A DNA stretch of 64,000 nt from Prasinococcaceae sp. CCMP 1430 (lineage: Eukaryota > Plantae > Prasinodermophyta): the NCBI GenBank assembly GCA_013416795.1, contig RQSC01000014.1, forward strand, positions 141,510-205,509, given 5' to 3'. Of this stretch, positions 1 through 64,000 are shown piece by piece; within the stretch, counting starts at the first letter, position 1, and each line of letters starts with the position of its first letter. The notes beneath the pieces were generated by a model that made no database searches, was not told where the DNA came from, and saw only the letters and a list, made by a program, of their open reading frames with translations. Made by a program: the position numbers and the translations under genes.

Positions 1-307
1 GTCCGCAAGTTCCTGGCGCAGGCGTGCGTTTCGATGGCGGGTGTTGTGCCTCCCGGCACTTTCAAATGCGTTTTTGTTTTTGGCAGCGTCCATGTTTGGT
101 CGCTGGGTGGCACAGCGCCCGGTGGGCGGGAGCCCCCGCGGCCCACACCGCGCGGCGCAAGGTCGAGAAGTCCGACAAGAGCCGGGAGCTCGGCGGCCGG
201 GTGAGCGCGTGGGATCGAGGGCCTGGGTGGACGCGGCGGGCGCGAGAGAGGCGGCGGGCCGGCGGGCGGGCGGGCTTGGGAGCGCCAGCGGGCCGCGGCG
301 CGGCGCG

Positions 308-2908
308 ATGTCGTTCTTCGATCAGCTCTCGTCGCAGTTCAGCGAGACCGTCTCGCAGCTCTCCGACCAGGTGAAGGAGTTCGAGAAGTCCGTCGACCAG
401 ACGCTTGGGCTCGAAATCGCCGGGACCGCCGGCAATGCTGGGGCATCCGCAGCTCCGCCCGCACTCGCGGCTGTGCCGGAGGCGCCCCAGCCAGTGCGCG
501 CAGCGGAAGATGGCGTGGCGGATGGCGGGTGGAGCTTCGATGCCAAGGGAACGGGCGGAGCCACGCAGGGCGCAGCAGAGAGCGGGTCGCGCGCAGAGTC
601 GGAGACTACACCAGTCAAGGTGGTCGCCGTGGGGCCGAAGGTCCCGGAGATGGCCACGCCGTCCCCGTCGTCGCGCAAGCCGGGGCGCAAGATCCTCAAG
701 AAGAAGCTGAGGAAGCCGGTCACCTCGGCCTCCCCCGCCGCAGAGAAGCAACCGGCGCAGCAGGAGGCCCCGGGCGAGCGAGCGCAGCAGGAGGCTGACA
801 GGCGGGCTCACCGCGGCGATGATGATCAGCAGCGGGGGCAGCAGCGGCAAGCGGTGCAAGGGGCGAGTGCAAGTGGGCCCGCTTCCTCAGAGCCTGAGGC
901 GTCTGCCGGTGGTGGCGATCAGGTCGGCGTGCGCCCGAGCGTTGGCAAGGCAGTGGAGCCGCAGGAGCCGGCTGAGATCACCAGTGGCGACGACCTCGCA
1001 GAGGTGCGCGGCAAGGCGGCAGTGGCGCGCGCGCGCGTAGCCGAGCTCGAGGACGAGGTTGGCGAGCTGCGAGCGGCGCTCGCCGCTGCCGAGGGCGGCG
1101 CCGCTGGGGGGGGGGCTGTTGAGGGCGCACTGCGCGCCGAGGTGGAGCGCCTGAAGAAAGCCGTCGCCGAGAGCATCGGCCCCGCTGAGGTGGAGGCACT
1201 ACGCGAAGAGTTCGGCGAGAGGTTGAGCGCCTCCGAGCGCAAGGTGTACGCGCTGTCGAAGGAGCGCGACATGCTGAAGCGCGAGGTCGCGCAGCTCGCG
1301 GACGCCGCCAAGCTCGTCAGGGAGCGCGACCAGACGATCGCTGCCGTGATGGAGGAGGGCGAGGCGCTGAGTAAGAAGCAGGCGAGCCAGGAGGCTAGCA
1401 TGCGGAAGCTGCGTGGGTTGCTCAAGGAGGCCGAGGGCGCGCGCGATACTGCCAACAAGCAGCTGGAGACGGAGCGTGCCGCAGCCATCAGCTCCAGGGC
1501 GCACGCCGACAAGATGGAGCAGAAACTCGCGCAGGCCGTCGAGCATGCCGCCCGAGAAGTGACGGAGCTGAAGGAGGCACACAGTGCGGAACTCGCCAGC
1601 GCGAAGGCAGAGACCGCAAAGTCCAAAGCGGCCGAGAGTGCAGAGGCGCAGGCCGACCTCAATCGCCGTGTCGAGCAGGCCAGCGAGATCGAGCGCGACC
1701 TGAACTCCCAGATCGCGGCGCTGCAGGACGCCGCGGCTCGACGCGAGGCTGCCATGGAGAGGCGCGAGAAGGATTTCGCCCAGGAGCGCGAGGAGATGGA
1801 GGAGAGGTGCCGTGCGGCTGAGGCGCGGCACGAGGAGCTCGCCGCGCGCGTGCCTGAGGCCACCCGCCCGTTGCTGCGCCAAATAGAGGCTATGCAGTCG
1901 CAGGCCACCAGCCGCGCCGAGGCGTGGGAAGCGGTGGAACGTTCGCTCACGCGGCGATGCGAGGACGCCGAAGCTGCCTCGGACGAGGCCGAGATCAAGT
2001 GCTCTGCCGCTTGCGAGCTTGCTGACAAGCTTAAGGAGGCTCTCGCGGAGGCGGAGGCGACCGCCGCTGCGGCCGCCGAGCGCGAGGCTGGCGCCGTCGC
2101 CGAGGCGGAGTTGATGCGCGCGCAGACGGACGCGCTGAAGACCGAGGCCGCCGAGGCCGCCGAAGCACAGGCGTATGCTGAGCGAAGCGCTGAGCGCGCG
2201 CGCAGCGAGGCGGGGCGCGCAGCGGAGGCTGCCAAGGGCGCGATTAGCTCGGAGAGGGACCGCGCCGAGGCCGCGGAGCACGCGCTTAAGAGGGCCAAGG
2301 CAGAGGGGGCCGAAACGGAGCGCGCCCTGAAGAGGCAGATCGAGTCGTTGGAGGAGGTTGTCGAGGAAGGAAGAAACAGGGCCGTGGCCGACGCGATGAG
2401 CGCTCGGACCGGCATGGGTGGAGGTGGAAGCGCAGCCGCGGCGGCCGCGGCCGTGGCCACGGGAGCGCAAGCTACACGGACGCGATCGCGCGACTCCGCG
2501 CCGACGAAGGGGCCGTTGACGATTGAGCTGCTACAGGAGCAGGTGCGCAGGCGAGACGCAGAGCTTGACTCCCTTGAGGCGACTGTGCGTGAGCTCGAGG
2601 CGATGCGCACCTCGTTGGCGGACGAGTTGGTGTTGTCGGCGCAGCGCGACGCCAGCGCCAATGTGAGCGCCGCTGCCGCCGTTGAGACCGAAAGGGAGCT
2701 CAAAGAGTTGCAGGCGAGGCACGCGGCGGCGCTGGAGCTGATGGGCGAGCGCGACGAGGAGGTGGAGGAGCTACGCAATGACCTCGCAGACGTGAAGACG
2801 CTGTACCGAGAACAGGTGGATGAGCTCGCGGGACTGCTTGAGCGGGAGAGGGAGATCAGGCTCGAGCTCGAAGTATCAAAGGGTGGCGGTGCAGGCGGCG
2901 GGGAGTAA
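308..2908 (+). CDS. Golgin candidate 5 / TATA element modulatory factor (TMF1-like) coiled-coil golgin
   Basis: Long coiled-coil ORF. It has a TMF-like segment (ERKVYALSKERD..VMEEGEALSKKQ), 'VPEATRPLLRQIEAMQ' and a C-terminal 'LELMGERDEEVEELRNDLADVKTLYREQV'. ATG at 308 (MSFFDQLS) is the likely start. Confidence 0.85.
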   Translation: MSFFDQLSSQFSETVSQLSDQVKEFEKSVDQTLGLEIAGTAGNAGASAAPPALAAVPEAPQPVRAAEDGVADGGWSFDAKGTGGATQGAAESGSRAESETTPVKVVAVGPKVPEMATPSPSSRKPGRKILKKKLRKPVTSASPAAEKQPAQQEAPGERAQQEADRRAHRGDDDQQRGQQRQAVQGASASGPASSEPEASAGGGDQVGVRPSVGKAVEPQEPAEITSGDDLAEVRGKAAVARARVAELEDEVGELRAALAAAEGGAAGGGAVEGALRAEVERLKKAVAESIGPAEVEALREEFGERLSASERKVYALSKERDMLKREVAQLADAAKLVRERDQTIAAVMEEGEALSKKQASQEASMRKLRGLLKEAEGARDTANKQLETERAAAISSRAHADKMEQKLAQAVEHAAREVTELKEAHSAELASAKAETAKSKAAESAEAQADLNRRVEQASEIERDLNSQIAALQDAAARREAAMERREKDFAQEREEMEERCRAAEARHEELAARVPEATRPLLRQIEAMQSQATSRAEAWEAVERSLTRRCEDAEAASDEAEIKCSAACELADKLKEALAEAEATAAAAAEREAGAVAEAELMRAQTDALKTEAAEAAEAQAYAERSAERARSEAGRAAEAAKGAISSERDRAEAAEHALKRAKAEGAETERALKRQIESLEEVVEEGRNRAVADAMSARTGMGGGGSAAAAAAAVATGAQATRTRSRDSAPTKGPLTIELLQEQVRRRDAELDSLEATVRELEAMRTSLADELVLSAQRDASANVSAAAAVETERELKELQARHAAALELMGERDEEVEELRNDLADVKTLYREQVDELAGLLEREREIRLELEVSKGGGAGGGE

Positions 2909-3024
2909 ACGCGGTCGCCGCTGTCCCAAACGGCGCCTGATTTGTGGGCAAGTGCTGCTTGCAATAATGCATCAGGGCACGGGGCCCGTATTATTCGTCC
3001 TGAAGCCTCGCAGTGGCCAGCAAG

Positions 3025-4825
3025 CTACCGCACGCTTCGTTGCGCCTCGTAGACCTCAGCGAAGACCTCTCCGCGGTGCACAAAGTTGCGAAACTGGTCG
3101 AAGCTCGCGCATGCCGGGCTGAGAATCAGTGCGCCGCCGTCGCGCGCCTCGGCGGCACCAGCGGCTGCGGCGGCCTCGAGTGCGGCACCCGCGCCTAGCT
3201 CGACGAGGCGACAGCGCGCTGCGCCCGCAAGGCCGGCCGCGCCGTCACCCGTCCCGAGGCCGGCCGCACGCAACTCCGCGGCGATTTTCGGCCCACTGGC
3301 CCCGAACGTGACCACACAGTCGTGTGGCTCGAGCGCCGGCACGAGGCGCGCCATGCCCAGCGCGCCAGCCGCGTCCTCCTTGGCCTCGCCTCCGAGCAGC
3401 ACCACCGCGCGGCGACCGTCGAGACCCCCCACGCCAGCGATGGTCGACTCCACGTTGGTGGCCTTCGAGTCATTGATCCAAAGGACGCCGCGCGCATCCT
3501 CACCTAGCGCCTCCATGCGGTGTGGCGGTGGCAGTAGAGAGGCCATCGCGTCGGAGAGCGCGCCTGCGTCGCGCGCGACCTCGCTCGTGGCTGCCGCGAG
3601 CAGGCACGCTGCGGCGGCATTCGCGCGGTTGTGGCGCCCGACGGCACGCAATTTCGTGAGGTCGACCTCCAGGGACAGGTCGCTTTCACCGACTGGCGGG
3701 CGACCTGCATGCGCGGGTAGTCGCACAAGCGCTCTCTCACCGGAGCGCGTCAGCCAGGCGCCAGCGGCGGTCACGAGCTCGCTGTCTTCGCACACGCCCA
3801 GGAGGCAGGGCGACGCGCGCGGGGCTGCCTCGGCGGCCTTCTTGACGAGGGCCGGATCGTCCGCGGGAACGACAGCGACAGTACTGGCGTCACGCATGTT
3901 GGCGAACACGGCCAATTTCGCCTCCGCGTACGCCTCCATCGTCCCATGTCGCGCGAGGTGATCGGGCGTCACGTTGAGGATGGCGGCAGCATCCGGCGCA
4001 AACGCGCCGGCGAGCTGCAGCTGATAGCTGGACACCTCGACCACAGCCGCGGCGTAGAAGTCGCGGGCGATCTCTCCAGTGACGAACTGTGTTGCGAGGC
4101 ACGACAAGGGCACGCCCAGGTTCCCGCCCACCCATGCGTTGGCGCCACATGCGTTGAGGAGCTGCCCCACAAATGTTGTCACAGTGGACTTGCCATTGGT
4201 TCCGGTGACGGCGACGAGAGACAGCTTCGGGGGGGGTGACAGGGCTTGGAGGCATTCCGAGGCGAAGGAGAGCTCGGAAGTTATCTTTGCATGTGTGTCG
4301 ATGTTGGCGTTGTGCGATGCGCGCGTGTGAGTTCGGCGCGCTTGCACTTGTCAGCGCGCTGCACGTGAGGCGGCAGCCTGGTTGGAGCGCTGGGTGCAAA
4401 CGCGTTCAGCGCACCTCCACTCCTGCCGCATGCGCAGCGACTACCGCAGGGTGATCGGGGGGCACGCCGGGGCTGAGCACGGCAACGTCTGCCCCCAGGA
4501 GCGCATCGGCGAAGACGTCGGCGCCCACCGCGCTGCGGACGGCGGTGTTTTGCGTCAGCCTCCCAGGGAGCTCGAGCGGCGAGGATGTCGCGTTCTCGTC
4601 GACGCCGATGACTTCAATGGCGCCGCGAGCAGCAGCGAGCTCAGCGGCGGCGCGACCAGATGCGCCGAGGCCGACAACAGCGATGGTCTTGTCAGCAAGA
4701 TCTGCCCGCTGTGTTGCGTGCGGGGTGTCCGCACAGGCTCGCGCCCGTCGCGACGAGGCGCGGGCTCGGGCCGGCGAGGGCGGCGCGGGCGGAGCGCGGC
4801 GAGCAGCAAGCTTGCACGCGGCCAC
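3025..4825 (-). CDS. murD: UDP-N-acetylmuramoyl-L-alanine:D-glutamate ligase, plastid peptidoglycan pathway (2 exons, intron about 4285-4414; true start unclear)
   Basis: VVGLGASG, VLSPGVP, AVTGTNGKST, GGNLG, VEVSSYQL, LNVTPDHLARH, NDSKATN and LSPACASFDQFRNFVHRG are MurD motifs. A GT..AG intron joins GVE|ITSELSFA. Confidence 0.93.
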
Positions 4826-4856
4826 GCCGCGGCGTGGCCGCGTGCAAGCTTGCTGC
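4803..4856. repeat. 54-bp perfect palindrome (inverted repeat, no spacer)
   Basis: gcagcaagcttgcacgcggccacgccgcggcgtggccgcgtgcaagcttgctgc is its own reverse complement. Confidence 0.95.
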
Positions 4857-5286
4857 GCTCGTGGGCGTGTTGCTTGCGGGGCTTGTGATGCTCTTCGCCG
4901 CCGCGGGCGAGATCGATGGCCACCACCTCAATCTGCCAACCACCCAGCAACTCATCGAGGACGCCAAGATCGCCATGGTCGAGATTGACAACCTGGTGCA
5001 CGCCGACCCCGCGGTGAAGGACACAGACTCGGACGGCCTCAACGACGCCGAGGAGGTAGCGCTGGGCACCTCGATTGTGCATGCCGACACAGACTCCGAT
5101 GGCCTCACCGACTTTGAGGAGGTCACGATCACGCAGACCGATCCGCTCAACCCGGACTCCGACGGAAACGGCACCCTCGATGGCGACCACCCGCAGGAGC
5201 GGGAGAAGGTCGCCAAGTACCGCTTGGAACAGATGACAATTGAGGCCGCCAAGCCCGGCGCGCGGCGACTGCACGCGCTGCAGTAA
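4834..5286 (+). CDS. Small secreted/membrane protein with bacterial-type thrombospondin type-3 (DxDxDG) Ca-binding repeats
   Basis: Hydrophobic N-terminal stretch LAALVGVLLAGLVMLFAAAG, then DTDSDGLNDAEE / DTDSDGLTDFEE / DSDGNGTLDGD. Start is uncertain. Confidence 0.65.
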   Translation: MAACKLAALVGVLLAGLVMLFAAAGEIDGHHLNLPTTQQLIEDAKIAMVEIDNLVHADPAVKDTDSDGLNDAEEVALGTSIVHADTDSDGLTDFEEVTITQTDPLNPDSDGNGTLDGDHPQEREKVAKYRLEQMTIEAAKPGARRLHALQ

Positions 5287-5654
5287 GGGCGCGAGCGGGT
5301 GCGCAGGCGCGACTCCCAGCGGTAGATTCGCAGACACACACACGACGCACGCGCATTCGCGCAAGCGCGCGACCGAGCCAGCGCGTGAGAGAGGGGGGGG
5401 TGGCGGGGGGAGCGGGGCGGCATGCCCTCGCCCGGGGGTGGGGTCGGCTCGCCTCGCCCTGGCGCAGCCGGCCGCTCCCCGCAAAGCAACGGGCGCCAGC
5501 CCTCCGCGGCCAGCGCCCTGCGCGCACACACCGAGTGCCCGCATGCCTGAACGGGTTCCTGGCGAAGGCACAGCCACAACACACATCCGGTGGCGCTGCC
5601 GACTGGCGAAAGAATAATTGATGGTGTACAGACACTGTGCGCACCTCTCTCACA

Positions 5655-6668
5655 CTAACCGCCTTGCGACGCCCAGCTGAGGAAGGGATGCCTCGCGCCC
5701 TCGACCTTGGAGAGCCTGAGCTGGCAGCTTTCCGCACCCTGTGCGAGCGTGCGAGGTGCCGCGAACGCCACGCGGCCGTCGCGCGCGAAGGCCTCGAACG
5801 GCGCGGCCTCGAGCGCACAGAATATGCTTGTGAGAGCTGGTTCGCCCTCAGTCTGCACTGGCACGCAGGCGCCGCGCATCGGCATCGTCAATGGGTTTGG
5901 CTCGGTGCGCAGGCACGATCGCATGGGCACGCGGGCGGAGGGATCGTGCGGCTATTCGCAGCATTGCGCACGCACCTCGAAGAAGTCTTTGTAGAAGCAC
6001 CGCCGCACCGTGAGCACTGCATCGCCGTCTTTCCCCTCGTCGTAGTCCTCGAATTCGCCCTCAAAAGTCTCGCCCTGGTCGCTGACCAGATTGCGCAGCG
6101 AGTCGCGCGAGAGCTGTGATCACGCCCCACGCGCCAGGCCACGTGCGCGTCGTCAGTGTGCATCGCAAGCGCGCCAGTGGCGCAGCCAGAAGCGCGCGCG
6201 ATGCGACTTGCGAGGGTCATTTCGTTTCAGGCCGGAGGACGCGGCCGCCCGCGCGCGCACCTCGACGGGGTCCATCGCTAGTGACAGCCCTCTGATGAGC
6301 GTGCTGTTGATACCCTCGTGCGCGTTGAGCATCGAGAGGACCATGGCTCGCGATTCCGCTGGGTTGCGCACGTGCGCCTGCACTGCGCGGTAGGCAGCAA
6401 GCACAAACGCGGCCTGATTGAGGTGCGCCGCCGCGCGCGCATCCACGGCGCGGCCGGCGTGACGCGCCTGCAGCTCGGCCGCGTTCGCGTCGACCAGCGC
6501 GCGTATCCCCTGTGCAGCCTGTGCCGTGCGTTCGTCGCGCGCGGCGACAGCGCGCGCGTTGTCGAGCATGGCGTTGCGCGCGGCCGCGTCCAGCGTGCGC
6601 TGAGCGAGTGCCGCGAGCGCGCGCAGCGACGCCCGGCCCGTCGCCGCGGCTGTCGTCGCCGCCCCCAT
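5655..6668 (-). CDS. L-2-amino-thiazoline-4-carboxylic acid hydrolase (ATC_hydrolase)-like protein, 3 exons (6261-6668, 5976-6113, 5655-5852)
   Basis: Spliced product contains VLTVRRCFYKDFFE|TEGEPALTSIFC...RTLAQGAESC, the three-Cys pattern of this family. Introns are canonical and in phase. Confidence 0.7.
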
Positions 6669-6988
6669 CGCTGCCGCCGCGCTCTCCCCTGCGGCGCGGC
6701 GGCAGCGCTGTGTGGCACCGCCGGTATTGGCAGAGGGCAGCAGCTCGTGGTACGAAACTTCATTGTTTCGTTGATGCAGTGTGCAAAGAAACGTGATCTG
6801 AAACTCCACAACTGGGACCGAGCAGGCAGCGCGGCCAGTGTGCCGACTGGGGATAGTGCACAAGAGAGTATACTGTATGACGGTGCTACATACAACCGTT
6901 GGTAGTAACAGTTACGCCTGCGCATAGTGGCGGCGGTGCGGTGTGGACGGGTCGATCCCCAGATCACGCGCCCATACGCGCGCGACAT

Positions 6989-8803
6989 TCAATACTCGAT
7001 GTGCAGCACCTCTATGGCGAGCACTTCGAACTCATTGGTGCTGGCCAAGCACGGCGACCCGAACGTCCCGCACGGGTGCGAGGTACCCTTCTGGAGGTCA
7101 TCGCTTAGCCATATGGCGAAGCCGTCGCCGCCGCCCACGCACATGCTGTGAGCAGCACCGGTCTGGAAGATCGCACGGGCTCCGGGCTGATAGTGGAACG
7201 CCTCGCGCCTGAGGCGACCGGGGGTCCTTCCCCGGTGATAGGATGCCGTAGACTTGTCCTTCAGGCGGAAGACGAAGCACTCACCCGACCCGACGCTGTG
7301 CGGATACGTGACTCGCCAGGGCGCAGTTGCATAGCACCCGAAAACGCCCCCTCCTGAGTCGTGCACCAGCAGCAACGTGGGCGCCCGCCCCGAGCAGCTG
7401 CGATACAACGTGCGCAACGACAAGCCGTCGCGCCGCGAAGAGTATGCGCACTGCATCGTGTGCATGCGCCAGAAGGGCGGCAAGAGGGCGCGCAAAAATG
7501 CCCAGTCTTTCTTGCTCACGATGGTCGACGGATTGATAGGGAGGATCGAAGCGTCCGTGTCGTCGAACGAGCAACTTGAGGAACCCGATGACAGCGATTC
7601 GAGGCTGCTGTCGAGGCTACCGACTGGGCTGCCCGTCGTGTACGAGTCCGTGCTGCCCGCTTCGTACGAAAGGACCCCGGTCGGGCTTAAGTTGCCATTC
7701 CCGGGAATGTCAATTGGCTGCTCGCATTGCCGCGTGTTGTAACGCGCGCCCGCGGCGCGTGTTAGCGTCGCGCTCGGGGCGCTGACGCCAAATGCGCCTA
7801 GCCCCCCCCCCCCCCCCCCCCCCCCCCCCCGCGGAGACACGGCATCGTTGAGCAGCAACGCGCTCACCTTGGTCGAAATTTCCAGTCGCCACGTCGCCGC
7901 GCTGGCTCTCCTGTCGGCATCCACCTTATCAGCTGCGGAGTGCCACGCGTCTTGCCCCAGCCCTGCTAGTGCGGCATCCGAGAAGATGGCGTTCGGCCGT
8001 CCATCGCGCGTCGATGTGTGCATGGACTTCAACATCGAGGCCACTGCAGCGTTCGCCGCCTGCTGTCGTTGCTTCTGCTCGAGCCAGAGGCGCGCAGCGC
8101 TGTGAATGCTCCGCCACGTCGAAAGTGCCCATCCCCACACCATGCCGCGCTCAGCTGCGGATGTCATCGACGCTGAGCACTGACTCCACAGCGGGCTCTC
8201 TTCGGCGACAGCTTCGACGTCGAATAGAGCAGGGCGAACATCAGAGGCTCCGCGACGCGCGGCACGCGCCCGACGCGAGAGCGCCACCCCAGCAACTGTC
8301 GCGACGAGTACACAGCCCCATAGGAGGTCTGTGCCTTGCACTACCTGCATCCCGCCGCCGTAAAGCAATCGGTCGCTGGCCACCAAGCTCGCGTTGTGAG
8401 TCTCTGCAGTGGAGTCGCGCCGGACTGTCTGCCCGAGGGGGCGACCGTCGAGGAGGCGGCTTGCGGCTCCTCCTCCGCTCGCCTCGACCTCTGAAGGCAA
8501 TGAAGGCACGCCTTTGGCTGCATCTTTGCTCGTGACTCCCGAGCGCGCCATATCAGTCTGCTCAAGCGTCACCGCCGCGCCCTCAGAGTCCACTTCCTCC
8601 CCCTCGTCAGGCCAGGCAGAGTCAACAACGAGGTCGTCTGTCACGCCCGCCTCAGTGGTTGCAACCTCGTCGCGAGCCAGCCGCGCGCCTTGCGCGTATG
8701 CATGCTGCACGTCGCTACGGCGATCGGCGGTGCGGTGGTAGCGACGCTCCGCCCTGACCGCGAGCTGTGTCAGGTTGACCTCCAGGTCTCCGAAGCCCGA
8801 CAT
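6989..8803 (-). CDS. TLDc-domain (OXR1-like) protein
   Basis: C-terminal YSSRRDGLSLRTLYR, LLVHDSGGGVFGCY, GSGECFVF, GGGDGFAIWLSDDLQKGTSHPCGTFGSPCL. Confidence 0.88.
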   Translation of the reverse strand: MSGFGDLEVNLTQLAVRAERRYHRTADRRSDVQHAYAQGARLARDEVATTEAGVTDDLVVDSAWPDEGEEVDSEGAAVTLEQTDMARSGVTSKDAAKGVPSLPSEVEASGGGAASRLLDGRPLGQTVRRDSTAETHNASLVASDRLLYGGGMQVVQGTDLLWGCVLVATVAGVALSRRARAARRGASDVRPALFDVEAVAEESPLWSQCSASMTSAAERGMVWGWALSTWRSIHSAARLWLEQKQRQQAANAAVASMLKSMHTSTRDGRPNAIFSDAALAGLGQDAWHSAADKVDADRRASAATWRLEISTKVSALLLNDAVSPRGGGGGGGGGLGAFGVSAPSATLTRAAGARYNTRQCEQPIDIPGNGNLSPTGVLSYEAGSTDSYTTGSPVGSLDSSLESLSSGSSSCSFDDTDASILPINPSTIVSKKDWAFLRALLPPFWRMHTMQCAYSSRRDGLSLRTLYRSCSGRAPTLLLVHDSGGGVFGCYATAPWRVTYPHSVGSGECFVFRLKDKSTASYHRGRTPGRLRREAFHYQPGARAIFQTGAAHSMCVGGGDGFAIWLSDDLQKGTSHPCGTFGSPCLASTNEFEVLAIEVLHIEY

Positions 8804-8914
8804 GACGGGGACCGTCTCGTCTCTCCTCAGCGCGCCGCACGGGCCGGCCGCCGCCGGCCGGCCGCCGCGCGCCCGCGCCTGACCCTGTGAACAAACACCT
8901 CCCGCGCTTCACTC

Positions 8915-10190
8915 TTACTTGGCCTCGGCGGTCGCGAAGGCCGCCTTGAAGCGCTTGACCGCCTCGAGCACGTTGTCCCTGCTGCCGAAGGCGCTCGCGC
9001 GCACGAAGCCCTCGCCGCTGGGGCCGAAGCCCGAGCCCGGCGTGGTGACGATGTCGCACTTGGCCAGGATGTCGGCGAACGACTCCCAGCTGGTGGCGCC
9101 CGGGAAGCGCACCCACACGTAGGGCGCGTTCTCGCCGCCGTGCGTCTCGAAGCCCAGCTCGGTGAAGCAGTCCTTGAGGATGGTGGCGTTCTCCGAGTAG
9201 AAGGCGACGGCCTCGTCCATCGCCTTGACGCCCGCCGGCGACAGCGCGGCCATGCCGCCCGCCTGCACCACGTTCGACGCGCCGTTGAAGCACGTGCCCA
9301 TCACGCGGTTGAAGTCGTTGATCACCGGGAAGCCGTCGGCGAACTTGAGCTCCTTGGGCACCACCGTCCAGCCGAGGCGCACGCCGGTGAAGCCCGCCGC
9401 CTTGGAGAACGAGTTGGTCTCCAGCGCGCACTCGCGCGCGCCGGGGATCTCGAAGATGCTCTTGGGGCAGTTCTCGTCCTTGATGTACAGCGCGTAGGCC
9501 GCGTCGTACACGATGATGGAGCCGTTCGCGCGCGCGAACTCCACCAGCTCGGTGAGCTGCTCGCGCGTGGCCGCCGCGCCCGTCGGGTTGTTGGGCGAGC
9601 AGAAGAAGATGACGTCCGTCTTCTTGGTGGCCGCCAGGTCGGGGAAGAAGCCCTTCTCGGGCACGCACGGCATGTACTCGATGCCCTTGAACTGGCCGAG
9701 CGCCTCGTCGTAGGTCTCGGTCATGCCCATCATGACCGAGGTGTCGACGTACGCCGGGTAGGAGGGGTCCTGCACGGCGACCGTCTGCTCGGGGCCGAAC
9801 ATCATCTGCAGGCGCGAGATGTCGCACTTGGAGCCGTCGCTGCAGAACACCTCGTCGGCGTCGACGATGCCGTTGTACCACACCTTGGCGATCTCCGCGC
9901 ACAGGTCGGCGCGGCCGCGCTCGGCGCCGTAGCCGCTGTAGCCCTCGCGCGTGGACAGGCCGTTGGCCGCGTCGGCCATCGCGCCGGTGATCGCCGTGTC
10001 GATGGGCTCGGTGGTGTCGCCGATGCCCAGCGAGATCACCTCGGCGTCGGGGTTGGCCTCCATGTGCTCGGTGCGGCGGCGCGCGATCTCCGGGAAGAGG
10101 TAGCCCGCCTGCAGCTTGCCGATGTTGGCGTTGCGCTTCACGCCGGTCTTGGCCTCGCAGCGCACCGCGCTGCGGCGAGTGGCCGACACC
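8915..10190 (-). CDS. dapL: LL-diaminopimelate aminotransferase, plastid (AGD2/DapL); first transit-peptide exon not resolved
   Basis: [69 protein letters not shown]. Third codon positions are strongly GC-biased. Confidence 0.95.
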
Positions 10191-11177
10191 CTGCGGGGCG
10201 GGGTGCGAGCGTGCGCGAGCGCGCGCGAGCGCCGCAGGCGGACGACGAGCGCCAGTGGGGTGGGAGGTGTGGGGGGGCGTGTATGTGGTGAGGCGGTGGG
10301 ATTGAGGTGTGTGCGTTGGGGAGGTGGGCGGGAGAGAGGGGGGGTTCGCTCGTGCGCCCGCAGGCTATGTGGCGCGCAGGTGTGCGCGCGAGCGCTTTTC
10401 TCTCTAGAGTTCCTTCTCTCTCTGCCTGCGTCCCTCCCTCCCTCTCTCTCTCTCGCGCGAGCGAGCTGCGAGTGCGCGCGCGCGCACGCCACGCGCGCGC
10501 GCACGCGCACCGACGGCAGGCGCGCGCCTTCATCGGACTCCACATTCCCCGCCCGGAGTCCGATGTAGTACATTTCATTAAAGATTTATTTTGATATACT
10601 TCGGATTCCAAATTGATGATTCGAAACATTTCATATCTGGATTCCGTTCCCCAACGCGCGCGCGCGCGCGCGCGCGCGTGCACCCCAAAGGGCAAAAATA
10701 ACGGCGTCGCAGCCGTCGGCGCGCGCGCGCGCTTCTCCGCGCGCGTCCCGGCTGGAGGGAGGGATGTGTGCCCGAGCTTTGGCCCCGACGAAGGCAGCAC
10801 AGAGCCGACGCCAACTCGCTCGAGCGACGGTGTCTGGCTGCGGCGCCGACGTGTCAGCGGACGCGTCTGCAGACGGTGACCAGCCAGACGGCGAGACGGC
10901 CCTGCAGCATCGCACGGCGTGTCCCCGCGCGCCCTTCACTCAGCCAGGGAAATCAAAGAAACGATGGTAGGCATTTCACAGTGCAATCCACACTGAATCC
11001 ACAGTGTCCGCACGCATTCTGACCTAATATCTGACGGGGCACGCAGGTGCCACGACGGCCTGGGGTGGCATGGCAGGCCAGCATTGCACGGGAGCGCGCG
11101 TACATGCGCGCATGGGCGCGGGCATGGCCGCGGGCATGGCCGTGCGCGCAGGGCGTCGAAATGCAATAGGCCAACGA

Positions 11178-13090
11178 TTACGCGCGGCCGGCTTCCCTGT
11201 CTATGGTCTTGAAGAGTCGGGGCACAGTGGTCATTGCCTGGAGCGTGCGCAGCACAGTGCTAACGGCGCTCACCACGATGAGCAGGCTGGTGAAGCCAGC
11301 GCTGATGCCAAGGGCTTGGAACTGCGCGTCGAGCAGGTCGCTGAAGCCAACCAGGAGTGCGAGCATCAGGCCGCCCACCACGTTTGCAGCCTGCTGGATC
11401 CTGTACAGGAAGGCCTCGGTGGCCTTGCCTGGGTTCACCATGCCAGCCTCAACACGCGCGAGCACAGCGAGCGGCGGTGTGGCGCGCACGCCGGCCCCTG
11501 CCTTGCTCAAATATTCGGCCGTCTGCTTGGCTTGCTTGCGACCGCTCAGCTGGTTGAGCGCGAACACCAGAAACATTGTGAGCACGATCTCCAGGGCGCG
11601 CGCCGCGCCACCACCGAGTCCCCCCGCCTCCCACAGTGGCCCAGCGAGCAGACGAAATATGACGATGGTAAATGAGGCGGCCACCACGGGCGACAGCCCC
11701 GCCGCGCACACCTTGACGGGAACAAAGTTTGAGGAGCCACCGCCGAGCGTGTCTGTCGCCGCGCCCACTGCGCTGCCGCCCCCCGCCCCGCCCGCCCCGC
11801 CCGACGCTGGTCCACCTTCGGGCGGCGGCGGGGCCAACCCCATCGCACGCCCAGCTTCGGTGCCCACCAGGTATCGATCGAAGTCGATCTCTATGCCAAC
11901 TTCGCGCGAGAACCACACCACTGGCACTCTGAGCGTTCCCCCCTGCAGCAGCACCGCGAGCACGACGATGCCCACGAATGCACCCGCGTAGCTCGCCGCC
12001 ACCGCCGCCGCGTTGCCACCCAGCGCACCGGCGGCGGCAGCCGCGGCCACCCTCGCAGCGGCCGAGCTCATCGTTGCCGCGAAGACAACCGCGATGGCCA
12101 GCGTCACGCCCTCCCCGAGGCCGTGCGTCGATTGCTGCTCGCACAGCCACGCGGTGAAGAGCGCGCCGGAAAGCAGAGCGACGAAAGCGTGCAGGCCCTG
12201 TGCGGGTGCTAGCCCAAACAGCGCGGTCGCAGCAGTGCCCGCCGCGGGTGCCCAGAAGCGTTGCGCGTCCGCTGCTCCCAGCGCCGCCATCGCCAAGCCA
12301 AAGTAGAGGGTCCAACGGCGCGTCATCCACGCCCGCATGCTCTGGCCGGCCTCACCCACCTCGTCGAAGGTCCGCTTGACCTCTGAGGGCCAGCCGTCGG
12401 CCGTCGCGTCCTGCGGGAAGAAGCTCGCCGTTGCATGGAAGGTGGTGAGAAAGATCGACGCCATGAGGCCTGCCGCGTAGCCCACGCCGAGCACATTGAG
12501 GGCGAGCTTTTGCGTGATCGTGACCGTTCCGAAGCGAATTTCGCGGGCGCGATTAGGGGTGTGGTGGAGAGGGGGGGGGGGAGAGGCGTCAGAGCGCGCT
12601 CGCGGCGGTCGGGAGCGCGCGCGGGGCACGCAAGCCGCGCCTCGAGGCCAGTAAGCGCGGCTCACCTCGTAGCCCTTGTCGCCCGCAAGCGCGCTTGCCG
12701 CGGGTCCGCCGCCCGCCCCGCTGATGGCTGACAGCAGCGCGCCGGAGGACAGCCCCGCAAGGCCACCAGGAAAGGACGCTCCGGACGCGGTGGACGCCGC
12801 GTTCGCCGCCGCGGCAGCAGCCTCGGGAGGCACGGCTGCAGCCGCCCTTAGGTACACGCCGGCATCGCCGGTGAGCGGCGTGAAGAGCCCTGCGCGCACG
12901 ACCACGATGAAGAGCAGCGAGAACGCGGCGCGGCGTGCGAGTTCGGATCTCGAGAGAGAGCGCAGCGGCGCGATGAGTGCTGCGAATGGCGCCCACGAGC
13001 CCTTTGTCCCCCCCGCGGGGGATGCGACGCCAACCGCGCCAAGCCCTGCGCGCCCCGCGGTGCGCTCTGGCGCGGCGGGCGGCAGGCCCG
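11178..13090 (-). CDS. SecY-family translocase, likely plastid SCY2 (5' end cut by N at 13096; one probable intron near 12510-12665)
   Basis: ELARRAAFSLLFIVVVRAGLFTPL, WLCEQQSTHGLGEGVTL, FVPVKVCAAGLSPVV, PGKATEAFL, GFTSLLIVV. About 10 TM segments. The sequence is divergent, as SCY2 proteins are. Confidence 0.75.
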
Positions 13091-13220
13091 CGCGANGCTC
13101 GACCTGTGCGTCGTTCTGTCGCCTCCGAATCCACCGCCGAGCCCTCCCCCCGCCCGCACCCGCGGCACGCGCGCCCGCCGCCAGCACCGGACGCTCACGC
13201 TCGCGCGCGAACATTACATT

Positions 13221-13249
13221 AAACCCTAATAAAATGTAAACCCTAATAA
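13221..13249 (+). promoter_or_regulatory. Two telo-box-like AAACCCTAA motifs in the divergent SecY/NLR intergenic region
   Basis: aaaccctaataa occurs at 13221 and 13238 in an AT-rich patch. Confidence 0.4.
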
Positions 13250-13477
13250 TTTTGGGGGCGCGAACCGCGAGGCGTCGCGAGGGGAGCTTCCGGGCGAGCG
13301 CGTGTTCTTTTTCCGGCGCACAGGTGGATGGTCCCACACCACACGAGGTTGCCGCTGCTGGCGTGAGCGAGAGAGGGGAGGGGTGGAGGGGTGGCGCTGG
13401 GGCGAGAAAGAGGGTGCCGGTGGCACTCCGTGCGCGCTCCCCGCGTCGCCCGGGGAGCGGAGTGGCGGGGGCGCGAG

Positions 13478-16400
13478 ATGAGCGCCCCGGCGGGGGGCAG
13501 CGGCGCGGGCGGCCCCTCCGCTCCACCGCGGCGCGCGCTTCGCGTCGGGCAGTGCGCCAAGGACGAGGCCAAGTGGTGGGCAAAGCTAAAAGAAACGCTC
13601 GGGGACGCAGCCTTTGCAGCGCTGGAGTGGGCGCCGACGGCGCTTGAAGTCACCGGCATCGTGTTCGAAGCGACAGGGCTTGCGCTTGATGTTGCGGACG
13701 GCACCGTGCCCTTCGTGAGCATCGCTAATGCGTTGGTCACGCGGGTGCGCGACAAGGTAGACGAGCTGAGGCAGGTGGACGAGCTCGCAGCCGCAAAAGC
13801 GGGCCGACGCGTGCGTGTGTGGTGCTCAGTGATCCACAAGATGCCTGCGATGGTCTACCAGGCAGAGGACGCCACATTTGTTGCGACCATCGACGCTCTG
13901 ATTGAGCTGGCGCGGCTCGCAGTGAAGTGGAACTCGAAAGCATATTACAAAAAGCTTTACTGGGGGACGGCCTCGAAGTACCGCAGCGATCTAAACAAGG
14001 CCATTCTGGAGCTCGACGTGCAGTATGGCGCGCTGCTGGGCGAGGCGGTGATCATCGCGCTTGAAAAGATCGACAACGTGCTTGCAAGCAGTATCGCGTG
14101 CATTCACAATCTGCCCAATGGCCTGCCCGAGCTGCTGGGCCGCGAGGACACTCTGGAGGTGCTCGAGACGGCCTTGGCGTCGCCTGGCTCCGTGACGTCA
14201 CTCACGGGCATCGCCGGCGTGGGCAAGTCGCAGCTGGCGTTCCGCTGCGCGTACGACTTTGTTTTCACGGACGATGGCACGCCCAGGGAGGACCGTCGCC
14301 TCGCGTGGTTCTTGGATGCCTCTAGCGAAGCAAAATTGGTGGCGAGCTACGCTGGCGCGCTGGTGGCGCTCACAAACGAGTCCATTGAAAAGGCCGACAA
14401 GGACCCCGTCTCCGGGGACAAGCTGTCGCCGCGGGATCTGGCGGACAAGCTGCTCGCTGAGATCACGCGCAGCGGACGCAGCAGCCTGCTCGTGTTTGAC
14501 AACGTCAAGGAGGATGAGAAAGATGGCGGGGCACAGTGGCTTCGCCAGCGGTACTTCTCATCACTTGCCGGTGCGGCGAATGCGCATGTGCTCATCACGT
14601 CGCGCAGCGGCACGCTCAGGGGCGACGTGGAGGGCATCGGCCGCATCCACCAGGTGGTGGTAAAAACGCTGAGCCCGGAAGCTGGCGTCGCCCTGCTTCT
14701 CGGTGACGACGACGCGAGTGAGGATGACCACGCAGCAGCGCGCAAGATCCATGAGCAGCTGGAGGGCCTCGCACTGCCGCTCAGCGTCACGCGAAAGTTC
14801 GTGAGTGACAAGCGTGTCATTGAAAAGGGGCGTTTCACGCTGCAAGGCGTCGCCAAGGGCCTCGAAGAGGCGGCCGACAAAGTCGAAGCGGCGCTCGCGG
14901 CGCCGCTGCGCTTCGTGAGGGATGGCTACAAGCGCTCAGCCAAGGTGCTGGACGTTGCGGCGTTTGTCGATCCGAGGGGCATCCCTGAGGGGCTGCTGTT
15001 ACGGGCCGACGCCAGCTGCAAGGATGAGGACATCGACCTGCTGTGCGACCTGAACCTGCTGCAGCTAGGCGCTCCGATCACGGTCGGGATGTCGGGACAG
15101 ACGGAGCCAAGCTACTCGATGCACCACCTGCTGCAGGCCGCCGCCCGCAAAGAGGTCGGCGAGGAGGGCGCCGCGCGTAGACCACGCAGCGCTGAGGGTG
15201 CGCTGGCCGCCGTGTCTGGCGAGATGACATCGTACAAGGAGTCGGACCTGTCGACGTGGGCGCGCGCGCGAGCTGCGGTGCCGCATGCCGAGGCGCTGCA
15301 CGCGGCGGCGAAGGAGGGCGGCATCGCAGACAAGGTCGAGCTCGCCCAGGTGATTGGAGCCGCAGGCACCATATGCGCCCGCACCCTCGGCGACTTCGTC
15401 AGGGCCCTGGAAGCGTTCAAAAAGGCGCTACGCATCACGCGCGCCGCGCTGGGCAACGACCATCCGGATGTGGCGGTGACGCGCAATAACATGGGCGCGG
15501 TGTACCAAAGGCAGGGGCGCTACGTCGAGGCGCTCGAAGCGTACGAAGAGTCGCTGCGCATCGAGCGCGCCGCGTTTGGCGACGACCACCCGGATGTGGC
15601 GGCGACGCTCAACAACATTGGCAACGTGTACCAAAGGCAGGGGCGCTACGTCGAGGCGCTCAAGGCGTACGAGGAGGCGCTGCCCATAATGCGCGCCGCG
15701 CTAGGCGACGACCACCCGGATGTGGCGACGACGCTCAACAACATGGGCATCGTGTACCAAAGCCGGGGCCGCTACGCCGAGGCGCTCAAGGCGTACGACG
15801 AGTCGCTGCGCATCAGGCGCGCCGCGCTGGGCGACGACCACCCGGATGTGGCGGCGACGCTCAATAACATGGGCGCGGTGTACCAAAGGCAGGGGCGCTA
15901 CGTCGAGGCGCTCGAAGCGTACGAGGAGGCGCTGCGCATCAGGCGCGCCGCGCTGGGCGACGACCATCCGGATGTGGCGGCGACGCTCAATAACATTGGC
16001 AACGTGTACGCAAGCCAGGGGCGCTACGCCGAGGCACTCGAAGCGTTCAAAAAGGCGCTGCCCATATTGCGCGTCGCGCTGGGCAACGACCACCCGACTG
16101 TGGCGATGACGCTCAATAACATGGGCGCGGTGTACCGAAGCCAAGGGCGCTACGCCGAGGCGCTCGAAGCGTACGACGAGTCGCTGCGCATCAAGCGCGC
16201 CGCGCTGGGCGACGACCATCCGGATGTGGCGGCGACGCTCAATAACATGGGCCTGGTGTACCAAGGCCAAGGGCGCTACGCCGAGGCGCTCGAAGCGTAC
16301 GACGAGTCGCTGCGCATCAAGCGCGCCGCGCTGGGCGACGACCATCCGGATGTGGCGGCGACGCTCAATTACATGGGCGCGGTGTACCGAGACCAGGGGC

Positions 16401-17011
16401 GCTACGCCGAGGCGCTCGAAGCGTTAAAAAAGGCGCTGCCAATATGGCGCGCCGCGCTTGGCGACGACCATCCGGATGTGGCGGCGACGCTCAACAACAT
16501 GGGCGCGATGTACCAAAGCCAGGGGCGCTACGCAGAGGCGCTCGAGGCGTGCGAGGAGTCGCTGCGCATCACGCGCGCCGCGCGGGGCGACAACCACCAG
16601 AATGTGGCGATGGCGTATGGGAACATGGGCAACACTTTTGCAAACCAGGGACGCTCCGCAGACGCGCTCGAAGCCTATCGGAAGGCGCACCGTATTTTTC
16701 GTGCCGTCTTCGACGAGGATCACCCCCTCGTCGCCAAGACGCGTGGCAAGATCGAGGCCATGGAAGAGCTGCCAAAGCTTGCCAGCGAAGAGCAGCAGCA
16801 GAGCGCCGCGGCTGCTCCATCCACCAGCGGCTCGGGCACGGCAGCTGGGCGCTCGGAGGAAAGGCAACGCGCGGTGGAGGCTCTCTCGATCCGCGAGTTG
16901 AAGGCTGAGCTCAATGCGTTGCAAGCGATGCCACGCGGCGCGCTGGAGCGCGGCGACCTCGAGGAGGAGCTGCGGGCGGCGCGAGCGCGCGGTGGCGCAC
17001 AGCAGCAGTGA
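13478..17011 (+). CDS. NLR-like STAND protein: N-terminal helical domain - NB-ARC - TPR array - SAP-like tail; intronless
   Basis: LLGREDTL, Walker A GIAGVGKS, Walker B LLVFDNV, VLITSR, GLALPL, YSMHH, followed by ten 42-aa TPR repeats. Confidence 0.9.
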   Translation: MSAPAGGSGAGGPSAPPRRALRVGQCAKDEAKWWAKLKETLGDAAFAALEWAPTALEVTGIVFEATGLALDVADGTVPFVSIANALVTRVRDKVDELRQVDELAAAKAGRRVRVWCSVIHKMPAMVYQAEDATFVATIDALIELARLAVKWNSKAYYKKLYWGTASKYRSDLNKAILELDVQYGALLGEAVIIALEKIDNVLASSIACIHNLPNGLPELLGREDTLEVLETALASPGSVTSLTGIAGVGKSQLAFRCAYDFVFTDDGTPREDRRLAWFLDASSEAKLVASYAGALVALTNESIEKADKDPVSGDKLSPRDLADKLLAEITRSGRSSLLVFDNVKEDEKDGGAQWLRQRYFSSLAGAANAHVLITSRSGTLRGDVEGIGRIHQVVVKTLSPEAGVALLLGDDDASEDDHAAARKIHEQLEGLALPLSVTRKFVSDKRVIEKGRFTLQGVAKGLEEAADKVEAALAAPLRFVRDGYKRSAKVLDVAAFVDPRGIPEGLLLRADASCKDEDIDLLCDLNLLQLGAPITVGMSGQTEPSYSMHHLLQAAARKEVGEEGAARRPRSAEGALAAVSGEMTSYKESDLSTWARARAAVPHAEALHAAAKEGGIADKVELAQVIGAAGTICARTLGDFVRALEAFKKALRITRAALGNDHPDVAVTRNNMGAVYQRQGRYVEALEAYEESLRIERAAFGDDHPDVAATLNNIGNVYQRQGRYVEALKAYEEALPIMRAALGDDHPDVATTLNNMGIVYQSRGRYAEALKAYDESLRIRRAALGDDHPDVAATLNNMGAVYQRQGRYVEALEAYEEALRIRRAALGDDHPDVAATLNNIGNVYASQGRYAEALEAFKKALPILRVALGNDHPTVAMTLNNMGAVYRSQGRYAEALEAYDESLRIKRAALGDDHPDVAATLNNMGLVYQGQGRYAEALEAYDESLRIKRAALGDDHPDVAATLNYMGAVYRDQGRYAEALEALKKALPIWRAALGDDHPDVAATLNNMGAMYQSQGRYAEALEACEESLRITRAARGDNHQNVAMAYGNMGNTFANQGRSADALEAYRKAHRIFRAVFDEDHPLVAKTRGKIEAMEELPKLASEEQQQSAAAAPSTSGSGTAAGRSEERQRAVEALSIRELKAELNALQAMPRGALERGDLEEELRAARARGGAQQQ
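15446..16705 (+). repeat. Ten tandem 126-bp (42-aa) kinesin-light-chain-type TPR repeats
   Basis: Unit ALGDDHPDVAATLNNMGxVYxxQGRYAEALEAYxESLRIxRA, with high DNA identity between units. Confidence 0.95.
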
Positions 17012-17043
17012 AAGAATAGTAAGAAAATTATCGCGGGTGCCAG

Positions 17044-18121
17044 CTAGAGCGGGCTGAACCACTCCAGCCACGTTGGCGCCAGCGCAAGCGGCATCCACCA
17101 GCTGCGCACGCGCGACGCGCGGATGGAGCCGGTCACCAGCGGGCTCTCGCCGCCGTAGTCCTGCTCGATGAAGTCGTTGACGCATTGCGAGCGCATGACC
17201 GCGTGTGAGCCGCCGACGCCTGCGCCGCTCGTCGAGATGCCGTCGAGCGCGCCGCTGTCGCGGTACTTGCCCGTCACCCAGATGGGCGCCGCCTTGGTCG
17301 CGTGCGCGACCACGAATGACATGAGGATGTCCTCGCAATTCTTGTGCTCCTCGACCCACGAATACGCGCGGCGCGGCGCCGAGTCTGTGTACATCGCGAG
17401 GTAGTCGTGGTGCAGGATGGCCACCTGAGAGGGGCAGTCAGAGACCAGCAGGCAAGCTCGCATCAGGGGTGAGAACGTCGCAGCAGGGCGCGGGCGCGAA
17501 GTGTCAATGCGAGCGACGCAGCGTGCTCGCGTCGGCACGCACCTTCGTGAGCACCATGGAGAAGCGCCCCGTCATGTACGTCGACCAGAAATGCCGGTAG
17601 CGGAAGGCGCCGGGCTCTCCCGACACGGTGCGAGCGACGAAGCCGACCATCGCGCGAGGCGCCGCGCGCCACACCTCGAGCGCGAACATGAGGTCCTCGC
17701 AGTCCACCCGAATGTCGTCGTCCACCGACAGCACCGCGTCCGAGCGCGGCGTCTTGAGCGGGCGGAAGCGATTGTTGAGGCTCGTCGTCGGATGCGCGTC
17801 GTACACGACGGGCACGCCGCGCACCTCGCCGGGCGCGTCCGCGGGTGCCTCGGGGCTCTCACTCCACACCACGTGGATCGCTTCGATTGGCACTGCCCCC
17901 GTCGCAGCGCACGCCGCGTAGTGATCCACCGCGAGCTCCAGCCGGTCGGGCCGCTTGAACGTGTTGATAAGCACCGTCAGCGGCTCCCCCACGGACCGCG
18001 GCGCCGACGCGAGCGGCGACGCGGCGGTCTGTCGCTCCAGCCGCACGTACGTGGCCAAGCCCAGCAGCAGCAGCCCCAGCCCACCCGCCGCTACCCAACG
18101 CATCCGCCGCGAGAGTGCCAT
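17044..18121 (-). CDS. Glycosyltransferase family 64 (EPC1/EXTL2-like), intron about 17425-17542
   Basis: TM anchor, TVLINTFKRPDRL, SLNNRF, VLSVDDD, FSMVLTK|VAILH, NCEDILMSF, RSQCVNDF. Confidence 0.9.
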
Positions 18122-18823
18122 CGGCACCGCGAGCAGCGCGCCCGCATGGCACGCGAGAGGCCGGGCGCGACTGGCTAGGCTTCCGGCCGACGCTACACCG
18201 CCGCCGCGGTGGCGCAGCATCCCCCCCCGCCGCGGCCCGCCGGCCGCCCCTATCGCCCCTGTCTATCCCTCACCGCACGACGCGCCTCCAGGTGCTCTCG
18301 CCGAGCGCAACCCCCGCGCGCCACCCTCGCGCCCCGGCGCCCGCCGCCCGCGTACAGACTGGTGCTACCGCGCCCTCACCACCGTCCCGCCTCGATCCCG
18401 CTGTTTTCCCAACGAAACTGAAACCAAGGTCAAAATGCATGCACTTTCGCACTTTTAAAAAACGCGGGTTGTGAAGGCAAAAACAAAGGCGTTCTCCGCC
18501 CACCCCCATGAAAAGCGCTTGAAAAAGGCAACAACGGCAATCGAGGTCGAAACCAATGGCTTCAGGAAACTCGCTTTGATTTTGATAGGTGGGTTGCCCA
18601 GCGGCCCGTTCGAACGAGCCCCAGCAGCTCGTGGGGGCGTGTGTTCCCCCGCGCGCGCGCGCACGCCTCTGCGGCGCGGGAAGCAGCGGGCGCCCCGGGC
18701 CGGCGCGGGGCGCGCTGGTGCCGGGCGTTCCCTCTCTTCCCCCCCCTTCCCCCCCTCGTCAGTTCTCCGCGCATGCCTGCGCAGGCCACAGCGCGCGCCT
18801 GACGCGGGGCGCGGCCGGGGGCG

Positions 18824-19608
18824 ATGGATTCGGTCATGTCGAGCCTGAACGTGGCGGACCCGGAGGTGCACGCGTCGAACGCGCGCAAGCTGCTGACCGC
18901 GCAGGCGGCGCTCGCGCTGCTCGCGTGCCTCAGCGCGAGCGAGTTCGCCGCGTGGGCGGCCGCGCAGCTCGCTCTCGCGCTGTGGGCGCTCTCGTCGTTC
19001 GAGCTCGGCCGCGAGGACGCGCGCGCGCTCTACTGTATCGCCACGCCGCTGCGCTGGCTGCTCGACGCCGTGTGGTACGCGAATCTGAGGGCGCGGCGCT
19101 CGCGCAAGCCTCAGTGCCCGCGCCCCCCCGCGCGCGCGCCACGCGTCTCCGCTGCTGCTGCTAGCGCTCTAACACACTCGCTCGGCCACCTGTGACCCGT
19201 CGCAGGCTCGGTCTCTGGACGCACCCCATGGCGAAGGCGAGCGGGGCCAACCACTACGGCGCGACGGTGCACTGGCTGCTGTTCTGCATGTGGTGCCATT
19301 TCCTCCTCGAGAGCGTTGGCGCATGGTTCTGGTGGAAGTTGTACAAAACGGGAGGCCTTGAGGCCGGTGCCGCGGGTGGCAGTGGCGCTGTTGGTTTCCA
19401 GCCCATGCTCGCTGCCGATAACGGCGGTGGCAGCGGTGGAGACGCATACGCTGCCCCGCCGACGCCCGATCCTTTCAGAGGCGCGCCAGCCAAAGACGCG
19501 CCTGTTGCCAGCGCGGACAGCTACCAGAACGTCGGCCAGATCGGGCCTGAGCACGCAAACACCCCACACGAGAGAACACACGCGCAGGGCCTCGTCTTAA
19601 AATCTTGA
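18824..19608 (+). CDS. Small multi-pass membrane protein (possibly AGTRAP-like), intron 19075-19205
   Basis: Several hydrophobic helices joined in frame across a canonical intron (LLDAVW|LGLW), and a low-complexity tail containing SYQNV. Confidence 0.55.
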
Positions 19609-19779
19609 GGCCGCATACTTAGCGGCGCACCCAAGAGTGTTGCCATATCTACTCTCATGCAATGCGCCAAGGCGCGGCGCGCGCGCACGTGCATTCACAC
19701 CCGGGGCGCGCGCGCTGGGCGAGGTCGAGCCATTCGTCAATTATTACAGATAGTACATGGGTGGGACGGTTCCGACGCC

Positions 19780-22041
19780 TCAGTCGTCCAACGAGCCGAT
19801 GCCTGCCGCAGCTGCACTCATCTGCCCCGCATCGTGCAGGTCGAGCTCACCATCGCCCACGCCGTCGTCACTGACCGTGCCGAAACCGTCGTCGTCGCTC
19901 TCGCCCTCATGGCGGTCCAGGACGATGGATGCAACGTCGTCCGAGTCGTCCTCACCGCCAAGGTCAGCGCTGGACCCCGCTTCGGCGACCGCGTAGCTTA
20001 CCTCTGACTCGAGGCCAACCATCGAGTTGGAACGCTTCAGCGAGGAGGCCAGGGCGCCGTCGCCAGAGGTGCTACCATACGTTGCGTCGCCCAGCGACGA
20101 GACGGTCGACAGCGCCCCACTGGACGCCACGTGCGGTATGCCCACCAGTGCGGCCTCTCCCTCGCGCACGCGCTGTTCGGGCGCCTCCGGCACGAGGGCG
20201 GTCGCCACAGCAACCTCACGGATGCGCGCCAGCACCTCCGGGTGCTCGCGCATGCCCACCTGCAGAGAGCGCTGGGAGAGCGAATAAAGCAATGCGTACG
20301 TGACTGCGCGCACGGTGGCGGGCCACCGCCCTTCAGCAAGGAGTTCCTTTTCGCCAAAGAAGCCGTGCGGGCCAATCTCGTCCACTTTCTCAACGTTGGT
20401 CAGGAAGCCACGCTCGTCCAGTGTGCCCGCGAGCGCGACTAAACGGCCGCGCTGGACGAAGTACATGCTATTGCCGCGAGCACCCTGGTGCACGATGACG
20501 TCATTCGGTGGGTGCACCTGTGGGCGCAACAGCGACGAGATGGCGACCAGCCATGCCTCGCCATTGACGGGGTCCGCAGCCACCTCGGTGAAGAGGCTGA
20601 CATTTTCGAGGGCCCCGCGCAATGTCTCAGAAGCGTGCGCCCACACGCCCTTCATGAGCGTCTGTGGCAAGCTGCTCAGCAGCTGCCGCTCACCGTGCAC
20701 GTCCGACATGGCGTTGCGCCTGAACGCGTAAAATTCGTTGATGCGCATGCGCAGGTCGCGTGTCGCGCTGTAGTGTGTGAGCAGCTCCTGCACATTATCC
20801 AGGTGTCGTTCTCGCCAAACAGAGGCGATGTTGTTGTTGGCGATCATGTCGCACACCTGTAGCACGAAGTAGAAGTACGCTAGGCTGCCGAACAGCATCG
20901 TGCCAGCGCAATATGCCTGCTCCACCCCCGTGGTCGCGCTGATATTGCCGTAGCCCGTGGTGGACATGGTCATGACGCTCCAATAGAGCGCAGTGATGTA
21001 CTGCGTGGTGCGTGAGGCCTCGCACAGTGGCTCACCGCGCGCGAATTGGGTCGACACCCACGAGCCGTCGCACAGCCCATCCTGCTCGCCGATGTACCAG
21101 AATACACACGCATTGATGTGCGCCGCCACCAGCATCAGCGCGGCAAAACGAACGATCAGGCGAAAGCTCGAGCGCGCGCTTAGCCACCAGCCGCTCGCAA
21201 TGTCGCCGAGGTGGTCTGAGGACGACATGCTCACGCGAACTATCCGCAGCAGGCGGATGAGCTTAGCCTCCGCAAAGCCCTCGGCGTCACTGACAGCGGG
21301 ATTCATGGCCTGTAAAGTGTCGAAAGGGAAGGCAATCAGCACGTCCATGAAGAGCCATGTGCGCGTATACATCCGCGCGACATGCGCAGGATCGAGGTCG
21401 ACCTCGCCATCGGCGTCAATGACACCCGTGGCGAAATTGAAGGGCACCTCGAGAACAAAAATCACGTCGATCAACACATAGAGTGCCAGCTCTGCTGGGG
21501 TCGGCGAGTGCGCGCCCACGAAGGCCACGCGGAAGGGAAGCACGAGCGTCTCAAAGGCGAGAGCTACGAGCATCGTCCGCGACCACACCCTCCGCAGCGG
21601 GCTGCGCGGGTGCATCATGAAGCGCGAGACGGCCTCCAGCACGTCGCCGGTGAAGGCATCGACGTGGTGGAAGGATCTCGTGAGCAAGTCGGATATGGAC
21701 GCTCGTCGTGGGCGCGTTTGTGCTCGCGCGCGGCGCAGGATGGAATCCCTGCGATGCGGCGAAGCGGCCAACGAGGGCTGAGCCGCGAGGCCGTCCCCCA
21801 CGTCCGCGCACTGCTCGGCGTCGAGCATTGTCCGCCCCATTTCGAACGACGATCGCCGCCGAACCCCCCTGCGCGAGTCGGACGACGACTCGTCCGCCCT
21901 GCCCGTCACCTCATCGAGGCCGTCTGCCGCCGAGGTCACACGCCGCATGCCCGCTGCGTCGCCGAGGCCGTCGGGCGCCGCGCCGGGCGACCCCTCGACG
22001 AGCGCTGGCGACGACAAGGTGCGACGCCAGCCCGCGGACAT
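19780..22041 (-). CDS. Voltage-gated cyclic-nucleotide-binding-domain cation/K+ channel (KCNH/HCN/Shaker-like)
   Basis: S1-S6 helices, S4 KLIRLLRIVR, pore YWSVMTMSTTGYGNI, C-linker, and CNBD (IVHQGARGNSMYFVQRG..FFGEKELL..ATVRA). Confidence 0.9.
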   Translation of the reverse strand: MSAGWRRTLSSPALVEGSPGAAPDGLGDAAGMRRVTSAADGLDEVTGRADESSSDSRRGVRRRSSFEMGRTMLDAEQCADVGDGLAAQPSLAASPHRRDSILRRARAQTRPRRASISDLLTRSFHHVDAFTGDVLEAVSRFMMHPRSPLRRVWSRTMLVALAFETLVLPFRVAFVGAHSPTPAELALYVLIDVIFVLEVPFNFATGVIDADGEVDLDPAHVARMYTRTWLFMDVLIAFPFDTLQAMNPAVSDAEGFAEAKLIRLLRIVRVSMSSSDHLGDIASGWWLSARSSFRLIVRFAALMLVAAHINACVFWYIGEQDGLCDGSWVSTQFARGEPLCEASRTTQYITALYWSVMTMSTTGYGNISATTGVEQAYCAGTMLFGSLAYFYFVLQVCDMIANNNIASVWRERHLDNVQELLTHYSATRDLRMRINEFYAFRRNAMSDVHGERQLLSSLPQTLMKGVWAHASETLRGALENVSLFTEVAADPVNGEAWLVAISSLLRPQVHPPNDVIVHQGARGNSMYFVQRGRLVALAGTLDERGFLTNVEKVDEIGPHGFFGEKELLAEGRWPATVRAVTYALLYSLSQRSLQVGMREHPEVLARIREVAVATALVPEAPEQRVREGEAALVGIPHVASSGALSTVSSLGDATYGSTSGDGALASSLKRSNSMVGLESEVSYAVAEAGSSADLGGEDDSDDVASIVLDRHEGESDDDGFGTVSDDGVGDGELDLHDAGQMSAAAAGIGSLDD

Positions 22042-22331
22042 CGCGTGCCGCGTGCCCGCTCCGCCATCGAGGCCGTCAGCGTCCGCTCCGGGCGGCGCCA
22101 CGACCATTGCCCTGCCGGCGCGGCGCGAGCCCCCTCACCGCTCCGCTCGGACACCGCCGGCGGGCCGGCAGGGGCCGGCCCGCCCTGACGGGTGCGCTGA
22201 GTGGCTCCCCCGAACCCACACGGCGAAACCGTGTGGCCCCACTCGAACTCGGCACGCTCCCGCCCGTGCCACATTGTGCGCGCTGCGCCCCCCCTCCCCC
22301 AACACACTCCCCTTTCCCGCACGGCGCGGCC

Positions 22332-22645
22332 ATGGTGCTGCGCGCGGGGCGTGCCGCCGCGTCAGCAGCGTCGGCGGCCGCGCGGCTGCTCGCGTCGCAG
22401 CGGCGCGGCAAGCTGCTCGCCTTTCCCGCGATCTGCTTCCGCAGCAGGCAACGCCGGCGGCGCCTGCGGCAGCGGCTGGGGCGCGGTCTGCGGCCGCGGG
22501 GCCGTCGACGACAGCGCACGACCACTTCCCCAGGCTTCGAGTCTCGCAGGAGGAGATGGACGCCGTCATGGTGAGGCCGCGCCGCGCGCCCTGCAGCGCG
22601 TTCGCGCTGCGGGCACGCGCGGGCGCGCTGGGGGCGCACTCCTGA
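22332..22645 (+). CDS. Possible KGD4/MRPS36-like small mitochondrial protein with an apparent 1-nt frameshift
   Basis: Presequence-like MVLRAGRAAASA..KLLAFP. A second frame gives ..FPRLRVSQEEMDAVM followed by a GTGAG donor. The frames join if one C is added at tttcccgcg (about 22425). Confidence 0.35.
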
Positions 22646-22864
22646 CCCTGCACCACTCCCGCTCCTGTTACCCCGCATGCGTCCGCGCCCGCCGCGTGAG
22701 CAGCACGGCGACGCGTCGTCGTGAATGCGCAGCGCGACTCAAGCAGCAGCGCGGCGCTCGCGCGCGGCGCGGCGCCCGGGGCCCTAGATGGTAACGGCCA
22801 ACGCCGAGGTAGTGTACAAGGGGCACATGCGCGCGCACGCCGCAGCTAAGCGCTGGCGCGGAGC

Positions 22865-24520
22865 TCAGCCCTTCTTCTTGGGCGGTGGCGGGCGCATGCC
22901 CCCCGGCGGTAGCACGATGCCCGTGCCGCCGCTGCCGCCCGCTCCCACGCGGCTGAAGCCGCCGATCTCCGAGAAGTAGCCAGACTCGTCGCCTGCTTTG
23001 GCGCTGCGCATGCCCGGGAGCTGGTTGGGATTGGCGAGCTCGATGCCCTGCACGGGCGTGAAGGCGATCGACGACAGGCCGTGTGTGGCCGTGCCGGACC
23101 CGCCCGGCGCGAAGGTGGGGCCCTTGTACTTGCCCATCTGCTTGCGCTTCTCGAGCTTGGCGCCCAGCTTGGACGCCTTGGCCGTCACGCGCAGGCGTTT
23201 GTTGCCCTCGGTGCCCAGCATGCCCAGCCCCACCATCTCGTCGCCGTCGATGACCTCCTGCTCCTGCTTGCCAAAGGCGAGGCGGTTCTGCGCCTTGGCC
23301 ATCTCGGTGGTGGCGTAGTTCTCCTTGCGCGCGCGCAGGCGCTTGCCGCCGCGTTTCTTGGCTGTCTTTTCTATGGGCGCGGGCAGCGCCTTGGCGACGC
23401 GCGCGGGCGCAGCCTCCTGCCACTTGTCCCCCTTGGCCTGCAGCTGAGCGAGCATGTCGCGGCCGGCTTCCCCCAGCGGCGACGAGCGGCTCGCGTCCAC
23501 GCGTGCCATGAGCGTTGCCTTGCCGCTCAGCACGCGGAACGCCCGCGTGCGCAGAGAGGGCGGCACGCCCTGCACGAAGTCGCTGTGGAAGATGAAGCCG
23601 ACGTGCGGGTTGCTGCCGGCCGTCGCGTTGGTGGACAGGTACTGGCCCTGCATGCGCCCGCCCGACGCACCGCGCTGCTTGCTGCGCGCGTTGCCCAGGG
23701 TCTGCAGGTTGCCGGCCGGCATCCGCGCCAGCGCCTGCAGCGAGCCCGCGGCCGCGATCAGGTTGGATGCGACGGCCGAGCCGACGAGTGCGGTGAGGTT
23801 GGGCGCGATGCGGCAGAGGTTGTCGCTGATGAAGTCCACGATGCGCTTGCGCTGCTCGCCCAGAGCGAGCAGCTCGTCGGCGGCCGCCATCGTCTTGGCG
23901 AGTTGCTCCTCGGAGAGCCTCTCGCCCGCGGTGGTCGTTGCCGTCACGACGAGCACCATAGCGGTCGAGCTCGGCAGGATGGCCGAGAAGTCCAGGTCTG
24001 TGAGGTCGGTCTCGTTGCCGATGGCTTTGACCGTGCGCGCGTAGTCGAGCGGGTCCGTCACCAGCGACTCTAGCTCGCCGAACTTCGGCGCGTACAGCGA
24101 GGTGAGCAGGCCGTGCACAGTGAGCACCTCGGCGTCGACGTCGGCAAGCATGTCGTTGCACTGCGCGATGAGCGCGTACAGCGGCGCGTCGCTATCCAGG
24201 GGCGGCGGCGCAGCACCTGCGGCGGTAGCCGCGGCGGCACGCTTGCTCTCATCCTCGGCCGCCCCCAGCTTGGCTGCGAACGCACCGAACTTGGGCGACC
24301 GCAGCAGCGTCGCGAGCGACCCGAGCGAGCGCTGCGCGGCGGGCGCGGCGACAGCACGCAGCATCGCGGCGTCGCCACCGTCCTCACGCTCGTCCATGTC
24401 GTCGGCGTCGCCGACATCACCCGCCGCGGCCGCGTAGTCCTCCTCCTCCTCGTCCGAGAGCGCATCCAGGTCGTCCAGGAACGACGCTGGCATGACGCCC
24501 GGCGGCTGCTGCTCGGCCAT
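22865..24520 (-). CDS. PRPF31: U4/U6 snRNP protein Prp31
   Basis: SFLDDLDAL, NOSIC/Nop domain (IAPNLTALVGS..MPAGNLQTLG), KKRGGKRLRARKE, NRLAFG, SSIAFTPVQGIEL. Confidence 0.95.
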   Translation of the reverse strand: MAEQQPPGVMPASFLDDLDALSDEEEEDYAAAAGDVGDADDMDEREDGGDAAMLRAVAAPAAQRSLGSLATLLRSPKFGAFAAKLGAAEDESKRAAAATAAGAAPPPLDSDAPLYALIAQCNDMLADVDAEVLTVHGLLTSLYAPKFGELESLVTDPLDYARTVKAIGNETDLTDLDFSAILPSSTAMVLVVTATTTAGERLSEEQLAKTMAAADELLALGEQRKRIVDFISDNLCRIAPNLTALVGSAVASNLIAAAGSLQALARMPAGNLQTLGNARSKQRGASGGRMQGQYLSTNATAGSNPHVGFIFHSDFVQGVPPSLRTRAFRVLSGKATLMARVDASRSSPLGEAGRDMLAQLQAKGDKWQEAAPARVAKALPAPIEKTAKKRGGKRLRARKENYATTEMAKAQNRLAFGKQEQEVIDGDEMVGLGMLGTEGNKRLRVTAKASKLGAKLEKRKQMGKYKGPTFAPGGSGTATHGLSSIAFTPVQGIELANPNQLPGMRSAKAGDESGYFSEIGGFSRVGAGGSGGTGIVLPPGGMRPPPPKKKG

Positions 24521-24587
24521 CGCCGCACCCCGCGCGCCGCCGCCGAGCCTCGCGGCAGCGCGCACCGCTGGACGGTCAGGGTCAGGG

Positions 24588-24923
24588 TCAGGAGAAGCGG
24601 CGGGAGGCCCGAGCGCCCCGACCCACGGCGCGCGCGACGGCTGAAGCAGTATCTCGACCACAGAGAGTGAGGAACGTCATGTCGAACAGCGCAACGTCTG
24701 ACTCAGCGCCGAGCTCTGCGAGCAGCACAGAGCTGGCGCCCTCGGACGACGACCTGGGGGAAAATGGCAGCGAAAGAGACGCGTGCCGCGCGCACTCGCG
24801 TACGAGCAGCCTGAGCAGTGCGGCGTGCACCGAGTGTCCCATTTGCTCGGAACCCTTGCGCATCGCGCAGGCAATGCCTCCTCTCAGAGGCAACGACGGC
24901 CGTGGAGGCGACGGCCAGCGTGN
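24588..24923 (-). CDS. 3' fragment of an unidentified gene, truncated at the N at 24924
   Basis: Open, protein-like frame (HSVHAALLRLLVRECARH..VALFDMTFLTLCG) ending at TGA 24588, just upstream of PRPF31. Confidence 0.3.
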   Translation of the reverse strand, partial: XRWPSPPRPSLPLRGGIACAMRKGSEQMGHSVHAALLRLLVRECARHASLSLPFSPRSSSEGASSVLLAELGAESDVALFDMTFLTLCGRDTASAVARAVGRGARASRRFS

Positions 24924-24924
24924 G

Positions 24925-27040
24925 AGCGCCAGCGCGCTGGCGGCGCCACGCGCGCCGCGCCGCGCGTCGTGTGCGCACTGCCACTCGGCGTCGCGGCAGC
25001 CGCTGGCGTGGACGCGCTCGCGCAGCTTGCCGCCGCATGCGAGGCACATGCGCAAGGCCCTAACGTGGGGGGCATGGTGGCCGAGCGCGACGCAGGCGCG
25101 CCCGCCTCCGCCCCAGCGCTCGCGCTGGACGCCGCCACCGTGAGCAGCGCGCGCCTCCGTGCGCGCTTCACGCTGCTTTCGCCCGACCCGACGGATGTGC
25201 TCGCGGTGCTGGACGCAGCGTCGGTGGCAGACGTGGTGCTGCTCGTGGTGGACGCGCCGGGCGCCAGTGAACTCTCGCACAAGACGGGCGCCGCTGCCGC
25301 AGAGAATGTGTGCGTGGTGAGCGAGGCCGTGCGCCCAGCGCTGCGCGCGCTCTGTGCACAGGGCGTGCCCGCGCTCGCCGTCGCGCTGCGCGGACTTGCG
25401 GCACTGCCGCCCACGCAGCGCAACACGAGCAAAAAGGCGGCGCTGGCGGCACTCGCGCGGGACGCAGTCCTTGGCGAACCCGACAAGGCTTTCCCCGCCG
25501 ACACGGCAGCCGACTGGCAGCTCGCCGCGCGCGCACTCTCCGAGCTGCGTCCTCGGCCGCCCGCGTGGCGCTGCGGAGGACGCGCGTACGTGCTCGCGCA
25601 CAGGGTGGGCTTCGAGGCCGGCGCCACGGCGGTGGCGGAGGGCGCTGACGCGCCGCCGGCGGACGCGGCGGTGGGCACGCTCGTGTTGGAGGGGTACGTG
25701 CGCGGTGCCGACATGCACGCCGGGCAGCTCGTGCACGTGCAGGGTGCCGGCGACTTTGCAGTCACGAGCGTGGATGCCGCCGACGAGCCGGAGGGAGCGG
25801 CAGGGGCGGCGCAGCGCAAGTCGGGGGGCGACGTCGCCATGGGCGGCGGTGCGGGCGCGGGGGGTGGCACCTGCGGGGGCGATAGGGTGTTGAGCGTCCC
25901 GTCCTCATCGAACCGCCACCTGCTGATGGTGGAGAATGAGTACGATGAGTTGCAGAACGAGCAGACGTGGCCGACGGCGGAGGAGCTTGAGGCCGCCGAC
26001 CGCGAAGCCGCGGCGCGATCGCAGGGGCGGCGGCGAGTGCCCAAGGGCACGAGCTCGTACCAGGCGCCTTGGCTACTGTACGAGGAGGGAGACGAGGAGG
26101 GCGGCGCCGACGGCATGGACGACCATATGGGCGGGATGGAGGAGGATGGTGTTGAGTCTGAGCCGGAGGAGCTCGTGTCTGAGCCCGAGGACGACGGGGT
26201 GGGCGCGGGCGGCGGCGGAGACGCCGACGGCATGGTCACCGATGGCGAGCTGCGGGAGTCGGCGGAGCGTGTCGCGGCCGCGCACGCTGCGCGTGCCGCC
26301 GAGCTCGCCGAGCGGCGTGCGTTGGCCGAGGCAGGTGAGGCGGAGTACCCCGACGAGGTGGACGCTCCGCTCGACCGCCCGGCGCGCCACCGCTTTCAGA
26401 AGTACCGCGGCCTCAGATCCATGCGCACTGGCGAGTGGGACCCGAAGGAGATGCTTCCGCTCGAGTACGGGCGCATCTTTTCGTTCCGCTCTTTCGCGCA
26501 GGCCCGCGCGCGCGCACAGAAGGAGGCCGCAGCGCTCATCGATGGCGAGCCCTCGGCGGCGGAGCAGCAGGAGGACGGCGACAGCATGACTGATGGTGCC
26601 GCGGCTGGCGCACACGTGTCTCCCGGCACGTTCGTGCGCATCCGCGTGGCCAACGTGCCCGCTTCGGCCGCACAGGCGCTCGTGGAGGCCGTTTGCGGCG
26701 GCGCAGAGGGCGTGGCAGCCGTGCAGGCGGGCGCGCTGGCGCCAGCGCGCGAGTGCCTCGTATGCGTGGCACTGCTCAACCACGAGACAAAAGTGAGCGT
26801 CGCGCACTTCCGTGTGACCAAGGCGCGCGGCTGCTCTTACCCCCTGGCGTCCAAGCAGGTGCTCTACGTGCGCTGCGGCTTCCGTCGCTTCGTGACGCGC
26901 CCCATCTTCAGCGACGACGGGCTGCGTTCAGACAAGCACCGCTACCTGCGTTTTCTCCCGCAGCACGGCACGGCTGTGGCCACGTGCTACATGCCTATCT
27001 CCTTCCCCTCAATGCCCGTGCTGGCGTTCGCGCCGCGCGA
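24925..27040 (+). CDS. TSR1: Pre-rRNA-processing protein TSR1 (5' end truncated by N; C-terminal segment apparently missing)
   Basis: VLDAASVADVVL, LEGYVRG..LVHVQGAGDF, EQTWPTAEEL, VPKGTSSYQAPW, YPDEVDAP..ARHRFQKYRGLRSMRTGEWDPKE, CGFRRF. Confidence 0.9.
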
Positions 27041-28412
27041 CGCGGCCGCCGAGGCAAAGCTCGCCAAGAAGTGCGAGCTCTACCGCGCGCTCTCGAGGAA
27101 GGTGCTCAGCGCGGCTGCGGCAGGCGCGCGGTCGGAGGCGGCGTGGGCGGCCGCGGGCTCGCTCGCCGAGCTCAATCCGGACTGCTACACGGCGTGGGCG
27201 CTGCGCAAGCGCTGCCACCTCGCGCTCGTGCACGCCAACTCCGACGCCGAGCGCACGCTCGTCGCCGATGAGAAGAGGCTCACCGAAGCCGCGCTGCGGC
27301 GCAACCCCAAGGCATACTCCGCATGGCTGCACCGCCGCTGGCTTTCCGCACGCACGCTGGCCGCCGGCGATGCTGCGCGCGAGCTGCTGCTCTGCAATGC
27401 CATGCTTGACGCCGACGAGCGCAACTTCCACTGCTGGGGCTACAGACGCTTCGTGGTGTCGCTCGCGTCGGGGGAGGTGGGTGGAGGCCCGGGCGCGACA
27501 GACAGCGGCGAGCCCACCGCTGCGAGCGAGCTCGCGTACGCTCGCCGGCGCATCGCGGCAAATTTCTCGAACTACTCGGCGTGGCACGCGCGGTCGGCCA
27601 ACCTCACGGAGCTCGAAGCCAGCACTGCGGGAGGCGGGGGCGAGGACAACGCGGTGGACGTCGACGCCGAATTCGAGCTCGTGAAGGGCGCGTTCTTCAC
27701 AGATCCGGAGGACCAGAGCGCATTTTTTTACTATCGCTGGCTCATAGGGCGCACCCTGCGTGCCGCAGCTGTGGGCGCGAGCGGCACGTCGGCGGGCATC
27801 GCCGCGGAGGTGCTCGAGCGTGAGGTGGCGTCGATTCGCGAGCTACTCGAGATGGAGCCCGACTCGAAGTGGGCGTCGCTCACGCTCGCTCGGCTGCAGG
27901 CCGCGCGCGCGGCGCTCCCCGGCTGCGACGAGCGCGAGGCGCAAGCCATGAAGGCCGAGACCGCGCGCTTGCTGGACGGGCTCGCGCGAAGCGACCCCAT
28001 GCGCGCAGGCTACTACGCTTCCTCCGCGGAGGCGCCGTGGGAGAGCCAGGCCGCGGCGCTTTGCGGGGACAGCACGAGCGCCGGGGCGCAGCGGGGTCGA
28101 GGCTCGAACAGCACCGTCGCAACCAAAGGCGTCAATGGCGCCGTGCCGAGCTTCGAGCAGCGCGAGGCTGTTCGCCGCAGGCTTGCAGCCAACATCGAGG
28201 CCATGGTGTTCTTCTCGCCGGCGGGCGGCGCCGCTGGCGGGGACGGCGCGCCCGCGCCGGGCGCTGACAACAACAACGCGTACCGCGACGCCTCCAACGC
28301 CGACGTGGAAGCCGAGGCGCGCGACATCGAGGCGATGGCCGCCCTCGGCGCCGCGTCCTCCGGCGGTGGCTACACCGCCGCGATCGCCGCCGACGCCGCA
28401 CGCGCCGTCGCG
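27041..28412 (+). CDS. RABGGTA: Rab geranylgeranyltransferase type II alpha subunit (in frame with TSR1 in this assembly)
   Basis: PPTA repeats: LNPDCYTAWALRK, RNPKAYSAWLHRRW, DERNFHCWGYRRFV, NFSNYSAWHARS, AFFTDPEDQSAFFYYRWL, DPMRAGYY. Confidence 0.88.
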
Positions 28413-28481
28413 NNNNNNNNNNNNNNNNNNNNNNNNNNNNNNNNNNNNNNNNNNNNNNNNNNNNNNNNNNNNNGCGGCTGA

Positions 28482-30390
28482 GACTGGGGCGGCGGCGGCG
28501 AAGGCGGCGGCGGCGGCGGCGAAGGCGGCGGCGGCGGGGGGCCCTTCACGCGGGTGCTGCGGTGGAGCAACCTCTACGAGAGTGCGCCGATGTACAAGAC
28601 CGACCAGGGCGCCTTCCTGAATGCGGCTGTCCTGGTGGAGACCAACTTACCGCCGCACGTGCTGCTGACGCTGATCAAGCGCATCGAGGCCGACGCCGGC
28701 CGCGACTTCGGCGGTGAGCGCTTCGGCCCGCGCGTCGTCGACCTCGACATCGCGACCTACGGCGACCGCCGGCTGTGGACGCACCGCCTCGAGGTGCCGC
28801 ACGAGAGATTGCACGAGAGGGACTTCGTGCTCGCACCGCTCAACGATCTGAGGCTCGGGAGCCTGCCTGAGCAACAGCGAGGCGACCTGTTCCGCCCCTT
28901 CGCAGCCCGTGCCACAGCCAGCGCGCGCGATGCCTCACGGGCGCAGTCCCCATTCCTGTGGGAGGCGGAGGAGTGCGAGGCGCTCGGCCGCGTCGCGCAC
29001 GCATGGCAGCGGGCCGGGGGCGAGCTCCGCGGCGTCGGTGGTGCCGGGCTGCGCCGCGTTGTGCCGTTGGGGGGCGTGATGTGGGCGCACGAGGAGCAGC
29101 CGCTCGTTATGGGTGTTCTCAACCTCACGCCGGACAGCTTTTCGGACGGCGGCAAGCCGCCCTCGCACGGAGTGGCTGCAGCGCTCGCCCACGCCCACGC
29201 GCTGGCAGACCGCGGGGCGAGCGTCATTGACATAGGTGGGCAGTCCACACGGCCCGGGGCCGAGCGCGTCTCTCCCGACGAGGAGGCTGCGCGAATACTA
29301 CCTGCAGTCAAGGTGCGGGCGCGGCCGAGGCGGCAACCATGCGCGCGCGCGCGTGCTCGCCCTCGCATGCGCTCGTGTTAGGCGGGTAGAGAGGGATCTG
29401 ACACTGCCTCTCTTTCGTACGTGTACCGCATGGCCTCTCTCGCGAGCCCAGGCAATCGCCGCCGACCCACGGCTGGCCTCAGTGGGCGTGACGGTGTCGG
29501 TGGACACCTTCTACGCGTCCGTCGCACAGGCAGCCATTGACGCGGGCGCACACATCATCAACGATGTCAGCGGCGGGCGCTTCGACCCGAAGATGTTTGC
29601 CACCCTCGCCAAAAACCCCAACGTGGCGTACTGCCTCATGCACTCTCGCGCGGATCCGAAGACCATGCAGCAGCCTGACAACCTGGTCTACAGCGCCGGG
29701 GTGGTCAGCGGCGTGGCTGAGGAACTTCAGTCCGCCGCGCTGCGCGCGCACGCAGCAGGCGTGTCGCCGTGGCAGCTGTGGCTAGACCCAGGCGTGGGCT
29801 TCGCCAAGACACACACACAGTGCGCTGAGCTCACCGCAGGCGTGGATGCGCTGCGCGCGCGGCTGCGCGGCGGCGCGCTCCAGCGCGCGCCGGTGCTGGT
29901 TGGCGCTTCGAGGAAGGGCTTCCTCAACACCGCAGCAGGTGGAGCTCTGCCCCGGCCGGACACGCGCGACGCAGCCAGCGGCGCAGCATCGGCCATCGCG
30001 GCGGCTGCGGGTGCAAACGTGCTCAGGATGCACGATGCGGCGGAGGGTGCCAGCGCGGTCGCGGTCGGAGCGTTCGTGCGTCGCGCACAGCGCAGTGCGG
30101 CGAAGGCGGCGGCGGTCGGGCGCCCAGGCGCCGCTGACGGCGGCGTGGCGCGCGCCACGTTGCGCGAATGTGGCGCGTTCGACGCGCTCGACGAGAGTGC
30201 CGAGGCAGACCCCTTCGAGGGCGACGACGAGGGCGATGCGCCTACTATCGACGGCGAGGCAGTATATGACGATTCCACGGGCGTGGACAGCCTCGACGAG
30301 GATGGAGACGATTGGGATCGCGACGATGACCTGGACGCTATGGAGTTCGAGGACGATGTTCCGGACGACAGTTTCAAACAGCGCCCCTGA
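28482..30390 (+). CDS. Bifunctional HPPK-DHPS folate synthesis enzyme (5' end in gap; intron 29313-29451)
   Basis: HPPK motifs: LYESAPMY..FLNAAV, RFGPRVVDLDI, LEVPHERLHERDFVL. DHPS motifs: MGVLNLTPDSFSDGG, DIGGQSTRPGA, SVDT, INDVSG, LDPGVGFAK, GASRKGF, LRMHD. Confidence 0.93.
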
Positions 30391-30541
30391 CTCTCCGCTC
30401 GGGCTGCCCGCTCTGCGGTCGGCTAATAATACTTCTACGGGCATGCGATACCACCTCTAGCTAGCTGATAGCTACTCATCGCGCGGCGTGCAAGCCGGTG
30501 CGTTTGCAGTGCTGCACAGCGCCCCCTCACGCGCATGCGCG

Positions 30542-31167
30542 TCACTCGAGGGCCTTCTCGAGCAGCGCACGCCGCCGCCGCCCACCGAAGAGTGCGGCGG
30601 GCATCCCATCCTCTCCGACCTTGACGAAGCCGCAGCTCGCGTACAGCGCCTCCGCTGGCGTGTCATCCACGCGCACGTGCAGGTTGAGCCGCGCGCAGCC
30701 CCGCGCCGCCGCAAGCGCCGCTCCCTCGGCCACCAGCGCTCGCGCGACACCCTTGCGGCGATGCTTCGGGGCGACCTGCTCGCGTTGCACACGCGCGGTT
30801 GTCAGCACAAAGCAACACGCACGCATGGCACGCGCGTGCGCATGGGCGCATGCGTGCGCGCCCTCACCGCCATGTTGCTAAGGTACGCCGCGCCGGCGTC
30901 GGGGGGCAGCAGGCCGTCGGCCTCGTCAAGCGCCTTGTTCTGCCCGAGCCAGCCGGCGGAGGAATACCCCATCACAGCAACTCCAGTGATGACGTCCGTG
31001 GCACTGTCCGTCGCGACGATCACGTCGCAATTCTCGTTCGCCACAGCATCAGCCAGAAAGACCTTGAGCGCGGCGAGCGGCTGCGCCTCGGGCGAGCCCG
31101 CAAATGAGCGCGCGATCGTCACGGCGCAGCCGGCGACGTCGCCCGCGCCGGCGGCGCGCACTACGGG
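30542..31167 (-). CDS. GNAT N-acetyltransferase (5' end uncertain, N at 31168; one intron)
   Basis: AYLSNMA|VAPKHRRKGVARAL (motif A) and LNLHVRVDDTPAEALYASCGF (motif B). Confidence 0.85.
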
Positions 31168-31330
31168 NCGCGCGGCGGGCGCGCGCGCATGCGTTTCGAT
31201 GGCGACGACGGCCGCCGCGCGGCGGAGCAGGGACCGCAGACCCCCCCCTCCCGCACGCACGCACACACGCCGCCGCGACAGGACCGCATGGCGCCCGCCT
31301 CTCGCCGCAGCGGGGAGCGAGGCAGGCGCG

Positions 31331-34300
31331 ATGGATGTGGACGCGCTCGAGGCGGAGCTCGCGGCGGCGATCGAGGCCACGCTGCAGAGGCAGGTGCGTG
31401 GGCCCACCAGGAGGGTCGCGCGGGGCAGAAGCGCGGCTGCCGCGCATTGCGTGGGCGCAAAGGAGTGTGTGTGGGGGTGTGGAGGGAGGGCAGGGTTGAG
31501 AGGGGGCGGTCGCGCGACTCACCGGCACGAGAAGGCGCTCCCGACCCTATGATTTGCAACCTCTGCGCGTCGCCCCATCCTCCTACATCCCATTCACACG
31601 CGGCGCGCGCGCCGCCGCGTTCGCTGACACCGACCGGACTCTCACCGGCCGTCGCGATCCGCGCTCTCGCTGCACGTGCAGGTGGGCGACAGCCGCGAGC
31701 GCTCACCGAGCCACGAGCGCACGCCGACGTCAATAGCGCGCGTCGTGGAGGCGGCCGAGGCCTTCAGGGGCAACGATGTCGCATCCCCGACTGCCGCGGG
31801 GCGGGAGGCCTTCGCGCCAGCTGACCTGGCCGTGAACGGGCCGTCAGCCGCCCTCACTGTCAAGGCGGCGGTCAGCCCTACGTCGCGCCTCGATCGACGC
31901 CGGGCTGCGCGCGCCGAGGCTGCACGCGTTGCCGAGCTTGAGGGCGTTACAACAAGCCAGGCCCTCACCATTGCGAGCCTTCAGGGCAAGATCCAGGACC
32001 TGGAGAGCCGCTTTCACGCGAGCGAGCTTTCGGCCACGCGCGCTCGTGACGATGTCGTGCGTATGGAGGGCGAGATGCGCGCCGCGACGAGCGCGGCGTC
32101 GGCGGCCGAGCGCTCGTCGGCGGCCATCGCGCGCGATGCGGCCGCTGACAAGGAGAGGCTCACATTCGAGGCGTCCGAGCTCGAAGCGGTGCTCGCGTCA
32201 GAGCGCGCGGCAGCGGCGGCGGCAGCGAGCGCGCACGGCCGAGAGCGCGCACAGCTCGAGGCCGATTTCGACGCGGAGCGCCGAACCTTCCAGGCGGAGC
32301 TCGCCTCGACTGCCAGTCACGCGGAAGCTAACGGGCGTCGCGCGTCGAAGGCTGAAAGCGAGGCAGAAGACTTGCGGGCCGCGGCGCAGCAGGCGCAGTC
32401 TCAGCTGGCGCAGACGCAAACTTCCCTCGCCGACCGGGAGAGCGAGCTAGCCGCCTCTGAGGCGCGCCGCCTCGAGCTTGAGCGCGACGTGCGCGCGCTC
32501 AAGGAGGAAGCCGGAGCCGCGCGCGCAACGTCGCGTGCAGCTGTCGAACAGAGTGCAGCTGAGGCGGAGGCGTCGCAGTCCGAGATGCGCGAGCTGTGCG
32601 AGCGGCATGCGCAGGAAGTCGCCCAGGCAGTTAGCCTCCGCGAGGAGCTCGCCGCACGCCTCGAAACCACCGAGGCCAAGCTCGCCGAATTGGCCGAGGC
32701 CTATGAGGACGAGTGTGGGCCGGACATCAAGGCCGAGACCGAACGCCGCGTGGCAAACGCGCTGGGTGCGCAGCGTGAGGCGGTCAACGAAGTTGCCGCT
32801 GCGCGAGCAGAACTCGCGTCGCGCCGTGCAGCAGTTGATAGCGCGCAGGCGGCGTTGGCCCACCACGCGCGCACGGGCGGCGCGGAGCTTGCAGCGGTGG
32901 AGCGCGCGCTCGAGGCTGCGGCGCTAGGCAGCATCCCTGGGGTGGACGCAGCAGGCGAAGACGATATTATTGGCGCGCTGAGCGGTGCTTTGGAAACCAT
33001 TCCGCAAGAATCCGCGCTCACGGGCGAGCTGGGCCGCGCCATCTCGGGTGTGGCAGCGGCGGCGCGGGGGTGCTGCGAAGCGCTGGCAAGTGCAAGGCGG
33101 ACGGCCGCCGCGCGCGTGACCGAGGCTGAGGCGCTTGCGCAAAACCTGCGCGAATTGGAAGAGGACCGCAGCACGAAGGCGCGGGCGGCACTCGACGCGC
33201 AGCGGGCTGCTATCGAGCACGAGGCGGAGGGAAGACGGGCGCGCGACGATGCGGCCGCCGCCATGGCGACTGCGGACGATCTCGCTGCTGAGATCGAATG
33301 GCAGCGCAAAGCGCTCGCGCAGGAATCCGCGGAGGCACGGGCGGCAGTCGAGGACGCCGCCAGGGAGCTGCTTGCCGTACAGGTTCCCGCGAGCGCGCGT
33401 GGCGCCACCGCGGTTGCTGCGGCCACACGCACCACGGTGCCTACCGATGCACCGTGGGCGGTCCTCAATGCCTTCCTCAAGGAACAAGCACAGCGAACTG
33501 CTGCGGTGGTTGCAACTCTTGTCGAGCAGCTTGGTACCGCGGAGGCGCGCGTGATGCGCGCGGCCCGGGTTGCCGAGGAGGAACGCGCAGAGCGCGCAGC
33601 CATAGCGGAGAAAAGAGCAGCCTCCGAGGACGCGCTGCAGGCAGCGCACAACGAGGCGAGCGATTTGCGCGAGGCAATGGAGGCCCAAGTGGAAGCTTTT
33701 GAACGCGCAATGCAGCAGGCGGCGGGCGAAGCGAGCAAGCGCCTCGAGACAGAGCGTGCGAATGCGGCCGAGGCGCGCGTAGATGTGGAGAAGAGCGCCG
33801 CAGCAGCCAAGGAGGTCGCTCGAAGGCTGGCAGGCGCCTCGCAGGCCCTCCTACGGTGGGCTGGGCCGGCGAGCTCCGCTCTGAGCTCGCTGCGCTCCCA
33901 GAAGCTTTTCCTCGTGCGCGAGGCGCGCCGCGCCGGAGACCGCGAGCGCGCTGCAATCGAGGCACTGCGGGAGGTTATGAACGCTGCGTCGCCTGCAAGC
34001 GGCGACGAAGGCACGGATGCCGCATCGAGCGATGGCGATGCTGCCGAAACGGACGCAACACCAAAGAGGGAGGCTGCCGCCGAAACTCGTCCGCGCGTGC
34101 GTGGTGTGAGTCGCTTTCGCGCGTGCGTCCTTGCTGTCCTCGGCTCGCGGCGGATGCTGCGCTGCCTCTCCGAGCGCTCGCAGCGCGGTGGGGGTGCGCA
34201 GGTGTCGACCGTGCGGGGCGGCGAGCGGGTGGCGATGCTTCCAGCGTGCGCCGCTGAGGCTCTGCCCACCGATGAGAAGCTGTTGTCGCTCGTCGAGGCC

Positions 34301-35815
34301 GAGGAGACGAAGCTTCCTGGCGCCCTTGTGGAGCTGCTACGCACTTGCTATGGTGGCCCGTGGGCACCAGGCGCATCTGCGTTCTCACAGTGGGTGCTTC
34401 CCGCGGCGCCCGCGACCGCCGTCGAGGCTGGCTCCGCCGTCCGCAAAGCAAACGCGGAGAGCGAGCTGACGGCTGCTATTGAAGCCGTGCGGCACTCAGC
34501 GCGCGTCTCTCGACAGGAACGCGCGGAGCTAGAAGTCGCATTGGCGGCGGCACTGCGGACTGCGGATGAAGCAGCCGACACGGCACGCACTGAGAACTCC
34601 AAGCGCGCACAACTGGAGGACCGCCACGTGCTACTCGAGAGTCGCCTGGCCGAGGTCGAAGCGAGCGCGCGGGCAGCATTGCCCGCCGCTGAGGCAGAGC
34701 GCCTCATGACCAATGTGCATCGCGAGCGCGAAGCTGCCGATGCATCGGAGCGCGAGCGCGCGGCGGCGCTTGCAGAAGTTGATGCGCAGCTCAAAGTGAT
34801 GGCCGAGCTGCGGGCGCAGGCCACGGCACTTCAGGTAGAAGTGCACGATGCACATCTCGCACAGGAGGAGCTCAAGAGCAAGCTCAGCGCCGCACGCGCT
34901 GAGGCTTCACGAGCAAGAGACCGCATGGGGGCGAGCGAGCACGAGGTTGAGGCCGCGCGGCGTGAGGCAGACGCTTGTAGGCGGCGCGCTCGCGCCGCCG
35001 AGGAGGAGGCCGAGGCGGCTCGCCTGGTGCTTGTGTCAGCCGAGGAGCGCACGAAGGCGGCCGAGCGCCGCGCAGCATCTGCTGAGGAGGCCCGCGCGCG
35101 TGATCGCGAGTCTGCTCGGGCGCGCGGGCGGGCGGTGGCCGCCGAGGTCGCCGATGCGCGCGAGGCGACGAGGCGCGAGCACGAGGCTCGTGCGAAGGCT
35201 GCCTCCGCAGAGGCGGCGGCCGAGGCCCTCGAGGCTCGCACGCGCGCGCTTGAGCACCAACTGGAGAGCAACGCCGGTCACGCAGCGCAGCTTGGGCGCG
35301 CCCTTGACGCCAGTCGTGCGCGTGAGCGCCTCGACAAGGCGGAGCGTGATGCAACTGCGCGCGCGCGCTCAGAGCTCATGTCAGTGAGGCGTGCGGCTGA
35401 ACGCTCTCTCGCAGGGTTGGCAACCGCACAGCTCGCTGCGGGTAGGGTGGGCACGATGAGGGCGGCGCATGCTGAACTCGCTCGCATTGCTAGCCCGCGG
35501 CGCGCAGGTGCATCGGTGGCAGGTGCTCCTACATCGCTGAGGCAGGCAGCGCTCGAAGCCGCCAATGCGACGGCAGCTGCGGCGGCCGCCAGTGCCGAAG
35601 CGGCAGCGGCGGTCTCACCGGCCCGCGCGCGCACAGAGGCGGCGCAGCGTGCATCGGCTTCGGCTTCGCGTGTCTCGATGGCTGCCATGCAGCAGGAGCT
35701 GAGCGCAATGCAGCAGGAGCTGAGCGCGATTGGGGGGAGGGGCACGGCCAGCCGCGCCAGCGTCCCGCGCTCGCGCCGCGGCACGCCGGCGAGCGTGCGC
35801 CGCAATCTCTTCTAG
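31331..35815 (+). CDS. Long coiled-coil protein, CCDC171/PACT-like motif; intron 31394-31681
   Basis: About 1400 aa, rich in Ala/Glu/Arg heptads, with LRSQKLFL and SRFRACVLAVLGSRRM motifs. Confidence 0.6.
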
Positions 35816-36055
35816 CACATGCAACCTGCGCTGGGTGCGCCCAGACGGCGTGCGCATTGTACGTCTAGCTATCTAAACCCAACATCCCACAGGGCATGCA
35901 CGCGCACACACCGCGCGGCGCGCTGGCAAGCCAAGTGCTAAAGCAGTGCGCCGCTACTATGATGGATTACATCGCGTGGGGCGGCCCCGTCATTACAATG
36001 CATGCACCCTGAGCGCGCGCTCTGACACGCGCACGCGCTCCAGCAGCCCGACCTT

Positions 36056-37898
36056 CTAGCTCTCCAGCCACTTGATGGAACCCGTGAGCAGGAGCTTGCC
36101 CGGCAGCGGGCCGGGACAAGGCGCCATGTATGTCACGCGGCCCTTGGTGACATCCACATCGGTGACATAGATGAACCCGGCCACATTCGTGCGCAGCACG
36201 TCGTCCACCGTCTCCGCATGGCTCACTGCCAACACAGAGTGGACCATGTCGGGCGCCCATTGCACCTTGGTGAGCTTGAGCGGATCCTGCTTGGCCTCCG
36301 CCCCGATGGGCAGCGCCGAGCTGGGGGCACGAGGCGCTCCACCCACGCGATAAACCTGAAGCTCGTCGAAGCGCGCGCTGCTCGAGTGAGGCGACATGTC
36401 GTTCTTGGGCCCGTAAAAGTACTCGCGAACGCGCTGCATGCGCGACTTGCGCCGGTAGTCGGTGTTGCGCGGCACCGCCCCCGGGCTGGACGGCAGTTTC
36501 ACAACCTCAACTCCCTTGCGACTCTGCATGTGAGCACGGCACGTGGGAGGTACCAGTCAGAAAGCGACGCGAGCGACGCAGCGCCCCGTCAGGAAACGCT
36601 ATGCTGCGCGAACGCGCGTGCGCGCGCGCTCGAAAACGCGCGTGCGCGCGCTCTTCGCACCTTCATGGCCGTGCTGATCTGAGAGTACAGCCTCTCCTGC
36701 CCGAGCACAAGCACGACGTCCGCCTTGGTGACGTCGATTGTGTGCAGCAGCATCTGGTACCCCAGGCCCTCCACCCAGCCCATGGTGTTGATCAGCCAGC
36801 CCGATGATCGCACAAGGGGCCCAGCAGTCTCTGCACGGCTCTCGAGGGTGCCAACCAGCCGCGCGAGCAGTTGCTTGTAAAGCTCGGGGCGCTCAGAGGG
36901 CGAGGTGTGGCCAAAGAAGTACACAAGCGGCGCCTCCGCCCGCAGGCCTTCCTCGGCAGCAGCGGGCGCCTCGACAGGCGCTGCCGCCAGCGTGCCAGGG
37001 ATTGTCACCGTGCCCTGTCCGATGTCGAGGTCAAGCAGCGTCGGCTGCCAGCCCAGGCGAGCGGCGTAGTTGAGCAGCACACGGCACAGAGTCGACTTTC
37101 CCACGTCGGTTGGGCCCACGATAATTGTGCGCGGGCCCTGCGGCTGCCCCCCAGCACCACCAGGCCCGCCTGCGGCTCCGGCCGTGCGCGCTTCGAGTGG
37201 GTAATGGCGCGCAAGGCGCGCAGCGCGAGGCGCGAGGTGGCGAGGCGCGCGCAAGCGCGTCAGTCAACCTTGTGCGCGCATAAGACCGCGCCACTACTAC
37301 CGCAGAGTGTGCGCACGACGCACCTGCGCGCCTCCTGGCCTCGAGCGCCTCGTGCGTGTTGGCGTACGGCACCATCAACGTTTCGCTGCTTGCATACACC
37401 ACCTCGGGCGCGCCCTCGATCTGGACCGTCGCGCCCGTCCAAGTGAACACAGCGACCTTCTCGCCCGACAAGGAGATGCGCTGGCCTACGGCTACCTCCG
37501 TGCCGAAGATCTGTCGCGGCGCGTGCGCGTGCGTTTGATGCATGCGTGGACGCGCCTCAGCAGGTCAGCAACCCTAGTGACAGGCGACCTCCTTGTACAG
37601 GGCACCCGAGCGCGGAGCTGGCCCGCGCACGCACGACGAGGGAAGGGGAGGGCACACGCGCGTGGGCGCGAGCCCGCGTGCTCTTGTACTCGCTCCACCG
37701 CGCGCACACTCGCTACGCGTATCATGTGCCGTGCGCCGTGCGCTGCACGTGCCAACGCCGCGCTCTGCCTCGCACCTCCGCTGAGCCCTTGACGAGGGTG
37801 AGGAAGACGGTGGCTCCCCAATCGACCTCGACGCGAAGCTCCTCCTCAGCCTGGAGCTCATGCGTCGCGGTTGTCTGCGTGTCGCCGCCTTCGGCCAT
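36056..37898 (-). CDS. CLP1: Polyribonucleotide 5'-hydroxyl kinase CLP1 (multi-exon)
   Basis: ELRVEV..GSAE|IFGTE..AVFTWTG, P-loop GPTDVGKST, DLDIGQG, INTMGWVEGLGY, IGAE, NVAGFIYV. Confidence 0.93.
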
Positions 37899-38128
37899 CT
37901 TGCCCCCGCCGCGGCGTGCTGGCTGCCGCCGCTGCCTCCGCTGCCCCCGCCGCCGCTGCCCCTGCCGCGGCGCGCGTGCGCGCTNNNNNNNNNNNNNNNN
38001 NNNNNNNNNNNNNNNNNNNNNNNNNNNNNNNNNNNNNNNNNNNNNNNNNNNNNNNNNNNNNNNNNNNNNNNNNNNNNNNNNNNNNNNNNNNNNNNNNNNN
38101 NNNNNNNNNNNNNNNNNNNNNNNNNNNN

Positions 38129-39114
38129 GGGCGGCGCTCAGCCGCGCGGCCGAGTCGCTGGGCGTGCGGGCGGGCGCACCCACGCGCGGCGGTGCGGAGT
38201 CGCTTGCCGCGGCACTCCGCGAGTCGCCGGCCGCGCTGCTGCTGCTGGCGCTCGCGGCGGCCAAGGTCGCCGAAGGCGACGGCGTGCAGCCGGCGACACT
38301 CGCGCTGGTGCTGGCCAACGTCGGCACCTTTGTGGCGCCTGGCGCGCGGCGCGACGACCTGGCATTCCGCCGCGCGTGCCTGCAGCCGCATGCGGTGCTC
38401 TCGCGGCCGCCGCGCGAGGGCGCCGCGCGGCTGTTTGGCAGCGCCTTCGTGCACGCGTCGCCCGAGCACCTTCTGAGCAACCTCGCGTCGCTCATGGCTG
38501 CTGCGCCGCTCATCGAGGAGGAAAGGTGAGAGCGCCAGCGCGAGCAGGCGGCTAGCGCCTCCATACTGAGGCTGACCCCGCACAGCGGCGCTCTGGGCTT
38601 GCTCACGACGGTTGGCGTGTGCCTACCGCTCGCCCACGCGCTCTATGTGGCGAGTGCATGGGCGCAAAAAGCGTGGCTCGCCGACAGCGCCGCGTACTAC
38701 CGGGAGGGAGTGGTGGGCTTCAGCGGCGTGGGGTGCGCGCTCAGCGTCGTGGCGGCGCACACGGAGCGCGCGAGGGCGAGTGCCGCCTTCCCGCCAGGAG
38801 CCATGCCGGTCGCGCAGGTCGCGCTCTCGCACGTGCTCATGCCCGACGCGTCGGTGCGCGGCCACGTGTGTGGCCTCGCCACGGGGTACGCGTACACAAT
38901 GCTGGCGCCGCGCGCCACGCGGTTGCTGCGCCACGCGCGCAACCGCTGCCGCTGGCAGTGGCGCTGCGCATCGCCGGCCGCGCGGAGGCTCGTCGCGGCC
39001 GCAGCCGCCACAGCCGCGGCCGTGGCGCTCCACCTCGCACTCGCGGGCAACGGCGGCGGCCGCAGCGGCGGCCGACGAAGTGGTGGAGCCAGGCCGGCCC
39101 TGGCGTACAGGTAG
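38129..39114 (+). CDS. Rhomboid-like intramembrane protease (RBL14/RHBDD1-like); 5' end in gap; intron 38526-38585
   Basis: RLFGSAFVHASPEHLLSN, catalytic GFSG, GHVCGL. Confidence 0.82.
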
Positions 39115-39212
39115 CCGCGAGCGGGCGCACGAGCATGTGTACAGTATTCATCATCCATAGTTATTAGAGTGACGTGCTGGGCCGCTCATATGCCCCTCTC
39201 GCGCGCGAGCTC

Positions 39213-41651
39213 TCAGTCGCCGAGGCCCGCCGCCTGGCGCGGCGACACCCGCGGCGGCGACGTGATGTCGTTCACAGCGGCGTTCGCAGCCTGAGCGATT
39301 GCAGCTTCGAGGGCCGGGCGCACCCGGGGCGGCTCCGTGCTTTTCTCCGGTTGGGCTGGCGTCTGCACCTGCGTCTGCACCCTGCTGGCGGGACCCGGGG
39401 GTGCAGCCGGCGCCTCCTGCGCGGGCGTCGCGCCCGCGCCAGTCTCCATGTCGGCTTGCACTAGCGCCTTTTTCGCGGCGATCTCCGCGCGTTCCTGTCA
39501 CCATCACGCGACGCACGGCGTGGTCAGCACACAATTTCCAATGTGGTGGGGTGCGAGAGCATGGCGAGCGAGGCCGCGCGCGCCTGCTCCAACGCACGCG
39601 CCCACGCCCTACCTTCTTCACCATGCCATCATAAACCGACGTCAGCGTCTCTCGGATGGCGCCGAAGTCTGGCCTCTCGGCGGGGTTCACAGCCATGCAC
39701 GCGTCGATGAGGCCCTGAAGACGCTCGTCGCAGCCGTCGGAGAGCGTGAGCTTGGGAGCCGGGTCGGCCAGTGCCACCATGGCCGAGAGGCGGTTGGGCT
39801 CCACGTCAGCCCACGGTCGTTGCCGCTCCATGATTTCCCAAAGACACACCCCCATGGCGTACGAGTCCACCGAGTGGTCGTAGCGCTCTCCTCTCAAAAT
39901 TTCAGGCGCGCAATAGTGCGGGGTGCCCACCGGACCGCGGCTCGTGCCGCTCAGGTGCGTGGCGGCGTGGAGCGTTTTGCTCAGGCCAAAGTCTGCAACT
40001 TTGATCGACATGTCGGCAGTGACAAGCAGATTCGCGGGTTTCAGGTCACGATGGATCACGGGTGGCTGGTGGTCATGCAGGTAGCCCATGCCCCGCGCCG
40101 CCAGCATTGCGAAGCGCAGCCTCTGGCGCCGGCTGAGAGCGGTACTGGAGTCGTGCAGCAGCTTGCTCAGCGAGCCGCGCGCACAGAATTCCATCACGAG
40201 GCTGAGGTCCCCCGGGGCGGTCCTGCACACTCCCAAGAGGAGAACCACATTGGGATGGCGCAGGCTCGCCAGCACCGCCGCCTCGTGCTCGAACGCCTCC
40301 AGATCGAGCTCGCCCGAGTCCGTCAGCCAGAGCTGCTTGAGGGCAACGTCGGTGCCCTTCCACTTGCCACGAAGCACTTCGCCGAAGCCGCCGCGCCCGA
40401 TACGCCCCGCGATGATCAGGTCGCAGTGGCTGATTTTCATGCAGCCTGACGCCGCCAGGCGCTCGAGGATGCCACTCGGTAGATCGTCATCGTCGGCAGC
40501 AACCGCGCCGATGCCGCTCGCCGCGGCTGCGCTGGCCTCGCGCTCCAAGCGCAGCGTCTCGCGCTCGCGGCGCAGTTCCTCGCGCTCGGCCTCCAGCTGC
40601 GAGAGCGCGATCACAGCGTTGACCGGGTCCTCCGAGGAGAAGGAGCGCGACACCTGCTCCTCGGGATCCTGCGAGAGTTCGATGGCTCGCAGAAGCTCCG
40701 CCGCGTCCTCTTCTTCGGGCGGCGGTCGCTGTTGTGACTCGCGGCTCGCTCGAAGCGCGAGCTCGAGCGCGTCGTCCTCGCTCATCGGCATGCCGGCAGG
40801 CGCACCCATGGCCATTGTCTGCTGCGCGGGTGACACGTGCGTGGGCGCCTGCAGCGGCGCCGCGTGCGGCGGAACGTGCCCTCGGGGGTGGTAGTAAACG
40901 GGCATGCCGGGTCGCTGGGGCACGCCCCACGGTTGCGAGGGCGGGTGACGCGCCTGCATGTGCGCCATCGCCGGGTGTGGCGGGTAAACAATCGCGCCCG
41001 GGGAATCTGCCTGCTGCAGCTGCAGGCGCTGCTGTTGGTGCTGCTGCTGCTGCTGTTGGTGCTGCTGCTGCTGTTGGTGCTGCTGCTGCGCACCGAGACC
41101 TTGGCGCGCGGCGCCCTCTTGCTGGTTGGCGCGCTCCTCGCACTCCTCACACAGCGACCAGTACAGCGCGGTGAATGTGTCCGCCTCGTCGGCCAGCGAG
41201 CGCTCTGTGAGCCTCACCCACTCGAGCAGCCAGATGGTGGCCTGCGTGCGAACCTCGGCGTGCCGCGCGCACGCCTCCTGCAGGCGCTCGACCCACGCGG
41301 GGCTGGCGAGCGCTGCGGCGGAACCGCTCTCTGCGAGGTGCTGGACCGCAACGTTCAGCATGCGCAACGCGGCGAGCGCGTCGGCGCCGTTCTCCGATCC
41401 GAGCAGAGGCGCGAGGTTGGCCAGGCTCTCCGCCAGGCCATTCTCCACGAGCGCGACCGCGGCCACCGCGTCATCCTCGCCGTCCGGTCGCAGCGAGCGC
41501 GCGAGTTCGACCACCTTCGACTCGCCGTGCCCGCCCCCCACGCCCCCCGCGCCGCTCCCACCGCCTCCCCCGTCGTCGCTCCCGCTCTCGCCGCCTGCAC
41601 CGCTGCCGAACGACAGCGGCAGCGCGCCGCCGTCGTCGGCGCACGCGCCGG
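39213..41651 (-). CDS. TKL/Raf-like protein kinase with VHS-like N-terminus, polyQ and UIM-like motifs (5' end in gap; intron about 39497-39611)
   Basis: IGRGGFGEV, VALK, LRHPNVV, IHRDLKPANLL, DFG, GTPHYCAPE. UIM-like motifs EDDALELALRASRE, DAAELLRAIELS, EDPVNAVIALS. Confidence 0.88.
41011..41089 (-). repeat. CAG-rich trinucleotide repeat encoding polyQ/H
   Basis: (ctg)n on the + strand, read as QQQHQQQQQHQQQQQQHQQQ. Confidence 0.85.
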
Positions 41652-42398
41652 NNNNNNNNNNNNNNNNNNNNNNNNNNGGGGAGGCCCCTGCGCCCCGCGC
41701 GCGCCGTGGCGCGCGCGCCGCGGCGCCTCCGCTGCCCCGCGGAGAGAGCGGGGGGGGAAAGGCGCCTCGCCCTCGCATTTCGCGGAGATGCATCTTTTCG
41801 CGCGTCTCCCTCCGCGTTTTACCCCCACATAGAACGTCACGACGAGAAGATCTCGACCTTCCGCCTCGCGCTTTCGCGCGCGCGCCGCGCCGCATCCGCA
41901 AAAGTCTCCCCCCCCGCCAGGCTGGCCCGGCCGGGACCTCGCGGCTTCCGAGCGCGGCGCGCGCGGCCATCAAAACGCACCCGACGCCCCCCCCATCGAA
42001 ACGCACCGGCCGACCGCGGGAGCGCCCCCGCCTTCGCCGGGGCCGCGCGGTTTCCCATCTTTTCTCCCATCAAATCGCGCGCGGCGCGTCGTGGAGCGAC
42101 GGAGGGCCGATCGACGCCTCGATCAATGCGCCGTCGATCGAGCGTCGACCGTCGCAGCGCTGCTGTCAAACACACGCGAGCGAGGCGCTGAAACCGACCC
42201 AAAAGCCAAAAAGGCGCACGCGGAAATGAAATCATCGGCCGAAACGGGACGCTGAAACGGATGGCGGAACGACTCCTGTCTGTCTGTCGTCAACTGTCGT
42301 CACTCTTCGGCAAAGTCAGAATGAGGCGGAGGGGGAAAGGGAAAAAGAAAAAGTGGGGGGCGGAGTTGAACTGCTTTTGCCATCATGGTACCGTCGTG

Positions 42399-43166
42399 AT
42401 GATAGGAGTTCTGCGCGCGTGCGTGCGCGCGCGGTGTGCGCGGTGCGTCGGGCTGCCGCCGCGCCATCGCCGACTTCGGTGCGCGCTTCCAGTACGAGCC
42501 GCGCCCGCGCGTGCGCCCGCGCGCGCGGGGCTCGCCGCGCTGGCGCTCGGCTTCATCGGGGCCATCGCGATTCCGGCGTACGTCATCCCCGTCACGTCCG
42601 TCTTCGTGTTCCTCACCGGCGGCGAGATTGCAGAGCTCGAGGAGACGGTCGGCGGCGGCGTCAGGGACGGCAACGGAGGGGACGGGGGCGGCGGCGGAGA
42701 CAAAAACGGCAGGCCCGAGTGGAGCAGGGACGACAACGAGATGTTCCGCGGCCACAACGAGACCCTTTGGAAGCTGCTCGCGGGGCTGGCCGTCGCCAAG
42801 GTCCTGCACATCATCTACAAGCTCATCAGGCGCTTCATCGGCGTCAAGCGCGCCGAGGCCGCGGCCGCCGAGCCCTCCCACGTCGTGGTGGTCTCGGGCG
42901 ACACGCTCTCGAGCATCGCCGCGTCCGCCGGCGTGAGCGTCGAGCGCGTGCTGGCCGCCAACACCGGCATTCTCACGTCGGCCGAAGCGCTGAAGCCGGG
43001 CATGGACCTCATCATCCCCCATCTCAAGGAGCAGTTCGTCGAGAGCGACCCCAGGGAGCTCGAGCACGACCTGCACCATCGCAAGCACGGCGCGTGGGAC
43101 ATCGGCCACATGGGCAGGCACAACCGCCTGCACGTGGAGACGCACACCCCGCACCACCTGAGGTAG
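42399..43166 (+). CDS. Membrane protein with one LysM domain and a His-rich tail (start uncertain)
   Basis: Two hydrophobic segments, a Gly-rich linker, and the LysM domain HVVVVSGDTLSSIAASAGVSVERVLAANTGI..LKPGMDLIIP. Confidence 0.8.
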   Translation: MIGVLRACVRARCARCVGLPPRHRRLRCALPVRAAPARAPARAGLAALALGFIGAIAIPAYVIPVTSVFVFLTGGEIAELEETVGGGVRDGNGGDGGGGGDKNGRPEWSRDDNEMFRGHNETLWKLLAGLAVAKVLHIIYKLIRRFIGVKRAEAAAAEPSHVVVVSGDTLSSIAASAGVSVERVLAANTGILTSAEALKPGMDLIIPHLKEQFVESDPRELEHDLHHRKHGAWDIGHMGRHNRLHVETHTPHHLR

Positions 43167-43999
43167 GCGCGGGTGGTCGAGGGCGCCGCGCGCGATCGGT
43201 CGCTTGCGGTCGCTCGATCGCGCGAACGCGCGATCGCGCGCCCCCTGCCCACGCGCGCGAGCGCGAGGCGCGCGCCTGGACGCCCCCCCGCGTGCGGTGC
43301 CTCGCCCGCTTCCGGCCTCGAGAGCTTCCAGCGAATGGCGAATGGCGCGCGGCCGGCGCGTGCGGGCAGCCGCACCGCACCGCCAGCAGCAGCGCGCCGA
43401 CACTAGCTAGGGAGCATGCCTGCATGTACACAAGTCCTTGGTTTCCTATACGCCTCTGGTGCCCACGCCCGTGCGCCTGCCCGCCCACCCCCAGCCGGCG
43501 CCGGCGACCCCGGTCGCGTCGTCCGGGCTGGCCGCCGCGCGCGGCGCTCACGGTTGTTTTTAGGGTTGTTTTTTTTTGCGTTTTAGGGTCTGCCTTCGGC
43601 CGGCGGGGCGCGGCCGTTTCGCACAGAGGGGCCGCCGCGGACGCGCATGAGGGAAGGCAAAGGGAGGGGGGGGGGGGGGGGGGGGGTGGGGGAGGGGGGG
43701 GCAAGAGCAGGCAAGAGCGAGGGGGCCAGCCGCGCAGCTGCGGCCGCGCGATGCCACTCGCGACGGTCCGGTCGCGAGGTCCCGGGCGCGGCGCGCCCCG
43801 GCCGCAGATGGCATCCGCGCGCTGGTTAGTTAGTCTGTCGAGGCGGGGTCCGTGGGACGGGTGCGGCTGGTATTGAGGCGGGCCCGCGCGGCGACAGGCC
43901 CCCCGCGCGAGCGAGCGTGCGAGCGCCGCGCCCCCGTGTTCGGCGCGGCCGCGCGCCCGCCAGCCAGGACCTGCGGGCTGCGGGCGGCCGCAAAGGCGT

Positions 44000-44598
44000 A
44001 TGGGCGCCGCCGTGAGCAGGCTGCGCGAGCGCAAGGCCGTGAGGAAGTACGCCAATGCCAAAGCGGCGGCAGGCAGCGGTGCCGGGGTCGCGGCGCAGGC
44101 CGCTGGCGCGCCTCGCGGCAACGCGAACAGCGGCGGGACGGACGGCCACGAGCCCACCCACGGCATCTCGCACCTGGACGCGCTCGTCGCGGCAGCGGCG
44201 TTTGCGTCTGCGCCTGCGCCCGCGCCTGGAGCGAGCTTCTCGACTGAGCTCACCCCGCTGGCCGCCGGGGCCCTCGAGCCACACGCCGAGCCCCTCGCGG
44301 GCGCGGGCGGGGGCGATGATGCCGATGTCGCACGCGAGGTCGCCCACGTCGCCACGCTATGGCCCGCATAGCCAAGGAGCTTGGCGATCCTTAGGACGAG
44401 CTGAAGGCGAGGGACATGCAGCATGTGTACGCCGGCGCACATGGCGCCAGCGTCATGTCTGACTCAGACGTCTCTCGCGACGGCGACAGCGAGAACTCGA
44501 GCTCCGAGCACGGCTACAGAGACGGCAATGATGCTGCATCGGACGCTGGGAGCGAGTACAGCATGGTGTCCAGCCTCTCCGAGGGCTCGGAGTTCTAA
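44000..44598 (+). other. Possible interrupted hypothetical gene
   Basis: ORF MGAAVSRL.. (44000-44371) and a downstream acidic ORF (44416-44598) are separated by a frame change and a TAG. No homology recognised. Confidence 0.25.
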
Positions 44599-44742
44599 GC
44601 TCCGCCTCGGCGAGCGCCGGGGCGGTGGGTCGGAGGAGCGTAAGACAATCGCTAGCCTCCCAACGAATACTCTAGTCTAGGACTAGTACTAGTACCACTA
44701 GTCCATGATACACGTTTGTACATATGCGCCGCGCTCGCTCCA

Positions 44743-45543
44743 TCAGGCTGTCGCGTACACCCTCCAGGCGGCCGCGGTCTCGGCCCCGGCGCATTCCGCA
44801 ACGGGCGCGCCAATGTTGTCGATTGGCCAGCCGAAGCTCACGACGCGACGCCGCCGCCCGTCTGCGAGATCCTCCCGGCTGAGCCACAGCGCCAGCGGCG
44901 CCTCGAGCCTCTTCAGCGCCGCAGGAAGCAGGAAGAGGGTCACGATGGTGGCTCCTCTGCGCTCCCAGTCGCTGCACAGCTCGGCCGCCCCATCTCCAGG
45001 CGCGAAGATGTCGGTGCACTCAAACGCGACGCGCTTCTCCACGCCGGCGTCAGCGGCTCGCTCTGTGGCGCGGGCGACGAGCGCCGCGTCCAGCTCGAGG
45101 CCCACCGCGCGCGCTCCAAATGCGCGAGCGGCGGTTATTGCGACCGTGCCATCACCCGCGCCGAGATCGAGCACGACATCGTCCGCGCCGCAGCGCTCGA
45201 GCGCCGGGCGGGGTGGCGGAGGTTCGCACGCCTCGAGCGCCGCCTCCGCCGCGGCCGGCGACGCTGGCACGAATGGGCTCACCGAGCCAGCCCCCTGCGT
45301 CGCACAGGCCTTCGCGGTCAGCCGGCGGCGAGCCAACGAGCTGGCGACGCGAGCGAAGCGAGCGAGCGAGCGAGCGAGGTGATGCGAGGCGACCGCAATC
45401 GCACGGCCGGCAGGTGCGCGTACCCAGTCGTAAGCGAACAAACGCGTCGCCTTGCGTGGGATGACGAAGCAATCGCCGCCGTCGCCGACGGCGGCGGCGG
45501 CGGCGGCTGCCACGCGAGCCTCATCGCTCGCGCGGCCCGTCAT
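44743..45543 (-). CDS. Class I SAM-dependent methyltransferase (FAM173-like), one intron
   Basis: SPFVPAS, VLDLGAGDG, GLELD, TIVTLFLLP, VVSFGWPI. Confidence 0.8.
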   Translation of the reverse strand: MTGRASDEARVAAAAAAAVGDGGDCFVIPRKATRLFAYDWVRAPAGRAIAVASHHLARSLARFARVASSLARRRLTAKACATQGAGSVSPFVPASPAAAEAALEACEPPPPRPALERCGADDVVLDLGAGDGTVAITAARAFGARAVGLELDAALVARATERAADAGVEKRVAFECTDIFAPGDGAAELCSDWERRGATIVTLFLLPAALKRLEAPLALWLSREDLADGRRRRVVSFGWPIDNIGAPVAECAGAETAAAWRVYATA

Positions 45544-46147
45544 GAATCGAGGCCCTGCTGTGCGGCGCGCCTGCGGGCGCGCCCGCCCCGCGCGAGACTG
45601 CCGCCGGACACGCCCTCCACCGCCCTGCGCGCCTCCCGGTTCGTGCTCTGTGCTCACACTGCCCGCCTCCTCCGAAGGAAGTTCTTATCGCAGCCGAGCG
45701 GCAACTCAAAGTCCCGCCACGGCACGGTCGTTACGACGCGCGCCTGTCGAGCGTGCGCACGGACGAGGCCGACGGGCGGCACACTCGCGGCTGCGCGCGA
45801 TGGCGCATGCGCCTGGGGGTGCGCGCGGGCCGCGATTGGGAAAGGGCAGAGCTGGCGGCCGTGTAATGGTACGTCCGGTGCGCATACCTACATGTCTCAA
45901 CGTGCCAGTCTGCCAAGTTCGGCGCGCTGGGCGCGCTGCAGCTCAACGGCATCGTGTTCGCGGCGCGAGCGGAGGCCATGTGAGGGCGAGCGGCGCGCCT
46001 CGGCTGCGGCGGCGAATAGCATCATGATGCGAAGATGCGCTGCCCGCTCACGGCGGCGCACCAAGGTGCTGACTCTGCCCACGCAATGGCTGGCGCGCCC
46101 TGCTGCCGCTCGCGCAGGGGAGCGACGAGCACGTCGTGCACTCAGCG

Positions 46148-47470
46148 ATGCCGCGCCCCGGCCGCACGCTGGTGGTCGGCGACGTGCATGGCTGCGTGGC
46201 GGAGCTCCGAGCGCTGCTCGACGTGGTGGACTTTGACGACGCGCGAGACAACCTGGTTTTTGTAGGGGACCTCGTCAATAAGGGACCGAGCAGCCTCGCG
46301 GTCGTCCGCCTCGCGCGTGAGCTGGGCGCTCTAGGTGTCAGGGGCAACCACGACGAGAGGGCGCTCAAGCACTGGAGGAATTGGAGGCGGGCACTCGGCG
46401 TCAGTGGGAGCGAAGGCGCGGATGGCGCGCCCGCGCGCGCACGCGTTCTCGCCCCTCGAGTGTGCTCGTGGCATTGCGCGTCGGCGCGTGCGGCGTGCTG
46501 ACTCCCTCGCTGTGTTTTCCTCCCGCCGCGTGCGTGCGCCGGCGTGCGTGCGACCTCACAGGCGGCGGGTGCCCCAGCGGCGCTGCTGACGGCAGCAGCA
46601 ACAACAGTGGAGGTCTCAGCGAGGCCGTGCTCCCTGCCAAGCGTCGATGGCTCGCCGAGCTGTCAGACGATGACGCTGCGTGGCTTGCGGCCCTGCCGTA
46701 CACGCTTCGCCTGGAGCCGCACCGTGCGCTCATCGTCCATGCCGGGTTGGTGCGTGCGCGAGCCCGCTTGCGCGCGCATTCTCTCGCGTGCAGCGCGAGA
46801 CACTGACGCCACCAACCCTGCGTGGCTCAGGTGCCCGGGACCCCGCTGCACGACCAAGAGCCCGCCGCGATGACTAATATGCGTAATCTTCATCCCGTGC
46901 ACAAGAAGGGACACAGTGCGGCCCGCAGCAGTGCGGACGATGAGTCTCACGACGAGGCCCCGCAATGGGTCTCCCCAAAGCCCAAGAAGAGCAGCTCTTC
47001 CAGGCTGAGGGCTAGCAAGGACGTCGGCTTGAGGTGCGCCCGGGCGAGTCGGGAGCCGTTCGCGCTTGAGAGAATGCAGCGTTGCCAGGGAGAGGCGGCG
47101 GTGCCGTCACGCGCTGCGCGCCGACTGACTTGCACGTGCGCGCGGCATCTGCGCTCGCAATGCGCCTGCGCTCGCAATCTGTAGCGATGACCTCACGTGG
47201 AGCGCCGTGTGGGAACGCCTGCATGACGCCGAGCACGTTGCGGCCGACGACCACGACCTTTCGGGCGACGCGCTCCCGCGCGGGTACCACGTCATCTACG
47301 GCCACGACGCCATTCGTGGTGTCGTGCGTCGGGCGCGCACGACGGGCCTCGATTCGGCCTGCGTCTACGGAGAGAGGCTATCGGCCTTGCTCCTGCAACC
47401 GGGCGAGGAGGCGTCGCTCGCAAGCGAGCTCGTCAGCGTGCCTTGTCCACGCGTAAAAGCGAAAGATTGA
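46148..47470 (+). CDS. ApaH-like (ALPH/PrpE/Ppn2-like) metallophosphoesterase, multi-exon
   Basis: GDVHG, GDLVNKGP, RGNHD, VHAG, YGHD, GLDSACVYG. Confidence 0.88.
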
Positions 47471-47484
47471 AACTTTAGTCGGCG

Positions 47485-49770
47485 TCAGTCTGCAATGCCC
47501 CCTAGGGCTCGAACAACGGCGGCGTCCCTGTCTGCGTACATATCGCGACCGCTAGCGTCCAGCAGCAAGTACGACTGCAGGCCGCGGGCTGCCTCGCGCA
47601 GTTGGCGCCCCACGCGCTCCGTGCTCGTCCAGCCCCTGTCAGGCATGACCTTCGTCGCAGTGGCCATCGCCACGTATGCCTCCTCGTCAGTGTCCATCTT
47701 TGCAACGGCGTCCACACAAGGGGCCAGCTCGCCTTCCAGGATGGCGCGCGCGCGCTGGCCGCGCCGACTGCTGTTGGTCAGGTAGGTGCTAGGGGCTGAC
47801 TCCTCGGGGGGCGGCAGCGTGCGCAGAGCCCAGAGCGTCTTTGAGGAGAGCTTGCACTCGATCATCCTGCGCTCGTTCAACCAAGGGCCGCCGCCGCGCT
47901 TGGACGTCCCAGCTCCGAAGTAGATGGGGACCGCGTCGGCCATCAGAGCCCCTATTGGCTTCTCGGTGACATACCCGGGGGCCCAAGTATTTTCGAACGC
48001 AATCACAAATTTGTAGCCCTCGTAGCGGAGCGCGGACGCGTCCGACGCGGGGTCGTACTCACCCGTTTTCCAATGCTTGCGCGACCACATGCCTCCGCAC
48101 TGGGGTGCGCCGTCATCGCTGGCCGCCCGCGGTGACTCGCAGTTGCACAGTCCGAGCACGTCTGCGGGTTTGTGGCGCTCCGCCAGCATCTCGAAGAACA
48201 CCAGGCGGACCGTAACGTCGCCGTTGTAGAAGGCCTTGTCACACGCTGCGCGCGGGACAGGATAGGGGCGAGGTCAGAGAGATAGGGACGAGGTTGGGAC
48301 GCGCTACAGGACCAATCGCGCGCGGCCGCCGCCGTGCGCTGCAAGCAATCGCGCGGCATGTGGCGGCACGGCGCATTGGCAGCCAGGAACGTGCCGTAGT
48401 GGTAGAACGCCGCAAATCGCGTGCCGTCGCGGTAGCGCGCCTTGGCACGCGCGAGCGCTTCCGATGTTGGCCTTGCCAACTTTGCCGCAACGTCCTCGAA
48501 AGAGACATCTCCGTAGTGCTGCATTCTGCTGCTGCGCTTCGCGGCCAGGAAGTGCTGCCCCTCAGGGAAACGAATCGCCGCGGTGGCCAACGCAGGAATG
48601 GCCTCGCCCACTGCCGCCAGCTCGATGTCGAAGCGCAGGCCCGGCCCGAGCTTCTGGTTGGCGTAGCCGCCCATGTGCGACTCGCCGCCACTGCCGATGA
48701 GCAGAGGCCGCCCCCGCGCATGGGGCACGGCACCCAGCTTTCTTACGCTGTCTCGAGGCCACCACACGCCCCCTGCCCACGCCCCCTCGACACCCGAGGC
48801 GTACTCCCCTTCGCCGAGTTCGGCGCCCGGGGCGCCCGGCCCTGTCATCGAGTGCTGCTCCTTCCACACGCGCGAGGGCACGTGTGCCAGGAAGCGCTCC
48901 TCGACCCACCTGGGTCCCTCCTGTTGTGGCGTTTCGCTTTCGGCACCGACGAGCCCGCCACCCGCCTTGCCAGCTGCAGTCGCGGAGGCGGAACGGCCTG
49001 CGGCCGCCACCGCCGCCACGACATCGAAGCGCGGCGACGTCGGAGTGCGGTCGCGCCAGCGTTGGTCACCAGGAGCAGCACCGCCATCGGCGGCCCCGCC
49101 GCGTCGCTCCCATGCGCGCTTGCGTAGCACCATCGGGTTGGACTCACCGAGGGCAGTCTCGTTGCCCATGACGCCCCAGAGGATGTTCGTCCACGGGCAG
49201 AAGGCCAGATCCGCGCTCCGGGGGGGCATGTTATCGCCAGCGCCCCCGTCGTCCGCGTCCAAAGCGTTGCCATATTGATCGAGCGGCACGAGCTCGATGC
49301 GGTGCAGAGGCAGCATGGCGGTTGCCAGCCGCAGGGCGTCTCCCGCCGCACGCTTGAGGTCGCGTTCTAACGCGGGTGCGGGCGCGCGGGCGTTGAGCCC
49401 CCACGGCTCGCAAAAGCCGACGTACGCAGTCGGCAGCGGCGATGCGCCAGCGCCAACGCCAGCGCGCCCTGCCTGCTTCGCGGCAACGCTGGTGCCCTCC
49501 GCCCCGCCGTTGGTGACAGTCGTGCCGCCCGCGCGGCGCGCCGGGGCCGCCTTGGCCACAGCCATCTTGGCAGCGAGCCTTGCTGCGAGAGCGCTTAGGG
49601 CATCAGCACCCCCACCCACGCCCGCGGCCGCTGTGCCGGCGCCACGGCTCCCAAGAGTCTTGCCACCGCGCCCGTCACCCGCGCCCGCGGCCCGCCCGCC
49701 GCCGTCGCGGGCGGCCACAAGCCGCTCGCACTCAAAGACGTCGTAGCCGAAAGCGACAAAGTCGAGCAGA
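47485..49770 (-). CDS. Alpha-1,3-fucosyltransferase-like (GT10); 5' end cut at N 49771
   Basis: Fucosyltransferase motif YKFVIAFENTWAPGYVTEKPIGALMADAVPIYFG, preceded by RFAAF..VRLVFFEML. Confidence 0.8.
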
Positions 49771-50231
49771 NAGCGCGCGCCGTCCGGTGCGGATCGCGCC
49801 GCTGCGCGCCACCTGTCTGGCAGCGGGCGACGGGGAACAGAGCTCGCTGACCGCGATGCGATGTGTTGGAAAGGCTCGCTCGCGCGGGGCGAGGCGCGGG
49901 GCGCGCGCCCCGCGCCGCCGCGGGCGGCTGGGTGCTCCCAGCACGCGATGACAACAGAGCCCTGCGCTCGCCGTCCCACCGCCGTCACGCTCCCTGCCGC
50001 ACGGCGGGACGGCGGGGCGCGATCCCCGCGCAGGATGCCTCACGGGGCTGGCGGGTGTGCACGCACGCGCGTGCGCATGCACGCACAGGCGCGCTGCCAC
50101 AACGCACGCCCGAAGCGAAGCGCGGCCCGCCAGCAGGCCCGCCGTCCGCGGACGCATCCGATTGCTGCGCCCGCCTGACCGACAGAGCAGCGTGCGACGA
50201 CAGTGCGCACAAAGCCCGCGAGCGAGTGAGA

Positions 50232-50786
50232 ATGGCACGCGCCGCAAATGCCCTCGCGCTGGCCGCCTGCGCCGCGCTCGTTGCGCTCGGCGCGGGCCAT
50301 GGCGCCAACGCGCAGCCGGTCATCCCCAGCGCCTGCACCGAGCTGGACTACTCTGGCACGTTCGTGAGCACCAAGCTCGTGAAGCAGACGTACGACATCG
50401 ATGATGATGAGGTGCTGGCGGATCAGGACGCCGCGTCGCGCCCCGAGCGAGTCATCGTAGCCAACCCCGACCTGCCGTTCTCATACACCTTCAAAGCTGT
50501 GCAGACGGTCTCCGGCACGCAGGTGGCGCAGGGATCAACAACCTCGATGTGCGTGGCGCCGCCTGTGGAGAGCTCGATGACGTGTGTTGATTCGGACGAC
50601 ATAGGCACCACGCGGATTGTGCCCACCTTGGTCGGGGACGACTGCAAGGTGCTTGCGTACTACGACGTGTACACGGAGCCGGGCGCCCATGACTGCTTTG
50701 AGCCCGTGTGTCAAGCCGTCATACTCTACGAGGAGTATGAGCTCCAGCAGGTGGCGCCAGCACCAGCACCAGGCCCGGACTTTTGA
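50232..50786 (+). CDS. Secreted Cys-containing hypothetical protein
   Basis: Clear signal peptide (MARAANALALAACAALVALGAGHGANA), globular composition, six Cys in the mature part. Confidence 0.75.
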   Translation: MARAANALALAACAALVALGAGHGANAQPVIPSACTELDYSGTFVSTKLVKQTYDIDDDEVLADQDAASRPERVIVANPDLPFSYTFKAVQTVSGTQVAQGSTTSMCVAPPVESSMTCVDSDDIGTTRIVPTLVGDDCKVLAYYDVYTEPGAHDCFEPVCQAVILYEEYELQQVAPAPAPGPDF

Positions 50787-51021
50787 TTTCGCGAGTCCTG
50801 CGTGTGTGTGGTGTGTCCACCTACGCGCGTTTACGCCGACACCACAGTGCCACGCAGGCGATCGTGCGAGCCCGCGCACGCGCACTGCACACCCCTCCTC
50901 TTGAGGCAGGACTGCGCCCGTGAAGACCACGCAGCCTCGCGTCCGCCGCGCATCCTCGTATGAACTACTATACTACCTCTTGGTACAGATTTACACGGCC
51001 GCCGAGCTGGCGGCAGCGGCG

Positions 51022-52500
51022 TCACGCGAGCCAGCCGGGCAAAGGCGCGTTCGCGCCGATGAGCGCGGCCGCGTGGCGGCGCTCGAGGCGCAGCACGTCC
51101 TCCTCGAGGACCACGGTGGCCGCTTGCGTGGCCAGCAGCCGTGCGCGCCGCTCCTGCGCGCCGCCCTGCGCGGCGGCCGCCTCCTGCTGGCGTATTTGCG
51201 TGCGCGATAGCGTGACGCCATCTGCAAGCGCGCGCGCACGCGCGAGCGTGCGTCAGGGGCGGCGCGTGAGCTCGCGCGTGGCACGATCACAGCGCGCGCT
51301 GCACGGGTCGATGCGCACGCGCTCGCTAGCGGCGGGGCGCATCGCGCAGCACCCGCACCCTGGGCTTCGAGCTTCGTGAGGCGAACCGGCACTGGCTCGC
51401 TGGCTCGGGCGTGGTAGCCCGGCCTCCAGGTCTCCGGATATGGCAGCACCTCCTGGGGGCGGATCATTTCGTATGCCAGTTTGCGGCTGCGCGGGCGCCG
51501 TCGAGGAGAGCGCCACGCGCGCCAGAACAGTGCCGCCAGGACACGGAATGTTTTTGTTGTGGGGCGTCGGGACAGTCAGCGAAGGCGCGTGGCAGCACGC
51601 GCGGCCCACGCTGTGTCCCTACGGCAAGCGCGGCACGCGCACGCACCCGTATCGTTGCGGCAACCTCTGCCTGTCTACGTTCCACGCGAGTACCCTGAGC
51701 ACCGCCCTTTTGGGAGCGCCGATGAGCGCGCTATCTTGCGGGAAGCCGTCAGCGTCGCGCGCGATGCACTCGGCGATTGTGCGCGACACGTACAGCCCAC
51801 CGCTGTGACCAGCCGCGCCAGCCGCGCCGAAGCTCGACAGCATTGTTTGACCGACTCGATACTCTGTCGCGCCGTCGTAGACGGAGAGGTAGCGCTCGGC
51901 GGCGCCGCCATCATCGCCCCCCGTCACCGCCACCACTTTGTACATGACCTCGGCCCACGAGGGCGGCGCGGTCGGCACGCGGGCTGGGCGCGTCGACGTT
52001 GACACCTCGTAGTCGGCGCGCAGCTGCTGGAGGACGCGCATTCGCTCGCCGGCGTCGGAGTCATCGACAGACCGGCCGAGAGGCGCGCAAGCACGAGGAA
52101 TGCCCGCCGGATCAGGCCGCGCATCGAGCAGACGCATCGCGCTCACGAGCGCCTCGGCCGCCTCTGCCGCGGCTGCGGCAACGACCACGTCACCGCCCGT
52201 GGGCGCCACAGAATCCGCGGGCGCGGCCCGCAAGCCAGCGCCGGCGCGTGCGCGCGCGCCTGCTCCGCCGAGCGTCCTGTCAAGCGTCGCTGACACGCGG
52301 GTCAGCATCGCCTGCGCGTCGCTGCTGAAGTCGTCCCCGCCGCTCTCGTACATCGCGGCAGCGTCGCCCGCGCGCGCAGCCCTCGTGCGCGCCGCGCTTT
52401 CCTCGCCGCCCTCGTCAGCTCCGTCCTCTTCCGCCAGTCGCGCGACCACGCCCTCGAGGGCGTCCAGAAGGCGATCCGCTCCCGCGCCTTCGCCCTCCAT
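51022..52500 (-). CDS. Hypothetical protein, multi-exon
   Basis: Globular segment YKVVA..YLSVYDGATEYRVGQT..HSGGLYV..FPQDSAL. Downstream exons end LPGWLA*. Confidence 0.55.
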
Positions 52501-53125
52501 GGCACCGCGTCTCCCCTCTCCCGCGCCACGGGAACGGGCCACCCCTTCCGCCCACCGCCCCCGCCTTCGCAGTGCGCTCCGCGCTTTGTCCGCGTCGGCG
52601 CGCGAAGCGAAGCAGGGAGCACCGCGCGGGGCGAGGAGAGGCGCCGGGCGCGAGGCGCCCAGCCACCCCCTCCCCTTGTCCTCCGTGTGCCGTGGCCAGG
52701 CAAACCTTGCCGGCCGGCTGCGCTGTGGTGCCAGTCCCGCTGCGCCCCCCCCACCCCCACCCGCCACCGCCCGCCGCGGCCGGGTTTAAATTTTTTGAAA
52801 ACTGGTCCGCCGGTCGGCATTGCGGGGTCACCGCGAGAGCCCACACAGGCAAGTCCCCAGATAAGGGTTTTCATGGGAGGGTTTGCAATGCCACGATCAT
52901 CGACGGTGGACGCACCGGATGCTGGCTGGCGTCCCGAAGGGCGGCGGCGGTCCTGCGAGTCCCGCGGACGGACAGGGCCTCGGCGGACAGGGTTGGATGG
53001 GTGGGCGGGCGATCTTCGCGACGCGAGCGCACGCACGCGCGCAGCACGGGCTGTGCTAGGATGCAAGGAGCTTTAGGCAAAGAGCTCGCGCGCTCGCGGT
53101 GCTGCGCGCTCGCACGCCGCCGGCC

Positions 53126-53190
53126 GGCCATGCGTCGGGCCGCACACCCTGCCCGATGATGGGCTCTGAGGGTGGCGCCGTCATGTGGCC
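53126..53190 (-). promoter_or_regulatory. SECIS-like element (form II) in the 3' UTR of the DsbA/FrnE-like gene
   Basis: Minus strand reads GGCCA-C-AUGAC-GGCGCCACCCU-CAGA-GCCC-AUCAUC-GGGC-AGGGUGUGCGGCC-CGAC-GCA-UGGCC. This gives helix I, a UGAC/CGAC tandem G.A core, an 11-bp helix II with two bulges, and an apical ministem. Confidence 0.75.
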
Positions 53191-53310
53191 GAGCCGCGCG
53201 GCGCTAGCGCGCGTCGAGGCTTGCTCTCGCTCCACGGATTGGCCCAGGGTAGGCCGGGGTCCCCGCGCTGGCGGCGGGCGCATGCCGCCCGGCGGCAGGC
53301 GCGTGCGCAC

Positions 53311-54294
53311 CTACGCGTGCTGGGCGAGGTCGAGCTCCTCGAGCAGCATCTCTCGCGGTATCCGCAGCGCATCAGAGAACAGAAACGCGCCCTCGGCGAA
53401 CTCGTCATCGGCGTGCGCGTTTTCCCCTGCTGCGACGAGACGCTTGGCCTCCTCCTTCTCCATGTCCCTGAAGAGCCGCACAAACTCATCGGCGTGCGCC
53501 GCGCCGCTGAGCATGTACTTGCCATCGATGAGGAACGTCGGGATGGAATTGATGCCCATCTCGCGAAGCATCGCCAGCGCGGCGGCGATCTCATCGGAGC
53601 CTTCGTCCGACTGCAAAAACTCGCGCGCGGCCGCCTCGTCGGCGCCGGCGTGCTCGACGGCCGCCGTCACGAGCATCTCGCGGTCGTTGAGCTTGGCCCC
53701 CTGCTCAAAATGCGTGAAGTTCAGCGCGGCGTACAGCCTTTCGGCCGCCGAAACGCCCAGCGTGCGCGTCACCCACTGCACCATGCGGTGGCTCGCCCAC
53801 GTGTTGCTCGCAATGCGGCGCGCCACGAAGTTCTCGATGCCCACCTCGCGCCCGCGCTCCTTGAGCCCGTGTCGTTTCTTCTGCTCCTCGAACTGCTGCA
53901 CACCTCCCCACTTGCGCCGCAGGCGCTCCAGGTTGGTCTCCTCGAACTCCTCCGAGCGCGGGTAGTCCGGCTCAAGGAAGAAAGGCACTCGCAGGAGCGA
54001 GAACCTCAGGGGCATGCCATCGACGAGCGGCTGCTCAGTGACGCGTCGCATCGCGTTGAGCACGTGGCGCTTGCCGATGTAGCCATTCGGTCACACTGCG
54101 TGCGCACGCGCAGGCGAGGTCAGTCACCGGCCGCAGTAGCACCACGACGAGCGAGCGCGCGTGGGCCGCCGCACGGGTGCGCGCAAAACGCGCCGGCGCG
54201 CGCACGCACTGGTGTCGGAGACGAGCTCCACGGCCACACGGCGGCCGCGCGCCGCCTTGGCGCCGGCTCCTGCGCCCGAGGCAGACGCGGCGGC
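53311..54294 (-). CDS. DsbA/FrnE-like thioredoxin-fold selenoprotein (in-frame TGA at 54091-54093; intron 54096-54209; 5' end in gap)
   Basis: VAVELVSDT-M-U-PNGYIGKR aligns with the FrnE motif SDxxCPWCYIGKR. Also VPFFLEP, NTWASHRMV, HFEQG, GINSIPTFLID..LSGA. Confidence 0.85.
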
Positions 54295-54437
54295 NNNNNN
54301 NNNCCCCCGGGAGCCTGGGCACGGTGAAGCATGCGAGCGCGCTGCTGCAATGGACGCGCGCCGTGCACGCGCGCCTCAGCTTCCGCGTGACGCGCTCCGG
54401 CGCGCTCGGCCTCACCGCCGGCCGGCCCCGCGGCGCG

Positions 54438-56240
54438 ATGGCCACTGCCGCGCCGCCACGCGGCGACGCGATATTGCTGCACGCCGACCTCGATGGCTTC
54501 TACGCGCAAGTTGAGGCGAGGCGACTGGGGCTCGATGCGTCTGTCGCTGCCATCGGCGTGCTGCAGTGGGACTCGCTCATCGCGCTCTCCTACCCGGCCA
54601 AGGGCTGCGGCGTCCGGCGAGGCATGTCCAGCGCCGAGGCGCAGCGGCTTTGCCCGCAGATCACTCTGGCTCACGTGGAGGTGATTTTCACGTCCGGTGA
54701 GGTCGTGGAGGATCTGGTGGCGTACGAGCGTCGCACGGGCCGCCGCCCACGCGGAGAGTGTAAGGCGAGCCTCAGCCGTTACCGCGAGGCGAGCGCCGAG
54801 GTCTTCGATGCGCTCGGCCGTGAGCTGCCCGAGTGCGTGGAGCGCGCGAGCATCGATGAAGCGTACGTGGACGCGAGCGCAGCTGCGGAGGCGCTTCGGG
54901 GACGCGCCAAGGCCGACGGCAGCGCCATCGACACTGTCGCCGGCGGGGGCGCGCGCGACGAATGGGCGATCGTAGGTGGCGCGGCGGGCATCGGCGCCGC
55001 CGACGAGCCCCTCCTACGCGGTGCTCTCGTCGCCGAGCACCTGCGCGCAGTGGTGCGCGAGAAGACTGGCTTCACCATGAGCGTGGGGGTGGCGCGCTCG
55101 CGGCCGCTCGCCAAGCTCGCCTCGAGCCGCCACAAACCCAATCGCGTGTCGCTCGTTCCAGCGGCCGCCGCCCGCGAGCTGCTGAGCGCGGTACGCTTGC
55201 GCGACATCGGCGGCCTGGGCGGCAAGCTGGGCGAGGCAGTTGCGCGCGCGTTTGGGCTGTGCGCCGACGCGACGGCGGCGGAGCTGTGGCGCCATCCTCG
55301 TGAGACGCTGTGCGAGCGCATCGGCGCCGCTCGGGGGAAGTTCGTCTACGATCGCATACGCGGCATCGGTCAGGACAACGTGACTCCGAACCTGCTGGTG
55401 AATTCAGTGAGCGCATGCAAGAGCTTCACGGCGACGTCCGCCCGCCCGGCGCTCGCCAAGTGGATCCGCACGCTCGCAGGAGAGGTGCGCGCGCGCCTTG
55501 AGGCAGAGGCAAACGAGCGCGGGAGAGCGGCGCGCACGCTCGCGCTGCACTTCCGCTTCAGTGGTAGCGCCGGCGCGGCGGGCGGCGAGCGGTCGCGACA
55601 ATGCCGGCTTCCACCCACCCGAGGGACCGTCAGCGAGAGCGCGCTGGACGCGGCGTGCGAGAAGCTCCTCGACAGTGCTCTCGCGGCCGTGGCAGGCGCA
55701 CCCTTGTCGCGGCTGGCCCTGACTGCGAAAGACTTCGAGGTGTTGAGCGGCGGTGGCGTGGGCGGCGCGGGAGCGCTCGAGACGCTCTGGAAGGGGAAGT
55801 CCGCTGCATGCACCCCCGCGCCACGCGACGGTCAGCCCGCCGAGCCCGAGGTGGGCAGCGACGAACTTGCCCTCGAGGCCGAGGCGGCTGAAGGAGACGG
55901 GGCGCTCGACGTTGCCGCACCCGTCAGCAGGGATTCAAGGCCTAGCCTTTCGGGCGATGCGGGCGCGAGCGCGAGCGCGAGCGGTGCGCCCGTCGCCGGG
56001 GCTCTTCGCCCGGCGCCATCAGCTTCGCCTGACGAGTTCGATCTCGCGGGCGTCGACGCGGCCGAGCAGCGGCTCATCCTGAAGGCTTTAGAGCACGACA
56101 GGGAGCGTGGCGCGTCCAAGCGATCTCTCGTCGACCCGAGCGGCCGCGTCAGTGTTGGCGGCGCCAGCAAGCGCACGCGCAGGAAGGGCGGCGGACGGCA
56201 GGTGAGCGTGGCAGCCTTCTTCGCGCCCAAGCGGCCATAG
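54438..56240 (+). CDS. POLH: Y-family DNA polymerase eta
   Basis: HADLDGFYAQVE, VLQW..IALSYPAK, KASLSRYR, ERASIDEAY, KLASSRHKPN, GGLGGKLG, and a C-terminal PIP box QVSVAAFF. Confidence 0.88.
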   Translation: MATAAPPRGDAILLHADLDGFYAQVEARRLGLDASVAAIGVLQWDSLIALSYPAKGCGVRRGMSSAEAQRLCPQITLAHVEVIFTSGEVVEDLVAYERRTGRRPRGECKASLSRYREASAEVFDALGRELPECVERASIDEAYVDASAAAEALRGRAKADGSAIDTVAGGGARDEWAIVGGAAGIGAADEPLLRGALVAEHLRAVVREKTGFTMSVGVARSRPLAKLASSRHKPNRVSLVPAAAARELLSAVRLRDIGGLGGKLGEAVARAFGLCADATAAELWRHPRETLCERIGAARGKFVYDRIRGIGQDNVTPNLLVNSVSACKSFTATSARPALAKWIRTLAGEVRARLEAEANERGRAARTLALHFRFSGSAGAAGGERSRQCRLPPTRGTVSESALDAACEKLLDSALAAVAGAPLSRLALTAKDFEVLSGGGVGGAGALETLWKGKSAACTPAPRDGQPAEPEVGSDELALEAEAAEGDGALDVAAPVSRDSRPSLSGDAGASASASGAPVAGALRPAPSASPDEFDLAGVDAAEQRLILKALEHDRERGASKRSLVDPSGRVSVGGASKRTRRKGGGRQVSVAAFFAPKRP

Positions 56241-56399
56241 TGCCGCCAGCTGTTGTAAAAAAAATTGTACACTGTATTAGGTGGTGGTGGTGGGCGACGC
56301 CAATGTCGCACCGGCCGCCAGAAAGAATTTGTCGCGCGCGCGCGCGCGCGCCGCCTCGATGCGCTGCGCTGCGACGCAGAGCGCGCCGCTGCAGCGCGC

Positions 56400-57287
56400 C
56401 TACTTGCTCGCACCGACGCGGCTGACGGCGAGCTTGAGATCACGGATGAAGGAAATGTTGGCCCTTCGCACTTTCCTGCTTCCGATCACTCGGCATTTCT
56501 TCATGTTGGGAGAGTAGAGCGGGATGGTGCGCTCGACGCCCTCGCCGTTCTCGACCGAGCGCAGCACAAACGTGCTGCCGAGCCCGCGCTTGCGCAGCCG
56601 CAGCACCACGCCGCGGACCTTGGAGGAGCGCCCGCCGAGCTCCGGCAGGGCCAGCTCGAGCTCGAGATGCGACCCCGTGTCGAAGTTGTAGTCCACATCA
56701 GGCCGCGCAGCTCGCAGCCTCGCGACGGCGCGCGCCTCGTAGTCCTGCTGGATGCGTCGACCGACCTTGGGTAGCGCCTTGCGCTTCACCGTGCCGCGCT
56801 GCGAGAGCTTGTGCGGCCACAGCGGCGTCACCTCCATGCCCACGCCCTCCGCGGGGTCGCTCGTCTCCGACGGCCTCGCGCGCCCCGCAAACCCGCGCTG
56901 ATGCCGCCACAGCGATGGATAGCTCGTCCCCGACGGTGCCGCGCGCGCCGCGAACCCGCGCTGCTGGCGCAGGTGCTGCTGTCGGCTCAGCTCTGCGGGC
57001 CCGGCGCTCTGCGCCCCGCGAGCCAACCCTAGAACGCCGTGCTGCCTCGCTGTGCACCTGGTTGACGCGCCGCGCACGTCGAGCGCTGCCACGCGCGCCG
57101 CGAGCGATGTGACACCCCTCGCATCTACCCCCACTGCGTACGACGCCAGGCCTGCCAAGGACCTGCCGCGGGGGCCGCCCGCCGTCGCTGATGACGTGCA
57201 GCGCGCCGCGGCCGCTGCTGCGCCTGCGCACGCGCGGGCCGCGACCGCCGCCGCGGACGCAGCCGCGCCGGTCCCGCCGCGCACCAT
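56400..57287 (-). CDS. Mitochondrial ribosomal protein bL19
   Basis: Long presequence, then GVVLRLRKRGLGSTFVLR..GEGVERTIPLYSP..KVRRANISFIRD. Confidence 0.85.
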   Translation of the reverse strand: MVRGGTGAAASAAAVAARACAGAAAAAARCTSSATAGGPRGRSLAGLASYAVGVDARGVTSLAARVAALDVRGASTRCTARQHGVLGLARGAQSAGPAELSRQQHLRQQRGFAARAAPSGTSYPSLWRHQRGFAGRARPSETSDPAEGVGMEVTPLWPHKLSQRGTVKRKALPKVGRRIQQDYEARAVARLRAARPDVDYNFDTGSHLELELALPELGGRSSKVRGVVLRLRKRGLGSTFVLRSVENGEGVERTIPLYSPNMKKCRVIGSRKVRRANISFIRDLKLAVSRVGASK

Positions 57288-58088
57288 CCCCCCTGCGGCC
57301 GCCTTCCCTCCCGTGCGTATCACCGCCGCCGCTCGCCCGTTCGGCGGCACGCACGGGCCCTTTCTCCCCTCCCTCCCTCCCTCCCTCCCTCGCCTGCCTT
57401 CCCCACCGGCGCTGCGGCGCCGCCCGCGCGCAGTGTGGCCGGCATCGCTATCGCTGCCTGCGGCGGGCGCAGCAAGATCGCGATCGCCATATCACCGCAT
57501 CCGAGCACCGACATACCCACGGGCGAGCGAATCCGAATCCTCTCATGAATGGCACGAATATCCACGAATGCCGGTCTTTTTTTTTTTTTTGGAGGGAGTG
57601 GGGCTCGGTGTCTGCAGGCGGCTCGCGCCGCGCCGCCCACCTGCGCCGCCAGCGCCCCTGACCGCAAGCCTCCCTCGCCTCCCCCTCACACACAGAGGGA
57701 CTTGGTGCGGGGGACGGGCGGGAAGAGCGGGCGCCGGAAGACGTCTTCCTCCCTCCCTGAGCCCCGCTCCTCCCGGCGGAGCCCCACGGCGCGGCTGCAA
57801 GCTGCCCCACTCACCCATCGACCCTCCTCACCACCCGCCGGTGCCGATCGAATTGAGAACGCCGGGGAAAAAATGCGGTGCGGCGCTCGCGCCCGCGCTG
57901 CGGCGCGCAGCAGGACGGCGCCAGAGCGCGCGCGCCCTGGGCGGAAGGCGCGCGAGTGTGTTTGTGCAGCGAGGGCTATTGCTGCCACGCCACCGGCGCT
58001 CCGAGTGCGAAGGGCGAGCGGCCGGCCGCGAGCCTCGGGCGGGCCGCGCCCCCCGGGACGCGCACGCNNNNNNNNNNNNNNNNNNNNN

Positions 58089-59043
58089 CGCGGGCTCGGC
58101 CGCCGTGGCAGAGAGCGGGGGCGGTGGCGCCGCCGCGGGCGCAGGCGCCGCGGGCGCACCGGCCTCGCGTGGGAGCAGCCCGGTGGCGCGGATCGCCAGT
58201 GGGCTCTTGTGGGGCGTGGGGCTGGGCGGGGCGGGCCTCTTCGCGTATTCGACCCAGGCGTACGGCTTGGACGATGTGCGCGCCAAAGTGAAGGAGGTCC
58301 AGAGCGATAACAGCGCGGACGGCGCTCTCTCACAGGCCGCTGGAGCGTACCTCAGCGCGCGAGAGCAGATGGACGAGTGGGTGCGCCACTACGCGGACCC
58401 CTCGTCCGAGCTGCTGCTGCCCGACCTGCCGCCACACCTGCAGGGAACTGTGCGCACGCTCGTGCTAGACCTCGACGATCTGCTCGTGCACAGCGATTGG
58501 GCGCGCAGCCGTGGCTGGCGCGTGTTCAAGCGGCCGGGCGTCGAAGACTTCCTGAAGCAGATGAGCCAGTACTACGAGATCGTCATCTATACATCCCAGC
58601 TGAGCACGTACGCCGAGCCCATAATCGACAGGCTGGACAAGGAGCGCTACGTAAGCTACAGGCTCTACCGGGACGCCACGCAGTACACGGGCGGCGAGCA
58701 TGTGCGCGACCTGAGCAAGCTCAACAGGGACCCCAAGCTGGTGCTCTTTCTCGGCGCCGATCCCAAGGCGTACGCGCTGCAGCCCGAGAACGCGCTTCCC
58801 GTCAAGCCGTACAAGATGGAGGACGGCGACACGGCGCTGCTCGACATGATGCCCTTGCTGGAGGCCATCGTGCGGCAGCAGGCACCGGACATCCGCCGGG
58901 TGGTCGCGGCGTACAGGGACTGCGAGGACATCCCTGGGGCCTTCAGGGAGCGCACGAAGGCGGCGCAGCAGAGACTAAAGGAGCACAACAAGCGCAGGAG
59001 CTCCTTCCTCTCGAGGCGCGGGGCGGCACCCCAGCACGACTGA
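58089..59043 (+). CDS. TIM50: Mitochondrial inner-membrane translocase subunit TIM50 (5' end in gap)
   Basis: TM helix, PSSELLLPD, RTLVLDLDDLLVHSDW..GWRVFKRPGV, RLYRDAT, RDLSKLNRD. Confidence 0.92.
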
Positions 59044-59295
59044 GCGGAGCGCATTCCGCCGGGGGCGCGTGCATCAGGGGTGAAGTAAATAAACGCGGAA
59101 CGTTGCGCTGCAGGCAGGGGTGGTTTCGAGCGTCTGCGCAGCCCCTGGTGGAGAGCGGCGCGTGTGCTGGTGCGAACGATGGCGTCAAAAGAGGTACACT
59201 GTACTTTACTGCGACCATGGCCACCTGTCGCCTTTCTATGTCACAAATTCGAAATGTGCGTGCGTGCTTCACGCGGGGGGCGGGCGCCAGGGGCG

Positions 59296-60603
59296 CTAAA
59301 ACTCGCGCCCGGGCATGACGTGCGGCGCCACGAGAGTCCACAGGTAAATCGCCACGGTGCACCACTCGCAGATGATCTTCACCCACACGCTCGGCCAGCC
59401 GACGTTGATGGTGTCAATCTGTTGGTGCGCGCTGAGGTCGCCCCAGCCCGTCATAAGCATGGCTGAGTACATGCTGCCGCACGCAAAAATGAGGTGGAAG
59501 AACGAGTAGTTGTACGGCACGGGGCGCGGCAGGTCGTCGTCATCCTCGCGCTCAGGAGCGGCCCCCTCCTCGTCGTCCGAGTCTGCGCCGGTCAGCCTGC
59601 GGCGCTGCGCGTCGTCCTCGCGGTCCTGGAGGCGCTCATACTCCTCGACGGCCAGGTCGGACGAGCCCTCCGTGGAAAGCACCTGGGACGAACCCGCGCG
59701 GAAGGCGGAGTACACGATGGACACCAGCGTGAGGGCGAGACCCCCCCCAAGGACGCCCTGCGAGGTCGAGGCGCCGGGCATGCCGTTGCACTCGTCAGTC
59801 TCCGACGTCATGGCCGTGAAGTTGAGGTACATCGCGTAGATGCTGACGACGGCCGCGGGGAGGAGCGAGCCGTTGTGCGACTTCGGGTGGAGCGACGCAG
59901 CCGTGAGCACCAGCACCAGCAAGCAGCTGAGGCTGGTGAAGAAGACGTTGATGCTGCAGTGCGAGAAGAAGGCGAACGACACCCCGGCGAGGCTAACGAC
60001 GCCCAGGTAGCACGCGATGCACACAGCGAACAGCGCGGCGAACCAGCGCTCGTCGTCCTTGGCGACCCAGCTCTCGTTCCACTCGTAGGCGAAATCGAGC
60101 AGGATGAGCACCTGCACGAGCAAGAAGACGGCGCTGCCCACGCGCGCGAGCTCGCCGTAGGCCTTGATCGCACTCCCGGGCAGCCAGAATGCGCCCACGC
60201 TCATTGCGAGCCAGAGAAACACCTTGAGACCCCACCCTTTGGTGTGGATCGCGTTGCGCGTGTCCTTGATGGTCTTGACGTTGGCGGTCGCCAGCGCGAG
60301 CAGCACGAAGAAGAAGGAGGTCGCAGCTGAGAGCCGCATGACGGCCTGCGTTCCGCACCACGCCGAGTCCTCGCTTGGGTCGACGCCCTCACCGTGGCGC
60401 ACGGCCCACGGCAGCTTCCTGACGAGCGGCTGCGCATAGTCGCGCAGCACCCACGAGCTGCCCATCGAGACCACGAAGAGCGTCACGTACATGGCACGCG
60501 CTGCCTTCGATCCCACGGAGAGGCAGCCACGCATGCTCGCGCACGCGCAGTACGACGCCGCTGACGCCGCCGCCGAGGCGGCGCACGTTCCCAGCGCGAA
60601 CAT
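59296..60603 (-). CDS. SERINC: Serine incorporator (SERINC/TMS1)
   Basis: Cys-rich N-terminus, CGTQAVMRLS, QVLILLDF, GSLLP, YNYSFFHLIF..MYSAMLMTGW, WTLVAP..REF. Confidence 0.95.
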   Translation of the reverse strand: MFALGTCAASAAASAASYCACASMRGCLSVGSKAARAMYVTLFVVSMGSSWVLRDYAQPLVRKLPWAVRHGEGVDPSEDSAWCGTQAVMRLSAATSFFFVLLALATANVKTIKDTRNAIHTKGWGLKVFLWLAMSVGAFWLPGSAIKAYGELARVGSAVFLLVQVLILLDFAYEWNESWVAKDDERWFAALFAVCIACYLGVVSLAGVSFAFFSHCSINVFFTSLSCLLVLVLTAASLHPKSHNGSLLPAAVVSIYAMYLNFTAMTSETDECNGMPGASTSQGVLGGGLALTLVSIVYSAFRAGSSQVLSTEGSSDLAVEEYERLQDREDDAQRRRLTGADSDDEEGAAPEREDDDDLPRPVPYNYSFFHLIFACGSMYSAMLMTGWGDLSAHQQIDTINVGWPSVWVKIICEWCTVAIYLWTLVAPHVMPGREF

Positions 60604-61202
60604 GGCTGTTTCCCCCCCGTGCACCCACCCCTCCTCGTAGCGGCCAGCCTTGAGTGCCGCCCCGAACGACGCGATGCGGCGAAGCAAGTAAAAAAAAAAG
60701 AGCGGGGCGCGACGCCCCCTTGCGGCGCGAGTGCGCCTCTGGCGGCGCGAGCGCGCGACTCGCGCGCCGTGCGCGCCGAGTGCCACCCCTCCCCTTCGGC
60801 GCCCCCCTCACCCTCGCCCGCGCCCTCGCTGCTGCCCTCGCCCTCGGCGGCGCCACGAGCCCCCCCGCCCCGTAGCGTGCGCTTCCTCCGGAGTTGACGG
60901 ATTTCAGATCTCAAACCGCGTTGTTCTTGGTACTTTGGAAGACAAGTGATAAAACAAAAAAATGCCAGAAAAAGAAAACACACGCGTCTCGCGATTTTCT
61001 GTCTGAGAAAGGCAAGGTTATTTGGAGGGGAAACGAAAAAAAATAAAAGCGGCGCCGCCTTCTGGAGGCACGCGGGGCCTTCCAGAAGGCGCTGCGCGGT
61101 GCGCCGCGCCACACCGCCGCTGCGCGGCGCCCCCTGTGACCCCCGCCGCCGCGCCCTTCACCTCGCCGGGCGGTCGCGAGGTGGTGAGGGCGCCCGGCAG
61201 CC

Positions 61203-62559
61203 ATGGCAGACGATCTGAACTTCGACTTCGAGGTGCAGCTCAACGCTCGCGATGCCGTCAACCGCGAGCTCAACAAGGTGCGCAAGATGGGCCACGACTC
61301 GAGCATGGCGCAGATGGCGCAGTCCAACGGCAACGCGCCGCGTCACGGCAAGTCCAACTTCAGGCAGATCGTGTGCAGGCACTGGCTCAGGGGGCTCTGC
61401 ATGAAGGGCGACGACTGCACCTTCCTGCATCAGGTGAGGCGCTGCGCGACCGCTCGCTCGCTCCGTCTCGAGCGCCGGCGCGAGGCGCGGGATGGTTGTT
61501 AGGGTTGCCACCCAAGCTGTGCGCTCTCGCCGCTGGATGCCGCCCGCGCACGCTCGAGCCCAAAGCGCACCCTCGTGTCCCCCCGCGGCGCGAAAGGCTC
61601 GCCCTTCTTCCGATCGCGCGCTCCCAGCTGGCACGGTGCCCCTGCGCGTGCCCCTTGCGGCCACACCTGCTCGTGCTGACTCCAAAAATTCTGCGACTTC
61701 GCGTCACGCCGTCCTCTGCCTCCCCAACCCCACCCACCCCACCCACCCTCCCGCCGCACTTGCGCAGGCCATCCCGGAGAAGATGCCCATCTGCCAGTAC
61801 TTCAGCCGCTTCGGCGAGTGCCACCAGCCGGACTGTCCCTTCAAGCACATCGAGGAGGAGGTGAAGGAGTGCTACATGTACAAGCTCGGCTGGTGCATAA
61901 ACGGGCCGTACTGCCGGTACCGCCACGTCAAGCTGCCAGGCCCTCCGCCGTCCATCCTTGAGACGATCAAGCTGAGGCTGCCGAGCGTTGCGGGTGGAGG
62001 CGCAACGGTGCATCACCGCCCCGTGCCGAAGGAGGGCGGTGGCTGGACCACCGAGCGTCCCGAGGACAGGAGGGCCAGGGACCAGCGCGCTTTTGGCGGG
62101 CAGCGCGTCCACAGGCCGCCGCCGCCATCCTACGTCTGCCATCTGTGCCGCATTCCGGGGCACTGGAAGCAGCAGTGTCCTACCCTCAACAAGGGCGGCG
62201 AGGGCGGCGAGGACGGCGGCGGCAAGGGGTCCTACGGCAGCGACCGCCCGGCCAAGCGCGCCCGCTATGACTCGGGTGGCTACCAGCAGCAACAGTCGCA
62301 GCAGGCCGCGCAGCCGACCGCGCAGCAGCAGCAGACCTCACAGCAGCTCGGGGGGTGGGGCGCGCAGCCGGTGGGCCAGCAGGCGGCCCAGCAGCCTGCC
62401 CAACAGCCGCAGCAGCAATGGGGATCGCAGCCGGCGCGCGGGCCACCGGCCCCGCAGCAGTCGCAGCCGCAGCTGGGGGGGTGGGGGGCCAAGCCAGTCG
62501 GCCAGCATACCATGCCCCCGCCCTCACACCCGCCGCAGCAGGGCGGCTACTACCGCTAG
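61203..62559 (+). CDS. CPSF30: CPSF30/YTH1-like CCCH zinc-finger protein with zinc knuckle; intron 61434-61767
   Basis: FRQIVCRHWLRGLCMKGDDCTFLHQ|AIPEKMPICQYF..ECYMYKLGWCINGPYCRYRH, and CHLCRIPGHWKQQCP. Confidence 0.92.
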
Positions 62560-62693
62560 CGCGCTCGCTTGCTTCATGCTACCGTAGCAAGGGGCTAGTT
62601 AGAGAGGGGCGATGTAACATAGGGCGCGCCCACGCGCGCCCACCGCTGTAAGCTATTGACTTTTCCACCGACGCACGGACAGGACTGCGACGC

Positions 62694-62728
62694 GTCTCGT
62701 CTCGTCTCGTCTCGTCTCGTCTCGTCTC
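62694..62728 (+). repeat. (GTCTC)7 microsatellite
   Basis: Read directly from the sequence. Confidence 0.9.
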
Positions 62729-62931
62729 GCGTGCTCGCACGCCGCGCTTGCCTGCCATTTCTGAGACTGTGCTTCGGACCCACGTGCGCGTGCTGACACA
62801 AGGCCAGCAGCGCGTGCGCTGCCTTGTCCCTCGAAGAGTAGCTCGGCCACACTAGAGTAGAGACAAAACCCTTATGGAACTAGGTGAGGCGTAGCATCGA
62901 CCAGGTGCGCAGCCGCCGTGCGCTCAGCGTC

Positions 62932-63321
62932 TCAGCTGTGGCGAGACGCCGCCCGAGCATCCGCGCCACACGCGTGGCACGCCTTTCGGCAGTCGTCCAA
63001 CATGTAGACCGGGTTGGCCGCGCACTGCCCCCTTGCCGCCCACGCCTCGCAACTCGGGTGCTTGTTTTCGCATGGTCCAAGCATTGCCGGCGCGGGCGGC
63101 GTGCCCGCGGGTGCCAGCTTGCGCGGCCGCGGCCCACCGCGCCGCATCTTTGGCACGTCGGCCGCCGCGGCGTCTGCTGCGAGCTCGCGCATGCTCTGCA
63201 GCGCGCCCCCGCCCGCTGCGCCTCTGAGCCTCGGGGCGAGCGCGACGGCCGCGCTCGCCGCAGCGAAGAGCGCGAGCACGAACGCCGCGACCGCCCACGC
63301 GTTCACCTTCGCCTTAGGCAT
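62932..63321 (-). CDS. Small signal-anchored ShKT-domain protein
   Basis: N-terminal hydrophobic helix, then the six-Cys ShK pattern CENKHPSCEAWAARGQCAANPVYMLDDCRKACHAC. Confidence 0.85.
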   Translation of the reverse strand: MPKAKVNAWAVAAFVLALFAAASAAVALAPRLRGAAGGGALQSMRELAADAAAADVPKMRRGGPRPRKLAPAGTPPAPAMLGPCENKHPSCEAWAARGQCAANPVYMLDDCRKACHACGADARAASRHS

Positions 63322-64000
63322 CTCGCCCCCGCCCACCGCGCCGCCGGCGCGCGGTGTGCGGGCGTGCGAGAGGTGCCGCATGCGCCCGACGCGCGCCGCG
63401 CTCGCCCCCCCGCGCGGCTGTTCATCAGGTGTTAGCGCGGCGGCGCGGGCGGGCGGCGCCCCCCCCCGGCACCGCCTCTCCGCCGGTATCAAAACGCACT
63501 CACGCGCACCAGCAGCAGCGCAGCTCGTCATCATCATCAATCAAAGAGGAGTTGGCCGCGGCGCGCAGGCCGGCTGGCGCGCGGGCTTCGGTTCCGGTTT
63601 CGGGATTGGGCTGCAGCAGAGGCCGTTCTCACATCAAAGTAAGGAGCAGCCGCGCGCTGCGCCCTGTCCTCTCCGGGCGAAAGTGGGGCCCGACCGAAAC
63701 GCACCCGCGGCCGGTCCCAGACAACACCATCAGTCAGGCTTTCGGCAACGGGGGAATCGGAGATGGAATCAAACAGGAAGGCAGGCAGGGAGCGGGAAAT
63801 TCAGGGTGGAATGAATTCAATTTCCCCCGGACTGACTGACTGACTGTCAGAGAGCAATGGCCAGGCGATGGCCGTGCGAGCACGGTGCTGTGCCTGTGGC
63901 CGGCCATCAGGGGCCACAGAGCGGCCGCGCAGCGCGGCGCGCGCGCGCGCGCGCGTCGCTTCGCTGCTGCGGAAGCGCAGGCGCGCGGGGCATGGCGGCG

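Follow-up and report, generated by a model that had tools for sequence, protein, structure and literature searches.

The locus described here raises a question in two parts: whether a TGA codon lying directly behind an intron junction is read as selenocysteine (Sec), and what kind of enzyme would result from an active site of the form U-P-N-G. The original prediction, made from the letters of the window (the whole 64-kb stretch of DNA that was analysed), held that an intron splits a gene of the FrnE/DsbA type, that the TGA takes the place of the first catalytic Cys and encodes Sec, that the loss of the second Cys is an unusual trait implying a monothiol-like enzyme, and that standard gene callers would truncate the gene. 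It also took Sec-containing FrnE/DsbA-like proteins to be known from algae, and these do form an established family (PMC2874816; PMC6627142; PMC7539508). Our analysis leads to the view that the locus is very probably an expressed nuclear gene of two exons for a selenoprotein of the DsbA/FrnE branch with a thioredoxin fold. The features on which the following argument is built are given here in the coordinates of the window, with the evidence for each:

54295-54303, no strand: run of Ns, an assembly gap (same-species contigs L085-L090 diverge above it)
54210-54294, minus strand: visible part of exon 1 (translation; RNA-derived contig X2; six same-species contigs matching up to 54294)
54096-54209, minus strand: intron of 114 nt, phase 1, GT..AG (sequence; joint 54095/54210 in X2, loose end of RNA-derived contig X1)
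53311-54095, minus strand: exon 2, with the rest of a Met codon, the Sec codon, 259 codons and TAG (Pfam, PDB, Foldseek, RNA contigs)
54091-54093, minus strand: in-frame TGA, read here as Sec (TGA in 33/33 distinct homologous versions; alignment with the first Cys of C-P-x-C)
54082-54093, minus strand: U-P-N-G tetrad replacing C-P-W/F-C, directly before helix alpha-1 (YIGKRH...) (conservation; structural model)
53539-53544, minus strand: Ile-Pro of the thioredoxin-fold cis-Pro loop GINSIPTF (invariant I183/P184 in the alignment; aligned with GITGVPFF of FrnE)
53125-53194, minus strand: candidate form-2 SECIS hairpin (fold energy, covariance models, homologue hairpins, positions of strain SNPs)

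The intron was found with exactly the letters and coordinates predicted, namely the donor GTGCGT at 54209-54204, CTGAC at 54123-54119, 23 nt ahead of the acceptor, and the acceptor CAG at 54098-54096. On the gene strand, exon 1 ends in GTG GAG CTC GTC TCC GAC ACC A and is joined to TG TGA CCG AAT GGC TAC ATC GGC AAG CGC, so that the spliced reading runs ...VELVSDT-M-TGA-P-N-G-Y-I-G-K-R and meets no further stop over 259 codons before the TAG at 53313-53311. RNA-derived contigs from four RNA-type runs, which carry no information on expression level or transcript ends, were placed on 52800-54500. Contig X2 (577 nt), from a marine metatranscriptome, covers 53564-54095 and continues at 54210-54254, skipping exactly the 114 nt that read CT..AC on the plus strand and hence GT..AG on the gene strand. 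Contig X1 (945 nt), from a culture transcriptome, covers 53161-54095 and carries at 54095 ten loose letters which are the reverse complement of the last ten bases of exon 1. The junction, for which confirmation in RNA had been proposed, is thus present in X2, with the loose end of X1 in agreement: the FrnE/DsbA gene is expressed and its mRNA is spliced from 54210 to 54095. Use of another acceptor that would skip the TGA is ruled out, since the only AG within the 114-nt intron is the terminal one and both contigs use 54096; no other acceptor was seen in any RNA contig over 52800-54500. The intron also contains a W-C-Y-C-G-R pseudo-motif (54127-54144, minus strand), which shares the frame of exon 1 and has a TGA behind it; translated in all six frames, the whole window offers no second sequence of the pattern W-C-Y-x-G-[KR].

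The predicted spliced model held as regards the in-frame joint, and proved incomplete at its 5' end. The visible part of exon 1 encodes a presequence rich in Ala, Arg, Gly and Ser, ending in ...RRVAVELVSDT and the first base of the Met codon, and no in-frame ATG is present on the stretch from the donor up to the N-run at 54295-54303. From the same species there are six independent contigs (L085-L090); they match 51809-54294 with 98.4-99.9% identity and all carry exactly the called protein, and none of them matches the window above the N-run. In one of them (L090) 387 bases of this region find no match, so that the N-run must conceal a true gap of 387 bases or more, or else a mis-join of that extent. 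In these contigs an in-frame ATG lies 45 nt above 54294, which means that the start codon is hidden by the gap together with the first 15 codons of exon 1; the full exon has 43 codons and 1 nt and starts M-R-A-S-V-A-R-L. In the window gene and its homologues the presequence, 40-odd residues in length, shows an abundance of Arg, Ala, Ser and Thr, and the Arg/Ala/Ser-rich character of this N-terminal extension suggests an organellar transit peptide. Beyond the gap lies a gene for a Y-family DNA polymerase in divergent orientation.

Whether the TGA is a coding position was approached through homologues. A word search yielded 193 relatives, 120 of them listed, from marine algae and metagenomes, with Hemiselmis, Guillardia, Haptolina and MMETSP transcriptomes among the source names. 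DNA of 83 homologue loci was then read upstream in frame, the upstream columns having played no part in the choice of loci. An in-frame TGA followed by P-N-G-[Y/F/A]-I-G-K was present in 80 of the 83, and reduction to distinct 60-nt versions left the TGA in 33/33. Ahead of it, the same versions encode E (33), L (32), V or I, S (33), D (33), T (32) and M (33), with six different codons in use for Leu and six, drawn from both codon families, for Ser; behind it all 33 agree in P, N, G, I, G, K and R, whose codons vary synonymously. The UGA is therefore conserved in frame, with conservation at the protein level on both flanks, and its recurrence with these flanks in 80 of 83 loci is not due to chance. 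Several homologues also use TGA to terminate their reading frame.

The column occupied by the TGA was identified by a tblastn search of the piece behind it against plasmids, which returned bacterial oxidoreductases of the DsbA family aligning from the first residue of the query. Four plasmid-borne forms read I-[DE]-V-[VW]-S-D-[VY]-[VM]-C followed by P-[WF]-C-Y-[LI]-G-K-[KR], where the window gene reads V-E-L-V-S-D-T-(M)-U followed by P-N-G-Y-I-G-K-R. The alignment of homologues that had been suggested for Cys/TGA pairing thus places a C at the TGA column in four bacterial proteins, and it follows that the TGA stands at the nucleophilic first Cys, as predicted, and that Gly replaces the second. 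A pattern scan of genome contigs found no close bacterial or archaeal relative. The replacement of the second Cys by Gly is accordingly borne out, whereas its supposed peculiarity is not: U-P-N-G is the invariant site of the algal clade sampled (33/33 distinct versions). No other Cys is conserved, the residue being found in at most 6 of 34 sequences at any alignment column, and behind the Sec there is none in the window protein, nor in 55 of the 120 listed homologues, in line with the monothiol-like character proposed. The presequence was considered as the source of a resolving Cys and rejected, as the Cys residues there are not conserved.

In the 3'UTR a candidate form-2 SECIS hairpin lies 126 nt past the stop. 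Above helix I (GGCCA/UGGCC), AUGA at 53184-53181 stands opposite GA at 53136-53135; helix II, with roughly 12 bp, leads to the internal loop C-A-G-A, and the hairpin is closed by the mini-helix GCCC/GGGC with AUCAUC as its apical loop. This arrangement, with a 4-bp mini-helix and a 6-nt loop at the apex, corresponds to form 2. The surrounding 91 nt fold with a minimum free energy of -58.7 kcal/mol (z -4.05), and none of 200 shuffled sequences folds as well. Hairpins of the type [AG]UGA...AA(A/G)...GA occur 28-276 nt after the stops of homologues, most of them with an unpaired A-A-(A/G) 12 nt after the UGA; the C-A-G-A of the window hairpin is shared by three homologues (L033, L011 and L022). 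A first covariance model was built from 15 homologue hairpins, the window sequence being left out. Since RNAalifold on MAFFT alignments of these hairpins recovered only 3 pairs, the structure of helix II was set by hand and checked by pair counts: in the model-fitted alignment, 9 of 10 pairs show compensatory changes and 78% of cells are paired, as against at most 54% when the register is slid, in an alignment which, as fitted, favours this structure. Applied to both strands of 36 homologue loci (146 kb), the model gave 26 matches, all 26 on the gene strand past the stop, and loci outside its training scored 12-32 bits, eight of them 15-27.5 bits. The window hairpin (53194-53125, minus strand) reached 16.3 bits (E 0.017) with this model and 17.5 bits (E 0.006) with a second one of 26 sequences, ranking second in 128 kb with both. 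The top match, 23198-23141, scores slightly better and was rejected as a false positive inside a Prp31_C coding region; in DNA as rich in GC as this, the specificity of the homologue-built model is limited.

The alternative that retains most weight concerns this hairpin and leaves the selenoprotein itself in place: the real element might lie elsewhere in the 3'UTR or have another structure. Its apical motif is A-G-A and thereby non-canonical (usually A-A), its model scores are modest and exceeded by that of the coding-region false positive, and Rfam, searched with 52300-54400 and a limit of E 10, yielded two chance matches and no SECIS family. In addition, the three RNA contigs that reach the 3'UTR end inside the hairpin, at 53161, 53174 and 53177, and carry no poly(A) letters, presumably because coverage fades where a GC-rich stem of high stability lies close to the 3' end. 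Against this stand the AUGA, the stop being followed by no other [AG]UGA within 400 nt, the agreement in position, strand and architecture with the elements of the homologues, the low folding z-score, and the distribution of strain SNPs, of which only two fall within the hairpin, one in the apical loop (53160) and one at a bulged base (53144), leaving every paired position untouched. We therefore regard it as unlikely that the SECIS is to be sought elsewhere. ARAGORN detected no tRNA in the 64-kb window.

More radically, the TGA could be an ordinary stop and the product a protein of 246 residues starting at the Met at 54051, a DsbA domain that lacks its active site. This is how all database entries are annotated (120 listed of 193), each of the listed relatives beginning at a Met, or with a partial start, just past the YIGKR column and none upstream of it, exactly the truncation foreseen for standard gene callers. 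Yet such a product would be deprived of strand beta-1 and of the catalytic residue, an upstream ATG and a presequence do exist, and in-frame residues ahead of the TGA are invariant despite synonymous changes in the 33 distinct versions, all of which makes an ordinary stop highly improbable. No better placed is the assumption of a decaying pseudogene, or of an assembly or sequencing error at a true TGC or TGT codon, to which the adjoining assembly gap lends some colour, given that the gene is expressed, that the TGA recurs in six independent contigs and in RNA-derived contigs, and that strain SNPs are present in the intron and UTR and absent from exon 2. The prediction that the TGA is read as Sec is thus supported by its occurrence in 33/33 versions, by coding-type conservation on both of its sides and by a SECIS-like hairpin in the 3'UTR.

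Having arrived at a selenoprotein, we turn to its family. The piece behind the Sec codon was searched and folded alone, separate from exon 1. It matched the Pfam family DSBA (PF01323) with E 7.6e-11 and 42.6 bits, above the curated gathering threshold of 25.6, and among PDB sequences its best match was FrnE of Deinococcus radiodurans (5cnw, E 2.7e-8), with SCO1869 also found; NCBIfam offered nothing close to threshold for the protein. An AlphaFold model of the same piece, calculated with 33 homologues and, as it covers only the part behind the TGA, devoid of strand beta-1 and of the Sec, reached a mean pLDDT of 88.6 and a pTM of 0.87, and its first helix begins at residue 5 of the piece. Foldseek placed FrnE (5co3/5coh) first with TM 0.62-0.71 and E about 1e-6, and HCCA isomerase, kappa GST and the classical DsbAs far below. 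With the thioredoxin fold, its helical insertion and the cis-Pro loop in place, the protein is a member of the DsbA/FrnE family by descent and fold. What it lacks is the dithiol pair, C-x-x-C or U-x-x-C, so that 'disulfide isomerase' probably misnames its function.

FrnE itself has a C-P-W-C site and a C-terminal pair of Cys residues. The algal protein departs from bacterial FrnE in carrying Sec, in lacking the second Cys and in a conserved C-terminal tail that is free of Cys, whereas the cis-Pro loop and the helical insertion are the same as in FrnE (PDB 5CNW, 5CO3, 5COH, 5XWH) and in SCO1869 of Streptomyces (3GL5). In kappa GST and HCCA isomerase a single catalytic Ser stands where C-x-x-C would be, and the thiol is supplied by glutathione. 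Sharing the fold of the PF01323 superfamily (PDB 1R4W, 3RPN, 2IMD), they serve as an analogue of sites that lack the resolving Cys, their residue being Ser and not Sec; as closest relatives they do not come into question, as their fold matches (E 0.02-0.08) lie far behind that of FrnE.

On these grounds a mechanism may be proposed. The UGA at 54093-54091 would be recoded to Sec by means of the candidate form-2 hairpin 126 nt downstream of the TAG, and the selenolate, located at the N-terminus of helix alpha-1 beside the cis-Pro loop, would be the sole redox centre of an enzyme whose N-terminal extension points to a location in an organelle. Its attack could be directed at a disulfide, at a target that is glutathionylated or sulfenylated, or at a peroxide. 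This would leave an Se-S or Se-OH intermediate, and a thiol from outside the protein, glutathione or thioredoxin for example, would resolve it, since no intramolecular bond would be possible, unlike in DsbA/FrnE with C-x-x-C. With Gly in place of the second Cys, no conserved Cys elsewhere and none at all behind the Sec of this protein, the U-P-N-G enzyme should, as far as its sequence allows a statement, be a single-selenol catalyst. The idea of an external resolving thiol is borrowed from monothiol glutaredoxins and 1-Cys enzymes, and also from kappa GST/HCCA isomerases, the Ser-type members of the same superfamily. In a wider sense, the U-P-N-G clade, widespread in marine algae, may form a distinct class of organelle-targeted proteins with the DsbA/FrnE fold, with Sec as the only redox residue, which would work with an external thiol or as peroxidase/deglutathionylase and not as disulfide oxidoreductase or isomerase; this proposal, absent from the papers searched, in which the site is labelled U(C)XXC, is tentative, and we consider it a serious possibility that still falls somewhat short of being probable.

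Selenoproteins of this family have been described repeatedly. Reports of Sec-DsbA cover Micromonas pusilla, Ciona and amphioxus, with a site labelled U(or C)XXC and a Sec exon mis-annotated as UTR (PMC2874816), and other marine invertebrates (PMC3473315), and the protein counts among the most widely distributed algal selenoproteins (PMC7539508); in Selenoprofiles/SelenoDB it also bears the name FrnE (SelenoDB 2.0, PMC3965025). The window gene agrees with these eukaryotic proteins in its fold and in Sec at the first Cys, and would do so in the form-2 SECIS of the 3'UTR if its candidate hairpin is the functional element; its N-terminal Sec exon was likewise missed in annotation. It differs in that the literature label is U(or C)XXC, whereas the window gene and the algal homologues fetched have U-P-N-G; a full-text search found no published mention of a U-P-N-G or UXXG site of DsbA selenoproteins. 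Among bacteria, DsbA-like selenoproteins from the Sargasso Sea/GOS data were described as a form 1 with UXXC (PMC1088965), and a second form with 'DxxUP' was given as a crotonase-family fusion (PMC13188914). Both share PF01323 and Sec at the first redox position with the window gene, and the D-x-x-U-P spacing of form 2 equals its D-T-M-U-P; in contrast, the bacterial SECIS lies within the coding region, and form 1 keeps the second Cys. With regard to distribution, Sec-FrnE in Archaeplastida was found in Mamiellophyceae and Mesostigma viride, yet in no further genome (PMC6627142), whereas the copy in the window apparently stems from Prasinoderma. The genome paper of P. coloniale states that many selenoproteins are present and, in the accessible portion of its text, names none of them (PMC7455551).

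The gene analysed here is hence a further member of an already published family of Sec-DsbA/FrnE proteins, to which it adds the invariance of U-P-N-G in the algal clade and a gene model whose start codon is hidden in an assembly gap. Both the public call of 246 residues from an internal Met and the 120 listed homologues lack the catalytic residue, and a correct gene model has to include the Sec codon and the single intron and to begin at a start codon within the gap. It also places a Sec-FrnE/DsbA copy in a lineage, apparently Prasinoderma and thus the third phylum of green plants, that goes beyond the list of the 2019 survey of Archaeplastida. With an invariant Gly at the resolving position and no Cys conserved elsewhere, the textbook dithiol cycle of DsbA should be impossible for this family, and single-selenol chemistry would be a testable hypothesis for an abundant family of marine selenoproteins.

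The surroundings of the DsbA/FrnE-type selenoprotein gene, which lies on the minus strand, were examined with regard to strain variation, contig continuity, neighbouring genes and coding potential of the intron, and the following features were recorded:

23141-23198, minus strand: highest match (18.7 bits) in a window scan with the SECIS model built from homologues
51622-52767, minus strand: ORF of 382 codons, downstream of the selenoprotein gene and on the same strand
53261, 53256, 53245 (an indel), 53160, 53144, 53114 and 53104: 3'UTR strain variants in environmental contigs, region 53100-53270
54127-54144, minus strand: W-C-Y-C-G-R pseudo-motif, from the intron translated in the frame of exon 1
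54295-54303: run of nine Ns, assessed by contig comparison
54438-56237, plus strand: Y-family DNA polymerase gene (impB/mucB/samB, IMS_C and Pol eta/Rev1 HhH)

The N-run marks either a true assembly gap or a mis-join: six independent conspecific contigs match the window solely below it, and the 387 extra bases carried by one of them find no match anywhere in the window. Across the N-run lies the polymerase gene, divergent to the selenoprotein gene. For the downstream ORF no Pfam match was found, nor for the gene of more than 415 residues called in this region on environmental contigs.

Strain variants of the selenoprotein gene among environmental contigs are present in the 3'UTR and the intron, with none in exon 2. 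At position 53144 the window has T versus C in all five other covering contigs. The highest match of the SECIS model is almost certainly a false positive, as it sits in the region coding for the Prp31_C domain of a Nop/Prp31 gene (ORF 22865-24661), which reveals the limits of this homologue-built model.

The intron comprises 114 nt, a number divisible by three, and in the frame of exon 1 encodes S-S-W-C-Y-C-G-R followed by TGA. This motif, 17 codons upstream of the real U-P-N-G-Y-I-G-K-R, is similar to the canonical Cys-type (C-P-)W-C-Y-x-G-K/R, and in six-frame translation it is the sole match to W-C-Y-x-G-[KR] in the whole 64-kb window. It may be the relic of a Cys-type exon or a product of chance.

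Most homologues lack an intron in the region of the Sec codon. In the homologous protein P0025 (locus L001:1-120) an apparent intron acceptor lies directly 5' of the G-Y-I-G-K-R codons, so the intron position near the Sec codon varies by lineage.
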